In this document: piece by piece, positions 1 to 39,137 of the stretch
Layout of the letters: the number at the start of each line of letters is the position of its first letter
Position numbering within the stretch: the first letter of the stretch is position 1
Source of the DNA: a virus
IMG/VR virus record: IMGVR_UViG_3300048599_000025
Reading direction: 5' to 3' (one strand)
Length of the DNA: 39,137 nt
Notes under the pieces: generated by a model
What the model was told of the DNA's origin: nothing
The model's database searches: none
The model's input: only the letters and a program-made list of their open reading frames with translations
Program-made: the position numbers and the translations under genes

Positions 1-127
1 CTCAAAAGACGGGGAAGCCCGTCGAATATCTTGAAAGCCGTCCCCGCCTGACCCCGGAGCAGGTGGAAACGCTCAAATGGCTAAAGAAGGGCGGGTATGT
101 TTGGTTGTGCAGGGCCAGCAGTGGTGA
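1..127. repeat. Terminal overlap, copy 1 (identical to 39011-39137)
   Basis: Compared base by base: ctcaaaagacggggaagccc...agggccagcagtggtga is present at both ends. Confidence 0.95.
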
Positions 128-299
128 AGCGAGCGTGTATGCATGCAAGGTGAAACCAAAGTTAGAGGATGGGCACTGGAGCGTAAGCATCATCACTGGA
201 ATCGCAAGCGGACCGAACGTGTTTGCGCTTGCTCCCCTCATCCCCGACTGGACCATCCCGCTTGACATCGACGCGACGCTGAAGGAGGCGGGGGTGTGA
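1..299 (+). CDS. C-terminal part of the junction-spanning CDS that starts at 38518
   Basis: The frame of 63..299 is the same frame as the ORF running off the window end once the 127-bp overlap is collapsed. Stop TGA at 297-299. Confidence 0.6.
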   Translation, partial: QKTGKPVEYLESRPRLTPEQVETLKWLKKGGYVWLCRASSGEASVYACKVKPKLEDGHWSVSIITGIASGPNVFALAPLIPDWTIPLDIDATLKEAGV

Positions 300-472
300 T
301 TAAACCACTTAGCCAGCAAGAGCTAAACGAGATAGTCGAAAGGGTCGACGCTGTAAAGCAAAAGAAAACATGGGCAATTGATGTCATACTTAAAAACGCC
401 GAAAAGGATTTACAACTCCTTTTGCGAGAGGTTTACAGATTGAGAGGGGAGGCCACCCCATGCAACAAATAA
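296..472 (+). CDS. Hypothetical small protein (58 aa, GTG start)
   Basis: Hand-translated: VIKPLSQQELNEIVERVDAVKQKKTWAIDVILKNAEKDLQLLLREVYRLRGEATPCNK. AGGAGG at 283-288 lies 7 nt upstream. The ORF fills an otherwise empty gap and overlaps both neighbours. Confidence 0.4.
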   Translation: MIKPLSQQELNEIVERVDAVKQKKTWAIDVILKNAEKDLQLLLREVYRLRGEATPCNK

Positions 473-951
473 AGTCCCTCATCCTGCGCCCCTCCGAAGT
501 CCGCGACCTGCTGGCGGGCAGGGCGGTGGTGAGGCGGGAGATGAAGCCGCAGCCACCGGAAGAAGATTTCGAAGGCCCGTACTGGTATCCGCCAACATGT
601 ATTGATAAAAACGGAGAGACTTATCCGGGTAAGGAAGTATACGGCCTTTCGGCATGGGACGGAGAATGGGGCATTGTTGCGCCCTACCACCCCGGCCAAG
701 TGGCGTATATCCGCGAAGCGTGGAAGGTTGACGCATCCAATCACGAAGGAGACACATTCGTTTACAAAGCAGACGGCGGCATTGAAAAATACCCGAACAA
801 TCTGCTTCTGTGGTTATCTCCCGCCACCATGCCCCGTGCCGCCTGCCGCCTGTGGGGCACGGTGGAGAGCGTCAGGCCGGAGCGCACGGATGCCGGGTGG
901 GAATGGGTGTATGAGGTTGCGAGGGCTGAGAGGCCGGAAGGGTGGGAGTAG
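460..951 (+). CDS. Hypothetical early protein, possibly with an ASCH/PUA-like fold
   Basis: 163 aa. The N-terminal KSLILRPSEVRDLLAGRAVVRREMKP resembles the first strand/helix of ASCH-type domains. GGGGAGG RBS upstream. Confidence 0.45.
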   Translation: MQQIKSLILRPSEVRDLLAGRAVVRREMKPQPPEEDFEGPYWYPPTCIDKNGETYPGKEVYGLSAWDGEWGIVAPYHPGQVAYIREAWKVDASNHEGDTFVYKADGGIEKYPNNLLLWLSPATMPRAACRLWGTVESVRPERTDAGWEWVYEVARAERPEGWE

Positions 952-953
952 GG

Positions 954-1175
954 ATGGCATGCGAACGGTGTAAGACGCCCAACTTTGGATATACGCACAT
1001 CGACCTCGACCCTGACGCGGGGAGTTGTGCGGGCGATTTTGGGGATTACTCAATCCGGAAAGATGCCGGGGAAATCGGAATACACGTCGGAATGGGCAGG
1101 GAAGAAGCAAACTTTTCATTAAAAGCCAACTTCTGCCCGAATTGCGGCGAACCGCTTAGAAAGGCCGGTGAATGA
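954..1175 (+). CDS. Small zinc-ribbon protein
   Basis: ATG 954 after GGGAG. CERC...CPNC cysteine pairs. Tight packing with neighbours. Confidence 0.5.
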   Translation: MACERCKTPNFGYTHIDLDPDAGSCAGDFGDYSIRKDAGEIGIHVGMGREEANFSLKANFCPNCGEPLRKAGE

Positions 1176-1425
1176 CATGCTGGACAAGATTCGGGAGGCG
1201 GCGGAAAAGGCCCTCGTGGTATTGGATATAGACAACATCGCAACACCTTACGTGGACAAGATCATCAAGCTTGTGGACGAGGCGAAGGCGGACGGGGCGT
1301 GCGAGATGATAATGCACGGTCCTTGGGAAGAGTGCCGCAAGTGCGGATTTACTTATGACGGTAGAGCGGTAACGGCGTTTTGCTGCCCCGGTTGCGGCCG
1401 GCGAATCGAAAGGAGTGGGGAATAA
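1168..1425 (+). CDS. Small zinc-ribbon protein
   Basis: 85 aa, CRKCG...CCPGCG. An alternative ATG lies at 1177. Confidence 0.55.
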   Translation: MNDMLDKIREAAEKALVVLDIDNIATPYVDKIIKLVDEAKADGACEMIMHGPWEECRKCGFTYDGRAVTAFCCPGCGRRIERSGE

Positions 1426-1641
1426 ATGCAACAAGAGTACACGGTGCGCATGACGCACCACATGCGGTCGGTGGTTACGGTATATGTTCCGGCTGGAGAC
1501 ATAGAGGCTGCAAAAGAGGCGGCGATAAGCGCGTCTTTTTGCGAAAAAGAATGTTGGGAAGAAGAGGATACTGATTATGACTACGTACAGGCCGGAACAG
1601 AAATGCCAGAGGATGACGAACGGCTGCTGTCTGACGGGTGA
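1426..1641 (+). CDS. Hypothetical acidic protein
   Basis: 71 aa. ATG abuts the upstream stop (TAAATG). Confidence 0.5.
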   Translation: MQQEYTVRMTHHMRSVVTVYVPAGDIEAAKEAAISASFCEKECWEEEDTDYDYVQAGTEMPEDDERLLSDG

Positions 1642-1655
1642 AAGGAGCGGGGAAG

Positions 1656-2009
1656 ATGGCTGAGATGGACAAGGCGAGGCTTGAGGCAGCAACGGACACC
1701 CAACAGCGGTTAAATCATTACTACCATCTGCGAGAGATTGAAACAAAGCTGGGCGTTTGCTTTCCGTTTAACGCCGAAAACATCCAAAAGATACTATGGG
1801 AGCGCACCGACCTTCTCTCCCACATCGCCGCGCTCGCCGACAAGCTGGAGGGGGCGGAGCGCTTCATGCAGGAAATGGCAGACGATCCAAACTGGTGCAG
1901 GGAATGTGAAAAGATGCCTTGCGCGACTGATAATCTGTGTTACGCGGGATGTTCTGGATTCAAATGGCGCGGCCCGGACCAAAGCGGACAGGGCGGGGAG
2001 GGAAAGTAG
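1656..2009 (+). CDS. Hypothetical protein
   Basis: ATG 1656 after AAAGGAGCGGGG. 117 aa with a Cys-containing C-terminus (CRECEKMPCATDNLCYAGC). Confidence 0.5.
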   Translation: MAEMDKARLEAATDTQQRLNHYYHLREIETKLGVCFPFNAENIQKILWERTDLLSHIAALADKLEGAERFMQEMADDPNWCRECEKMPCATDNLCYAGCSGFKWRGPDQSGQGGEGK

Positions 2010-2010
2010 C

Positions 2011-2202
2011 GTGGGCTGGAATCCAGAAAAGCGGATCTTCTGTAAGGGATGCGCGCATTATGAGTCGGAAGGTAGATATATTTACGAACTGGAGCGCGAT
2101 CCGAAAATGCGGGAGTGTAAGCATTCTGAAAGATGCATCCGCGTGGATAGGATATCGAAACAATCTATGCAGACAACGATGTTTACGAAGGGGGTGCGGT
2201 GA
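2011..2202 (+). CDS. Hypothetical Cys-containing protein (GTG start)
   Basis: In-frame GTG at 2011, right after the upstream stop. 63 aa: VGWNPEKRIFCKGCAHYESEG.... Confidence 0.35.
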   Translation: MGWNPEKRIFCKGCAHYESEGRYIYELERDPKMRECKHSERCIRVDRISKQSMQTTMFTKGVR

Positions 2203-2738
2203 TGGAAAGGCTGACATATACGAAGGAGCAAAAAGAGGCTTTGGGCATCGCGGTGGTTTGCTATCTAAGCCCAACGCTCACAAAACAGTTTGAGGAAAGA
2301 CTTTCAGCCTACGAGGACACCGCCCTCTCTCCTGCCGACATCGCCGCATTGCAGGCCGAGAACAAGCGGCTGACGGAGGAAAATGCATCGCTTGTAAAGC
2401 TTGTGGATTACGACACAAAGGCAATGACATCGACAGAAAAGGAAAACGCCGCGTGTTGGGCCGAGCTCGCCGCACTTAAGGGGCAGGTGGAGTGCGAGGA
2501 GCTAACCGAGCGCAGCACATGCACGATGACTTGCCAAGACGAGGATAGTTGCAATTGGCAATGCTCTTGCGGCAGCGAATGGACATATGAGGCGGGGAAC
2601 CCAATTGACAACAACGTTAAGTATTGCCATGAATGCGGAGCAAAGGTTGTGAGCGTAAAGGAGCGTCGTTACAACATCGAAACGGACGAATACGACGAAA
2701 TTGAGCTTATGCCAGACAGCGCGGCACTCAAGCCCTGA
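2202..2738 (+). CDS. Coiled-coil protein with a C-terminal zinc ribbon
   Basis: About 178 aa. Central heptad-like region (IAALQAENKRLTEENASLVKL), C-terminal CSCG...CHECG. TGATG overlap with the upstream gene. Confidence 0.55.
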   Translation: MERLTYTKEQKEALGIAVVCYLSPTLTKQFEERLSAYEDTALSPADIAALQAENKRLTEENASLVKLVDYDTKAMTSTEKENAACWAELAALKGQVECEELTERSTCTMTCQDEDSCNWQCSCGSEWTYEAGNPIDNNVKYCHECGAKVVSVKERRYNIETDEYDEIELMPDSAALKP

Positions 2739-2792
2739 CGCACCCGCACACCTGACGCACACCCGATGGCACCAAGGGAGGTTTTACGATAG

Positions 2793-3035
2793 ATGACGGT
2801 AAAAGAGCATCTTGCTATAGGCAACGCATTTGCAGAGGGACTTATGAAGGGGATTGCTGAACGCGATCCAGAGGCTTCATGCGCATTCCGCGAGATATAC
2901 CTTCGTGCAACTAAAGAAGCATATTGTGCCGGGGTAATTCAAATGTCAGACGATGAGTTTATGGAGTTCGCTAAAAAGCTCTGGCGCAAGAGGCCGGGAA
3001 ACGAATACATACACAAAAGGCGGGTGAGTAAATGA
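2793..3035 (+). CDS. Hypothetical protein
   Basis: 80 aa, AAGGGAGG RBS upstream. Confidence 0.5.
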   Translation: MTVKEHLAIGNAFAEGLMKGIAERDPEASCAFREIYLRATKEAYCAGVIQMSDDEFMEFAKKLWRKRPGNEYIHKRRVSK

Positions 3036-3472
3036 CAGCAAAAGAACTGCTCAAAGCGTGTCGATATGCAGTACAGGAAATCGCCGCCATACAGCGCCAG
3101 ATGGATGCAACTTGCTTTCCTGTATTCGGTGGATGCAAAGGGGTAATTATCACCGACATGCCGCACGGCACGAACGACCCGACAACGGCAGTCAGGCAGG
3201 CGCTGGATCACTACGAGGAACTTCTAGAGCAAGCCAAGCAGGAAAAGGCGGGGTTGCTGGAAGAGTTTGAACGCATGATGAAAACGGTGGATGACACATT
3301 CGCCCGCGTCATACTGCGGCACTATTACGGGGCGGGCCGTACCGACGAACAGATTGCCATAGAAATGGACAAGGCAAGAGAGACGGTCACAAGGCGCAGG
3401 AACGCGGCGGAAAACTTTTTGCAAAATACTTTTATACCGTCACAAAATGTCATAGCTAATCACAGAGTATAA
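3032..3472 (+). CDS. Late-gene transcriptional regulator (RinA/ArpU/DUF1492-like, sigma-70 region-4-type HTH)
   Basis: 146 aa. Has the ...ITDMPHGTNDP... segment and the C-terminal HTH RVILRHYYGAGRTDEQIAIEMDKARETVTRRRNAAENFL. It is the last early gene before the packaging/late module. Confidence 0.7.
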   Translation: MTAKELLKACRYAVQEIAAIQRQMDATCFPVFGGCKGVIITDMPHGTNDPTTAVRQALDHYEELLEQAKQEKAGLLEEFERMMKTVDDTFARVILRHYYGAGRTDEQIAIEMDKARETVTRRRNAAENFLQNTFIPSQNVIANHRV

Positions 3473-3490
3473 AGTTTATACTGTATCTAT

Positions 3491-3523
3491 AAAGGGCTAC
3501 CCAATGCGGGCGGCCCTTTTGTT
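3491..3523 (+). terminator. Putative intrinsic terminator after the late regulator
   Basis: AAAGGGC (3491-3497) pairs with GCCCTTT (3513-3519), with an inner CCC/GGG extension, followed by TTTTGTT. Confidence 0.45.
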
Positions 3524-3534
3524 ATAGGTGTGAA

Positions 3535-3772
3535 TGAGCGGCACGCCATCCCTGCCAGCGGGGAGTTAAAACAAACGCTGGAGTTGGCCTGATTAGGGCA
3601 GCGAAAACTATTCCCGCTCACGCCATCCCGCCGCGATTTATATCCCAGCGGCGGGGTTTGCGTTCGTACGCTGTCGCGCCATACAGCGTTCACCAAGCCA
3701 GCGTAGCTTAATTAGACAGAGCGCCGGGTTGATCGCCGGAGGATGCAGGATTAGGGCCTGCCGCTGGTTTTT
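3535..3772 (+). other. Hairpin-dense, repeat-containing non-coding element (candidate ncRNA, leader, or packaging/regulatory DNA site)
   Basis: Stems: GAGCGG/CCGCTC (3535/3614), CCAGCG/CGCTGG (3554/3575), CCCGCCGC/GCGGCGGG (3627/3648), ACGCTGT/ACAGCGT (3668/3683). Repeated words: CACGCCATCCC (3542, 3619) and GATTAGGGC (3591, 3749). No plausible ORF. Confidence 0.5.
3697..3768 (+). ncRNA. 72-nt tRNA-like cloverleaf (non-canonical; not called as a functional tRNA)
   Basis: Acceptor stem GCCAGCG/CGCTGGT, D-arm GCTT-AATTAGACA-GAGC, 4-bp CCGG/CCGG stem with the 8-nt loop GTTGATCG, 5-nt variable region, T-arm GCAGG-ATTAGGG-CCTGC, then TTTT. It lacks the D-loop GG and the T-loop TTC. Confidence 0.3.
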
Positions 3773-3891
3773 GCTTTGTAACTATTTCGGGGTGATGTGC
3801 GATATCCTCCTTTCGCGCATCGGGTGCGTCACATTTATGGTGTGGTGGGGCCGTGACGTGTTGATACAGGAGGGACGCAAGGAGGGCGTTG

Positions 3892-5274
3892 ATGCAAGAG
3901 AACAAATACCGGGCCGAAGCTGAACGCCTGACGCTTGACGAGGGTTTTTCGTGGCAAGAGGCGGCAGATGAATTGAACAGGCTTTACCCGGAAGAGAAAT
4001 TCACATACAACCGTGTCCGCGGCATCGTCCGAAAGGGTGACCGCTGGAAGGCTGGAGAACGCTCAAAGCGCAAGCCGAGCGAGAACAAGGCCAGGGAGCG
4101 CAAACCGGAAGAATGCCAGGGACACGGTGAGCGAGAGTATCCAAAAAGCGACAAGATCAACAAGGACGGCTCCCGAGAATCGTTCCGCATACTGGAGATT
4201 TACAAGAATCACATTTACACGCCGGACGAGCTGCTGAAGCTCCACGGCTTTGATCCCGCTGAAGAATGGGAGCTAATCGACGCCAAAAGCAACATCTGGA
4301 ACGGCACGACTGGCAAACAACGCAACAATGAGCTTGTGGAGTTGCGGCAAAGCACAGTCAGAGCAAAGCCAAAGAAGTCAGGCATCACTTTTTCCGACGT
4401 TGACCACTACTTTGACACAAAGCAATTTACCCGTAGCAAGCCAATTGTAAACCCGCTTCAGTACGACCCCAACGGCGAAGTGCTGGAGATAGATGCGCCG
4501 GACCTGCACAATGGACTATTATCGTGGGAGCCTGAAACGGGCGCAGATTACGATATCCACATTGCCAAAGAGCGTTTCTTACAGGTCATGTATGACATCA
4601 AGGAAAGGTGTGTCGACAAGAAGTACAAGAAGATTGCGTTTGCCACATTGGGCGATCTTCTTCATGTGGACAACGATGTACAGACCACCACCAAAGGCAC
4701 GCCGCAGCAGGTGGACGGCAGAATTGCAAAAATCTTTGATATCACATGCGATATGCTTATCGAGGGCATTGACATACTGGAGAGCATTGCGCCAGTTGAG
4801 GTCATATACCTTCCTGGTAACCATGACCGCGTTACGGGGTACATGCTGCTCAAGGCCATTTCTCTTGCGTACCGCTTTGACAAAAACATCACTTTTGACA
4901 CCACGCCAAACCCGCAAAAACACCGCTTGTGGGGCAAGGTGCTGGTTGGCCTTGTGCATGGCGATATAGCGAACAAAAATATGGGAACGTGGTTGCAGGA
5001 CAGGGCACGGAAAGATTACGGCCAAGCGCAGTTCGTAGAAGTTCACGCCGGACACATCCACACTGAGAAGCGCAAGGAGATATACACAATACGCCAGCAA
5101 GAGGACACAACCACAGAGGACATTGGCGGTATCGTGATACGGTATCTGCCAACCATCAGCAATTCATCGTATTGGGAGCACCTGCAAGGCTATCCTGCGG
5201 GGTGCAAGACGATGATGTGCTTTGTGTGGAATGAGCAGACAGGGCTTAGGGAGATGTGGTACAGCAATGTGTAA
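3892..5274 (+). CDS. HTH-like N-terminal domain fused to a calcineurin-type metallophosphoesterase (Mre11/SbcD-like superfamily)
   Basis: ATG 3892 (TTG 3889 is also in frame) after GGAGGG. Metallophosphoesterase motifs DLH, GDLLHVDN, GNHD, VHGD and GHIH. The N-terminal 60 aa are helical, followed by a basic linker. Confidence 0.7.
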   Translation: MQENKYRAEAERLTLDEGFSWQEAADELNRLYPEEKFTYNRVRGIVRKGDRWKAGERSKRKPSENKARERKPEECQGHGEREYPKSDKINKDGSRESFRILEIYKNHIYTPDELLKLHGFDPAEEWELIDAKSNIWNGTTGKQRNNELVELRQSTVRAKPKKSGITFSDVDHYFDTKQFTRSKPIVNPLQYDPNGEVLEIDAPDLHNGLLSWEPETGADYDIHIAKERFLQVMYDIKERCVDKKYKKIAFATLGDLLHVDNDVQTTTKGTPQQVDGRIAKIFDITCDMLIEGIDILESIAPVEVIYLPGNHDRVTGYMLLKAISLAYRFDKNITFDTTPNPQKHRLWGKVLVGLVHGDIANKNMGTWLQDRARKDYGQAQFVEVHAGHIHTEKRKEIYTIRQQEDTTTEDIGGIVIRYLPTISNSSYWEHLQGYPAGCKTMMCFVWNEQTGLREMWYSNV

Positions 5275-5488
5275 CACAATAAAGAACAAGCCAATTCAGG
5301 TAACAAAGTTTGGCGCGGTTGTTTGGTCAAACCAAGAAATGGACGAACTGCGAAAGACTGAATGCCTCTGTAAAAATTGCGCCAAGATGCGAAAATGCTT
5401 TACTGCAAGCAGACTATATGAAATCTGTGTATGTGAGGATATGGCCATGATGATAACGCGATGCAAGCAATATGAGGCGGTGATCTGA
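5267..5488 (+). CDS. Cys-rich hypothetical protein
   Basis: ATG 5267 overlaps the upstream stop (ATGTGTAA). 73 aa containing CLCKNC...CVCED...C. Confidence 0.45.
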   Translation: MCNTIKNKPIQVTKFGAVVWSNQEMDELRKTECLCKNCAKMRKCFTASRLYEICVCEDMAMMITRCKQYEAVI

Positions 5489-5727
5489 TGGAAGACAACA
5501 AACCCGACATGGTAAACCATCCGCCGCACTACTGCGATGGCGGCATAGAAACCGCCGACTTCATAGAGGCCAAGGCGCTGAACTGGCATAGGGGCAACGC
5601 GGTTAAGTACATCAGCAGGGCAGGCAAGAAGGGCAGCGCAACAGAGGCCGAGGACATACGCAAGGCCATCTGGTATCTGGAACGCGACCTAAAGAGGATG
5701 GAGCGCCATGAGCCTCAAGTCTTGTAA
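5488..5727 (+). CDS. DUF3310-family phage protein
   Basis: 79 aa with the hallmark VNHPPHY...GIE...GNAVKYISRAGKK...EDIRKAIWYLE. Confidence 0.7.
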   Translation: MEDNKPDMVNHPPHYCDGGIETADFIEAKALNWHRGNAVKYISRAGKKGSATEAEDIRKAIWYLERDLKRMERHEPQVL

Positions 5728-6106
5728 GTCCTGTGGGCGTATAGTAGACCGTCGTCACATATGCCCAAACAGGCCAAAGAATAAATACAACCGCACAGAT
5801 GCAGAGCAAGGCAGGTACACATACGCATGGCAGAAGAAGGCAAAGGAGATAAAGGAACGCAGCCTATTCATGTGTGCCGTGTGTAGAGACATGGGCATTG
5901 TGTCATGTGAACAGCTTGAGGTTCATCACATCATACCATTGGTTGAACAGCCTGACTTGCTGCTTGAGGATGACAACCTCATATGCTTGGATGAACAGCA
6001 CCACCAGCAGGCAGAGCGCGGCGAGATAAGCAGAGAGTATTTGTTCAAGTTGGCTAAAGAACGAGATAAAAACTATACAACATACCCCCCGGTGGGGCAG
6101 CGGTAG
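5708..6106 (+). CDS. HNH endonuclease (terminase-associated)
   Basis: 132 aa. CKSCG...CAVC plus HHIIPL...DDNLICLDEQHH. Located immediately upstream of terS, as in HK97-like cos phages. Confidence 0.85.
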   Translation: MSLKSCKSCGRIVDRRHICPNRPKNKYNRTDAEQGRYTYAWQKKAKEIKERSLFMCAVCRDMGIVSCEQLEVHHIIPLVEQPDLLLEDDNLICLDEQHHQQAERGEISREYLFKLAKERDKNYTTYPPVGQR

Positions 6107-6188
6107 ATATTTTAAAGGGGAACGAACCAACAGGGTAAATCTCCAACACGATATATTCCCCCATCAACTTTGACAAGGAGACTTTACA

Positions 6189-6716
6189 ATGCCAAACCCA
6201 AGAAAATCATCGGCAGTCATAGCCTCCGAAGGCAAAGCTCACAAGACAAAGGCCGAGCTTGCCGCAAGGCTTGAAGCCGAGCAATCCATGTCCACCGGCG
6301 TAAAGATGAAAGAGCGCAAAGAGGTAAAAGAAAACCCAGTTGCGCACCAAGAGTTTGAGCGCCTTTACAGTTTGCTTGAGAAAATAGGAAAGAACGATGC
6401 CATACATGAGCCGGTCATCAACCGCTATTGCATGCTGCAAGCTGAATGCCTGGACTTTGAGGTAAAGCGTGAGCAATTCAACGGCAGGCTGGAGGACATG
6501 GAAGACAGCGACATCGACAGCGACAAGAAGTACAAACTCATGGTGGAAATGCAGAAAACAATCATAGACCTCGACAAGCAGGTCCAGGCAAAAAGGAGAA
6601 TGCTGTTTGACATAGAGAGGGAAAACGCCATGACCATTGCGGCAGCATTGCGCAGCATCCCAAAGAAAGTGAATACGGATGAAAGTCAGTTGGCGGCTGC
6701 GCTGAGAGATGATTAA
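6189..6716 (+). CDS. terS: Terminase small subunit (P27-family-like)
   Basis: 175 aa with a basic N-terminus (PNPRKSSAVIASEGKAHKTKAE) and INRYCMLQAECLDFE. Overlaps the terL start. Confidence 0.75.
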   Translation: MPNPRKSSAVIASEGKAHKTKAELAARLEAEQSMSTGVKMKERKEVKENPVAHQEFERLYSLLEKIGKNDAIHEPVINRYCMLQAECLDFEVKREQFNGRLEDMEDSDIDSDKKYKLMVEMQKTIIDLDKQVQAKRRMLFDIERENAMTIAAALRSIPKKVNTDESQLAAALRDD

Positions 6717-8388
6717 AAGCTCCAGGGCATTGGCGTATGCCAGATGGTGCGTTGAACCGGACAACAAAAAAGCCCCTATCTATGTTAAAAAGCAGGCTCA
6801 AAAATGGATTGACATTGCCGAGGGAAGAAGCGACGATGCGCGTGTAGACGAAAAGACATACGAGAAAATATGCAAAATCCTAAAGTTGATAATCCACCCT
6901 GACCTAAAATGCTCGATGTACGACGGCCTGGAGGATTATGCATGGTTCCTGATCGTCGCCGTCTTCTGCACAAAGCTCAAAAGCGAGAACATCCGCTACT
7001 ACACAACGGCCCTGCTAGAGATAAGCCGCAAAAACTTCAAGACGTTTAACAGCGCGGTAATCTTCATCATCGGCATGCTGATAGAGCCGCAATTTTCCCG
7101 CTTTTTCTCTGTAGCTCCAGACCTCAAGTTGTCAAGCGAGTTGAAGCTGGCCATCAGAAAGATCATCAAAGCCAGCCCAGCATTATCTGATGACAAGGCG
7201 TTTAAGCTTCTTCGCAGCGAAATACGATGCTTAGTCACTGATTCGGAGTATACGCCGCTCGCCTACTCCGAAGATCGCATGGACGGTAAGCTGGCCAACA
7301 TGTTCCTTGCTGACGAAGCCGGTGCAATGGACAGCTACCCGATAGAAGCCATGCGTTCGTCACAGATCACGCTGTTCAATAAGCTTGGCATCATCATCAG
7401 TACCCAATACCCAAACGACAACAACGGAATGATTGATGAAATCGACAAGGCGAAGAAAACGCTTGATGATCTTAGAAAAAACAAGCGAATGTTTGCTTTG
7501 CTGTATGAGCCTGACGATTATCTGCTTGTAAATGACCAATGGCAGACCGACGACATGGTGATTTATCAGTCAAACCCAGTCGCTGTGGCGCATGATTACA
7601 TCCTAGAAGCCATCAAAAACATGCGCGAAGATGCCGTTTTGTACGAAAACAAGCGCGAAAACTACCTGTGCAAGCACAACAACATCAAGTACAAGAGCCT
7701 TGGCGTAGAGGGATTTATCCCAATTGACAAAGTTAGAGAGTGCAAAAAGCAGGAAGATTTGGCCTTCTGGCGTGGAAAAAGCGTGTATTTGGGGCTGGAT
7801 TTGTCGCAGACCGATGATAATACGTCGGTTTCTATGACGTGCGAGAGCGGAGATTGCATTTACACAAAGGTGTGGGGATTTATCCCGGCTGGAAAACTAC
7901 TGTTCAAGACAAAAAAAGAGGATGTCGACTACAAGGCGCTTATTCGACAAGGCGTTTGCTTTGCTTGCGGAGACGAAGTGGTAGACTACGGTTTCATAGA
8001 GCGTTTCATCATCGGCCTTGAAAAAACCTACGGAGTGCATATTGAGCAGATAGGGTATGACCGCTGGAATGCGCTTTCAACGGTGCAAAAGCTGGAGGCA
8101 GCGGGGCTTGAGTGCGTTGAGGTTAAGATGCATTCCAGCGTATTACACATGCCGACCAAGCTTATTAAAGAATACATCCTGGGTAAGAAGTTTTTTTACG
8201 ACGAAAACAAGATGTTGGAGATTAACTTTCAAAACGCACGCTGCACCGAAGATACCAACCTAAACAAATACGTCAACAAAAAGAAATCAGCCGGCAAGGT
8301 TGACATGGTTATCGCTACAATCATCGCCACATACCTGTTGCAACAGAACATGCTGTTTGGTTCTGATAACTTTGTGGTGCAATCATAG
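6709..8388 (+). CDS. terL: Terminase large subunit
   Basis: 559 aa. Terminase_1-like ATPase region (Walker-B-like FLADEAGAMD) plus a C-terminal nuclease region. Canonical position. Confidence 0.9.
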   Translation: MIKSSRALAYARWCVEPDNKKAPIYVKKQAQKWIDIAEGRSDDARVDEKTYEKICKILKLIIHPDLKCSMYDGLEDYAWFLIVAVFCTKLKSENIRYYTTALLEISRKNFKTFNSAVIFIIGMLIEPQFSRFFSVAPDLKLSSELKLAIRKIIKASPALSDDKAFKLLRSEIRCLVTDSEYTPLAYSEDRMDGKLANMFLADEAGAMDSYPIEAMRSSQITLFNKLGIIISTQYPNDNNGMIDEIDKAKKTLDDLRKNKRMFALLYEPDDYLLVNDQWQTDDMVIYQSNPVAVAHDYILEAIKNMREDAVLYENKRENYLCKHNNIKYKSLGVEGFIPIDKVRECKKQEDLAFWRGKSVYLGLDLSQTDDNTSVSMTCESGDCIYTKVWGFIPAGKLLFKTKKEDVDYKALIRQGVCFACGDEVVDYGFIERFIIGLEKTYGVHIEQIGYDRWNALSTVQKLEAAGLECVEVKMHSSVLHMPTKLIKEYILGKKFFYDENKMLEINFQNARCTEDTNLNKYVNKKKSAGKVDMVIATIIATYLLQQNMLFGSDNFVVQS

Positions 8389-8396
8389 GAGGTTTT

Positions 8397-9662
8397 ATGG
8401 GAATATTCAGCAAGAAAAAGCAGGAAATCAGGGCTGACACCCCAGTGAGTTTTGAGGATTCGCTTTTGCAGGCCATGCTTGGGAATACGGCGGTCACAAG
8501 GGCTATTGCATTGCAGATACCCACCGTCGCCAGCGCTATTGACTTGATTGGCAACATCATTGCCAGTACGCCTATAAAGTTGTACCAGGACAAAGACGGT
8601 GCAACAGAAGAAGTCAAAAACGACCCACGTACAAAGCTGTTGAACGATGAAACAGGCGACACGCTCAATGCCCATGACTTTTGGAAAGCTATTGTTTGCG
8701 ACTATTACCTTGGAAAAGGCGGATATGCGTACATCAATAAGGCCAGGGGTGCGGTTGCAAGCCTGCATTATGTGGACGAAACGCAAATTGCAATTCAGAA
8801 GAACGTTGATCCGATCTTCAAAGACTACGACATTCTGGTGCAAGGCAAAGCTTATAAGCCTTATGACTTCATCAAAATCCTGCGCAACACCAAGGATGGA
8901 GCAAGCGGAACCGGCATCATCACCGAATTGAGCAAAATCCTTGAAGTCGCGTATGAGAGTTTGAGTTTTGAAAGCGCCTTGGTCAAGAAGGGCGGAAACA
9001 AGAAAGGGTTTTTAAAATCAGAAAGCAAGCTTGACCAGTCAGCGATTGACAAACTCAAAGAAGCATGGAAAAGCCTTTACGCAAACAATGCGGAAAACAT
9101 GATGGTGCTGAATAAGGGCATTGAGTTCAAAGAATCCAGCAACACCAGTGTGGAAATGCAGCTCAACGAGAACAAAATCACAAACTCGCTGGAGCTGTGC
9201 AAAATCTTTCATGTATCGCCTGACACAATAGCAGGAAAAGCCACTGAAAGCGACCTGCAAAGCCTTGCAAAGCTGGCAGCCATCCCGCTCATGTACACAA
9301 TCCAATGTGCCCTAAATCGTGACCTCCTACTCGAAAAAGAGAAGGAGGCTTTTTATTGGGCGTTTGACACCAAAGAGCTGCTAAAAGGTAATCTCAAGGA
9401 GCGCATGGATTCATACGCGGTTGCGGTTGATAAGGGCATCATGACGCGGAATGAGGCCAGGTACGCCGAGGACTTACCAAGCATCGACGGTATGAACGTT
9501 ATCAGTATGAGCCTTGCAGATGTGATTTTCGACATCAAAACAAAAACGTATTTCACGCCAAACACCAAGACCGTGACAGACACGGCAAACGGTACAGCAG
9601 CGACCACAGCGCCAAAGACAGATCCACCCAACCCGCCGGAACCATTGAAGGGAGGTGAATAG
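8397..9662 (+). CDS. Portal protein (HK97 family-like)
   Basis: 421 aa, directly after terL and before the prohead protease. Confidence 0.85.
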   Translation: MGIFSKKKQEIRADTPVSFEDSLLQAMLGNTAVTRAIALQIPTVASAIDLIGNIIASTPIKLYQDKDGATEEVKNDPRTKLLNDETGDTLNAHDFWKAIVCDYYLGKGGYAYINKARGAVASLHYVDETQIAIQKNVDPIFKDYDILVQGKAYKPYDFIKILRNTKDGASGTGIITELSKILEVAYESLSFESALVKKGGNKKGFLKSESKLDQSAIDKLKEAWKSLYANNAENMMVLNKGIEFKESSNTSVEMQLNENKITNSLELCKIFHVSPDTIAGKATESDLQSLAKLAAIPLMYTIQCALNRDLLLEKEKEAFYWAFDTKELLKGNLKERMDSYAVAVDKGIMTRNEARYAEDLPSIDGMNVISMSLADVIFDIKTKTYFTPNTKTVTDTANGTAATTAPKTDPPNPPEPLKGGE

Positions 9663-10256
9663 ATGCAAATAGAGATTCGCGCAGATGGCGCGCACATCAG
9701 CGGTTATGTGAATGTGACTGAAAAGAAAAGCCGACCCGTGATAACGCCGCACGGCAAAGTGATCGAAGAAATCGAGCCGAGAGCGTTTGAGCAGGCAATT
9801 GAGCGGGCCGGAAATGTTACTGTGACGGTAGATCATGACAATTCAAACATATATGCCAGCACGCAAGACGGAACGCTTACGCTGTATGAGGACGCAATAG
9901 GTTTGCATGCCGATGTGATAATCAAAGACCTTGCGGTAATCGAGATTGCAAAGCAAGGCAAAATACGCGGCTGGAGCTTTGGCATGTATAACGTGGTTGA
10001 CACGCTGGAGCCGAGGGCAAACGATATTCCGATCAGGCATATTTCATCCCTCGATCTTGACCACATTACACTGGCAGTCAACAAGCGGCCCATATACGCC
10101 GCAACATCCATAGAAGTTCGCGCAGATGTCGATGTGGACATTGAAACGCGGGCTTTTTTTGATGATCCTAAAGTCACCGACAACACACCCACCACACCCG
10201 AAAAGCCCGACAACACCGATTACCACAAACGACTTGCCGCACTGCGGCAGAAATGA
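9663..10256 (+). CDS. Prohead maturation protease (HK97/S78-like)
   Basis: 197 aa, begins ...ISGYVNVTEKKSRPV.... Lies between the portal and the capsid gene. Confidence 0.8.
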   Translation: MQIEIRADGAHISGYVNVTEKKSRPVITPHGKVIEEIEPRAFEQAIERAGNVTVTVDHDNSNIYASTQDGTLTLYEDAIGLHADVIIKDLAVIEIAKQGKIRGWSFGMYNVVDTLEPRANDIPIRHISSLDLDHITLAVNKRPIYAATSIEVRADVDVDIETRAFFDDPKVTDNTPTTPEKPDNTDYHKRLAALRQK

Positions 10257-10266
10257 GGAATTACCT

Positions 10267-11421
10267 ATGAAGAATCTCAAGGCACTTATGGAAAAGCGCA
10301 CCGATCTCCAGAACCAGCTTGACGCCATTGTATCCAAGGCAGACACCGAAGTCCGCGCCGTGAACGACGAGGAAAAGACCGAATTTGACCGGCTTGAAAA
10401 GGAAATCAGGGCTATTGATGAAACTGTTTCCCTTGAGGAAAGGGCACGCGGCATCGAAAAGAAAGCTGCTCCCACCACCGAGGAACGCGCTGAAGCAGTT
10501 GAAGAACGGGCATTTCTGAACTACATCAAGCGCGAATGCGGCGTACCGGTTGAAGTTCGTTCCGGTGAGCAGAACTTCACGATGGCAAACAATGGCGCGG
10601 TCATTCCGACCAGCATCGTCAATCGCATTATCTCCACCGTGAAAGAAATGTGTCCCATCTTCGCAAAGTGCACCATGTTCAGCGTAAAGGGCACGCTCAA
10701 GGTGCCCGTGTACGGCCTTGCCAACACCACCCATGACATCGCTGTCGGGTATCAGGCTGAGTTTACCGACATCACCGCAGACGCTGGCCAGTTCACCAGC
10801 GTAGATTTGTCCGGATTCCTGGCTGGCGCTCTGACGTTGCTTGGCAAATCCGTAATCAATAACAGCGAAATCGACGTCACCAGCTTCATCGTCGCAGAGA
10901 TGGGCAAAAAGATCGCCCTGTTCCTTGAATGCGAACTGCTGAATGGAACCACCGACAAGGCCGAAGGCGCACTGTCTACCACAAATACCATGAACGCCGG
11001 TTCTGTCAGCGCCATTACTGCCGACAACTTGATCGATTTGCAAGCCAAGGTGCCTACCTCGTATCAGGCCAACGCCTGCTGGACAATGGCTCCGGCCACC
11101 TTTACCGCTATTCGCAAGCTGAAATACGGCGACGGCAAGTATCTGATTCAGGACAGCTTCACCGGCGCAACGCCTTTCACGCTGCTGGGCAAACCCGTGT
11201 ATCTTTCCGACAACATGCCCGCCATTGGAAGTGCTGCCAAGGCCGTGCTGTACGGCGATTACTCCGGCCTTGCCGTGAACATGCGTCAGAACATCGAAAT
11301 GCAGGTACTTAACGAAAAGTACGCCACACAGCACGCCGTGGGCCTTGTGAGCTGGTTCGAGTTTGACAGTGATGTCATCGACAACCAGAAGCTTGCCGCG
11401 CTGGTAATGTCGGTATCCTAA
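10267..11421 (+). CDS. Major capsid protein (HK97 fold) with an N-terminal coiled-coil delta-like domain
   Basis: Internal ATG 10267 of ORF 10126..11421, just after the protease stop. 384 aa beginning KNLKALMEKRTDLQNQLDAI.... Confidence 0.9.
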   Translation: MKNLKALMEKRTDLQNQLDAIVSKADTEVRAVNDEEKTEFDRLEKEIRAIDETVSLEERARGIEKKAAPTTEERAEAVEERAFLNYIKRECGVPVEVRSGEQNFTMANNGAVIPTSIVNRIISTVKEMCPIFAKCTMFSVKGTLKVPVYGLANTTHDIAVGYQAEFTDITADAGQFTSVDLSGFLAGALTLLGKSVINNSEIDVTSFIVAEMGKKIALFLECELLNGTTDKAEGALSTTNTMNAGSVSAITADNLIDLQAKVPTSYQANACWTMAPATFTAIRKLKYGDGKYLIQDSFTGATPFTLLGKPVYLSDNMPAIGSAAKAVLYGDYSGLAVNMRQNIEMQVLNEKYATQHAVGLVSWFEFDSDVIDNQKLAALVMSVS

Positions 11422-11428
11422 CAATGAC

Positions 11429-11457
11429 GGGGCGGCTGAAATACGCCGCCCTTTTCT
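11429..11457 (+). terminator. Intrinsic terminator after the capsid gene
   Basis: GGGCGGC-tgaaatac-GCCGCCC followed by TTTTCT. Confidence 0.7.
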
Positions 11458-11476
11458 ATGAAAGCGAGGGAAAGAA

Positions 11477-11881
11477 ATGTCTAATGTTCCGAACTACACC
11501 GAACAGGGTGGGGCAAAAACTGTAATCGGCGGCACTCTTGAAATACCCGGCGCACTCGACTTGACGGGCGCAACCATTACCGGCGCAGTCACAGCTGCGG
11601 TTGTAAACAACCTGACCACAACCGCCACCGGAAGCGCCCTTGACGCCGCACAGGGCAAGGCTCTGAAAACGCTGGTTGACGCACGGGCGACTACGGCATC
11701 GATTGTAAACGACCTGACAACCGGCGGCGTAGCGGTACCATTGTCTGCCGAACAAGGTAAGGTGCTTGGCGCGAGAAAATCTGCTCTTGTCGCGGAGGCC
11801 GCAGGCGCTAACCCCACCGCAGCAGAGTTCAAGGCACTGCTTGATGCGCTCAAGGCTGCCGGACTGATGGCGACAACCTAA
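11477..11881 (+). CDS. Head fiber/decoration-like protein
   Basis: 134 aa, Ala/Thr/Gly-rich, with two copies of an xxA(A/E)QGK(A/V)L motif typical of phage fibre segments. Position immediately after the capsid gene. Confidence 0.4.
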   Translation: MSNVPNYTEQGGAKTVIGGTLEIPGALDLTGATITGAVTAAVVNNLTTTATGSALDAAQGKALKTLVDARATTASIVNDLTTGGVAVPLSAEQGKVLGARKSALVAEAAGANPTAAEFKALLDALKAAGLMATT

Positions 11882-11899
11882 TGAAGGGGGCAAAGCCAC

Positions 11900-12196
11900 A
11901 TGAAGGTAAGCGATATTACCAGCCAGCTTGTGGCTGAATACCTGCGCCTTGATTACGCCACTATGACCGCACCCGAAAAGGCAGAGCTTCAAACCATACT
12001 GGACGCTGCCACGGCTTTCGTGGTGTCGTACACAGGCCAAACAGAGGATGCGCTTGATGACTTCCCCGATGTGGTTCTCGCCGTCTACGTACTGTGCCAA
12101 GACATGTACGACACGCGCTCCTATTACGTTGACAAATCAAACGTAAACAAGGTTGTTGAGGCGATCCTTGGGATGCATTGCATCAACCTTTTGTGA
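11900..12196 (+). CDS. Head-tail connector (gp6-like)
   Basis: 98 aa. The start MKVSDITSQLVAEYLRLDY... and the position are typical of this family. Confidence 0.7.
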   Translation: MKVSDITSQLVAEYLRLDYATMTAPEKAELQTILDAATAFVVSYTGQTEDALDDFPDVVLAVYVLCQDMYDTRSYYVDKSNVNKVVEAILGMHCINLL

Positions 12197-12207
12197 GGTG
12201 GTGACAT

Positions 12208-12543
12208 ATGCAGATCAACCCCGGAGAGCTTAACAAGAAAATATCCATTTACAGCAAATCAAACGGCATAGATTCTGGCGGCTTCCCAACCAACACCGAA
12301 ACGCTGGTACTGTCTTGCTGGGCAAAGATTACGCGCACAAGCGGCACGGAAATCATTAAGGCAAATGCAGACTTTGCGGACGTGAAGATAAGGTTCCTGA
12401 TTCGCTATCCCAAAGCTGCAATCACGCGAGAAATGATTGTCCGGTATGGCGTTGATTATGAGATCGAGTACGTCAACGACTACGGGGATGCGCACGAGTA
12501 CGTGGAGATTGTTGCATCTCGTATGACGGCGGAGGTGGCGTAA
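12208..12543 (+). CDS. Head closure/head-tail adaptor protein
   Basis: 111 aa. INPGELNKKISIY... is characteristic of the SPP1 gp16/HK97 gp9-type family. Confidence 0.7.
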   Translation: MQINPGELNKKISIYSKSNGIDSGGFPTNTETLVLSCWAKITRTSGTEIIKANADFADVKIRFLIRYPKAAITREMIVRYGVDYEIEYVNDYGDAHEYVEIVASRMTAEVA

Positions 12544-12869
12544 TGGACATAACAACACGCGTCATGTCTGCGCTAACCGGGACGGTGCCCACAGCCTTTG
12601 GTGCATACCTTGGCACACCTCCAGATCAATTCTGCGTGTTCACCATCATGTCAACGCCCGAAGCCGCCGCCGACGATGTGGAAAACGAACGGATGCACTA
12701 TGTCTACTTGGAACTGTATTCAACATCAAACCCCATCGCAAAAAAGACCGCCATCCACACGGCCATGAAAGCCGCCGGGTTTATGTTCAACGAAGAACGC
12801 GGCTATTACGACCAGGCAACAAAGACAAGTCAATTTTCCATGACCTGGACGTATTTGGAGGCGGTGTAA
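12543..12869 (+). CDS. Neck/tail-completion protein (uncharacterised)
   Basis: 108 aa. Translationally coupled (TAATG) within the neck gene block. Confidence 0.4.
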   Translation: MDITTRVMSALTGTVPTAFGAYLGTPPDQFCVFTIMSTPEAAADDVENERMHYVYLELYSTSNPIAKKTAIHTAMKAAGFMFNEERGYYDQATKTSQFSMTWTYLEAV

Positions 12870-13255
12870 TGGGGCTAAAAGCATCGGGGTTTAGGGCCTT
12901 GTCCGACGATCTTGCACGCATAAGCGAAGGATTCAGCCGCGAAGCAATGGAGCGGGCAATAAGAAGCGGAGCAGAGCCGGTGCTTGACAAGATGATTCAA
13001 TACGCGCCGGTAAAGCGCGGAATTGTAAAGAAAGCGCTTAAGATTGGCCCCCTCAAGCGATGGCATGGAGGAAAGTATTATATGCGCGTGGGCGTTGTGC
13101 ATGGTCCTGACGCCCCACACGCGCATCTTGTCGAAGATGGCCACGGTGGCCCGCACCCAGCACCACCCCACCCGTTTGCAAGGCCCGCCTTCGATTCAAC
13201 GAAGGACGTGGCCTTTTCCAATATTCGGCAGTCCTTTATAGACGAAATGGAATGA
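12869..13255 (+). CDS. HK97 gp10-family tail-completion protein
   Basis: 128 aa. ...APVKRGIVKKALKIG...HLVEDGH...HPFARPAFD is typical of the gp10 family. Confidence 0.7.
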   Translation: MGLKASGFRALSDDLARISEGFSREAMERAIRSGAEPVLDKMIQYAPVKRGIVKKALKIGPLKRWHGGKYYMRVGVVHGPDAPHAHLVEDGHGGPHPAPPHPFARPAFDSTKDVAFSNIRQSFIDEME

Positions 13256-13276
13256 CAATACGAAAGGATGAACTAA

Positions 13277-14152
13277 ATGGCAACGACAAATAGCCGTGTT
13301 GGCTTAAAGGGTGTTTGCTTTTGGGAACAGACAGCCGATACCTCGGCATCAGTCACATATGGTTCCAAGCGTTCGGAAGTAATTGAGGCTATCAACGCCA
13401 CCATTGCCCCTGCAAACACAGACCCCGACATCCAATATGCCGAGGACGTGGAAAGCGATGTGCTTTATTCTGATCCCGAACTAACCGTTACGCTGGAAGC
13501 AAAAGAAATTCCCATCACTTTACGCGCTTGGCTTTTGGGCCATACCGTAGATTCCAACGGCGTCATGATCGAAAAGGCCACCGACGCCCCGCCCTATATC
13601 GCAATGGGTTTCAAGAGCATCAAGCGCAACAATGCTTACCGCTATGTGCAGCTTTTGAAGGGCCGCGCAAAGCTGATGTCCGACACCTACCGCACAATGG
13701 AGAAGACGCCCACCCGGCAAACAGATAGTATTGAAATCGTGTTCATCAAGCGCACGTATGACAATGATTATAAGTATCAGGTTGATTCTGATACAGCCGC
13801 CTTCTCTGGCGAGGCTGCAACCTTCTTCGATGCGCCTTATGTCAAGGCCGTTGAGCCCTACATCAGCCTCACTGCACAGCCTGCTAATGCTGCCGTTACC
13901 GTTGGCTCTGTGTCTGGCACGCTGGCTGTCACCGTCTCCGCTGTGCCCTCTGGCAGCCCGACGTACCAGTGGTACAAGCCTACAACGCCTGTGGTTGGCA
14001 CTGCCGATACCGCCGTGGCAGGCGCGACCACCGCAAGCCTCACCATACCGACAACGCTCACTGCTGGCACTCACTACTTCTATTGCAAGATCATGCTTAC
14101 CGGAGCAAACACGGTTTACTCCTACGTGGCGCAGGTCATTGCTTCCGAGTAA
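13277..14152 (+). CDS. Major tail protein with a C-terminal Ig-like domain
   Basis: 291 aa. phi13-type N-terminal region. The C-terminal 90 aa (LTAQPANAAVTVGSVSGTLAVTVSA...YQWYK...THYFYCKI) look like an Ig-like decoration domain. Confidence 0.8.
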   Translation: MATTNSRVGLKGVCFWEQTADTSASVTYGSKRSEVIEAINATIAPANTDPDIQYAEDVESDVLYSDPELTVTLEAKEIPITLRAWLLGHTVDSNGVMIEKATDAPPYIAMGFKSIKRNNAYRYVQLLKGRAKLMSDTYRTMEKTPTRQTDSIEIVFIKRTYDNDYKYQVDSDTAAFSGEAATFFDAPYVKAVEPYISLTAQPANAAVTVGSVSGTLAVTVSAVPSGSPTYQWYKPTTPVVGTADTAVAGATTASLTIPTTLTAGTHYFYCKIMLTGANTVYSYVAQVIASE

Positions 14153-14159
14153 CACCACA

Positions 14160-14190
14160 GGGCCGCTTGAAACACAGCGGCCCTTCTTTT
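14160..14190 (+). terminator. Intrinsic terminator after the major tail gene
   Basis: GGGCCGCT-tgaaacac-AGCGGCCC followed by TTCTTTT. Confidence 0.7.
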
Positions 14191-14206
14191 CTAAGGAGGA
14201 TGGAAT

Positions 14207-14488
14207 ATGGAAACCGGAGTTAAAACCACATCAATCAAGTTTGATATTTTCAATCTTGATAAGTTGCAAAACGTTATTAAAGTGCTTGGGCGCTGGGCAG
14301 AAGATGAACGCATTCCAGAGGATGCAAGGCAAGAAATGGTGGACGCGCTCAACGGCGCAATAAACACTGAACACAAGCCTGTAAAGGTTTATTACGAGTG
14401 CGATGGACGCGCATGTAAAGACAGGTGCAGTAAAAGCGCTGGGTATTGCCATTGCACAACCGATATACGGCACGCTAAAAAACTTTGA
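14207..14488 (+). CDS. Hypothetical Cys-rich protein, zero-frame product (93 aa)
   Basis: AAGGAGG RBS. C-terminus YECDGRACKDRCSKSAGYCHCTTDIRHAKKL, with the stop directly after an A6 run (14477-14482). Confidence 0.5.
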   Translation: METGVKTTSIKFDIFNLDKLQNVIKVLGRWAEDERIPEDARQEMVDALNGAINTEHKPVKVYYECDGRACKDRCSKSAGYCHCTTDIRHAKKL

Positions 14489-14615
14489 AATGGATAGGCA
14501 CGGAAACTTTCGAGAAAGGCACATTGTGGACGTTTACGAACGCATGAATACTAGCGTTTTCAACTGCCACAGCACAATCGGAAACGTGCAAGCACCGAAA
14601 GATAAAGAGGTATAA
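14481..14615 (+). CDS. +1-frame continuation of the 14207 gene (candidate recoding, homopolymer indel or pseudogene)
   Basis: The +1 frame is open to a stop at 14613-14615, 2 nt before the next gene. Joining at the A6 run gives ...DIRHAK-NFEMDRHGNFRERHIV.... Confidence 0.4.
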   Translation, partial: NFEMDRHGNFRERHIVDVYERMNTSVFNCHSTIGNVQAPKDKEV

Positions 14616-14617
14616 AA

Positions 14618-15007
14618 ATGACAACCATCAAATTAACACAGAAAATCGAAGGCCGCAAAGTCAAGCGGCCTTTTTCATTTCTTTCAACACCTGACCGCAT
14701 CGCTACAAAACAATATCAGGTGCCGTACATCAATGGCCGCGCTCTTCGTAATAGCGACGTTGTGGCCGCCTTGATCGACAAAGCCCGCAATGGTGAGGCG
14801 TTCGCACCGGAGGAAGTAGATGCCTGCTGCGAGTGGTTTTGCGGCCTGTTCCAAAACCAGTTTACCGTGGACGAACTGCTTGATGGCTACGAAGCAGATT
14901 CGCTTATGCCGGATATTTTCGCAGCCTACATGGCCGTTGCAAGCGGAACGATGAAGGTTTTGACTGAGTTCCCTATTCCTCCCACGGCGGAAGCGAAAAC
15001 GAAGTAA
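14618..15007 (+). CDS. Tail assembly chaperone (gpG-like)
   Basis: 129 aa, lies between the major tail protein and the tape measure. RBS AGAGG. Confidence 0.7.
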   Translation: MTTIKLTQKIEGRKVKRPFSFLSTPDRIATKQYQVPYINGRALRNSDVVAALIDKARNGEAFAPEEVDACCEWFCGLFQNQFTVDELLDGYEADSLMPDIFAAYMAVASGTMKVLTEFPIPPTAEAKTK

Positions 15008-15168
15008 ATTCGCTGTGGGATTTTGTGATGCTTATTTATTCTGACCTTCTCAAAGCCGGAGTGCCCATGAATGAGATCGATAGCATGGACTTTCCGGGCT
15101 ACATCCGCGTGATTGCTTATACCGCATCAACCAAAACCAAAGAAGCCTTTATCGATGATATTTTGTGA
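14968..15168 (+). CDS. -1-frame extension of the tail assembly chaperone (gpGT-like)
   Basis: The -1 frame is open from 14968 to a TGA at 15166-15168, 12 nt before the tape-measure start. Hand-translated: ...NEVNSLWDFVMLIYSDLLKAGVPMNEIDSMDFPGYIRVIAYTASTKTKEAFIDDIL. Confidence 0.55.
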   Translation, partial: VPYSSHGGSENEVNSLWDFVMLIYSDLLKAGVPMNEIDSMDFPGYIRVIAYTASTKTKEAFIDDIL

Positions 15169-15179
15169 GGTGAATCCAA

Positions 15180-18100
15180 GTGTCCGAAACCATACGCGAA
15201 TTAACCGTACAAATCAGCGCCAACGGGGCAAGCACGGCGCAAAAGGACATAAAGGGCCTACAAAATGCCGTCGCACAGGCTGATGCAAAGTTCAAAGCGG
15301 CCGGCGCAGGGATCAAGAATTTTGAGCAAACAACCGCAGGCATGCAGGCCCGCGTGACGATGCTCAATGACAAGCTCAAAGCACAGCAGGGCGTAGTTGA
15401 TCGCGCCGCGTCTGCACTGGAAAAAGCTAAGTCAAAGATGACCAGCGCCGCCGCAGAGCAACAGAAGCTATCACAGAAGATAGATGCTGCCCGCGCCGCC
15501 TACAACGCGGAAGCCGCCGCGTCTGGTAAAGACAGTGCCGCCGCAAAGGCCCTGGAAGCCGAACTGCAAAAGTTGGAAGGCCAGTATGCTGCACAGGCCA
15601 AGAGCGCCCAGAATGCCGCGCAGGGCGTGCAGAAGGCCGACATAGCACTGGAGCAGGCAAAGGCTACCGTCAAGGGCACACAGGCCGAGTTAAAGGCAGC
15701 AAACACCACGCTGCAACAGCACGGCACGTTTTGGGCGCAGGCCGGAGCAAAGATTGCCGCTGCCGGGGAAAAGTTCACAGCGGCCGGAAAGAAGATATCC
15801 GGAATTGGCCGGAACATGACGATGGGCGTCACGGTGCCTATCGTTGCTGCTGGTACTGCTGCATTCAAGGCGTGGGAGACTGTGGACGATGGCCTTGATA
15901 CGGTTATACGCAAAACCGGAGCAACAGGGGCTGCGCTGGTGCCACTGGAAGCCGCATATAATAATGTATTCCTGGGAGTGAAGACTACAGCCGCCGACGC
16001 TGGTATAGCCGTAGGCGAAGTCAACACGCGATTCAAGGCCACCGGCACGCAGCTTGAGGACTTGTCAAAAACCTTTATACGGTTTGCGGACGTGAACGAA
16101 GCCGACCTGAACGAGAGCATTGGAAAAACCAGCAAAATCCTTGCGCAATGGCAGCAGCCCGCGAGCGCAGCAGGGGGTTTCCTGGGCCTTCTGACAAGCG
16201 AATCCCAACGCACAGGCATAAGCGTTGACAAGCTCATGGACAGCGTACAGACCAACGGCGCGACGCTGAAGGGCATGAACCTCAACCTGTCGCAATCCGT
16301 GCAGTTCATGGCCGACTTTGAAGCCGCTGGCGTGAACGCTGATACGGCGCTGGCGGCATTGAAGAAGTCTGCCGTGCAGTATACCAAAGACGGGCAGACG
16401 CTGGAACAAGGCTTTGCCATGACAGTCAAGGCCATTCAGGCTGCAAAAAGCGAAACCGAAGCCCTGGGAATTGCACAAAAGGTTTTCGGCGCAAAAGGTG
16501 CGCTGGAAATGGCTACGGCGATCAGGGAAGGCAGATTGTCCGTCACTGGCCTGTCTGCCGATATGGGCAAGATGGGAGACGTCGTAGGAAAGACGTTTGC
16601 GGAGATCAACGGGGATACAGCCAACCTTGACAAGGTAAAAAATAAGCTTATCCAGACCGGGGCGACGTTCGGCAAGGCAATGCTGCCGTGGATAGAGCAA
16701 GCGGCCGCAAAGCTTGGATCGCTGGTCGATGGGTTTGCAAACCTTGATCCTGCCATTCAGCAGAATATAGTTGGCATAGCTGGCATCGCTGCCGCCGTAG
16801 GGCCTGCGCTGTCAACCATAGGAAAGATGGCACAAGGGGCAGGGGCGCTCATGAAACTGTTTAGCGGGCCCGCTGGATGGGTTGCGCTGGCTGTTACGGC
16901 GCTAGCTGGGCTTGGCGTTGCAATTGGCGCAATAGACGCAAAGTTGAAGGAAGGCTTTGAAGTAAAGATAGACGTCGACGGAAAAAACAAAATCACGTCG
17001 AGCATGGATGAGGGTGCAGAGGCTGCACGAAGAACACAAGAAATTATTACCCAGGTGGGTGCAGATGCAGACTTGCTTAACGAGAAGATAGACGGAGCTC
17101 TTTCAGATAAAGATATAACCGGAAAAGAGTTTAAGGCCATTTCCGCGTTTATCAACGAAAAGGTAAACCCTGACATTGAAGACGCAAAGAAAGCCCTTGA
17201 CGTCAAAGTCGCTGAATATAAAATCTCACTTGACAGCGCCGTGGACGCGAGCGGGAACAAATACAGCGATGAGGATAAGGATGTAATGCTGGCTGACTTT
17301 GAAGCAAAAAATAGTCAACTTATTGTTGACCTTCAGACAGCAAAGCAGAGTTATATTGATCTTCTATCCTCCATTCAAAAACAGCGCAGCCCAATCACGG
17401 ACGCACAGATTGCGCAACTCAATGAGCAGATGGAAAAAATAACGGCCATCCGCACGGAGCTAAGGCTTGCAAGTGATGAAGTTGTAGCGGCCGGACGTGC
17501 CAATTATAACCTCACCGTATCCGGGAAGGGCAACGAACAGTCTTTTGGTTCATCAATTGGATTTGTTCAAAAGCAAACAGATGATGCAAAAATCAAAGCG
17601 GCCGCAGATTTGCAGTCTGCTCTAGCCGCAGCCGGAGCAAATATTGATGATGCCACAGCCGCATATGCAGCTAATGCCAAACAACTTGCGGCCATTGATT
17701 CAAATGCGCAGTTGGCATATCAGTCCCTGCTTGATGGCGTAGCGAAAATGGCAGGTGCAAGTGATACGGTAGCCACCATCAATCAGGATTACTCCGCTTT
17801 TTCGGCCACGCTCCAAGCTTTGAGTGAAATAAAGTTTGACAAACAAGGCGGGTGGGTAGAGCAATTTAAGGCGCTTCTTGGTCCAGGTGGAGAGCTTGAA
17901 AAATATCTATCTCCAGAAACAAAACTGAATGTTGCAAGCTTACTCGTTCCTGAGAACGGGCAGTACATAGTACCATATGAAAAAGTAAAGACAATTGTCT
18001 CAAATCTGAATGACCAAATAGCGAATGCCCTTCACGAAACAAGGCAAGACCCCAAGATGAATCCAGTATTTACGGCCTATCAAACCTTGCTTGATTCTGG

Positions 18101-18530
18101 AGCATTTGAAAACCTCGATACAACAAAAATCGAGGGGGCGCTTGAGAGCGTAATCAAGTCAAACGACCTTGTGAGGCTAGTGACAGAGCAGGGCGAAGAT
18201 GCCGTCAATGGTTTATCAAACGCCATAACATCTGCGACACCCGCCGCCGTAGCTTCGGTAAACGGCATGTTCACTGCCATGATAGCCGAAGCAAACCGCA
18301 TGCGGCCGCTTCTCCAAAATGCTATGGGCATCATAACTGGCAGCGGAGGCAATTCCCCTGGCGGCGGAAAGACCGGAAGCCCGACATTTACATCTACGGC
18401 AAGTATGAGCATCGGAACCTATGTGGCGGCCGGCGCAAACGACAGGCAAATCATTCTTGATAACATGAAGCTGCAGCAAGAAGCTGCTCAACGCAAGATG
18501 ACAGCATACGGGCGAAGGCCCATAGGTTAA
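15180..18530 (+). CDS. Tape measure protein
   Basis: 1116 aa (GTG start). Ala/Gln-rich coiled-coil N-terminus, hydrophobic central segment. Canonical position. Confidence 0.9.
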   Translation: MSETIRELTVQISANGASTAQKDIKGLQNAVAQADAKFKAAGAGIKNFEQTTAGMQARVTMLNDKLKAQQGVVDRAASALEKAKSKMTSAAAEQQKLSQKIDAARAAYNAEAAASGKDSAAAKALEAELQKLEGQYAAQAKSAQNAAQGVQKADIALEQAKATVKGTQAELKAANTTLQQHGTFWAQAGAKIAAAGEKFTAAGKKISGIGRNMTMGVTVPIVAAGTAAFKAWETVDDGLDTVIRKTGATGAALVPLEAAYNNVFLGVKTTAADAGIAVGEVNTRFKATGTQLEDLSKTFIRFADVNEADLNESIGKTSKILAQWQQPASAAGGFLGLLTSESQRTGISVDKLMDSVQTNGATLKGMNLNLSQSVQFMADFEAAGVNADTALAALKKSAVQYTKDGQTLEQGFAMTVKAIQAAKSETEALGIAQKVFGAKGALEMATAIREGRLSVTGLSADMGKMGDVVGKTFAEINGDTANLDKVKNKLIQTGATFGKAMLPWIEQAAAKLGSLVDGFANLDPAIQQNIVGIAGIAAAVGPALSTIGKMAQGAGALMKLFSGPAGWVALAVTALAGLGVAIGAIDAKLKEGFEVKIDVDGKNKITSSMDEGAEAARRTQEIITQVGADADLLNEKIDGALSDKDITGKEFKAISAFINEKVNPDIEDAKKALDVKVAEYKISLDSAVDASGNKYSDEDKDVMLADFEAKNSQLIVDLQTAKQSYIDLLSSIQKQRSPITDAQIAQLNEQMEKITAIRTELRLASDEVVAAGRANYNLTVSGKGNEQSFGSSIGFVQKQTDDAKIKAAADLQSALAAAGANIDDATAAYAANAKQLAAIDSNAQLAYQSLLDGVAKMAGASDTVATINQDYSAFSATLQALSEIKFDKQGGWVEQFKALLGPGGELEKYLSPETKLNVASLLVPENGQYIVPYEKVKTIVSNLNDQIANALHETRQDPKMNPVFTAYQTLLDSGAFENLDTTKIEGALESVIKSNDLVRLVTEQGEDAVNGLSNAITSATPAAVASVNGMFTAMIAEANRMRPLLQNAMGIITGSGGNSPGGGKTGSPTFTSTASMSIGTYVAAGANDRQIILDNMKLQQEAAQRKMTAYGRRPIG

Positions 18531-18542
18531 GGAGGGCTTGAC

Positions 18543-19259
18543 ATGGCCGAGCCTTATTTCATTTACAATAACGTGGACAGCCGCAACATGGGCGTGGTAG
18601 TGGGAAGCTACCCGCCCATTGTTCGTCCTAAAGAGCGTGTGCAGGAACGACCTGTTCCGGGACGTCCCGGAGCGCTGAACATGGTGGAAGGCACGGATAT
18701 CTATGAGACATATGTCCGCTCTACTCCGTGCTACACGCGTCCTACTGCCAACCTAAACAATGTTATCAATTGGCTGCGGGGATTCGGTTCAGTAACTTTC
18801 GGAAACGAACCCACAATGGCGTATACGGTCAAGATTGATAATCAAATCAGCCTTGAAAAGATACTCGCCAACCATGAGCACCGGGATTTCCTGGTGCCAT
18901 TTGTTTGCCAGCCGTTTAAGTATCTTGCCACGCCGGACGCCGACATCGAAAAGACCACATCAGGGCAGAGTGTTACCAACCCCGGCACTGTTGCTTCCCT
19001 GCCCATTATCAAGGTGGAAGGCAGCGGAGATATAACGCTGACTGTCGGCGGGCTTGCGGTGGAGCTCAATGATATAGTGGACGGAATTATCATTGACTGC
19101 ACGCTGCCTGACTGTTTCAACCTGACAAAGACCGCGCTTATCAACGACAAGCTGACCGGGGCCATTGAGAGCATCCGCTTGCCTGTCGGTTCAAGCTCAA
19201 TCCACTGGACCGGGAGCGTTACAAAAGTGACCATCACGCCGAACTGGAGATGGCTATAA
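18543..19259 (+). CDS. Distal tail protein (Dit)
   Basis: 238 aa, directly after the tape measure. Siphovirus tail-component-like. Confidence 0.75.
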   Translation: MAEPYFIYNNVDSRNMGVVVGSYPPIVRPKERVQERPVPGRPGALNMVEGTDIYETYVRSTPCYTRPTANLNNVINWLRGFGSVTFGNEPTMAYTVKIDNQISLEKILANHEHRDFLVPFVCQPFKYLATPDADIEKTTSGQSVTNPGTVASLPIIKVEGSGDITLTVGGLAVELNDIVDGIIIDCTLPDCFNLTKTALINDKLTGAIESIRLPVGSSSIHWTGSVTKVTITPNWRWL

Positions 19260-22200
19260 TGATTACAATCTACAACCCCGACGCCCAGGACTGGAGCAAT
19301 AACGGTTTAGGCGTTTTGACTCCGACATCCTGCACTGTAAAAGAAGTAGGCGGCGGAGAATACGAGCTTGAAATAGTGCATCCTCTCGACGAAAACCTGC
19401 GCTGGCAAATGCTACAGCGTGGTTTTTTGATTAAGGCCCCGGTGCCGGAACGCGAAACGCCGTTCATCCAGCAGAGCGCAGAGGCCCGCGCCGAAAGCCC
19501 GGAACACATCATATGGCATGTAACAGCAGCAACTGCAGGAGTTTATACCAAAGCAAGCAGCGGCTATTCTACGTGGAGCAGCGGGGCAACCTACAGTAAG
19601 GGCGCAAAACGCAACTATAACGGACGAAGCTACAGATGGAGCAGCGAGACACCGGGGAATGCGACGCCTCCAGCTGCGCCGTGGGTAAAGATCACTACTG
19701 GCAGCAAAAAGATCAAAACCTTAAAACAGGGTACGGAAATCATCTACCACGAAGATTCGGACACATACAGCAAAATCACCACACCCGACGGAACAACCGG
19801 ATACATTCTTAAAAGCTCCATCGCCTACAAGCGGACGGAGCCTTTTGTTTCTGCACAGCCCGCCTATCAAACTGCCGTTCCTGCCCGCCAAATTCGGGAT
19901 CAGGTGTTCCGTATCTATGATGTGCAGATCGTAAACAAAGACCAAGTCCTTGCGGTCACAGCCAGCGCCCGTCACATCCATTATGACCAGCTTGGCAATG
20001 TGATAAAGACGTACAGCCCAACAGGAGCAGACCCGCAAGCTGCGTTGATTGCCATGTCCGGCGACTGCCTGAACGAGCACGATTTCAACTATTACACCAA
20101 CTGCACCGATGCGATCACGGCAGAATGGGCGCGGAAGAACGTCATCGAAGCCATTCACGATCCCGATAACGGTATTGTGCCAAAGCTTCATGCACAGCTT
20201 GTCCGCGACAATTACGACACCTTCATACTGCAAAACGTGGAGCGGGACCGGGGCGTCACAATCGCTTACGGCAAGAACATGCTGGGCATATCAAGCAAAG
20301 CAAACGACGAAGCTGCCATAACCCGCATCATGCCAATAGGCTACGATGAAAATGGTGCGCCTATGTTGCTTCCGGAACTATGCATTGATAGTCAGTTTAT
20401 AGGTGATTACCCCACAGAACGCGCCGTTCCGCTTGACGTACAGGAAGCCAAAGTGCATGCGGCAAACGGCGACGATCCTGGGATGACCGCAGAGCAAGCG
20501 TTTGCAAAAATGCGCGAAGAAGCGCAGAAGCAGTTTGATGCCGGCTGCGATCTGGTGGATCTGGAAATCACGGTTGACTTCATCCACCTGGGAGATACAG
20601 TCGAATACGCTTCACTCAAAAACTTACAGCAAGTATTCATGTACGATACCGTCACCATTCGGCACAGCAAGCTTGGACTGTTGTACAAAACGCAAGTCAT
20701 AGGGTACGAGTTTGATGCCATCCTTGGACGGTACAACAAAGTCACACTTGGCAACATTAAAAACGGCGCAGAGCTTGGGGCTGTTGCTGGGTTCCAGCTG
20801 CCCAGCATGGGGATATCCGGTAACAAGCTGGTGCCGGGCACCGTGGGCAGCACGCAGCTACAGGCGCTGTCGGTGCTTAATGCCCACATTGCAAACCTAT
20901 CCGTGAACGCGGCAAAGATTCAAGACTTGGCGGTAGAGACTGCAAAAATCAAAGACCTTGCAGTTGAAACCGCGAAGATAAAAGATGCTGCTATCACCAA
21001 TGCCAAAATTGCATTGCTTGCAGTTGAGACGGCCAACATCAAAGACCTGAATGTAACCGCCGCAAAGATCGCAGATGCCACAATCACCGCCGCCAAAATA
21101 CTTGACGCAACAATCACGCGAGCGAAGATTCAGGCGGCCGCCATCGGAACTGCCGAAATTGATAACCTTGCCGTGACCACTGCAAAGATTGCCTTGGGCG
21201 CTATCACTACGGCCTTGATTAACACCGGAGCAATCGGTACGGCACAGATTGCGGACGCTTCTATAACAGACGGTAAGATTGTCGCGCTTACCGCCAATAA
21301 GATAAATGCTGGCACACTGTCAGTGGAGCGCCTTATCATCGTTGGAAGCAATCAGTCTATCGTGTTTGCCATCAACAACGCCAACGGTACGGCACAACTA
21401 TCTCAAACCACCATCGACGGCGGTGCACTTACCCAACGCAGTATCACGGCAGATCGCATTGTAGCCGGGGCCATTACTGCGAACGAGATAGCTGCGGCTA
21501 CGATTGTCGCAAACAATATAGCAGCCAACGCTATAACGGCGGCTAAGATTGCGTCTGATGCAATCGAGGCAAGGCACATCAAGGCCGGGGAGATCACCAC
21601 AGGCCACATCAGCGCACCGGCGCAAGCTGCATTACGGCTTGAGGCGTCAAACTATATACAGCAAGGTACAAATCTTCTTGCAAGAACCAAAGGCCCTTTT
21701 ACGGCTCTTTCTACCGACTACCTGTTCAAGTCGTATGTTGTAACTGATATTATGGCACCAGGCGTAGAATATACGTTAACGGTCAAGGCTGAAAACATCA
21801 ACTCAAACCAGCTTGCGGTCGGCGTGGTATTTGACGGAGACTGGGTTACAGCTCCAAAGGTGACAATTACGACGTGGGACGGAATTGGGCATATCACGTT
21901 TACGGCTCCGTCATTTACGGCCGCTTCAGTAGAATGCTACAATGCGCCCAGCGGAAACGGAAACCCATTGATTTTGTCGTGGCTTGTACTTGCCAAGGGC
22001 AACAAATCAGTTGCTGATTGGCAGCCTTCGCCGGACGATGTGTCTGGAGGCGCAAAGACATCGCACTTTACGATGACCGATGATTCACTAACCGGATCAA
22101 CGGGTGGAAAGGTTTTGTTCGAAGGAGCGGAAATAAGCTTTGCGGCCGCGTTATACGCACTATACAATGCGGACAAAACCAAACTGATACAGGAAATCAC

Positions 22201-23491
22201 CGAATCGTATTCGCGCTCTTACTCGGATATTTTCACAGCTATACATATCATAAGCGATGTGGTAAACACTTTTCCGGGTGGGACAATTCCTTGGCCGGGA
22301 GACCCACAGTCAGCTTTCAATAACGTTGGCAAATGGTTAATGGCAGATGCCTATTTGACGATACCAGCAGGCACGTATACAACCGGCCTTATCAGCATCA
22401 AAAACACATGCGGGGCAAAGTTGTTTTTGACGCTGGCCCCTGGTGTCCATATTATAGGCAGGCTATACCTGTTTGGGTGTACGTTTGTTCAAATAACAGT
22501 AGCAGACCCAAATAGCACGAGCATAGTTGCAGATCAAGCCGGGGATTACGTCGTTTTTGTTGATGCTTGTAAGTTTGTGCGTATGGACAAACTAAACGTC
22601 AGCGGATATCCTGGGCGTACAAACGCCAGTAACGGTACTCTGTTTGGTGTACAGGTTGATGAAGGTTCTACGGTCTACATGCATACTTGCCAGATTGAGC
22701 GCACAAACATGTTTGCGGTGTTAGCGAGCTCCGCATCAAACCTAATTGCGTACGACTGCCGAGGCGGAATCGCGGGGGGTTCGTCAACGGACTTTTCCAC
22801 AGTGCACAATATGGGGCGCGGAATTTATAGTCAGTTGGGCTCTAATGCATCTGCTACAAACTTTCCAGCTTCTGTCAACGGTAACGGATATGGTGACGCC
22901 GGGACGTTAAACGTCACCGGATCGGCTCAATCTTCCACCGGCGCGGCACCGGCTGCGCCCAGCGTAATGACATACGCTGTCAGCGCGGGGTATGAAAAGA
23001 AAACAGAATCTGACGGAAGCAGCAGCTTTACGTGGAATGCAGGAGAGCCGAGACAGGGAAGCTGGAGCGAATGGGCGTTTACAACAACTCCGATTGGAAA
23101 AGCATACTCATATCTTGACTACAATGGATTCGGCTTATTCCTTCTCACCAACGCTGCGAACATTGTAAGCGACCGCCCAGCAGGGAAAACAATCGCATCA
23201 GGTACGATGAAGATTCGCCGGGACGCTTCCGCCGGGACAAGCGGAACAGTATCCTGTACGCTTTGGCAGCATGGGTTATCCACAATAGCAAACGGTGCGC
23301 CAAACACTCAATTGTTTGCTCAAGCCGCCAATGCCGTAACAATTAGTCCCAACCAAGAGGTTACAATCACACTAAATGCATCCGCTATTGCCGGCCTAAA
23401 CAGCGGCGCATGCAAGGGTTTTGGCTTCAAGAATACTGGGGGTTATGGGCGGTATGACATCTACGGTGAACTGACTGTGACGTACTCGTAA
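19250..23491 (+). CDS. Tail-associated/receptor-binding protein (Tal-like N-terminus, carbohydrate-binding and SH3-like inserts, repeat stalk, beta-helix-like C-terminal region)
   Basis: 1413 aa. The prophage-tail-type N-terminus (MITIYNPDAQDWSNNGLGVL) suggests the alternative start at 19259. CBM5/12-like WSSGATYSKGAKRNYNGRSYRW...PWVKI. Thirteen decapeptide repeats. The C-terminus has repetitive beta-helix-like strands. Confidence 0.8.
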   Translation: MAIMITIYNPDAQDWSNNGLGVLTPTSCTVKEVGGGEYELEIVHPLDENLRWQMLQRGFLIKAPVPERETPFIQQSAEARAESPEHIIWHVTAATAGVYTKASSGYSTWSSGATYSKGAKRNYNGRSYRWSSETPGNATPPAAPWVKITTGSKKIKTLKQGTEIIYHEDSDTYSKITTPDGTTGYILKSSIAYKRTEPFVSAQPAYQTAVPARQIRDQVFRIYDVQIVNKDQVLAVTASARHIHYDQLGNVIKTYSPTGADPQAALIAMSGDCLNEHDFNYYTNCTDAITAEWARKNVIEAIHDPDNGIVPKLHAQLVRDNYDTFILQNVERDRGVTIAYGKNMLGISSKANDEAAITRIMPIGYDENGAPMLLPELCIDSQFIGDYPTERAVPLDVQEAKVHAANGDDPGMTAEQAFAKMREEAQKQFDAGCDLVDLEITVDFIHLGDTVEYASLKNLQQVFMYDTVTIRHSKLGLLYKTQVIGYEFDAILGRYNKVTLGNIKNGAELGAVAGFQLPSMGISGNKLVPGTVGSTQLQALSVLNAHIANLSVNAAKIQDLAVETAKIKDLAVETAKIKDAAITNAKIALLAVETANIKDLNVTAAKIADATITAAKILDATITRAKIQAAAIGTAEIDNLAVTTAKIALGAITTALINTGAIGTAQIADASITDGKIVALTANKINAGTLSVERLIIVGSNQSIVFAINNANGTAQLSQTTIDGGALTQRSITADRIVAGAITANEIAAATIVANNIAANAITAAKIASDAIEARHIKAGEITTGHISAPAQAALRLEASNYIQQGTNLLARTKGPFTALSTDYLFKSYVVTDIMAPGVEYTLTVKAENINSNQLAVGVVFDGDWVTAPKVTITTWDGIGHITFTAPSFTAASVECYNAPSGNGNPLILSWLVLAKGNKSVADWQPSPDDVSGGAKTSHFTMTDDSLTGSTGGKVLFEGAEISFAAALYALYNADKTKLIQEITESYSRSYSDIFTAIHIISDVVNTFPGGTIPWPGDPQSAFNNVGKWLMADAYLTIPAGTYTTGLISIKNTCGAKLFLTLAPGVHIIGRLYLFGCTFVQITVADPNSTSIVADQAGDYVVFVDACKFVRMDKLNVSGYPGRTNASNGTLFGVQVDEGSTVYMHTCQIERTNMFAVLASSASNLIAYDCRGGIAGGSSTDFSTVHNMGRGIYSQLGSNASATNFPASVNGNGYGDAGTLNVTGSAQSSTGAAPAAPSVMTYAVSAGYEKKTESDGSSSFTWNAGEPRQGSWSEWAFTTTPIGKAYSYLDYNGFGLFLLTNAANIVSDRPAGKTIASGTMKIRRDASAGTSGTVSCTLWQHGLSTIANGAPNTQLFAQAANAVTISPNQEVTITLNASAIAGLNSGACKGFGFKNTGGYGRYDIYGELTVTYS
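20912..21320 (+). repeat. In-gene tandem 30-nt (decapeptide) repeats, about 13 units
   Basis: AKIQDLAVET/AKIKDLAVET/AKIKDAAITN/AKIALLAVET/... The units diverge at synonymous positions. Looser repeats of the same type continue to about 21610. Confidence 0.8.
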
Positions 23492-23502
23492 GGAGGCGTG
23501 AC

Positions 23503-23742
23503 GTGAAAAAATTCATTGACATTATTCTGCCGGACAAAACCGAGCGCGTACAAGTGGTTATAACTTCCGTAAATGATGATGGAAGTTATAACTATAAAGG
23601 CGATGTTTATGGAGGGTTTGGAACATATCAGCCGCTGTACGACGAAAGCGGGAACGTAATTCAGCCTTCCGTAGACCAGCAAGCCGGAGCAATGGCCCCC
23701 GATATGATTGAAGCGCTGCAAATCTTGTTAGGAGGTGAGTAA
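23503..23742 (+). CDS. Hypothetical tail/lysis-adjacent protein
   Basis: 79 aa, GTG start after AAGGAGG. Confidence 0.5.
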   Translation: MKKFIDIILPDKTERVQVVITSVNDDGSYNYKGDVYGGFGTYQPLYDESGNVIQPSVDQQAGAMAPDMIEALQILLGGE

Positions 23743-23743
23743 T

Positions 23744-24172
23744 TTGTCAGCAGACGCAAAGGCCAGAGCAAGAGCGTTGTGTACGCTCTTTTTTATTACC
23801 GCTCAATCTACAGCAAAGAGCGCAGCGGCCAATACTGTGATTGATCTTGTTCCATTGCTCCCGGCCTGGACTATGGGCGTGTATGTGATCGGGGATATAC
23901 GCACGCACAACAACTACCCTTGGCGCTGCTGCCAAGCGCACAACAGCACCGGGAATCCTTCGTGGGCTCCCGGCGTAGCGGCCTCTCTGTGGGCTCCATA
24001 CCATGCCACGGATAAAGCCCATGCGTTGGCGTGGGTAGCTCCTACAGGGGCGCAGGACGCGTACCAGATAGGTGAATGCATGATCTACGCGGACGGCAAG
24101 ACATACCGATGCAAGACGGCAAACACGGTGCACAGCCCGACAGCATACGCGCAGGCATGGGAGGTGGTATGA
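23744..24172 (+). CDS. Hypothetical protein with two CBM5/12-like carbohydrate-binding motifs
   Basis: TTG 23744 lies 8 nt after GGAGG (GTG 23735 is an alternative). YPWRCCQAHNSTGNPSWAPGVAASLWAPY and YADGKTYRCKTANTVHSPTAYAQAWEVV. Confidence 0.45.
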   Translation: MSADAKARARALCTLFFITAQSTAKSAAANTVIDLVPLLPAWTMGVYVIGDIRTHNNYPWRCCQAHNSTGNPSWAPGVAASLWAPYHATDKAHALAWVAPTGAQDAYQIGECMIYADGKTYRCKTANTVHSPTAYAQAWEVV

Positions 24173-25092
24173 TGAGCAAGTCAGACATCATGCGGGACTT
24201 TGTTTTGCCGCACGTTGGTCATCCTTACATATTTGCCGCATCCGGGCAGAAATGCACACCGGAATATAGACAGCAGCAAATGAAAAGCAAGCCCGCCTAT
24301 GCTGCAAAGATCAAAGCCTACTGCCCCGTATTGTCAGGCAAGCAAGCCACATGCGCCGGGTGCAAATATGAAGACGATCCCGCTTATGACTGCTCCGGTT
24401 TGACGATGAGGGCCGCAAAGGCGGTTGGCGTGAGTATGCCACACGGCGCATCAAGCCAGTGGAACGGCGATTATTGGTCAGACAAGGGACCGATATCCAC
24501 GCTGCCAAAAGACAAGAATTGCTTTCTGTTTGAGCGTGCAGCATCTGCTTCGCCTATGGGGCATGTCGGGTTTAAGGTAAGCGAGACTGAGGCCGTAGAA
24601 GCCAGGGGGCATGCTTACGGCGTTGTAAAGACGAAGATCAAAGACCGGCCTTGGACTGATTGGGCGATTCTCAAGGACGCGCCACCGTTCACAGAGGAGG
24701 AAAAACAATTGCAAGATCAAATCGAACTCGCCAACATGCCCACGCTCAAGAAGGGCAGCAAGGGCGAGTATGTAAAGCGCATGCAAAACCTGCTCATTGC
24801 AAAGGGCTTCACCTTGCCCATGTTTGGCGCAGATGGGGACTTTGGAAAAGAAACGCTGCAAGCACTAAAGGACTTCCAGACCGCTATTAGCCTCACCGTT
24901 GACGGTATCTGCGGCCCTTCCACCTGGAGCGAGTTGCTTGAGGATGGCCCAGAGGACACGCTGGACCCGGAGCCGGATGAACCCATAAAGAATCCTTATA
25001 CGTTCACTGTGACGCTCACGGCAGAACAGGCAAAGGCCGAGTTTGACCGACTGTGCGCCGCCTACGGTGCGTGTGAAATGGCGGTGGGGTAA
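24169..25092 (+). CDS. Endolysin: NlpC/P60 endopeptidase plus a PG_binding_1 domain
   Basis: ATG 24169 overlaps the upstream stop. Catalytic-type YDCSGL and GHVGF. C-terminal LKKGSKGEYVKRMQNLLIAKGF...DGDFGKETLQALKDFQ...DGICGPSTW. Confidence 0.85.
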   Translation: MMSKSDIMRDFVLPHVGHPYIFAASGQKCTPEYRQQQMKSKPAYAAKIKAYCPVLSGKQATCAGCKYEDDPAYDCSGLTMRAAKAVGVSMPHGASSQWNGDYWSDKGPISTLPKDKNCFLFERAASASPMGHVGFKVSETEAVEARGHAYGVVKTKIKDRPWTDWAILKDAPPFTEEEKQLQDQIELANMPTLKKGSKGEYVKRMQNLLIAKGFTLPMFGADGDFGKETLQALKDFQTAISLTVDGICGPSTWSELLEDGPEDTLDPEPDEPIKNPYTFTVTLTAEQAKAEFDRLCAAYGACEMAVG

Positions 25093-25174
25093 ATGTCCCA
25101 CCGCGCCAGGGAGCCTTGCACGGGGCTGCGAGGGGCCTTTTTAATGTAATAACACGAATGACGAGGGCTGGGCC

Positions 25175-25465
25175 ATGACCACAGGAGAATATATTGCATT
25201 GGCTGCTGTAGGGCTATCGGTGATAGCTCTTTTTTTGTCCACGCGGCGCAATACAAAGCAGGACACCACGGCAGATACAAAAGCATTTACGCGGCTTGAA
25301 GTGATGATGGAAAACGTGCTTGACGAGATCAAGAACATGGGCCGGAATCAAGACGGGATCACGGCAGATCAAGCCACATGCAATACCAAAATAGCGCTAC
25401 TGGAACAGCGCGTAGATACGCTGGAACAACACAGGCGAGCACGACCGACAAAAGAAGGAGAATAA
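25175..25465 (+). CDS. Membrane-anchored coiled-coil protein (lysis-cassette associated)
   Basis: 96 aa. N-terminal TM helix YIALAAVGLSVIALFLS, then coiled coil (LEVMMENVLDEIKNM...IALLEQRVDTLEQ). Confidence 0.5.
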   Translation: MTTGEYIALAAVGLSVIALFLSTRRNTKQDTTADTKAFTRLEVMMENVLDEIKNMGRNQDGITADQATCNTKIALLEQRVDTLEQHRRARPTKEGE

Positions 25466-25469
25466 GAGT

Positions 25470-25733
25470 ATGCCTATGACGCCCTATGGGATGGCTGAAC
25501 AGATCGAAAGCGCATTTACCTATCACAATCCGCTTCCTGGTCAGCCTGAACGGTACACCGCGCTTCGTGATGAGGCAAAGGAATTTGCCCACATGATTAA
25601 CGATATGTGCCCGCAAAGTCGTGAAAAGAGTTTGGCGCTCACGAAGCTTGAGGAAACCATAATGTGGGCAAACGCGGCCATTGCCAGGCACGATAACCCT
25701 GAAACCTCGAGAATTTTTGTCAAGGAGGAATAA
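25470..25733 (+). CDS. Putative Acb2/Tad1-like (DUF7681-type) helical-hairpin protein; candidate signalling-nucleotide sponge
   Basis: 87 aa, soluble. The pattern F-x-YH-x-P...ERY..LRDEAKEFA..I...CP.SREKSLALTKLEETIMWANAAIAR matches my recollection of this family's consensus. Not verified by any search. Confidence 0.4.
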   Translation: MPMTPYGMAEQIESAFTYHNPLPGQPERYTALRDEAKEFAHMINDMCPQSREKSLALTKLEETIMWANAAIARHDNPETSRIFVKEE

Positions 25734-25735
25734 CC

Positions 25736-25930
25736 ATGCAGAATCGTTTTAAATCCAAGGTTGTTTGGCTGGCCATCACTTCCACGCTTTTGACCCTGTT
25801 TGGGCATTTGGGGCTGTATGAAACACTAGGCATTACGCCGGAATGGGCACAGGGGGTTGTTGATTCTGTGCTGGCCATCCTTGTAGCGTTCGGCGTGCTG
25901 AACAACCCAACTGATAAAGAATCTTTCTGA
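25736..25930 (+). CDS. Holin (phiLC3-type, two TM helices)
   Basis: 64 aa. NRFKSKVVWLAITSTLLTLFGHL...VVDSVLAILVAFGVLNNPTDK resembles the phiLC3 holin family. Confidence 0.65.
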   Translation: MQNRFKSKVVWLAITSTLLTLFGHLGLYETLGITPEWAQGVVDSVLAILVAFGVLNNPTDKESF

Positions 25931-26015
25931 GTTGTCGCAAAATCCTTGACAACTGAAGGGCAGTGATGGCCCTTGATCTAAGCGCTACGGCGCGACAAAT
26001 GCAAGTAGCACAATT

Positions 26016-26044
26016 GCCCGGCCGTGTGCCGGGCTTTTTTGTTT
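26016..26044 (+). terminator. Intrinsic terminator ending the late/lysis operon
   Basis: GCCCGGC-cgtgt-GCCGGGC followed by TTTTTTGTTT. Confidence 0.8.
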
Positions 26045-26106
26045 GCGCGGAAATACTTCTTTTTGCTGCTTTGGGACAAGCTAATGCGGTACATGAGCGT
26101 GCACTA

Positions 26107-26134
26107 TTGCATAATTGTGGAAGCGTGGTATAAT
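26107..26134 (+). promoter_or_regulatory. Sigma-70-type promoter of the moron
   Basis: TTGCAT (26107-26112), 16-nt spacer, extended -10 TGgTATAAT (TATAAT at 26129-26134). Confidence 0.6.
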
Positions 26135-26178
26135 ACAGGCAAATGGACAAGCACGACCGACCTGGCAGGGGGATCGTT

Positions 26179-26343
26179 ATGAAAATTTTGGTTTTAGTCA
26201 TCGCTTTAATGGCCGCGCTTCATGGGTTTGGGGCCCCGGTCGTCGGAATGACATGCAAGGCAAATTATCCGGTGAACGAGCAGGCCGACATCTTCCCAGA
26301 TGGATATTTCAGCGCCTTTGCAGAAGCACATCCGATTAAGTAA
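26179..26343 (+). CDS. Small secreted/membrane peptide (moron, possible lysogenic-conversion gene)
   Basis: 54 aa from the internal ATG 26179, after GGGGGA. Signal-peptide-like MKILVLVIALMAALHGFGA. Has its own promoter and terminator. Confidence 0.5.
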   Translation: MKILVLVIALMAALHGFGAPVVGMTCKANYPVNEQADIFPDGYFSAFAEAHPIK

Positions 26344-26356
26344 ATACCGACCGTGC

Positions 26357-26381
26357 AGCGCTCCGAAAGGGGCGCTTTTTA
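26357..26381 (+). terminator. Intrinsic terminator of the moron
   Basis: AGCGCTCC-gaaa-GGGGCGCT followed by TTTTT. Confidence 0.65.
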
Positions 26382-26389
26382 TTTGCTTT

Positions 26390-26613
26390 GTGTGACCAGT
26401 GCAGCGACCAGCAGCGCAACATTTTTTGCAACTGGGCAATTCTTTTCTTGATAAGCCAAAATCAAAAAACGTGTTGTTTTGCAACGGTATGCTGGGCCGC
26501 TTCCGCATTATTCTGTTTGTTGTAAACTTACCATAATGTTGATTAGTTTTCAAGGACAAGGTCTTGTATATAATGACTTTCCGGCTATTTGCGACCAGTA
26601 TGTGACCAACCGG
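26390..26613. other. Putative attP region with paired direct repeats (candidate integrase arm sites)
   Basis: G(T/C)GACCA(G/A) occurs at 26392, 26404, 26591 and 26602, all in the same orientation and bracketing an AT-rich centre. TTTTGCAAC occurs at 26425 and 26478. The region adjoins the 3' end of int. Confidence 0.45.
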
Positions 26614-27747
26614 TTAAATCTTTTCTATTATCGAGCGTATTGATTCTAGATCGGCAGATTGATAATATTTGGTCATTTCAGCGCTTGCGTGGCCCATAAG
26701 CGCCGCCTTGTCCGTGTCGGAACCCTGTACGTTTTTCATGAGGTTTGCAAAAGTGTGGCGGCAGCAGTAAGGTACGTACAGCGCCTTCTCTCCTTTTTCT
26801 GGTACCTTCTGAATTCCCAGTTCTGCCATTGCCGGATAAAATAACTCGTCTCTAAAATAAGAGTCTGTCATTCTGCTCCCGTCTGGTCTTGAAAAGATAT
26901 ACGGATTTGCCTTTAAAACCAACTCGCGAATAATTGGCGAAATCTTTGGAGAAACAGGAATCGGTCTATCAGTGCCGGCTTCTGTCTTAAACCCGCCTAT
27001 GAGTGTATTTTCTGTGGGATCATATGCGTCACGTTGAAGTTCTAACATTTCTCCTGGCCTGAACCCGGTATGGATCATGCAGTATATATAATCAGCTCCA
27101 TAAACTATGCCTACAGCTTTTCGTATCGTTTCTACCTGCTCCGCTGAAAAGGCGGGGCGCGTGGTTTTTACTCCGTCCCCAGTGTTTAGATATTGCGCAT
27201 AGTTCATATCGCTGATGTGGCGCGGGAGAGCATATTTGTATAGCAACGTCCCTAGAGTCTTCATATTCTCATGTGTACGCTTCCCTCTTTGGCAATTATC
27301 CATGCACTCCTGCAAATCATCCAGACCTATGCTTATAAACGGCATGTTAAATACATCCGCATAGTAATTCTTTGCGGCTCGGTAGCACCTCATTGTGCTT
27401 TCTTCAATACTGTTTTCGTGAGACGTACACCATGCATCGTAAACCTGCAAGAAAGTAAATTTTGCAACCTTATCCGCTTTTGTTTGTGCAAGAGTTGGTA
27501 TGTAAGCAAGCGCCGCCTTTTTTGTTGCAAATCCTCCCTTTCTTCGCTTTACATGTCCTTCTCCTTGAGGCACAGATATGGCTGCCGTCCATGTCTTTCC
27601 TCTTTTGTACGCTGAGCCTGTCCCATTTGCACGAGTACGTGGGTTATTTGCTTTATCTTCATCTTTTGCTTTTAATACCTTTTTCGCGCAATAACAGCAC
27701 AAAACAGAATCTTCAGGTATGCTTTTGTTGCACTTTTGACAAATCAT
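26614..27747 (-). CDS. int: Tyrosine integrase with an N-terminal zinc ribbon
   Basis: 377 aa. N-terminal CQKC...CCYC. C-terminal catalytic-domain motifs HTGFRPGE, CRHTFANL and LMGHASAEMTKYY. Confidence 0.9.
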   Translation of the reverse strand: MICQKCNKSIPEDSVLCCYCAKKVLKAKDEDKANNPRTRANGTGSAYKRGKTWTAAISVPQGEGHVKRRKGGFATKKAALAYIPTLAQTKADKVAKFTFLQVYDAWCTSHENSIEESTMRCYRAAKNYYADVFNMPFISIGLDDLQECMDNCQRGKRTHENMKTLGTLLYKYALPRHISDMNYAQYLNTGDGVKTTRPAFSAEQVETIRKAVGIVYGADYIYCMIHTGFRPGEMLELQRDAYDPTENTLIGGFKTEAGTDRPIPVSPKISPIIRELVLKANPYIFSRPDGSRMTDSYFRDELFYPAMAELGIQKVPEKGEKALYVPYCCRHTFANLMKNVQGSDTDKAALMGHASAEMTKYYQSADLESIRSIIEKI

Positions 27748-27807
27748 ATACAGGCCCCTTTCTCCTATTATCGATCATATTTTGCATGTGTGTTGTTTTA
27801 TAATCTA

Positions 27808-27836
27808 TTGTAATTCACAATTTTAAGTGGTACAAT
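27808..27836 (+). promoter_or_regulatory. Candidate promoter firing toward the 3' end of the repressor gene
   Basis: TTGTAA (27808-27813), 17-nt spacer, extended -10 TGgTACAAT (TACAAT at 27831-27836). Confidence 0.45.
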
Positions 27837-27862
27837 CTTATAAAAAAGAAGGGATTAATTGT

Positions 27863-28021
27863 ATGATAAAGCGTAAAACCGGGATGCGGGAAATTATTTC
27901 CGCCTATAGGAAGCTGGATCATAAAAAAAGAGAAATGTTCATCAGACACCTCGAAGCCCTTCAAGAACCTGCAAGGCAAGTTTCTTCTTCTCAGCAGAAA
28001 GGCCGTTATACAGTTCAATGA
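27863..28021 (+). CDS. Candidate 52-aa ORF convergent with, and overlapping, the repressor 3' end
   Basis: ATG 27863, 8 nt after AAGGGA. MIKRKTGMREIISAYRKLDHKKREMFIRHLEALQEP.... The last 80 nt are antisense to the repressor gene. Confidence 0.3.
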   Translation: MIKRKTGMREIISAYRKLDHKKREMFIRHLEALQEPARQVSSSQQKGRYTVQ

Positions 28022-28265
28022 GTATTTTTGTTTCATCGTCTGATATTGATTTGATTGCACTGGTTGCATCACCTTCTATAATGTCGCTTTTCTTTAGACC
28101 GAAGTGGTCAGCTATTCTTTGTATGTAGCCCATTCGTGGGATTTTAGTACCCAACTCCCAGTTGGAAACCGCCTGCCCGGATACCCCCGCTATATCTGCT
28201 ATATCCGCCTGTGTCATCCCCATAGATTCCCGAAGCTTCTTAATGTTGTCCCCAATTACGTTCAT
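27942..28265 (-). CDS. CI-like repressor (XRE-family HTH, no S24 peptidase domain)
   Basis: Internal ATG at 28265-28263 after GGGTGG. 107 aa. IKKLRESMGMTQADIADIAGVSGQAVSNWELG. Divergent from the cro-like gene. Confidence 0.8.
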   Translation of the reverse strand: MNVIGDNIKKLRESMGMTQADIADIAGVSGQAVSNWELGTKIPRMGYIQRIADHFGLKKSDIIEGDATSAIKSISDDETKILIELYNGLSAEKKKLALQVLEGLRGV

Positions 28266-28305
28266 ATGTACCACCCTTTCATTATAGTGTGTTTTTTCTT
28301 GCACA

Positions 28306-28334
28306 ATAATACACCATAAGTTTAAAGAATGCAA
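28306..28334 (-). promoter_or_regulatory. Candidate repressor-maintenance promoter
   Basis: On the - strand: TTGCAT (28334-28329), 17-nt spacer, TATTAT (28311-28306). Confidence 0.4.
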
Positions 28335-28363
28335 ATATATTTTCGGAAATTATATTTTTGTTG

Positions 28364-28392
28364 TTGACATCCAACTTAAAGTTTAGTATAAT
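28364..28392 (+). promoter_or_regulatory. Early lytic promoter (PR-like)
   Basis: Consensus TTGACA (28364-28369), 17-nt spacer, consensus TATAAT (28387-28392). About 25 nt upstream of the cro-like gene. Confidence 0.75.
28372..28384. promoter_or_regulatory. Palindromic operator candidate O1 (CAACTT-A-AAGTTT) inside the PR spacer
   Basis: Inverted repeat AACTT/AAGTT lying between the -35 and -10 elements of the lytic promoter. Confidence 0.5.
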
Positions 28393-28416
28393 GAGTACAT
28401 AAAAGGAGGTGATAAA

Positions 28417-28641
28417 TTGTATACGCAAATAGGACAGGAAACGGCATATACTCCCAAGCAGGCCCGCAAGCTCAGGGACAAAACACAGCGGTCAGCAGCT
28501 GAAGCTATTGGAATAACTGTATGGATGTATCGGTCTCTTGAGGAAAACCCGGAAAAGTTTACGGTTCCGCAGTCTAAGGCATTCAGCAAGTTTGTAGACA
28601 TCCCATACGATCAAATTTTTTTTGACCGCCTCTCAACTTAA
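28417..28641 (+). CDS. Cro-like HTH regulator
   Basis: TTG start 5 nt after AGGAGGTG. 74 aa. ...QRSAAEAIGITVWMYRSLE... is HTH-like. First gene of the rightward operon. Confidence 0.6.
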   Translation: MYTQIGQETAYTPKQARKLRDKTQRSAAEAIGITVWMYRSLEENPEKFTVPQSKAFSKFVDIPYDQIFFDRLST

Positions 28642-28646
28642 AGTTG
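28634..28646. promoter_or_regulatory. Palindromic operator candidate O2 (CAACTT-A-AAGTTG)
   Basis: Same 13-bp palindrome as O1, 262 bp downstream, spanning the stop codon of the cro-like gene. Confidence 0.45.
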
Positions 28647-28662
28647 TAAAGGGGATAAACTT

Positions 28663-28872
28663 ATGAGCATTTCAGACATCGAAAAGTTGGAGGATCTAAC
28701 TATCACTCCACAAGTCGCATCCCTGGTACTTGGGTGTGATCCGCAAAACATCAGAGATCAGGCACATTCAAACCCTTCAATGCTTGGTTTCCCAGTAATC
28801 GTGCACGGAAGCCGCGTGAAGATTCCCCGCATACCTTTTATAAAGTATTTGACCGGGAAGGAGAACCGATGA
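28663..28872 (+). CDS. Excisionase-type (HTH_17/MerR-like) DNA-binding protein
   Basis: 69 aa. ITPQVASLVLGCDPQNIR...GFPVI..GSRVKIPRIPFIKYL resembles the Xis/AlpA-type fold. Confidence 0.45.
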   Translation: MSISDIEKLEDLTITPQVASLVLGCDPQNIRDQAHSNPSMLGFPVIVHGSRVKIPRIPFIKYLTGKENR

Positions 28873-29645
28873 ACGAACTCAAGATATTCGAGAACCCCGC
28901 ATTTGGAAGCGTCCGCACCGTACTAAAGGACAATGAACCGTGGTTTGTATCCTCTGATGTATGCAAGGTGCTGGGCCTTGAGCAAGTAAGCCGCGCAATG
29001 GATCGCATTGATCCAGACGAGAGGGGGTTATTAGAAGTAACCCACCCCCAAAGCGAAGGAAAAACAATGCTGGTCAATGGCGTAAATGAGTACGGGCTCT
29101 ACGCTTTGGTTCTTGCTTCCACAAAAGATGAAGCGAAAGCCTTCAAGCGCTGGATCACCCATGAAGTCATCCCCGACATCCGGCGCCACGGCATGTACGC
29201 CACCGCCGATACCGTGGACAAGCTGCTGAACGATCCCGACACGGCAATCAAGATGCTACAGCAGTACAAGGAAGAAAAGGCAAAACGGGTAGCACTGGAG
29301 GCCCAGGCAGAGCAGGACAAGCCCAAAGTGCTCTTCGCAGACAGCGTTGCCGCTTCCCGGCACTCCATCCTGATCGGCGAACTGGCGAAGCTGCTCAAGC
29401 AGAACGGCATCCAGATCGGGCAAAACAGGCTGTTCCAAGACTTGCGCAACGACGGTTACCTTTGCAAGGGCGGTGAGCGCTACAACCTCCCGACACAGCG
29501 CAGCATGGAAGCCGGCTGGTTCGATCTCAAGGAAACCACCATCAACAGGCCCGACGGCGCGGTGATGGTCACCAGGACCACGAAAGTTACCGGTCGCGGG
29601 CAAATCTACTTCATCAATCGGTACTTGGGACAAAAGGAAGCGTAA
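28869..29645 (+). CDS. Antirepressor (Bro-N domain plus KilA-C/ANT domain)
   Basis: 258 aa. Bro-N-type LKIFENPAFGSVRTVLKDNEPWFVSSDVCKVLG. C-terminal KilAC-like ...VLFADSVAASRHSILIGELAKLLKQNGIQIGQNRLF.... Confidence 0.85.
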   Translation: MNELKIFENPAFGSVRTVLKDNEPWFVSSDVCKVLGLEQVSRAMDRIDPDERGLLEVTHPQSEGKTMLVNGVNEYGLYALVLASTKDEAKAFKRWITHEVIPDIRRHGMYATADTVDKLLNDPDTAIKMLQQYKEEKAKRVALEAQAEQDKPKVLFADSVAASRHSILIGELAKLLKQNGIQIGQNRLFQDLRNDGYLCKGGERYNLPTQRSMEAGWFDLKETTINRPDGAVMVTRTTKVTGRGQIYFINRYLGQKEA

Positions 29646-29657
29646 AGGAGGCCCCTC

Positions 29658-30074
29658 ATGATCCTTCCCATCACAAAAGACATCGACACCCTTCACACCG
29701 TCAGCGAGCCCGCCTCATGGGAAGATGACCGCCGTGTGGTGATCGACCTGCTTAACACTGCCCAGGCCCACGAAGACCGCTGCGCCGGACTTGCTGCAAT
29801 CCAGATTGGCATACCCAAGCGCGTGATCGTTGTGAAGATGGGCAGTCGGTTCGCTGCCATGCTGAATCCAGTGATCCTGTGGCGGTCAAAGGAAACCTAC
29901 ACTGCCGAAGAAGGCTGTTTGAGCCTGGACGGTACGCGCAAGGTGAAGCGACATGAGGCTGTCAAGGTTGGCTATCAAGACCGCAACGGCAAGCGCAGGC
30001 TTGAGCAGTACGGCGGCATGATCGCTGAAATCATCCAGCACGAAGTAGACCATTGCAACGGGATATTGATTTGA
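29658..30074 (+). CDS. def: Peptide deformylase
   Basis: 138 aa with all three PDF motifs: GLAAIQIG, EGCLS and QHEVDH. Confidence 0.85.
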   Translation: MILPITKDIDTLHTVSEPASWEDDRRVVIDLLNTAQAHEDRCAGLAAIQIGIPKRVIVVKMGSRFAAMLNPVILWRSKETYTAEEGCLSLDGTRKVKRHEAVKVGYQDRNGKRRLEQYGGMIAEIIQHEVDHCNGILI

Positions 30075-30088
30075 AAGGAGCGGTACAA

Positions 30089-30376
30089 ATGAACCCCTGT
30101 CTGAACTGCGGACAAGCCCCATCACTCCGTACTATCGACGTTACCTCCATCTCCGTCGCCTGTTACTTGCACTGTGAATGCGGGGCAAACACAGAATGGC
30201 ATTTCAAAGCCAGCAAGTGCCTTGAGGAATGGAACAAGAGCAATCCTGCCCAGCCTGTCGAGCTGGTTCAGCCTGTGCAGACGGTTCAGCCCATAGCAAA
30301 GCAGCCTGTCAAGCAGCAGCCCAGCAGGGCCATGAAGGCGCCACTACAAGCAAAGGAGGCGTATGGGTATGCCTGA
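30089..30376 (+). CDS. Lar-like (restriction-alleviation family) zinc-ribbon protein with a Pro/Gln-rich tail
   Basis: ATG 30089 after AAAGGAG. 95 aa. CLNCG...CECG...EEWNKSN resembles the Lar family pattern CPFCG...C..CG...AWN.R. Confidence 0.5.
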   Translation: MNPCLNCGQAPSLRTIDVTSISVACYLHCECGANTEWHFKASKCLEEWNKSNPAQPVELVQPVQTVQPIAKQPVKQQPSRAMKAPLQAKEAYGYA

Positions 30377-30620
30377 CACCAACAGGCCCGTAACGGCGCA
30401 GGAGGCAAGGCCACAGATAACAGACGAAGAGAAATACGCGATGGGCCTTGCGTTTGCTTTCGCTGTCCTGTCTGACGAAAAGACAGAAAGAAAGTTTTCG
30501 ATGACGAGATACGGCAGTCCGTTCGGTAACTATGTTTATCTCCCTGATGCGAGGGAGGCTGTGCGCAAAGCATGGGAGGCCACTCAGCCTAAACGGGAAA
30601 GCGAGGCCCCCAATGCTTAA
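30363..30620 (+). CDS. Hypothetical protein
   Basis: 85 aa. ATG 30369 has better spacing from AGGAGG (30354-30359). Confidence 0.5.
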   Translation: MGMPDTNRPVTAQEARPQITDEEKYAMGLAFAFAVLSDEKTERKFSMTRYGSPFGNYVYLPDAREAVRKAWEATQPKRESEAPNA

Positions 30621-30712
30621 GCTCTGGCTCTGGTGTAAAAGACTTTTCCGAGTTTTACGCTTGGTGGACATGTACGAAGTGGGATACAGGACATTGCGAT
30701 AGGAGGATACAC

Positions 30713-31525
30713 ATGAAAATCAACGGTTTGCAGATCGAAACGCTCAAGGGGAAGTTTGCGAGGTATGGGCTTACCGCAGACGGAAAGATGAACCTTCAGC
30801 ATGTAAACGCTTCTATGTTCGCCGTTCCGTCTGTGTCGCTCAATATGGAAGAAGACGGTGAGTATGCTGCCGAGCACGCAGCAGCCGCCTCTATCCTGCT
30901 TGTGGATGATGTGCCGCAGAAACCCGCGCAGGACAAGCCCCGTGTGTACACGATGGATGACTTCAAGCGGGGCGGGATTGTAGTTACGTTCGCTAATGAT
31001 GGCGAAAAGATACGGTTTCTTACGGAGTGCGGAAAAGTGGGGTGTGTTCGGTTTAACGGACAAAGCCCAACCTTGCTCGATGCCAAATATACGGATGCGG
31101 TTCATTACGATAGCTTCCTTACTTACGCCTCGCCTTCTTATTATGCTGAGAATGGCTACACTCTTATCCCCTTCTCCTCCTTCAACTTCGCCCAGCCCTC
31201 TCCCCTCTACACCGCCACGATCACCGAGCAGACCACCGTCGCCGAGATCAACGCCATCATTGACCGGCTCCGCAAGATTCGCTTTGAGAGGCGGCAGGCC
31301 GATATGATGCTGGAAGAGGACCGGCCAGCAAAGGTCGGGGAGTATGTGAAGATCGTCAAAGCGCTTTCATTCAGCGGAAGGTACTCAAATGGCGACATCC
31401 TCAATGTGTATGAGGAAATGGGACACGGATGCGTAATGGCGCACAACAGTAAAAACGAAATTTGCGGTTTGTGGCCCGAAGAATACCGCGTCCTCCCCAA
31501 CTGGCACCCGGAGGCAGCCAAATGA
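30713..31525 (+). CDS. Hypothetical protein (270 aa)
   Basis: AGGAGGA RBS. Long clean ORF with no recognisable motifs. Confidence 0.6.
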   Translation: MKINGLQIETLKGKFARYGLTADGKMNLQHVNASMFAVPSVSLNMEEDGEYAAEHAAAASILLVDDVPQKPAQDKPRVYTMDDFKRGGIVVTFANDGEKIRFLTECGKVGCVRFNGQSPTLLDAKYTDAVHYDSFLTYASPSYYAENGYTLIPFSSFNFAQPSPLYTATITEQTTVAEINAIIDRLRKIRFERRQADMMLEEDRPAKVGEYVKIVKALSFSGRYSNGDILNVYEEMGHGCVMAHNSKNEICGLWPEEYRVLPNWHPEAAK

Positions 31526-31573
31526 GCACATCAAAAAGCCCCACACAGTCGACAAGCGAAGTGGAGGGATAAC

Positions 31574-31804
31574 GTGCTGGTATTCGATAAGGAACTCTGG
31601 GTGAAAGACATGGGATTTAAAAACGATGCTTCGCTAATATGGCCATCACTTGCAAACGGCAAACCGGTCCGCGAATTTGGATTTAGCGAACAGTCTACGT
31701 GTGAGGCGTACGGAAGAAAATATTTAGTTCTCCGCTCATGGTGCCGCGAAGTACCCGACGCAAAAAGCCCCGCACCCGTTGCAGCGGACGCGGAGCAAGC
31801 CTAA
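31574..31804 (+). CDS. Hypothetical protein (GTG start)
   Basis: 76 aa, GGAGGG RBS. Confidence 0.45.
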   Translation: MLVFDKELWVKDMGFKNDASLIWPSLANGKPVREFGFSEQSTCEAYGRKYLVLRSWCREVPDAKSPAPVAADAEQA

Positions 31805-31839
31805 ACAATTCAAGACAAGTATCGCACGAAAGAGAGGAT

Positions 31840-32208
31840 ATGTCAATGACGCTTTCTATGCAGACCCTTCAAACCATCTCCACTATCTCCTTCATAGTCA
31901 TGGTCTGCGCCCTGCTGGCCCTTGCCTGCATCGGCGCGAAGGCTAGAGTTCCCCGCAGCAAGGAGTACACGCATGCGGTTGAATCCCTGCCTACCCTCCC
32001 GCCCATCGGCACCATTCCCAAAGGCCACAGGAAGCCTTCTGCCGATGTGCGCCGGACGATGGGCATTATGTCTGCCCTTGACCGTGGAACGCCCGCAAGC
32101 TATGTAGCGGCGAACTACGGCTACGGTAGCGTATCGCAAATGGAGAAGGTCATCAAGAAGAACCGCAAGCGGGCGCGGGCTGAATTGAGTAGGGAGGGCG
32201 TGGTATGA
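31840..32208 (+). CDS. Membrane-anchored protein with a C-terminal HTH-like segment
   Basis: Internal ATG 31840 after AGAGAGGA. TM helix ISTISFIVMVCALLALACIGA. C-terminal ...GTPASYVAANYGYGSVSQMEKVIKKNRKR. Confidence 0.45.
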   Translation: MSMTLSMQTLQTISTISFIVMVCALLALACIGAKARVPRSKEYTHAVESLPTLPPIGTIPKGHRKPSADVRRTMGIMSALDRGTPASYVAANYGYGSVSQMEKVIKKNRKRARAELSREGVV

Positions 32209-32474
32209 GCAGCCAAACGCAAAGCCGTGTAAAAATACGTAAACCACATCGCTGCTGGGGATGCGCTATGAAATACCCAGCAGGGACGATGATGGATGTG
32301 AACGTAACATTTGACGAAAAACCAAGCCGCGCCTACTGGTGCGACGTGTGCACTGAATACACATCGGAGTATATGGAGCCTGGAGACACAGTCGGATTCG
32401 GAGAGATAAAACAGAACGATTCAGAACTGTGGGAAGAAATCAAAGCGAAGCAGGAGAGGGAGGCACAGGCATGA
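32205..32474 (+). CDS. Hypothetical zinc-binding protein
   Basis: 89 aa. CWGC...CDVC. ATGA coupling at both ends. Confidence 0.5.
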   Translation: MSSQTQSRVKIRKPHRCWGCAMKYPAGTMMDVNVTFDEKPSRAYWCDVCTEYTSEYMEPGDTVGFGEIKQNDSELWEEIKAKQEREAQA

Positions 32475-32635
32475 TTAACGATTTTATCGCTGGCGGCGTG
32501 ACGTTCCTTGTAATCTTCCTGCTTGGCGCTGGCATCGGCGCGTACCTTGCAACGCCAAAACAGGCCGAACAGAAAGAGCCGGAACCTGAGTTTAGCCATG
32601 TTGAAGGAGGTAAGCGGATATGCCAGAGGGTGTGA
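32471..32635 (+). CDS. Small single-TM protein
   Basis: 54 aa from ATG 32471 (ATGA overlap). TM helix GGVTFLVIFLLGAGIGAYL. Confidence 0.4.
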   Translation: MINDFIAGGVTFLVIFLLGAGIGAYLATPKQAEQKEPEPEFSHVEGGKRICQRV

Positions 32636-32925
32636 AGGTGCTGAGTAGGCTGGAAGCGGCTGTGTTGGGGGTTTACTTAGCGGGAGCGCAATGGATGATT
32701 TGGTTTCGGGCGCACCCATCCGTGAGCAAGGAGTATGTTTTTTGCAAGGACACAAAGAAAAATCTTGGCGAGGGGTACAGGGCTTGCGGTGTGATGGTTG
32801 ATGTTTATAACGACATCTCCATTCAACGAGGGTTCCTGACGTTGTGCAACGGAGAAAACGGACGCCTTGAGTTGCGCCCCTGGCTCACCGCGCACGGCAT
32901 TGTGCCGCCGGAGGTGAGGGAATGA
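32620..32925 (+). CDS. Hypothetical protein
   Basis: 101 aa. GAAGGAGG lies 9 nt upstream. Confidence 0.5.
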   Translation: MPEGVKVLSRLEAAVLGVYLAGAQWMIWFRAHPSVSKEYVFCKDTKKNLGEGYRACGVMVDVYNDISIQRGFLTLCNGENGRLELRPWLTAHGIVPPEVRE

Positions 32926-33284
32926 GCGGGTACGGAATCACTCTTGGAGATGGAAAAACAAGCATTGGTGTGCGCTCATGCAAAATTGATGGAATCCCTG
33001 CGGTCGCAGTAACATTTTGCGAATTGAGCGAGGCGCGCACTCCAGGTAGTCGCGTTTCATCTGATACCCCAAAAATAGAGCCTTACTTCTGCATCACTTT
33101 TACCGACAAACGCTCGCTCGGTTCGCTCATAAGAAAGTGCGTAGATGCGCTTACGTACTTTGACCAGCTTATGCCTGAGATTTCCGCCATCCCGCCCACG
33201 TCCACCAACACCCAAATCAACGCCACCATCTATGCCCGCGACGGCTCCGAGTACGACCAGCGGCAGGGTGTGCCGAATGTATAA
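32922..33284 (+). CDS. Hypothetical protein
   Basis: 120 aa, ATGA coupling. Confidence 0.5.
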   Translation: MSGYGITLGDGKTSIGVRSCKIDGIPAVAVTFCELSEARTPGSRVSSDTPKIEPYFCITFTDKRSLGSLIRKCVDALTYFDQLMPEISAIPPTSTNTQINATIYARDGSEYDQRQGVPNV

Positions 33285-33405
33285 CCGCTTCGACGGCTAC
33301 CCGAACGGAGAGCGCCCGCCCCGACCCTTGACTGTGCTGGAGATGTGGCAGGAGGTAGGGGACGATCCCGCAGACGATATGGAGGATAAAGATGCATCAG
33401 ATTGA
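33277..33405 (+). CDS. Small acidic hypothetical protein
   Basis: 42 aa from the internal ATG 33277 (ATGTATAA overlap). Confidence 0.3.
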   Translation: MYNRFDGYPNGERPPRPLTVLEMWQEVGDDPADDMEDKDASD

Positions 33406-33598
33406 TGGAATAAGGCACCGCGGACCTGAGTGTGTAAAGCACGTAATTTTGATTCTTGTTCTTTGTGTTGTTGGACGCGGAACACAGGACGATCCCGTGC
33501 GGAACATTGAACAGTATTGGGACTTCAACGGCAAAAAACTCTTTGAAATAGACCGTTGGTTGATCGAAAGGAAGCGTTCCAATGAAAACACTGATTAG
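33392..33598 (+). CDS. Hypothetical protein
   Basis: 68 aa, overlaps both neighbours. Confidence 0.4.
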   Translation: MHQIDGIRHRGPECVKHVILILVLCVVGRGTQDDPVRNIEQYWDFNGKKLFEIDRWLIERKRSNENTD

Positions 33599-34475
33599 TA
33601 CCGCCAATATGCCCCGCGAAGAATGGTTGCAATGGCGTAAGAAGGGAATAGGCGGAAGCGATGCGGCAACCGTTGTTGGCCTGAACCCCTACTCGTCCTT
33701 GCTTTCCCTGTACGCTGAAAAGCTGGGGCTGCTTCCTGAAAAAGAGGATACCGAGCAGATGCGGCAAGGCCGAGACCTGGAACAGTATGTTGCTGAACGC
33801 TTCATGGAGGCAACCGGGAAGAAGGTCAAGCGGCTCAATGCCATGCTTGTGCATCCTGAGAACGACTTCATGATTGTAAACCTTGACCGGGTTGTTGTTG
33901 GGGAAAACGTACCGCTCGAGTGTAAGACAACAAGCGTCTACAACAAATCGGACTTTGAAAACGGGGAAATACCGCCTTACTACTACGTTCAGGTGCAGCA
34001 TGAATGCGCGGTATATGGCGCTCCGTATGGATACCTGGCGGTGTTGGTTCTCAATAAGGGGTTTTTCTGGTATCGCATCGATGCAGACCCGAACGAACAA
34101 GCCGCCCTGATCTCAGCAGAGCGCAAGTTCTGGTATGAAAACGTCATGGCTCAGGTTCCGCCCGACCCCGATGGAAGCGAATCCGCCCGTGAGGCTGTAC
34201 AAGCCCTTTGCAGCCCCAAGGACGAGCCTACAGGCGAAGCCCTCCTGCACGACATGGACAAGGACATAGCGCGTCTGCTGGCCTTACAGGAGCAAATAAA
34301 GCCTATACAGACCGAAGTGGATGCAATCAAACAAAAGATAGCGCTTGCCATCGGTGAAAACGCCTACGGCATGAGCAACGTCGCAAAGGTAAGCTATCTC
34401 ACCCAATATCGAAAGGAACACATGGTAAAAGCCAGTGTATCCCGTGTGCTGCGCGTAACCGCGCTGAAAGGATAA
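33582..34475 (+). CDS. YqaJ-type viral recombinase exonuclease (lambda Exo-like)
   Basis: 297 aa. EEWLQWRKKGIGGSDAATVVGLNPY..., ...LECKT... and YYYVQVQHE motifs. Confidence 0.85.
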   Translation: MKTLISTANMPREEWLQWRKKGIGGSDAATVVGLNPYSSLLSLYAEKLGLLPEKEDTEQMRQGRDLEQYVAERFMEATGKKVKRLNAMLVHPENDFMIVNLDRVVVGENVPLECKTTSVYNKSDFENGEIPPYYYVQVQHECAVYGAPYGYLAVLVLNKGFFWYRIDADPNEQAALISAERKFWYENVMAQVPPDPDGSESAREAVQALCSPKDEPTGEALLHDMDKDIARLLALQEQIKPIQTEVDAIKQKIALAIGENAYGMSNVAKVSYLTQYRKEHMVKASVSRVLRVTALKG

Positions 34476-34478
34476 AAT

Positions 34479-35303
34479 ATGCAAACTCAAATCACAAACA
34501 GCCCCACCAATACCACCGGCATGATCGGACAGGCGGCGGCCGCAAAAGAACTTTCCACAAAAAAGGCAAGCCCAGCCACCATCATGAACCAGATCGTTAA
34601 CGCCGCCTCTACGCAGGAACTTATGAAACGGAGCCTGGGGGAAAACGCCGGGGCTTATACCGCCTCTATTATCGACCTTTACAATACCGATAAAGGGCTT
34701 CAAGAATGCGATGCCGGCCAGGTGATGCGGGAATGCCTCAAGGCCGTATCCCTCAAACTGCCTATCAACAAACAACTTGGTCTTGCATGGGTTATTGCCC
34801 GCAAAAAGAAGGGCGTACCGCTTCCCGCTTTCCAAATCGGCTACAAGGGATATGTTCAGCTTTGTATGCGCACTGGGGCATATAGGTATCTCAATGCTGA
34901 CATGGTGTACGAAGGTGAACTGAGAGCGGCAGACAAGCTCACCGGGGCTATCGACCTGAACGGCGAACGCACCAGTGATACAGTGATAGGCTATTTTGCC
35001 TACATGGAAACGCTCAACGGATTTTCCAAAGCCATCTACTGGCCGACAAAGAAGATCACCGAGCACGCTAAGAAGTATTCCCCCTCTTTTTCTTTCTCCG
35101 ACAGCGCATGGCAGACAGACTTTGACGAAATGGCAAAGAAAACCGTACTGTCTGAACTGCTGCGCAAGTGGGGCGTGATGTCTGTTGAAATGGAAACTGC
35201 GTTCAACGCCGACAATGCCGATGCGGCGGATCAGCAGATCGTAAGCGACCAGCCTGCAATACCTGCGGAAGGTGAAGTTGATGAACTGGACCGGGCGGAG
35301 TAA
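34479..35303 (+). CDS. recT: RecT-family single-strand annealing protein
   Basis: 274 aa. Typical RecT core (…LPINKQLGLAWVIARKKKGVPLPAFQIGYKGYVQL…) with an acidic C-terminus. Follows the exonuclease gene. Confidence 0.9.
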   Translation: MQTQITNSPTNTTGMIGQAAAAKELSTKKASPATIMNQIVNAASTQELMKRSLGENAGAYTASIIDLYNTDKGLQECDAGQVMRECLKAVSLKLPINKQLGLAWVIARKKKGVPLPAFQIGYKGYVQLCMRTGAYRYLNADMVYEGELRAADKLTGAIDLNGERTSDTVIGYFAYMETLNGFSKAIYWPTKKITEHAKKYSPSFSFSDSAWQTDFDEMAKKTVLSELLRKWGVMSVEMETAFNADNADAADQQIVSDQPAIPAEGEVDELDRAE

Positions 35304-35345
35304 TCCGCCCCAGCCCTTTCCCCCAAGGCCGAGGATGGTTCTGGC

Positions 35346-35432
35346 ATGGGCGACATGGGCCAGGGTGCGCAGGCAAGCAGCAGGGATGCAAGCGGGTTTA
35401 CGCAGGTGGATGAAGATGAATTGCCGTTTTGA
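35346..35432 (+). CDS. Candidate 28-aa micro-ORF or read-through extension ending in an SSB-type acidic tip (DEDELPF)
   Basis: MGDMGQGAQASSRDASGFTQVDEDELPF. GAGGA lies 10 nt upstream. It is in the same frame as recT, and all 43 codons between the recT TAA and this stop are open. Confidence 0.3.
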   Translation: MGDMGQGAQASSRDASGFTQVDEDELPF

Positions 35433-35440
35433 GGTGAAGC

Positions 35441-36109
35441 ATGCTTGAATCCGGCTTTTATTTAATGGACTGCATGGACGGCATGGCGCAGTTCCCGGAT
35501 AAGTTCTTTGAGTTGGCGATAGTGGACCCGCCGTATGGGATCAACATCAACATGAACCAAGGCAGGCGCAAGGGCGATATTATCAAGCACGCAAAGAAGG
35601 AATGGGATAAAGACGCTCCGACGCATTTGTTTTGGGACGAGTTGACAAGGGTTTCTGTAAACCAAGTAGTGTGGGGAGCCAACAATTTTGCTTGGCTTCC
35701 ACCTCACAACGGATGGGTTGTGTGGGATAAGGACATAACCGGTGACGTGCCATTTTCAAAGGCAGAGCTTGCGTACAACAGCATTATTAATGCGGTTGAT
35801 ATGGTAAAAATACGGGCGCAAACAGGAGAAGAAACGTACGCAAATAAAATCCACCCCACACAAAAGCCCATAGCCCTCTACAAGTGGCTCCTGACCAACT
35901 ACGCCAAGCCCGGTGACAAGATGCTTGACACGCATGTCGGCAGCGCATCCAGCCTTGTGGCGTGTCATCAGATGGGCTTTCAATATTGGGGCTTTGAGTT
36001 GGACCCGGACTACTTCAAGGCAGCCACTGAACGGCTGGAAAAGGCCAAGGCGCAGGTGAGTTTGTTTGATAATGTGCCACAACTCAAGGCTGAACAAGTT
36101 GGATTCTGA
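35441..36109 (+). CDS. Orphan DNA N6-adenine methyltransferase (N6_N4_Mtase family, beta-class order)
   Basis: 222 aa. Has VDPPYG near the N-terminus and the AdoMet-binding-like MLDTHVGSASS plus HPTQKP near the C-terminus. No adjacent restriction gene. Confidence 0.85.
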   Translation: MLESGFYLMDCMDGMAQFPDKFFELAIVDPPYGININMNQGRRKGDIIKHAKKEWDKDAPTHLFWDELTRVSVNQVVWGANNFAWLPPHNGWVVWDKDITGDVPFSKAELAYNSIINAVDMVKIRAQTGEETYANKIHPTQKPIALYKWLLTNYAKPGDKMLDTHVGSASSLVACHQMGFQYWGFELDPDYFKAATERLEKAKAQVSLFDNVPQLKAEQVGF

Positions 36110-36139
36110 CCCTACCCGCACAAAAGGGGGTGATTACAT

Positions 36140-36898
36140 TTGGCCTGGATAGAGCTACATGATACCCTTGGCTCTCACCGCAAGACATACGCACTTGCCG
36201 AAACCCTGGACATCCCGCAATACGCCGCCGTTGGGCTGCTTTGCCTCCTGTGGACATGGGCACTCGATAACGCACAAGACGGCGACCTTTCAGAGTTCCC
36301 GCCTCACGCAATCGCCAGAGCTTGCTTTTGGCAAAAGAAACCGGAAACGCTTGCAGATTCTCTTATCAAGTGCGGATGGATGGATGATAACATGCACCTG
36401 CACAACTGGGAGAATTACGCTGGCAGGTTGATAGACAAACGGCAGGAAGAAAAGCGCAGGGTGGCGGCGTACCGTACAGGAAAAAAACCCGCACGTAACG
36501 CGTACAGTACGCGTACAGAACATGTACAGTACGCGTCTACCGTACCTAACAGTACCGTACCTAACAGTACAGTACCTAATAACGGAGTGATTAACGCACG
36601 CGAGGACCATTCCAGCTTTATCTCCCTTGAAGATGCTCAAGCCTTGCAAGCCGAAATAGACACCGTTCGCCGTGAAGCCCTACACTGCGGCTTGCCTGTA
36701 ACAGACTTGGCAATGGACGAGGCGCTTGCACTCAAAACAGCTCATGGGTTGGACAAGCTGCTTGAGGCTATGCGCAAGACAGGCAAGCAGACGAAGGACA
36801 AGTGGACATGGGCATATGTTGGCGGAGTGCTCACAGGCAAGGGCAAGCCCACACAGGACACCAGCAACCCGTTCGCGGCGATGCTGGGGAAAGGGTAA
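36140..36898 (+). CDS. Replication initiation/replisome-organizer-like protein
   Basis: TTG start 9 nt after AAAGGGGG. 252 aa. Contains internal DNA iterons (see repeat feature) and lies upstream of a helicase-loader-like gene. The family assignment is tentative. Confidence 0.55.
   Translation: MAWIELHDTLGSHRKTYALAETLDIPQYAAVGLLCLLWTWALDNAQDGDLSEFPPHAIARACFWQKKPETLADSLIKCGWMDDNMHLHNWENYAGRLIDKRQEEKRRVAAYRTGKKPARNAYSTRTEHVQYASTVPNSTVPNSTVPNNGVINAREDHSSFISLEDAQALQAEIDTVRREALHCGLPVTDLAMDEALALKTAHGLDKLLEAMRKTGKQTKDKWTWAYVGGVLTGKGKPTQDTSNPFAAMLGKG
36468..36582. repeat. Iteron cluster, putative origin of replication
   Basis: GTACAGTACGCGT at 36502 and 36524. 15-bp unit TACCGTACCTAACAG in tandem at 36538 and 36553, with a degenerate third copy at 36568. 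GTAC occurs 11 times in 36474-36575. Confidence 0.6.
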
Positions 36899-36904
36899 AC
36901 GTAA

Positions 36905-37168
36905 ATGAAAATAACGACAACCCGAACCGAAACAAAGGAAATCACCAACTTCCATGAAAAGCCGTTTTCCTTGTTTGGCAAGTTCCGTGAAGTCAGAGAA
37001 AGGCACGACCAGACAATGAAGTGGTTTAACGCCTGCGCGGTTTGCGGAAAACCGTTTCAAGATAGCGACCAAGCGTATTTCTGCACGGTTACAGGCAAAG
37101 GAAACCGCCTAGCCTGTGGGGATTGTAATACAAAAGGACTTGCTGAAAAGGATGCGTCTTTCATATGA
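36905..37168 (+). CDS. Hypothetical zinc-binding protein
   Basis: 87 aa. CAVCG...CGDC. Confidence 0.5.
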   Translation: MKITTTRTETKEITNFHEKPFSLFGKFREVRERHDQTMKWFNACAVCGKPFQDSDQAYFCTVTGKGNRLACGDCNTKGLAEKDASFI

Positions 37169-37488
37169 CCCGCGACGATACAATCAAACTTCTTGCCGTC
37201 CTGTTTGTGGCCTACCCGAAGTTCTACGCCGGAACAGATCAGGCCGGGAAAGAGGCTGCCGCAAATCTCTGGTACGACATGCTGCAAGAGTATCCACCCG
37301 ATGCGGTAAACGCGGCCATGCGGCAGTACATCAAGGAATCGCAGTGGCCTCCGACAATAGCGGACATCATCAAGCGGCTGGAACCGATCATGGAGCAAAT
37401 GCACATGATGCAAATCGCGGCAGCATCGTATCACGCGGCGCTGGCGGCGGGAGAAATACAGGAACGAATCGAAGGAGGGCTAAAGTAA
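37165..37488 (+). CDS. G39P-like helicase loader (loader/inhibitor of phage G40P family-like)
   Basis: 107 aa. ...AANLWYDMLQEYPPDAVNAAMRQYIKESQWPPTIADII... fits the family pattern. Lies within the replication module. Confidence 0.5.
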   Translation: MTRDDTIKLLAVLFVAYPKFYAGTDQAGKEAAANLWYDMLQEYPPDAVNAAMRQYIKESQWPPTIADIIKRLEPIMEQMHMMQIAAASYHAALAAGEIQERIEGGLK

Positions 37489-37775
37489 TGACCGAGCAAC
37501 AAAAGAAACTGGTGCAGGAGATACGGGAGTTTGCGCGGGATATTCTAAATAACCAACTGGACACAAATGCCGAGGTCCGAATTGGCGATGGAATAAACGA
37601 AGCCCTTGACGCTCTGGATGTCGTCGGGAAGTGCAAGGCGGTTGATGCCTTGGACTTCGGAGAAAACGGCGTTATGTCTGGTTTAGTTTCGGTATGTGAT
37701 AAGTGCGGGCGCAAACTTGTACAAGAGGATAAGCACTGCTCCGGATGTGGTTGCGAGATAGAGGCGACAGAATGA
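37488..37775 (+). CDS. Hypothetical protein with a C-terminal zinc ribbon
   Basis: 95 aa from the internal ATG 37488 (TAATG junction). CDKCG...CSGCG. Confidence 0.5.
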   Translation: MTEQQKKLVQEIREFARDILNNQLDTNAEVRIGDGINEALDALDVVGKCKAVDALDFGENGVMSGLVSVCDKCGRKLVQEDKHCSGCGCEIEATE

Positions 37776-38152
37776 GCCAAACCTTCACTGTCCCTTGGCG
37801 GCTTGATGGTATGAACGAGTACACCGCCGCGAACCGGTCAAATGCATTTTCTGGCGCAGCCATGAAGAAGCGCAACGAGGAAATCATTTTCTATGCCATC
37901 AGGGAGGCCCGCATACAGCCCGTAAGCAAACCGGTGACACTTTCATACGTCTGGACGGAACCGGGCGGTAAACGCGACGCAGACAACATAGCGGTGGCAC
38001 AGAAATTCGTGCAAGATGCGCTTGTGTCTGCCGGGATACTGAAAGATGACAACCTGAAACATGTGTGCGGATTCAACCATGCGTTTCAGGACGGAAAGAA
38101 GCATGGTGTACAGGTGACGATTATCGAGGTGGACGAACAAAAGGAGGTATAA
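37772..38152 (+). CDS. rusA: RusA-like Holliday-junction resolvase
   Basis: 126 aa from ATG 37772 (ATGA overlap). ...GKRDADNIAVAQKFVQDALVSAGILKDDN... matches the RusA DxDN/DD catalytic region. Confidence 0.7.
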   Translation: MSQTFTVPWRLDGMNEYTAANRSNAFSGAAMKKRNEEIIFYAIREARIQPVSKPVTLSYVWTEPGGKRDADNIAVAQKFVQDALVSAGILKDDNLKHVCGFNHAFQDGKKHGVQVTIIEVDEQKEV

Positions 38153-38155
38153 CCC

Positions 38156-38515
38156 ATGATTAACCTTTTCGGCGGCTATGCGATAGATGCGGATTCTGAC
38201 CAATTCATTCTAGGCAAACCCTGCAAGCGCAAAACGAAGGTAAAAGACAAAGACACGGGCGAGGAAAAAGAAATCGAAGTGGACGCACTTTCTGCCCAAC
38301 GGTATTATCCTACACTTGGAACGGCTCTATACGGCGCGTACAAGACGCTACAGCGAGACATGGTACATAGTGACACCATGAGCCTGCAAGAGGCCATGCA
38401 AGCCTGTACGGAGCTTGAGCAGCGTATTATGGCCTGTGGTGGCGCGGCGGCATTGCGCACAGTGATGCAAGTAAACGGCGCAGATGAAGATGCGAACGAA
38501 TACGAGGAGGCCTGA
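38156..38515 (+). CDS. Hypothetical protein
   Basis: 119 aa, AAGGAGG RBS. Confidence 0.5.
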   Translation: MINLFGGYAIDADSDQFILGKPCKRKTKVKDKDTGEEKEIEVDALSAQRYYPTLGTALYGAYKTLQRDMVHSDTMSLQEAMQACTELEQRIMACGGAAALRTVMQVNGADEDANEYEEA

Positions 38516-38517
38516 CC

Positions 38518-39137
38518 ATGGGAGAAAGTTTTGTCAAGGTGATGGAGATTGCGAAGCGGTTTGCAAATCACGAAAGAAAAGTAAACACCGGAAAAGGACT
38601 GCCAGATTGGTACAGGAACGCATTCGCTATTACCGCGTTTGCTGAAAAGAAAGACTTTGAGGCCGCTGAGCGCAACCTGCTTGCCTGGGCCGCAGAGCAC
38701 CCGGACCCGAACGAAACAAAGGAGGAAAAGCCGGTGAGCAAGCCCGAAGTTATATGCCTTTGCGGGCCTTTACGTTTCATGGACGCATTCAGACAAGTGG
38801 AATACATGTTTGAAATGCAGGGCGCAATTGTGGTTGGGCCAAGCTTTCTACCGGGAGCGACAACGCACGACGGAACCACAGGATGCACGCCAGAGCAAAA
38901 AATCATGCTGGACGAATTGCACAAGCGCAAGATTGACATGTGCGATAAGGTTTATGTGATAAACGTTGGAGGGTATATCGGCGAGAGCACAAAAAGCGAG
39001 ATAGCATATGCTCAAAAGACGGGGAAGCCCGTCGAATATCTTGAAAGCCGTCCCCGCCTGACCCCGGAGCAGGTGGAAACGCTCAAATGGCTAAAGAAGG
39101 GCGGGTATGTTTGGTTGTGCAGGGCCAGCAGTGGTGA
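38518..39137 (+). CDS. N-terminal part of the junction-spanning CDS (263 aa in total; possible nucleoside 2-deoxyribosyltransferase-like Rossmann domain)
   Basis: ATG 38518. The ORF has no stop before the window end and continues in frame to 299. The central segment VICLCGPLRF...KIMLDELHKRKIDMCDKVYVINVGGYIGESTKSEIAYAQKTGKPV resembles DUF4406/NDT-like proteins. Confidence 0.55.
   Translation, partial: MGESFVKVMEIAKRFANHERKVNTGKGLPDWYRNAFAITAFAEKKDFEAAERNLLAWAAEHPDPNETKEEKPVSKPEVICLCGPLRFMDAFRQVEYMFEMQGAIVVGPSFLPGATTHDGTTGCTPEQKIMLDELHKRKIDMCDKVYVINVGGYIGESTKSEIAYAQKTGKPVEYLESRPRLTPEQVETLKWLKKGGYVWLCRASSG
39011..39137. repeat. Terminal overlap, copy 2 (identical to 1-127)
   Basis: Same 127-nt string as the window start. 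Confidence 0.95.

Follow-up and report, generated by a model that had tools for sequence, protein, structure and literature searches.

Within the window, i.e. the whole stretch of 39,137 nucleotides of viral DNA analysed, a gap of 419 bases in a prophage separates the stop codon of a late transcriptional activator gene from the start of a gene for a 460-aa protein. Using a cutoff of at least 70 aa for open reading frames, positions 3473-3888 form the largest ORF-free stretch of the + strand in the + strand gene train of the window, as had been claimed by the first-pass annotation. All hairpins and reused words listed there were found again by direct reading of the sequence, with some coordinates off by 1. 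The outer stem with GAGCGG, placed at 3535, exists and starts at 3536, and the CCAGCG/CGCTGG stem, placed at 3554/3575, lies one position higher at 3555/3576. The elements of the gap are summarized in Table 1; relatives are denoted by locus handles such as L090.

Table 1. Features of the gap and its borders, with the basis of each assignment or the z-score of its fold against shuffled sequences.
Feature	Position	Strand	Basis
Late transcriptional activator gene, Ltr superfamily (DUF1492 / sigma-70 region 4-like)	3032..3472	+	Pfam, PHROG
T1, intrinsic terminator, bidirectional in shape (A-run, 12-bp imperfect stem, T-run)	3491..3523	+	energy, relatives
X, rearranged partial paralogue of tRNA-like W3	3535..3620	+	direct repeats
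X outer stem, 7 bp, TGAGCGG / CCGCTCA	3535-3541 / 3614-3620	+	
X inner hairpin, 6 bp, 15-nt loop, CCAGCG / CGCTGG	3555-3560 / 3576-3581	+	
H1, 8-bp G+C hairpin, 13-nt A+T-rich loop	3627..3655	+	z -4.05
H1 arms, CCCGCCGC / GCGGCGGG	3627-3634 / 3648-3655	+	
H2, 7-bp hairpin, 8-nt loop	3668..3689	+	z -2.07
H2 arms, ACGCTGT / ACAGCGT	3668-3674 / 3683-3689	+	
W3, tRNA-derived cloverleaf (3697-3769) and TTTTT tract	3697..3772	+	Rfam RF00005, fold
Leader 5' box UAUUUCGGGG, consensus UUUyGGGG	3783..3792	+	conserved in window, L450, L029, L090
H3, 10-bp hairpin, loop with CCUCCU at 3806-3811 (anti-Shine-Dalgarno-like)	3793..3822	+	z -3.74
H4, 7-bp hairpin, conserved 20-nt G-rich loop AUUUAUGGUGUGGUGGGGCC	3826..3859	+	covariation; z -0.45
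Tandem Shine-Dalgarno GGAGG (3869-3873, 3881-3885) and ATG of the 460-aa gene (3892)	3863..3894	+	conserved in L450
Whole gap, fold	whole region	+	z -1.73
Whole gap, fold	whole region	-	z -3.10

Flanking genes, terminator and control region

The gene upstream of the gap matched the Pfam families DUF1492 (18.6 bits) and Sigma70_r4, both below threshold, as well as phrog_36 'transcriptional regulator' of PHROG with an E-value of 1.6e-13, and its distant homologues carried PF04545, PF05263 and PF07374. By these Pfam, PHROG and homologue assignments it belongs to the Ltr/RinA superfamily described in PMC3753634. The RinA/ArpU-type activator proposed earlier was essentially right, and, as in Ltr (RinA-type) control regions, this gene lies directly upstream of the gap. 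The activator gene was also the anchor used to find relatives. The annotation of the first downstream gene as a metallophosphoesterase held up in essence as well, since the 460-aa product represents a Mre11/SbcD-like exonuclease family protein (phrog_704). A comparison of this protein by sequence with solved structures yielded no match.

Immediately 3' of the activator stop codon a G+C-rich hairpin with the arms AAAGGGCTACCC / GGGCGGCCCTTT, followed by TTTT, has the shape and the end-of-unit position of an intrinsic terminator. The stem-loop 3491-3519 with its UUUU(G)UU tract was calculated at -16.8 kcal/mol (z -2.6). A simple terminator scanner missed T1 because of the internal mismatch in the stem. 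All five relatives that carry the activator have T1 conserved; over 49 nt the L090 copy shows 84% identity, and L087, L449 and L450 each have an equivalent hairpin with T-run behind the activator gene. The operon with the Ltr-type activator gene would end at T1, an arrangement already described for the activator superfamily, for which a terminator after the activator gene is documented (PMC3753634).

The block bound by Ltr activators lies immediately beyond their own gene, and the promoter on which they act is intergenic (PMC3753634). A scan of the + strand of the gap for a sigma-70-like promoter found none, and no promoter could be assigned to the downstream operon. Candidates for the activator-binding block or the activator-dependent promoter are the T1 region, which is strongly conserved, and the conserved T-rich/UUUyGGGG box at 3766-3792. 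The ltr (RinA/ArpU/LtrB/LtrC)-late (terS) intergenic regions of Gram-positive phages likewise consist of an activator, its own terminator and then a packaging/late control region (PMC3753634, PMC3152322). The gap differs from them in about 240 nt of tRNA-derived cargo between terminator and control region, in a first downstream gene which is exonuclease-like and not terS, and in a covarying two-hairpin leader that is undescribed there; activator-binding repeats were not identified in this gap.

Searching positions 3000-5300 against 50,697 phage records with blastn gave no match. BLAST and nhmmer comparisons of the gap with 85 loci of downstream-gene relatives returned the window's own copy only, and among 44 loci with a homologue of the downstream gene the upstream gap was mostly shorter than 100 nt, with the sequence of this gap in none of them. 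Pattern scans of IMG/VR, for which the terminator word, the 8-bp hairpin, words of the anticodon arm, the loop of H4 and the 3' box served as patterns, gave no true match; matches in L092/L093 and L452 and hundreds of G+C-rich hairpins were due to chance. No repeat of the gap sequence was found elsewhere in the window. Folding energetics by themselves gave a mixed picture of the structure of the gap (Table 1). It is the comparison with relatives that identifies T1, H1, the cloverleaf, H3 and H4 as real conserved features.

Open reading frames of 64-69 codons are present in the gap at 3729-3923 (+), 3487-3696 (-) and 3708-3905 (-). That they encode small proteins has a close to negligible probability. 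Every one of them starts with TTG, they overlap the tRNA-like and hairpin elements, and tblastx against homologous gaps gave similar weak matches. As these were spread over all six frames, no coding signal was seen in the gap.

tRNA-derived elements in a variable slot

The Rfam search proposed in the first-pass annotation was carried out for positions 2800-4300 (Rfam 15, E-value up to 10) and yielded only the tRNA family and a chance match to ftsZ-DE. W3 scored 37.3 bits against RF00005 (gathering threshold 29, E-value 7.5e-6); a whole-window run in gathering mode missed it through the speed filters. The minimum-energy fold of W3 is the cloverleaf (z -1.10 versus shuffles), with 7/7, 4/4, 4/5 and 5/5 pairs formed in the stems and a G-G as fifth anticodon pair. 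The anticodon arm consists of 4 bp with an 8-nt loop or, alternatively, of a 6-nt loop UUGAUC closed by the G-G mismatch, and the U33-NNN-R37 geometry of a 7-nt anticodon loop is absent. The T loop reads AUUAGGG, not UUCRANY, and lacks T54, C56 and A58; the D loop AAUUAGACA is devoid of G18G19. The element encodes no CCA, and UUUU comes after the discriminator. Judged by its sequence, W3 is unable to decode any codon in the usual manner. ARAGORN with default settings found no tRNA gene in the window, and at a 90% threshold it reported W3 as 'tRNA-?(ga)' with a two-base 'anticodon' and a 6-nt loop.

Using BLAST, W3 was found similar to phage tRNA-His and tRNA-Gln genes, and L090_B, one of two degenerate tRNA-like cloverleaves (A and B) in the slot of L090, to tRNA-Gly. 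W3 is homologous to L090_B and to a tRNA(UCA) of L450. Comparing the acceptor stem of W3 with both, several positions were changed, all of them fully compensated. Locus L450 shows the same synteny as the window, with activator, gap, a 453-aa exonuclease homologue, HNH, TerS and TerL. Following T1, it carries an intact-looking tRNA of 57 bits with a 5-bp anticodon stem, the loop CUUCAAA and the anticodon UCA. As judged from sequence, this tRNA(UCA) in the same slot is the better-preserved form of W3 and X. The content of the slot varies among relatives, from tRNA-like elements over nothing, as in the L087 gap of only 168 nt, to unrelated genes, as in the 1.1-kb gap of L449.

Element X shares the T loop AUUAGGG with W3 in a T-arm-like hairpin and lacks the D arm. 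Two T-stem pairs differ on both sides between X and W3 and are compensated. A 24-nt direct repeat (3576-3599 versus 3734-3757, 75% identity), which contains GATTAGGGC, runs from the 3' side of the anticodon stem across the variable region and through the T arm; CACGCCATCCC is an 11-nt direct repeat at 3542 and 3619. The fold of X resembled that of shuffles (z -0.98), and a comparison with the Rfam tRNA family gave no match at an E-value up to 10. Two G+C hairpins, H1 and H2, lie between X and W3. The two 8-nt arms and the 13-nt loop length of H1 recur identically in L090 at 767-795, with a different loop sequence and different flanks, and H1 may serve for processing or pausing between the tRNA-like units. 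A homologue of H2 was not identified; the inter-unit hairpin of L090 has an unrelated sequence.

W3 and X are most likely decaying remains of a small cassette of phage tRNA genes, as suggested by these comparisons, and would represent pseudogenes. The relics are probably still transcribed, and the acceptor stem of W3 together with the U-run probably forms a second terminator (T2). The first-pass annotation had considered a stable phage small RNA at this place. A tRNA-derived cloverleaf is indeed present there, which makes this role partly right; the element looks more like a degenerate copy than like a dedicated small RNA. W3 shares with phage tRNA genes and pseudogenes (RF00005) the cloverleaf, the sequence similarity and an intact-looking counterpart in a syntenic relative. 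It differs from the genes in its non-canonical anticodon, T and D loops and the CCA that is not encoded, and from simple pseudogenes in stems that are all still paired, which is unusual. Fragments of tRNA genes have been discussed before (PMC9897764). The intact stems next to diverged loops, the compensated changes of the acceptor stem and the compensation between X and W3 argue against simple neutral decay, so that a structural function is possible.

Such a function was considered in the form of non-decoding tRNA mimics, with W3, X and both L090 elements acting as RNase P/RNase Z signals that might cut the late mRNA apart from the early transcript or set the ends of the late mRNA, or as decoys for host tRNA-targeting nucleases. 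W3 keeps 19 of its 20 standard stem pairs despite changed conserved loop positions, with the acceptor-stem compensation and the non-canonical T loop common to X and W3, with its two T-stem pairs changed on both sides, pointing in the same direction, and the anticodon arms of all three non-canonical copies are aberrant (16, 18 and 21 nt), below top halves that are still recognisable. Nevertheless, we regard functional mimics as unlikely. The acceptor stem of L090_B forms only 4 of 7 pairs, X has neither a D arm nor a fold better than shuffles, and the damage sits in different parts of each copy, as decay predicts. Furthermore, the slot is empty or filled with unrelated genes in close relatives, and no gene for tRNA repair or tRNA targeting was found nearby.

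The opposite idea, that W3 is a working, unusual decoding tRNA whose altered anticodon loop causes frameshifting or stop suppression in late genes, appears very improbable to us. It could draw on the score above the Rfam gathering threshold, on the L450 counterpart with the anticodon UCA and on phage suppressor tRNAs, which can be non-canonical and located near late genes (bioRxiv 10.1101/2021.08.26.457843). The 6- or 8-nt anticodon loop lacking U33/R37, the deviating T and D loops, and the missing CCA with a direct run into the U-tract contradict it. The same report places code-change machinery upstream of late genes (bioRxiv 10.1101/2021.08.26.457843), and the tRNA(UCA) of L450 likewise lies just upstream of the late block. 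In contrast to such recoded phages, the window and L450 show no recoding and use TGA as a frequent ordinary stop. Stop-codon recoding was ruled out for the window, where the standard code yields intact genes, 6 of 23 of which end with TGA.

Several further assignments were rejected. W3 is not an att-site fragment, because the integrase gene (26614-27747, minus strand) is not adjacent, being 23 kb off. A T-box was dismissed as Rfam gave no T-box match; the words AUUAGGG and GGUGG may resemble T-box sequence. An attenuator based on the complementarities 3537-3547/3755-3765 and 3645-3655/3757-3767 was discarded, since these are absent as a conserved feature in L090. The long-range complementarities of the gap result from the paralogous GCCAGCG/CGCTGG words.

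Covariation in the two-hairpin leader

Two hairpins with covarying stems lie in the last ~110 nt of the gap (3783-3891). When 374 kb of related loci were searched with a covariance model derived from the window only, L450 was found with 75 bits (E-value 4e-19) and L029 with 33 bits (E-value 9e-7). In the resulting three-sequence alignment, which was fitted to the structure, 98% of cells were paired and 11 of 17 pairs were changed on both sides. None of 500 shuffles equalled this, and controls with slid positions reached at most 57% paired cells and at most 3 such pairs. MAFFT with RNAalifold had misaligned the leader hairpins; they were re-aligned by the single-sequence covariance model. In H3, 7 of 10 pairs were changed on both sides at 100% paired cells, and in H4 4 of 7 pairs at 95%. 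The stems of H3 differ around a loop that is conserved in four phages, and the H4 arms read CGUCAC/GUGACG in the window, UGCUCC/GGAGCA in L450, CGCCGC/GCGGCG in L029 and GUCGC/GCGAC in L090. Downstream, L450 carries UUGAUACAGGAGG..GCAAAGGAGG as counterpart of the Shine-Dalgarno region. The L090 copy, located at the syntenic place, scored 17.1 bits (E-value 2.6e-4, 3' end cut off) with a rebuilt model for which 1.2 Mb of unrelated viral contigs gave a best background hit of 17.9 bits (E-value 0.18); as its score is at background level, the membership of L090 rests on position and manual inspection. Two matches of a CCTCCT-loop descriptor, in L349 and L413, were rejected as minus-strand ribosome-binding sites followed by ATG. 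For the opposite-strand AAGGAGG of the leader itself, none of the copies showed a minus-strand start codon after it.

The first-pass annotation had suggested a leader or processive-antitermination RNA and a search for compensatory changes. The covariance-model analysis substantiated the leader. Processive antitermination was not supported: the leader found no match in Rfam, and features resembling those of put, EAR or LoaP leaders were not seen. Two adjacent hairpins in the leader of a late or early phage operon are also found in the put RNA of HK022. The hairpins of put contain characteristic bulges, and RNA polymerase is their target. The present leader shows no sequence or model match to put, and its conserved loops are complementary to the Shine-Dalgarno region, which points to translation, unlike put.

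The hairpins might alternatively mark DNA sites, either a terminase cos/pac site or operators for the Ltr activator or the HTH exonuclease-like protein. Such sites would agree with the binding of Ltr activators distal to their own gene and their action on a promoter there (PMC3753634), with the late promoter that must lie somewhere in the gap, and with the 84% identity of the T1 region between window and L090, compared to ~70% for the activator gene. We judge a DNA site quite improbable. The arms of H3 and H4 vary freely around fixed loops, the pattern of an RNA and the reverse of a palindromic operator, for which a dimeric DNA-binding protein would impose the opposite. The leader precedes different genes. 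In L029 the motif is intercistronic, located 3' of the metallophosphoesterase gene and immediately before an HNH gene. It begins there ~10 nt 3' of the stop codon of the upstream gene, too close for a terminator and a promoter to fit in between, which speaks for a role at the level of RNA. In HNH-dependent cos phages, the cos site is usually found elsewhere, between the HNH and TerS genes. In the window we presume the expected cos to be in the HNH/TerS gap at 6107-6188.

Ensemble predictions for each of the three complete copies pair CCUCCU with a GGAGG further downstream. For the window the first GGAGG is predicted as the partner, and the second one is 93% unpaired. For the local state with H3 and H4, the predicted stability is 3-10 kcal/mol below that of the long-range anti-SD:SD state, so that the two-hairpin form may be transient. 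In the proposed mechanism of this leader, which lies before the first gene of the packaging/late block, the anti-SD loop of H3 would pair with one GGAGG site, H3/H4 formation would compete with this long-range pairing, and the translation rate of the downstream gene would be set or switched. The leader probably gates translation via sequestration of the ribosome-binding site. ROSE and fourU RNA thermometers and translational riboswitch platforms are SD-sequestering 5' leaders. They also possess a pyrimidine-rich anti-SD upstream of the ribosome-binding site and alternate between local and long-range pairing. Here, in difference to them, the anti-SD lies in a hairpin loop, a second hairpin with a G-rich loop is present and the SD sites are tandem.

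Composite reading of the gap

We consider it moderately probable that the gap consists of three unrelated modules, each compared over two to four homologous sequences, namely a terminator, a cargo slot with tRNA relics and a two-hairpin leader that probably gates translation, all of which would be transcribed. Among the three, the leader is the only undescribed motif. A far-reaching variant, in which the cloverleaves are a small family of functional, non-decoding mimics derived from a UGA-reading phage tRNA and kept for their shape, and in which the adjacent leader, with a loop that mimics the 16S rRNA 3' end, is a new class of riboregulator gating translation of the packaging operon, seems decidedly unlikely to us.

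For annotation, the gap should be described as terminator, tRNA-derived relics and leader, not as a single exotic RNA. As ARAGORN with default settings missed both W3 and the intact-looking tRNA(UCA) of L450, tRNA-derived genes of prophages can escape standard finders, which bears on surveys of phage suppressor tRNAs. The leader could show how some Clostridia-type prophages tune the translation of the packaging operon after Ltr-type activation.

Genome setting of the gap and the slot behind the activator

The same DNA as that of the window was found within a 443-kb bacterial contig, identifying the window as a prophage. From 25100 to 28900, late genes were followed by the endolysin-like gene, the integrase, the CI-like repressor, the antirepressor and early genes. 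As the end of the late genes runs via the lysogeny module into the early genes, the window resembles a complete siphovirus-type genome of a temperate phage in circularly permuted form. Plus-strand non-coding stretches of 380-930 nt near 25.7-27.3 kb correspond to the minus-strand lysogeny module. Inside the plus-strand gene train, 3473-3888 is the longest stretch free of plus-strand ORFs. All hairpins and repeated words listed in the first-pass annotation were found in the sequence, with two of the stems placed one base off. Folding of the whole region gave z-scores of -1.73 (plus strand) and -3.10 (minus strand), and single elements ranged from -4.05 (8-bp hairpin) to -0.45 (3826-3858). Since folding energy alone was unimpressive, decisive evidence was sought in relatives. 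A coding function of the gap was rejected, as no frame-specific signal was observed using tblastx.

Features of the gap and its genome setting in the window
Feature	Position	Strand	Remark
Replication and early genes			first in gene order, before activator
Ltr-type activator	3032-3472	+
Terminator hairpin	3491-3523
Element X	3535-3620
8-bp hairpin H1	3627-3655
Cloverleaf W3	3697-3769
Leader hairpin H3	3793-3822
Leader hairpin H4	3826-3859
GGAGG sites	3869-3873, 3881-3885
Mre11/SbcD-like exonuclease-family gene	ATG 3892		460 aa; phrog_704; directly after gap
Downstream block			order: DUF3310, HNH, TerS, TerL, portal, protease, capsid genes, then tail genes
Endolysin-like gene			after tail genes, before integrase
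Integrase	26614-27747	-
CI-like repressor	27942-28334	-
Antirepressor	28869-29645		then early genes

The activator belongs to the Ltr superfamily of late activators, with weak matches to DUF1492 and Sigma70_r4, a clear match to phrog_36, and remote homologues bearing PF04545, PF05263 and PF07374. In the window and in all listed activator-bearing relatives, its stop codon is followed by a hairpin with a U-tract. This terminator is of a known type and fits the published Ltr architecture (PMC3753634). In staphylococcal phages an Ltr binding block is located at the corresponding position, just after the activator gene (PMC3753634). The block containing the terminator (3473-3535) was 84% identical over 49 nt to positions 630-690 of the relative L090, while the adjoining activator genes were less similar (~70% identity). 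Judged from this higher conservation and from the staphylococcal arrangement, the block may also hold the operator or binding site of the activator.

No nucleotide match to the gap was obtained among 50,697 phage records. The downstream exonuclease-like gene has many homologues, and 85 loci carrying it were gathered. In the 44 loci with enough upstream sequence the preceding gap was mostly shorter than 100 nt and in no case shared the sequence of the window's gap, hence most of the 419 nt are lineage-specific. The activator is rare (3 homologues by single-sequence search, a few more by profile), and contigs carrying its homologues were the informative comparisons. In L090 (activator identity 65%) 436 nt without a called gene follow the activator gene, in L087, L088 and L089 (63%) a 168-nt gap followed by TerS, and L450 and L451 (61%) show the synteny of the window with a 357-nt gap. 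In L449 (62%), about 1.1 kb past the terminator (690-1810) is taken up by a pair of small ORFs on the minus strand and by an HNH-like gene, with TerS next, which makes the slot a hotspot for unrelated cargo. We read the stretch behind the terminator as a site of variable cargo, in which the lineage of the window acquired a small tRNA cassette.

tRNA-derived elements in the slot

The element W3 scored 37.3 bits with the Rfam tRNA model (gathering score 29), and its minimum-energy fold is a cloverleaf with stems fully paired except for one G-G in the anticodon stem. ARAGORN made no call at default settings; at a 90% threshold it reported a tRNA of undetermined type whose anticodon loop has 6 nt. 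The T loop reads AUUAGGG and the D loop AAUUAGACA; CCA is not encoded, and the 3' end continues into UUUUU. BLAST revealed similarity to tRNA-His and tRNA-Gln genes of phage tRNA clusters. Element X is a rearranged paralogue of W3: the two share a 24-nt direct repeat that extends from the 3' strand of the anticodon stem through the variable region into the T arm, where it takes in the 5' stem strand and the loop. A further direct repeat, of 11 nt (3542 and 3619), has one copy within X, the other beginning at its 3' end. X did not fold better than shuffled sequence and was not matched by the Rfam tRNA model.

Directly past its terminator, L450, a syntenic prophage within a 247-kb contig, carries a tRNA that looks intact (4426-4498; 57 bits with Rfam). 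It has a regular 5-bp anticodon stem, a Gly-like acceptor end (G1-C72/C2-G71/G3-C70/U73) and an encoded CCA, and the loop CUUCAAA defines the anticodon as UCA. ARAGORN missed it at default settings and called 'SeC(tca)' at the 90% threshold. Going by its sequence, this tRNA would read UGA. Stop-codon recoding was rejected for both phages: TGA is an ordinary stop in 9 of the 13 L450 genes checked and terminates 6 of 23 window genes. The slot of L090 contains two cloverleaf-like elements. In the first, the acceptor stem is 7 bp long and the loops are aberrant. The second (27.3 bits on Rfam tRNA) has GCGCCGG...GCCGGAG, the T stem and UCCA in common with the L450 tRNA and a 3' end resembling tRNA-Gly by BLAST, together with an 11-nt anticodon loop and just 4 of 7 acceptor pairs. 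The hairpin H1, 8 bp of G+C (CCCGCCGC/GCGGCGGG) with a 13-nt A+T-rich loop, recurs at L090:767-795. Its arms and loop length are exactly kept although the flanks are unalignable, indicating a real element of the cassette.

The main rival explanation for the tRNA-like copies of the window is a retained structural, non-decoding role, as the stems of W3 are too well preserved for simple decay and X and W3 have the same odd T loop over compensated stem pairs. We consider them probably relics which lost their decoding features. An att fragment was rejected, because the integrase is 23 kb distant and no repeat of the gap occurs elsewhere in the window.

A probable leader ahead of the packaging genes

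The last 110 nt of the gap are conserved between the window and L450, and less strongly in L090, in the order UUUyGGGG box, H3, H4, UUGAUACAGGAGG..GCAAGGAGG and start codon. The H3 stems read AUGUGCGA/UCGCGCAU (window), CCGGUGCG/CGCGUCGG (L450) and GGCUGC/GCAGCU (L090), with CCUCCUU present in all three loops. For H4 they are CGUCAC/GUGACG, UGCUCC/GGAGCA and GUCGC/GCGAC, respectively, around a conserved G-rich loop. A covariance model with the window copy as its only input was searched against 374 kb of related sequence and recovered two loci, L450 (75 bits, E 4e-19) and a further related locus, L029 (33 bits, E 9e-7). In the resulting alignment, which is model-fitted and comprises three sequences only, so that the figures lean towards structure, 98% of cells were paired and 11 of 17 pairs altered on both sides. 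This was reached by none of 500 shuffles, and slid-partner controls attained at most 57% paired cells and 3 both-side-changed pairs. With the rebuilt model, a match truncated at its 3' end was obtained in L090 at the position expected from synteny (17.1 bits); unrelated viral contigs, 1.2 Mb in total, gave no more than 17.9 bits. Comparative support for the leader is good, though thin. No Rfam family matched it. The fluoride riboswitch model matched L450:3047-3121, within a region called coding, at a score below threshold (24.8 bits versus a gathering score of 34), probably by chance.

In L029 the motif starts ~10 nt past the stop codon of an exonuclease homologue and lies directly before an HNH endonuclease gene; hence its presence does not depend on the exonuclease gene. 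What it marks is the beginning of the packaging gene block. As the motif can lie between two cistrons, an effect at the RNA level is favoured. A minus-strand gene start was rejected, since in no copy is the complement of the CCUCCUU loop followed by a start codon. A second gap separates the exonuclease-like gene from the DUF3310/HNH genes (window 5275-5487, 213 nt; L450:6071-6436, 366 nt) and lacks the leader motif. In the window it is covered solely by a weak 88-codon TTG ORF without Pfam match.

In all three complete copies, CCUCCU is predicted to pair with a downstream GGAGG, the first site in the window and the second in L450. By prediction, this long-range pairing is favoured by 3-10 kcal/mol over the local state with H3 and H4; judged from the covariation, H3 and H4 are also under selection. 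They would form first, during transcription, and the leader would modulate or switch ribosome access. The compared sequences point to a previously undescribed yet conventional-looking SD-sequestering leader. The interpretation of the first-pass annotation, which named a processive-antitermination or leader RNA, a stable small RNA and a DNA site as roles compatible with the position, is supported in part, with several modules in place of one exotic RNA. Our verdict is a terminator of known type, probable relics of tRNA genes in a variable slot and a leader that probably sequesters the SD. Noteworthy in the gap are the leader motif and the tRNA-derived genes which escape standard finders.

Follow-up and report, generated by a model that had tools for sequence, protein, structure and literature searches.

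An open, SSB-like segment in frame behind a phage recT stop codon is probably the 3' remnant of a deleted ssb gene

The DNA under study, referred to as the window, is the whole stretch of 39,137 nucleotides of the viral record IMGVR_UViG_3300048599_000025. It contains an integrase, an antirepressor, a G39P-type helicase-loader gene and structural genes, and is a temperate phage or prophage. The locus of interest lies on the plus strand and comprises three genes. A YqaJ-type exonuclease (33582–34475; Pfam PF09588, E = 4e-33) is the first gene of a recombination module and is followed by recT (34479–35303), which encodes a protein of 274 aa (Pfam PF03837, RecT, E = 1.9e-34). The third gene is an N6/N4 DNA methyltransferase (35441–36109; Pfam PF01555, E = 4e-14) starting with the ATG at 35441. 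As read from the window, recT is terminated by TAA at 35301–35303 with T as the next base.

Downstream of this stop codon the recT frame stays open for 42 sense codons (35304–35429), reading SAPALSPKAEDGSGMGDMGQGAQASSRDASGFTQVDEDELPF, and is closed by a TGA at 35430–35432. The open frame occupies 129 of the 137 nt of the gap between recT and the methyltransferase. Only 8 nt separate the TGA from the methyltransferase ATG, and the Shine-Dalgarno-like GAGGTGA of the latter gene (35431–35437, plus strand) overlaps the TGA. These coordinates confirm those of an earlier note on this DNA, which had described a continuation of the recT frame filling nearly the whole gap; of the 43 open codons counted there, 42 are sense codons, the 43rd being the stop codon itself. 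Furthermore, an internal ATG at 35346 opens a 28-aa ORF (MGDMGQ...DEDELPF, 35346–35432, plus strand) with the motif GAGGA (35331–35335) 10 nt upstream, likewise in agreement with the earlier note. As a gene this ORF is unsupported.

The segment resembles the C-terminal end of a single-stranded DNA-binding protein (SSB). An SSB profile derived from 37 phage proteins and applied to the window in six frames matched this segment alone (E = 9.3e-7, covering the last 24 profile positions). Its end, GFTQVDEDELPF, encoded at 35393–35429 on the plus strand, corresponds to the SSB C-terminal tip and matches the ssb gene of the closest relative, locus L081, at 26 of 26 nt (shared stretch GGGTTTACGCAGGTGGATGAAGATGA). 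Together with the 90 of 109 nt shared with a further ssb gene (locus L150, see below), the sole profile match and the identical tip indicate that the SSB likeness of the segment is not due to chance. Compared with the SSB family PF00436, the disordered, Gly/Ser/Gln-rich linker and the acidic tip with (I/L)-P-F at the extreme C-terminus are present, whereas the OB-fold of about 100 residues is absent. Absent, too, is a translation start of its own at the 5' end of an OB-fold coding region: upstream of 35316 there are only the 3' arm of a hairpin belonging to the recT end and 5 nt. Since the OB-fold is lacking, the segment represents a piece of an ssb gene rather than an SSB. No Pfam match was obtained for the 42-aa translation. 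Elsewhere in the window, neither the six-frame SSB profile nor a Pfam scan of 28 ORFs returned an OB-fold SSB, in accordance with the earlier note, whose background on the linker-plus-tip architecture of SSBs and on exo-recT-ssb modules proved correct as well.

The recT stop codon is embedded in a hairpin, GGGCGGA-GTAA-TCCGCCC (35293–35310, plus strand), which consists of a 7-bp stem and a GNRA-type loop containing the stop codon. It appears in the predicted minimum-free-energy fold and is the only structure there; compared with shuffled sequences, the region 35270–35450 as a whole showed no extra stability (z = −0.35). A T-run is absent after the stem, so the hairpin is not an intrinsic terminator, and no terminator or promoter was found between recT and the methyltransferase gene. 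The hairpin is kept in loci L081–L088, L146 and L147, with either GTAA or GTGA in the loop, and its 3' arm is common to the window and L087 up to TCCGCCCC. It marks the conserved end of the recT module, beyond which the genes differ among the relatives.

Whether a RecT protein naturally ends at this position was evident from a deep protein search, in which a read-through construct of the window RecT served as the query. The five nearest RecT homologues (P0001–P0005, 63–70% identity) have the same terminal residue as the window RecT, their C-terminal ends being ...DGAE, ...DRAE or ...ERVE. Consequently, TAA 35301–35303 is the native recT stop and not a mutation. The stop codon itself varies within the clade, being either TAA or TGA. 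Acidic tails ending in a ...PF-type motif do occur in this protein family at larger distance, as they form the natural C-terminus of 44 of 120 more distant RecT homologues. In a survey of 80 IMG/VR loci, many RecTs with 36–55% identity likewise carry an acidic tail finishing with ...APF, ...GPDF or ...GPGF. Such a tail does not substitute for a missing ssb, as ssb was present at 5 of 15 loci with the tail versus 3 of 21 without it. The best RecT match was 55% identical in IMG/VR and 70% identical in a collection of 5.8 billion proteins. A blastn search of 50,697 phage records for close relatives of the phage returned short, distant matches only. The window's own lineage is thus absent from the searched collections, the nearest relative standing at 70% RecT identity.

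What follows recT in the relatives is highly variable. In loci L081–L086, which originate from a Syntrophales MAG and digester metagenomes and are the source of P0001, the order is YqaJ, RecT, a small ORF of 153 aa (orf153), SSB (PF00436) and a homologue of the methyltransferase. For L081, whose RecT is the one 70% identical to that of the window, the YqaJ proteins share 78% identity. The gene behind ssb is 59% identical to the window methyltransferase over the first 68 aa (the residues available), including a stretch of 30 identical nt at the methyltransferase start. The SSB of L081 ends in ...GFTQVDEDDLPF (longer stretch GKEQDGFTQVDEDDLPF) directly before the stop codon. In the layout TTTTAGGAGGTACACATG its methyltransferase ATG lies 9 nt past the ssb stop, compared with 8 nt in the window, and the Shine-Dalgarno sequence again overlaps the stop. 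Evidently, the window keeps recT, the 3' end of ssb and the methyltransferase gene in syntenic order and with nearly equal spacing between the ssb stop and the methyltransferase start. In L151–L155 (56–59% RecT identity) YqaJ, RecT and SSB follow each other directly, with an 11-nt overlap between ssb and the recT end. Other members of the closest clade have no ssb at this boundary: in L087 a different methyltransferase follows recT after 28 nt, and in L088, L146 and L147 recT is followed by replication genes. As these four loci have the recT hairpin in common with the window but carry genes other than ssb behind it, the site directly behind recT is a variable module boundary, with ssb as a dispensable cassette.

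A side observation concerns the reading frame. Among the few loci carrying the hairpin, the recT frame remains open beyond its stop and runs on into the next gene in three cases: the window, L081, and the group of L088, L146 and L147, which has one common spacer. In L087 the next gene is out of frame. For three of four independent junctions to be in frame the probability is about 0.1, a value which refers to the frame alone and was calculated post hoc, and the downstream genes are mutually unrelated. Across the family no in-frame continuation after the recT stop was found as a general feature: ssb is in the +1 frame in L151–L155, and most read-through frames extend over 0–22 codons. The in-frame continuation within the hairpin clade is therefore regarded as a coincidence, though an unexplained one.

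A total of 56 IMG/VR contigs contain the motif GFTQV(D/E)4LPF. In those whose stored DNA extends sufficiently far upstream, it forms the C-terminus of a full-length SSB of typically 143–175 aa; the exceptions are three contigs cut by the edge of the locus, one shortened copy (L131) and three longer ORFs. When 185,579 species genomes were scanned for the shared 26-mer, one further locus was detected, L150 in a Bacillota MAG (JAFADG010000001.1). The SSB encoded there is complete (PF00436, E = 2.5e-31, domain residues 2–103) and ends in ...EFLSPRAEDGSGMGSMGQSVQGSSRDAGFTQVDEDELPF (also given as TADDIEFLSPRAEDGSGMGSMGQSVQGSSRDAGFTQVDEDELPF) before its stop codon. The window segment LSPKAEDGSGMGDMGQGAQASSRDASGFTQVDEDELPF, including the stop, aligns with the end of this full-length SSB, LSPRAEDGSGMGSMGQSVQGSSRDA-GFTQVDEDELPF. 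Between the Leu codon CTT at 35316 and the stop, identity extends to 32 of 37 residues and to 90 of 109 nt, with one in-frame indel of 3 nt. This Leu corresponds to residue 103, with which the Pfam SSB (OB-fold) domain of L150 ends. In the codon-by-codon alignment with the L150 ssb no similarity was found upstream of CTT 35316, and only 5 nt lie between this codon and the 3' arm of the hairpin. The homologous stretch (35316–35432, plus strand) thus comprises 38 codons, which encode the final OB-fold residue (Leu) and, after it, the disordered linker with its acidic tip, followed by the ssb stop TGA.

According to the method of Nei and Gojobori, the 37 codons compared between the segment and the L150 ssb exhibit Sd = 13 and Nd = 11, corresponding to dN/dS = 0.13 at a dS of about 1. 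Within the tip there are four synonymous and no non-synonymous differences. Signs of neutral decay were not found in the segment, which contains neither a premature stop nor a frameshift; this lack of decay is the single feature that gives no positive support to a reading as dead DNA. The figures mean that most of the divergence from L150 accumulated under protein-level constraint. A low dN/dS is to be expected if a deletion was recent relative to the split (dS ~ 1), because both lineages would then have possessed an intact ssb for most of the time. The comparison of synonymous and non-synonymous changes, which the earlier note had proposed, is compatible with a recent deletion, and continued selection on the peptide would produce the same pattern.

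The arrangement seen in the window was further searched for in other sequences. A pattern consisting of the recT hairpin, a spacer of 70–100 nt (N{70,100}) and the tip matches the window once, and it gave 0 matches in IMG/VR, in 241 million metagenome records and in the genome collection. A word-index search of 5.8 billion clustered proteins revealed no stand-alone homologue of the 42-aa peptide. The only match of a HMMER search with the same peptide against 1.84 billion representatives was a marginal one to P0121, an unrelated acidic repeat protein of 1011 aa.

The earlier note had offered three explanations for the segment, namely read-through of the recT stop, a free SSB-tip peptide acting as mimic or decoy, and the relic of a deleted ssb gene. 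A complete ssb in relatives, with a 3' end matching the segment, had been named beforehand as speaking against the first two, and such genes were found at this position or in matching genes (L081, L150, L151–L155); of the three explanations, only the relic is upheld. With respect to the first, read-through or recoding at TAA 35301 would yield a minor RecT isoform with an SSB linker and tip, which might be tethered to host proteins binding the SSB tip or to its own SSB-tip pocket. RecT/Red-beta proteins are known to recognize the last ~7 residues of SSB (bioRxiv 10.1101/2020.04.14.041095; PMC13490951), so a fused tip would have a partner. The same recognition explains why ssb travels together with recT and makes the idea of the earlier note a reasonable one. 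The tail is indeed in frame and open for 42 codons, the more distant RecT homologues with acidic ...PF-type ends (44 of 120) carry a comparable tail by nature, and L081 and the L088 group likewise have open in-frame continuations. Nevertheless, we consider such an isoform highly improbable. The TAA is the native stop of the clade, and the exchange of TAA for TGA among its members argues against codon-specific recoding. UAAU is the most efficient termination tetranucleotide in bacteria, so that the TAA-T context represents the strongest terminator. With the stop placed in its loop, the hairpin would probably be melted by the terminating ribosome and could hardly serve as a downstream stimulator. 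Moreover, the content behind the stop differs between relatives, being orf153, replication genes, an out-of-frame other methyltransferase (L087) or an ssb in the +1 frame (L151–L155). An SSB-tip tail follows recT in no relative, and the arrangement is unique in the collections scanned.

For the second explanation, translation from ATG 35346 would release a free SSB-tip peptide of 28 aa, which could compete as a decoy for the partners of the host SSB; alternatively, its translation could be coupled to that of the methyltransferase, whose start lies 8 nt further on. The ATG is preceded by GAGGA at a distance of 10 nt, and the tip is intact, with no non-synonymous change relative to L150. The stop overlaps the methyltransferase Shine-Dalgarno sequence just as the ssb stop does in L081, so that translational coupling is mechanistically possible. 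However, GAGGA and ATG are linker codons (A-E-D-G...M) that occur with equal spacing in the intact L150 ssb (GCCGAGGACGGCAGCGGAATGGGC, compared with GCCGAGGATGGTTCTGGCATGGGC in the window); they are thus inherited and provide no evidence of a newly evolved start. Neither the search of 5.8 billion clustered proteins nor that of 1.84 billion representatives yielded a stand-alone homologue, a second OB-less arrangement was not found among viral, metagenome and genome contigs, and the peptide is dispensable in relatives, as L087 has its methyltransferase 28 nt after recT. Such a peptide is accordingly very unlikely. A further possibility, which had been the first working hypothesis of the analysis, is that RecT once possessed an acidic ...PF tail of its own, which was split off by a recent nonsense mutation or by a sequencing error at the TAA. 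Many RecT homologues at 45–58% identity do end in ...APF, ...GPDF or ...DDYPF(xx). But the five nearest homologues stop at the same residue and the same hairpin spans the stop, at the DNA level the segment is homologous to ssb genes rather than RecT tails, and the linker bears no similarity to the tails of RecT homologues; the hypothesis was discarded on account of the stop of the nearest homologues and the ssb homology, and its probability is close to negligible. Finally, a genuine ssb remnant could have been co-opted after the domain loss, with the 28-aa peptide or a trace RecT-tip read-through product serving as a decoy or adaptor by docking to SSB C-terminus-binding proteins, among them the RecT of the phage itself. 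Room for such a role is left by the intact tip and by a usable ATG and Shine-Dalgarno sequence, and the dN/dS pattern is the main reason why a few per cent are reserved for it; as a reading it is scarcely probable.

We therefore favor the relic of a deleted ssb gene. With a probability of roughly 0.9, and judged from sequence comparison, 35316–35432 would be the 3' remainder, no longer functional, of a phage ssb gene whose OB-fold part was deleted. An ancestor of the phage may have carried the order YqaJ exonuclease, RecT, an optional small ORF and SSB, followed by the DNA methyltransferase. A deletion or an illegitimate recombination event at the module boundary would then have joined the hairpin end to the last codon of the SSB OB-fold. 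The junction is placed, to within a few nt, at 35311–35315 (plus strand), because ssb homology sets on at 35316 to its right and 5 nt separate this position from the hairpin arm common to L087 on its left. By this event about 0.3–0.8 kb would have been lost, comprising the entire DNA-binding domain as well as the start and the ribosome-binding site of ssb; the missing DNA would amount to ~0.3 kb for an ancestor with the canonical recT-ssb order and to ~0.8 kb for one resembling L081. Left in place would be the codons for the acidic tip and for the disordered linker preceding it, as well as the stop codon together with the methyltransferase ribosome-binding site that overlaps it. The open frame would thus simply be the old ssb reading frame, still open if the event was recent, and its agreement with the recT frame would be a 1-in-3 coincidence. 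Ribosomes translating recT are expected to terminate at the native TAA, so that the remnant would probably be transcribed as part of a 137-nt operon spacer, presumably without being translated. The phage would now depend on the SSB of its host.

As it stands, the finding is a minor one, as it would represent the routine loss of an accessory ssb from a phage exo-recT-ssb module. For annotation it advises caution, since an open, in-frame and motif-bearing extension behind a stop codon can stem from the tail of a neighboring gene that has been deleted. If the orphan SSB tip were expressed, it would provide a natural case of a short linear interaction motif freed from its parent protein.

Comparison with known systems places the segment as follows. 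SSBs of the family PF00436 are composed of an OB fold, a disordered linker and a tip of the type ...D-D-D-(I/L)-P-F, and the linker and tip of the window are homologous to these at both the protein and the DNA level, with the same layout of stop codon and ribosome-binding site. In contrast to an SSB, the segment has no OB fold, no original start and no ribosome-binding site, and should accordingly be unable to bind ssDNA or to form tetramers. Genes 34.1-35-36 of phage SPP1 are an example of the exo-recT-ssb module. The window shares the order and the families of such modules, as represented by the YqaJ-RecT-SSB loci L151–L155, and its YqaJ and RecT genes are intact, but the ssb slot is occupied by a remnant in which the third member is reduced to its last 38 codons; L087, L088, L146 and L147 either lost ssb or never had it. 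Programmed read-through, as in the A1 protein of phage Q-beta, which is a read-through extension via a leaky UGA, has in common with the window an open in-frame extension after a stop codon. It differs in that the window stop is TAA-T, the extension is not conserved in relatives and a downstream stimulatory element is lacking. The closest likeness is that to the truncated gene remnants at mosaic boundaries of temperate phages, which share with the window a partial syntenic gene beside a short conserved boundary sequence, here the recT hairpin, with variable cassettes beyond it. The segment is an ordinary gene remnant of this already known kind, unusual only in that a short linear motif is intact and that its frame is shared with the upstream gene.

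The recT stop codon of the window was found to lie within the tetraloop of a hairpin, GGGCGGA-GTAA-TCCGCCC (35293-35310), whose stem is perfect over 6-7 bp. The same hairpin occurs at the recT stops of the closest relative, L081 (of the group L081-L086, from a Syntrophales MAG and digester metagenomes), and of the other relatives L087, L088, L146 and L147, the tetraloop being of the GNRA type throughout (GTAA or GTGA); at more distant RecT loci it was not found. The 3′ arm is non-coding, yet it is kept across relatives at only 63-70% RecT identity, and the genes that follow it are wholly unlike one another between these relatives. The lack of a following T-run rules the hairpin out as an intrinsic terminator. 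It may have a role in mRNA stability or processing, or may instead mark a boundary for recombination.

Downstream of the recT stop the frame stays open and runs in frame into the next gene, either orf153 (a 153-aa ORF) or replication genes, in L081 (3799-4338), L088 (1554-2291), L146 (from 1059) and L147 (from 942). Compared with the spacer of L146, that of L147 carries a 12-nt deletion which preserves the reading frame; in L087 the next gene is out of frame with recT. Judged post hoc, with a probability of about 0.1 for frame alone, this in-frame continuation in the relatives is probably due to chance.

At the joint between ssb and the methyltransferase gene the window and L081 share two islands of perfect DNA identity, one of 26 nt at the ssb tip (window 35393-35418, L081 4688-4713) and one of 30 nt at the methyltransferase 5′ end (window 35459-35488, L081 about 4755-4784), while the proteins flanking both islands are only 59-78% identical. 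These islands suggest that DNA was recently exchanged at the joint, or that the joint is a hot spot of recombination.

The full-length ssb of L150, a locus of the MAG Bacillota bacterium OH_SBB_70, is located on the minus strand (272-688). Here ssb comes directly after the homologous methyltransferase gene (52% identity), whereas in L081 and in the window that gene is on the downstream side. The ssb open frame begins directly after the methyltransferase TGA, and no ATG, GTG or TTG is present near its 5′ end; it possibly starts at ATC, or else the MAG sequence is wrong by 1 nt. The ORF that comes after ssb is C5-cytosine-methylase-like. A shortened SSB-tail ORF was observed on the minus strand of the IMG/VR contig L131 (around 4189-4224), internal to the locus. 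It comprises 80 aa counted from the first start codon within an open frame of 126 codons, and possibly represents a further ssb that has been truncated or frameshifted.

In the early region of the window, a phage-encoded peptide deformylase gene (29658-30074, plus strand; PF01327, E = 2.4e-32) is adjoined on one side by a Bro-N/KilAC antirepressor gene (28869-29645) and on the other by a Lar-like ORF.

In three viral loci (L008, L012 and L026), where RecT ends in ...GPSF, ...MGF or ...EAPF, an ORF of 233-246 codons with a metallo-beta-lactamase-like HxHxDH motif abuts the RecT stop in frame and with zero spacer. An acidic disordered C-terminal tail is natural to many RecT proteins at 45-58% identity (homologues P0006-P0120 from the protein search, viral loci L003-L026), ending in ...(E/D)APF, ...GPDF, ...GPGF, or ...D-D-Y-P-F plus 1-3 residues; in 44 of the 120 homologues PF falls among the last 5 residues. 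No correlation was observed between the ...PF tail and a missing nearby ssb, which was present in 5 of 15 loci with the tail and 3 of 21 without. Conceivable roles for the tail are docking of an exonuclease or of a host factor, or self-inhibition; its acidic ...PF ending recalls the SSB tip.
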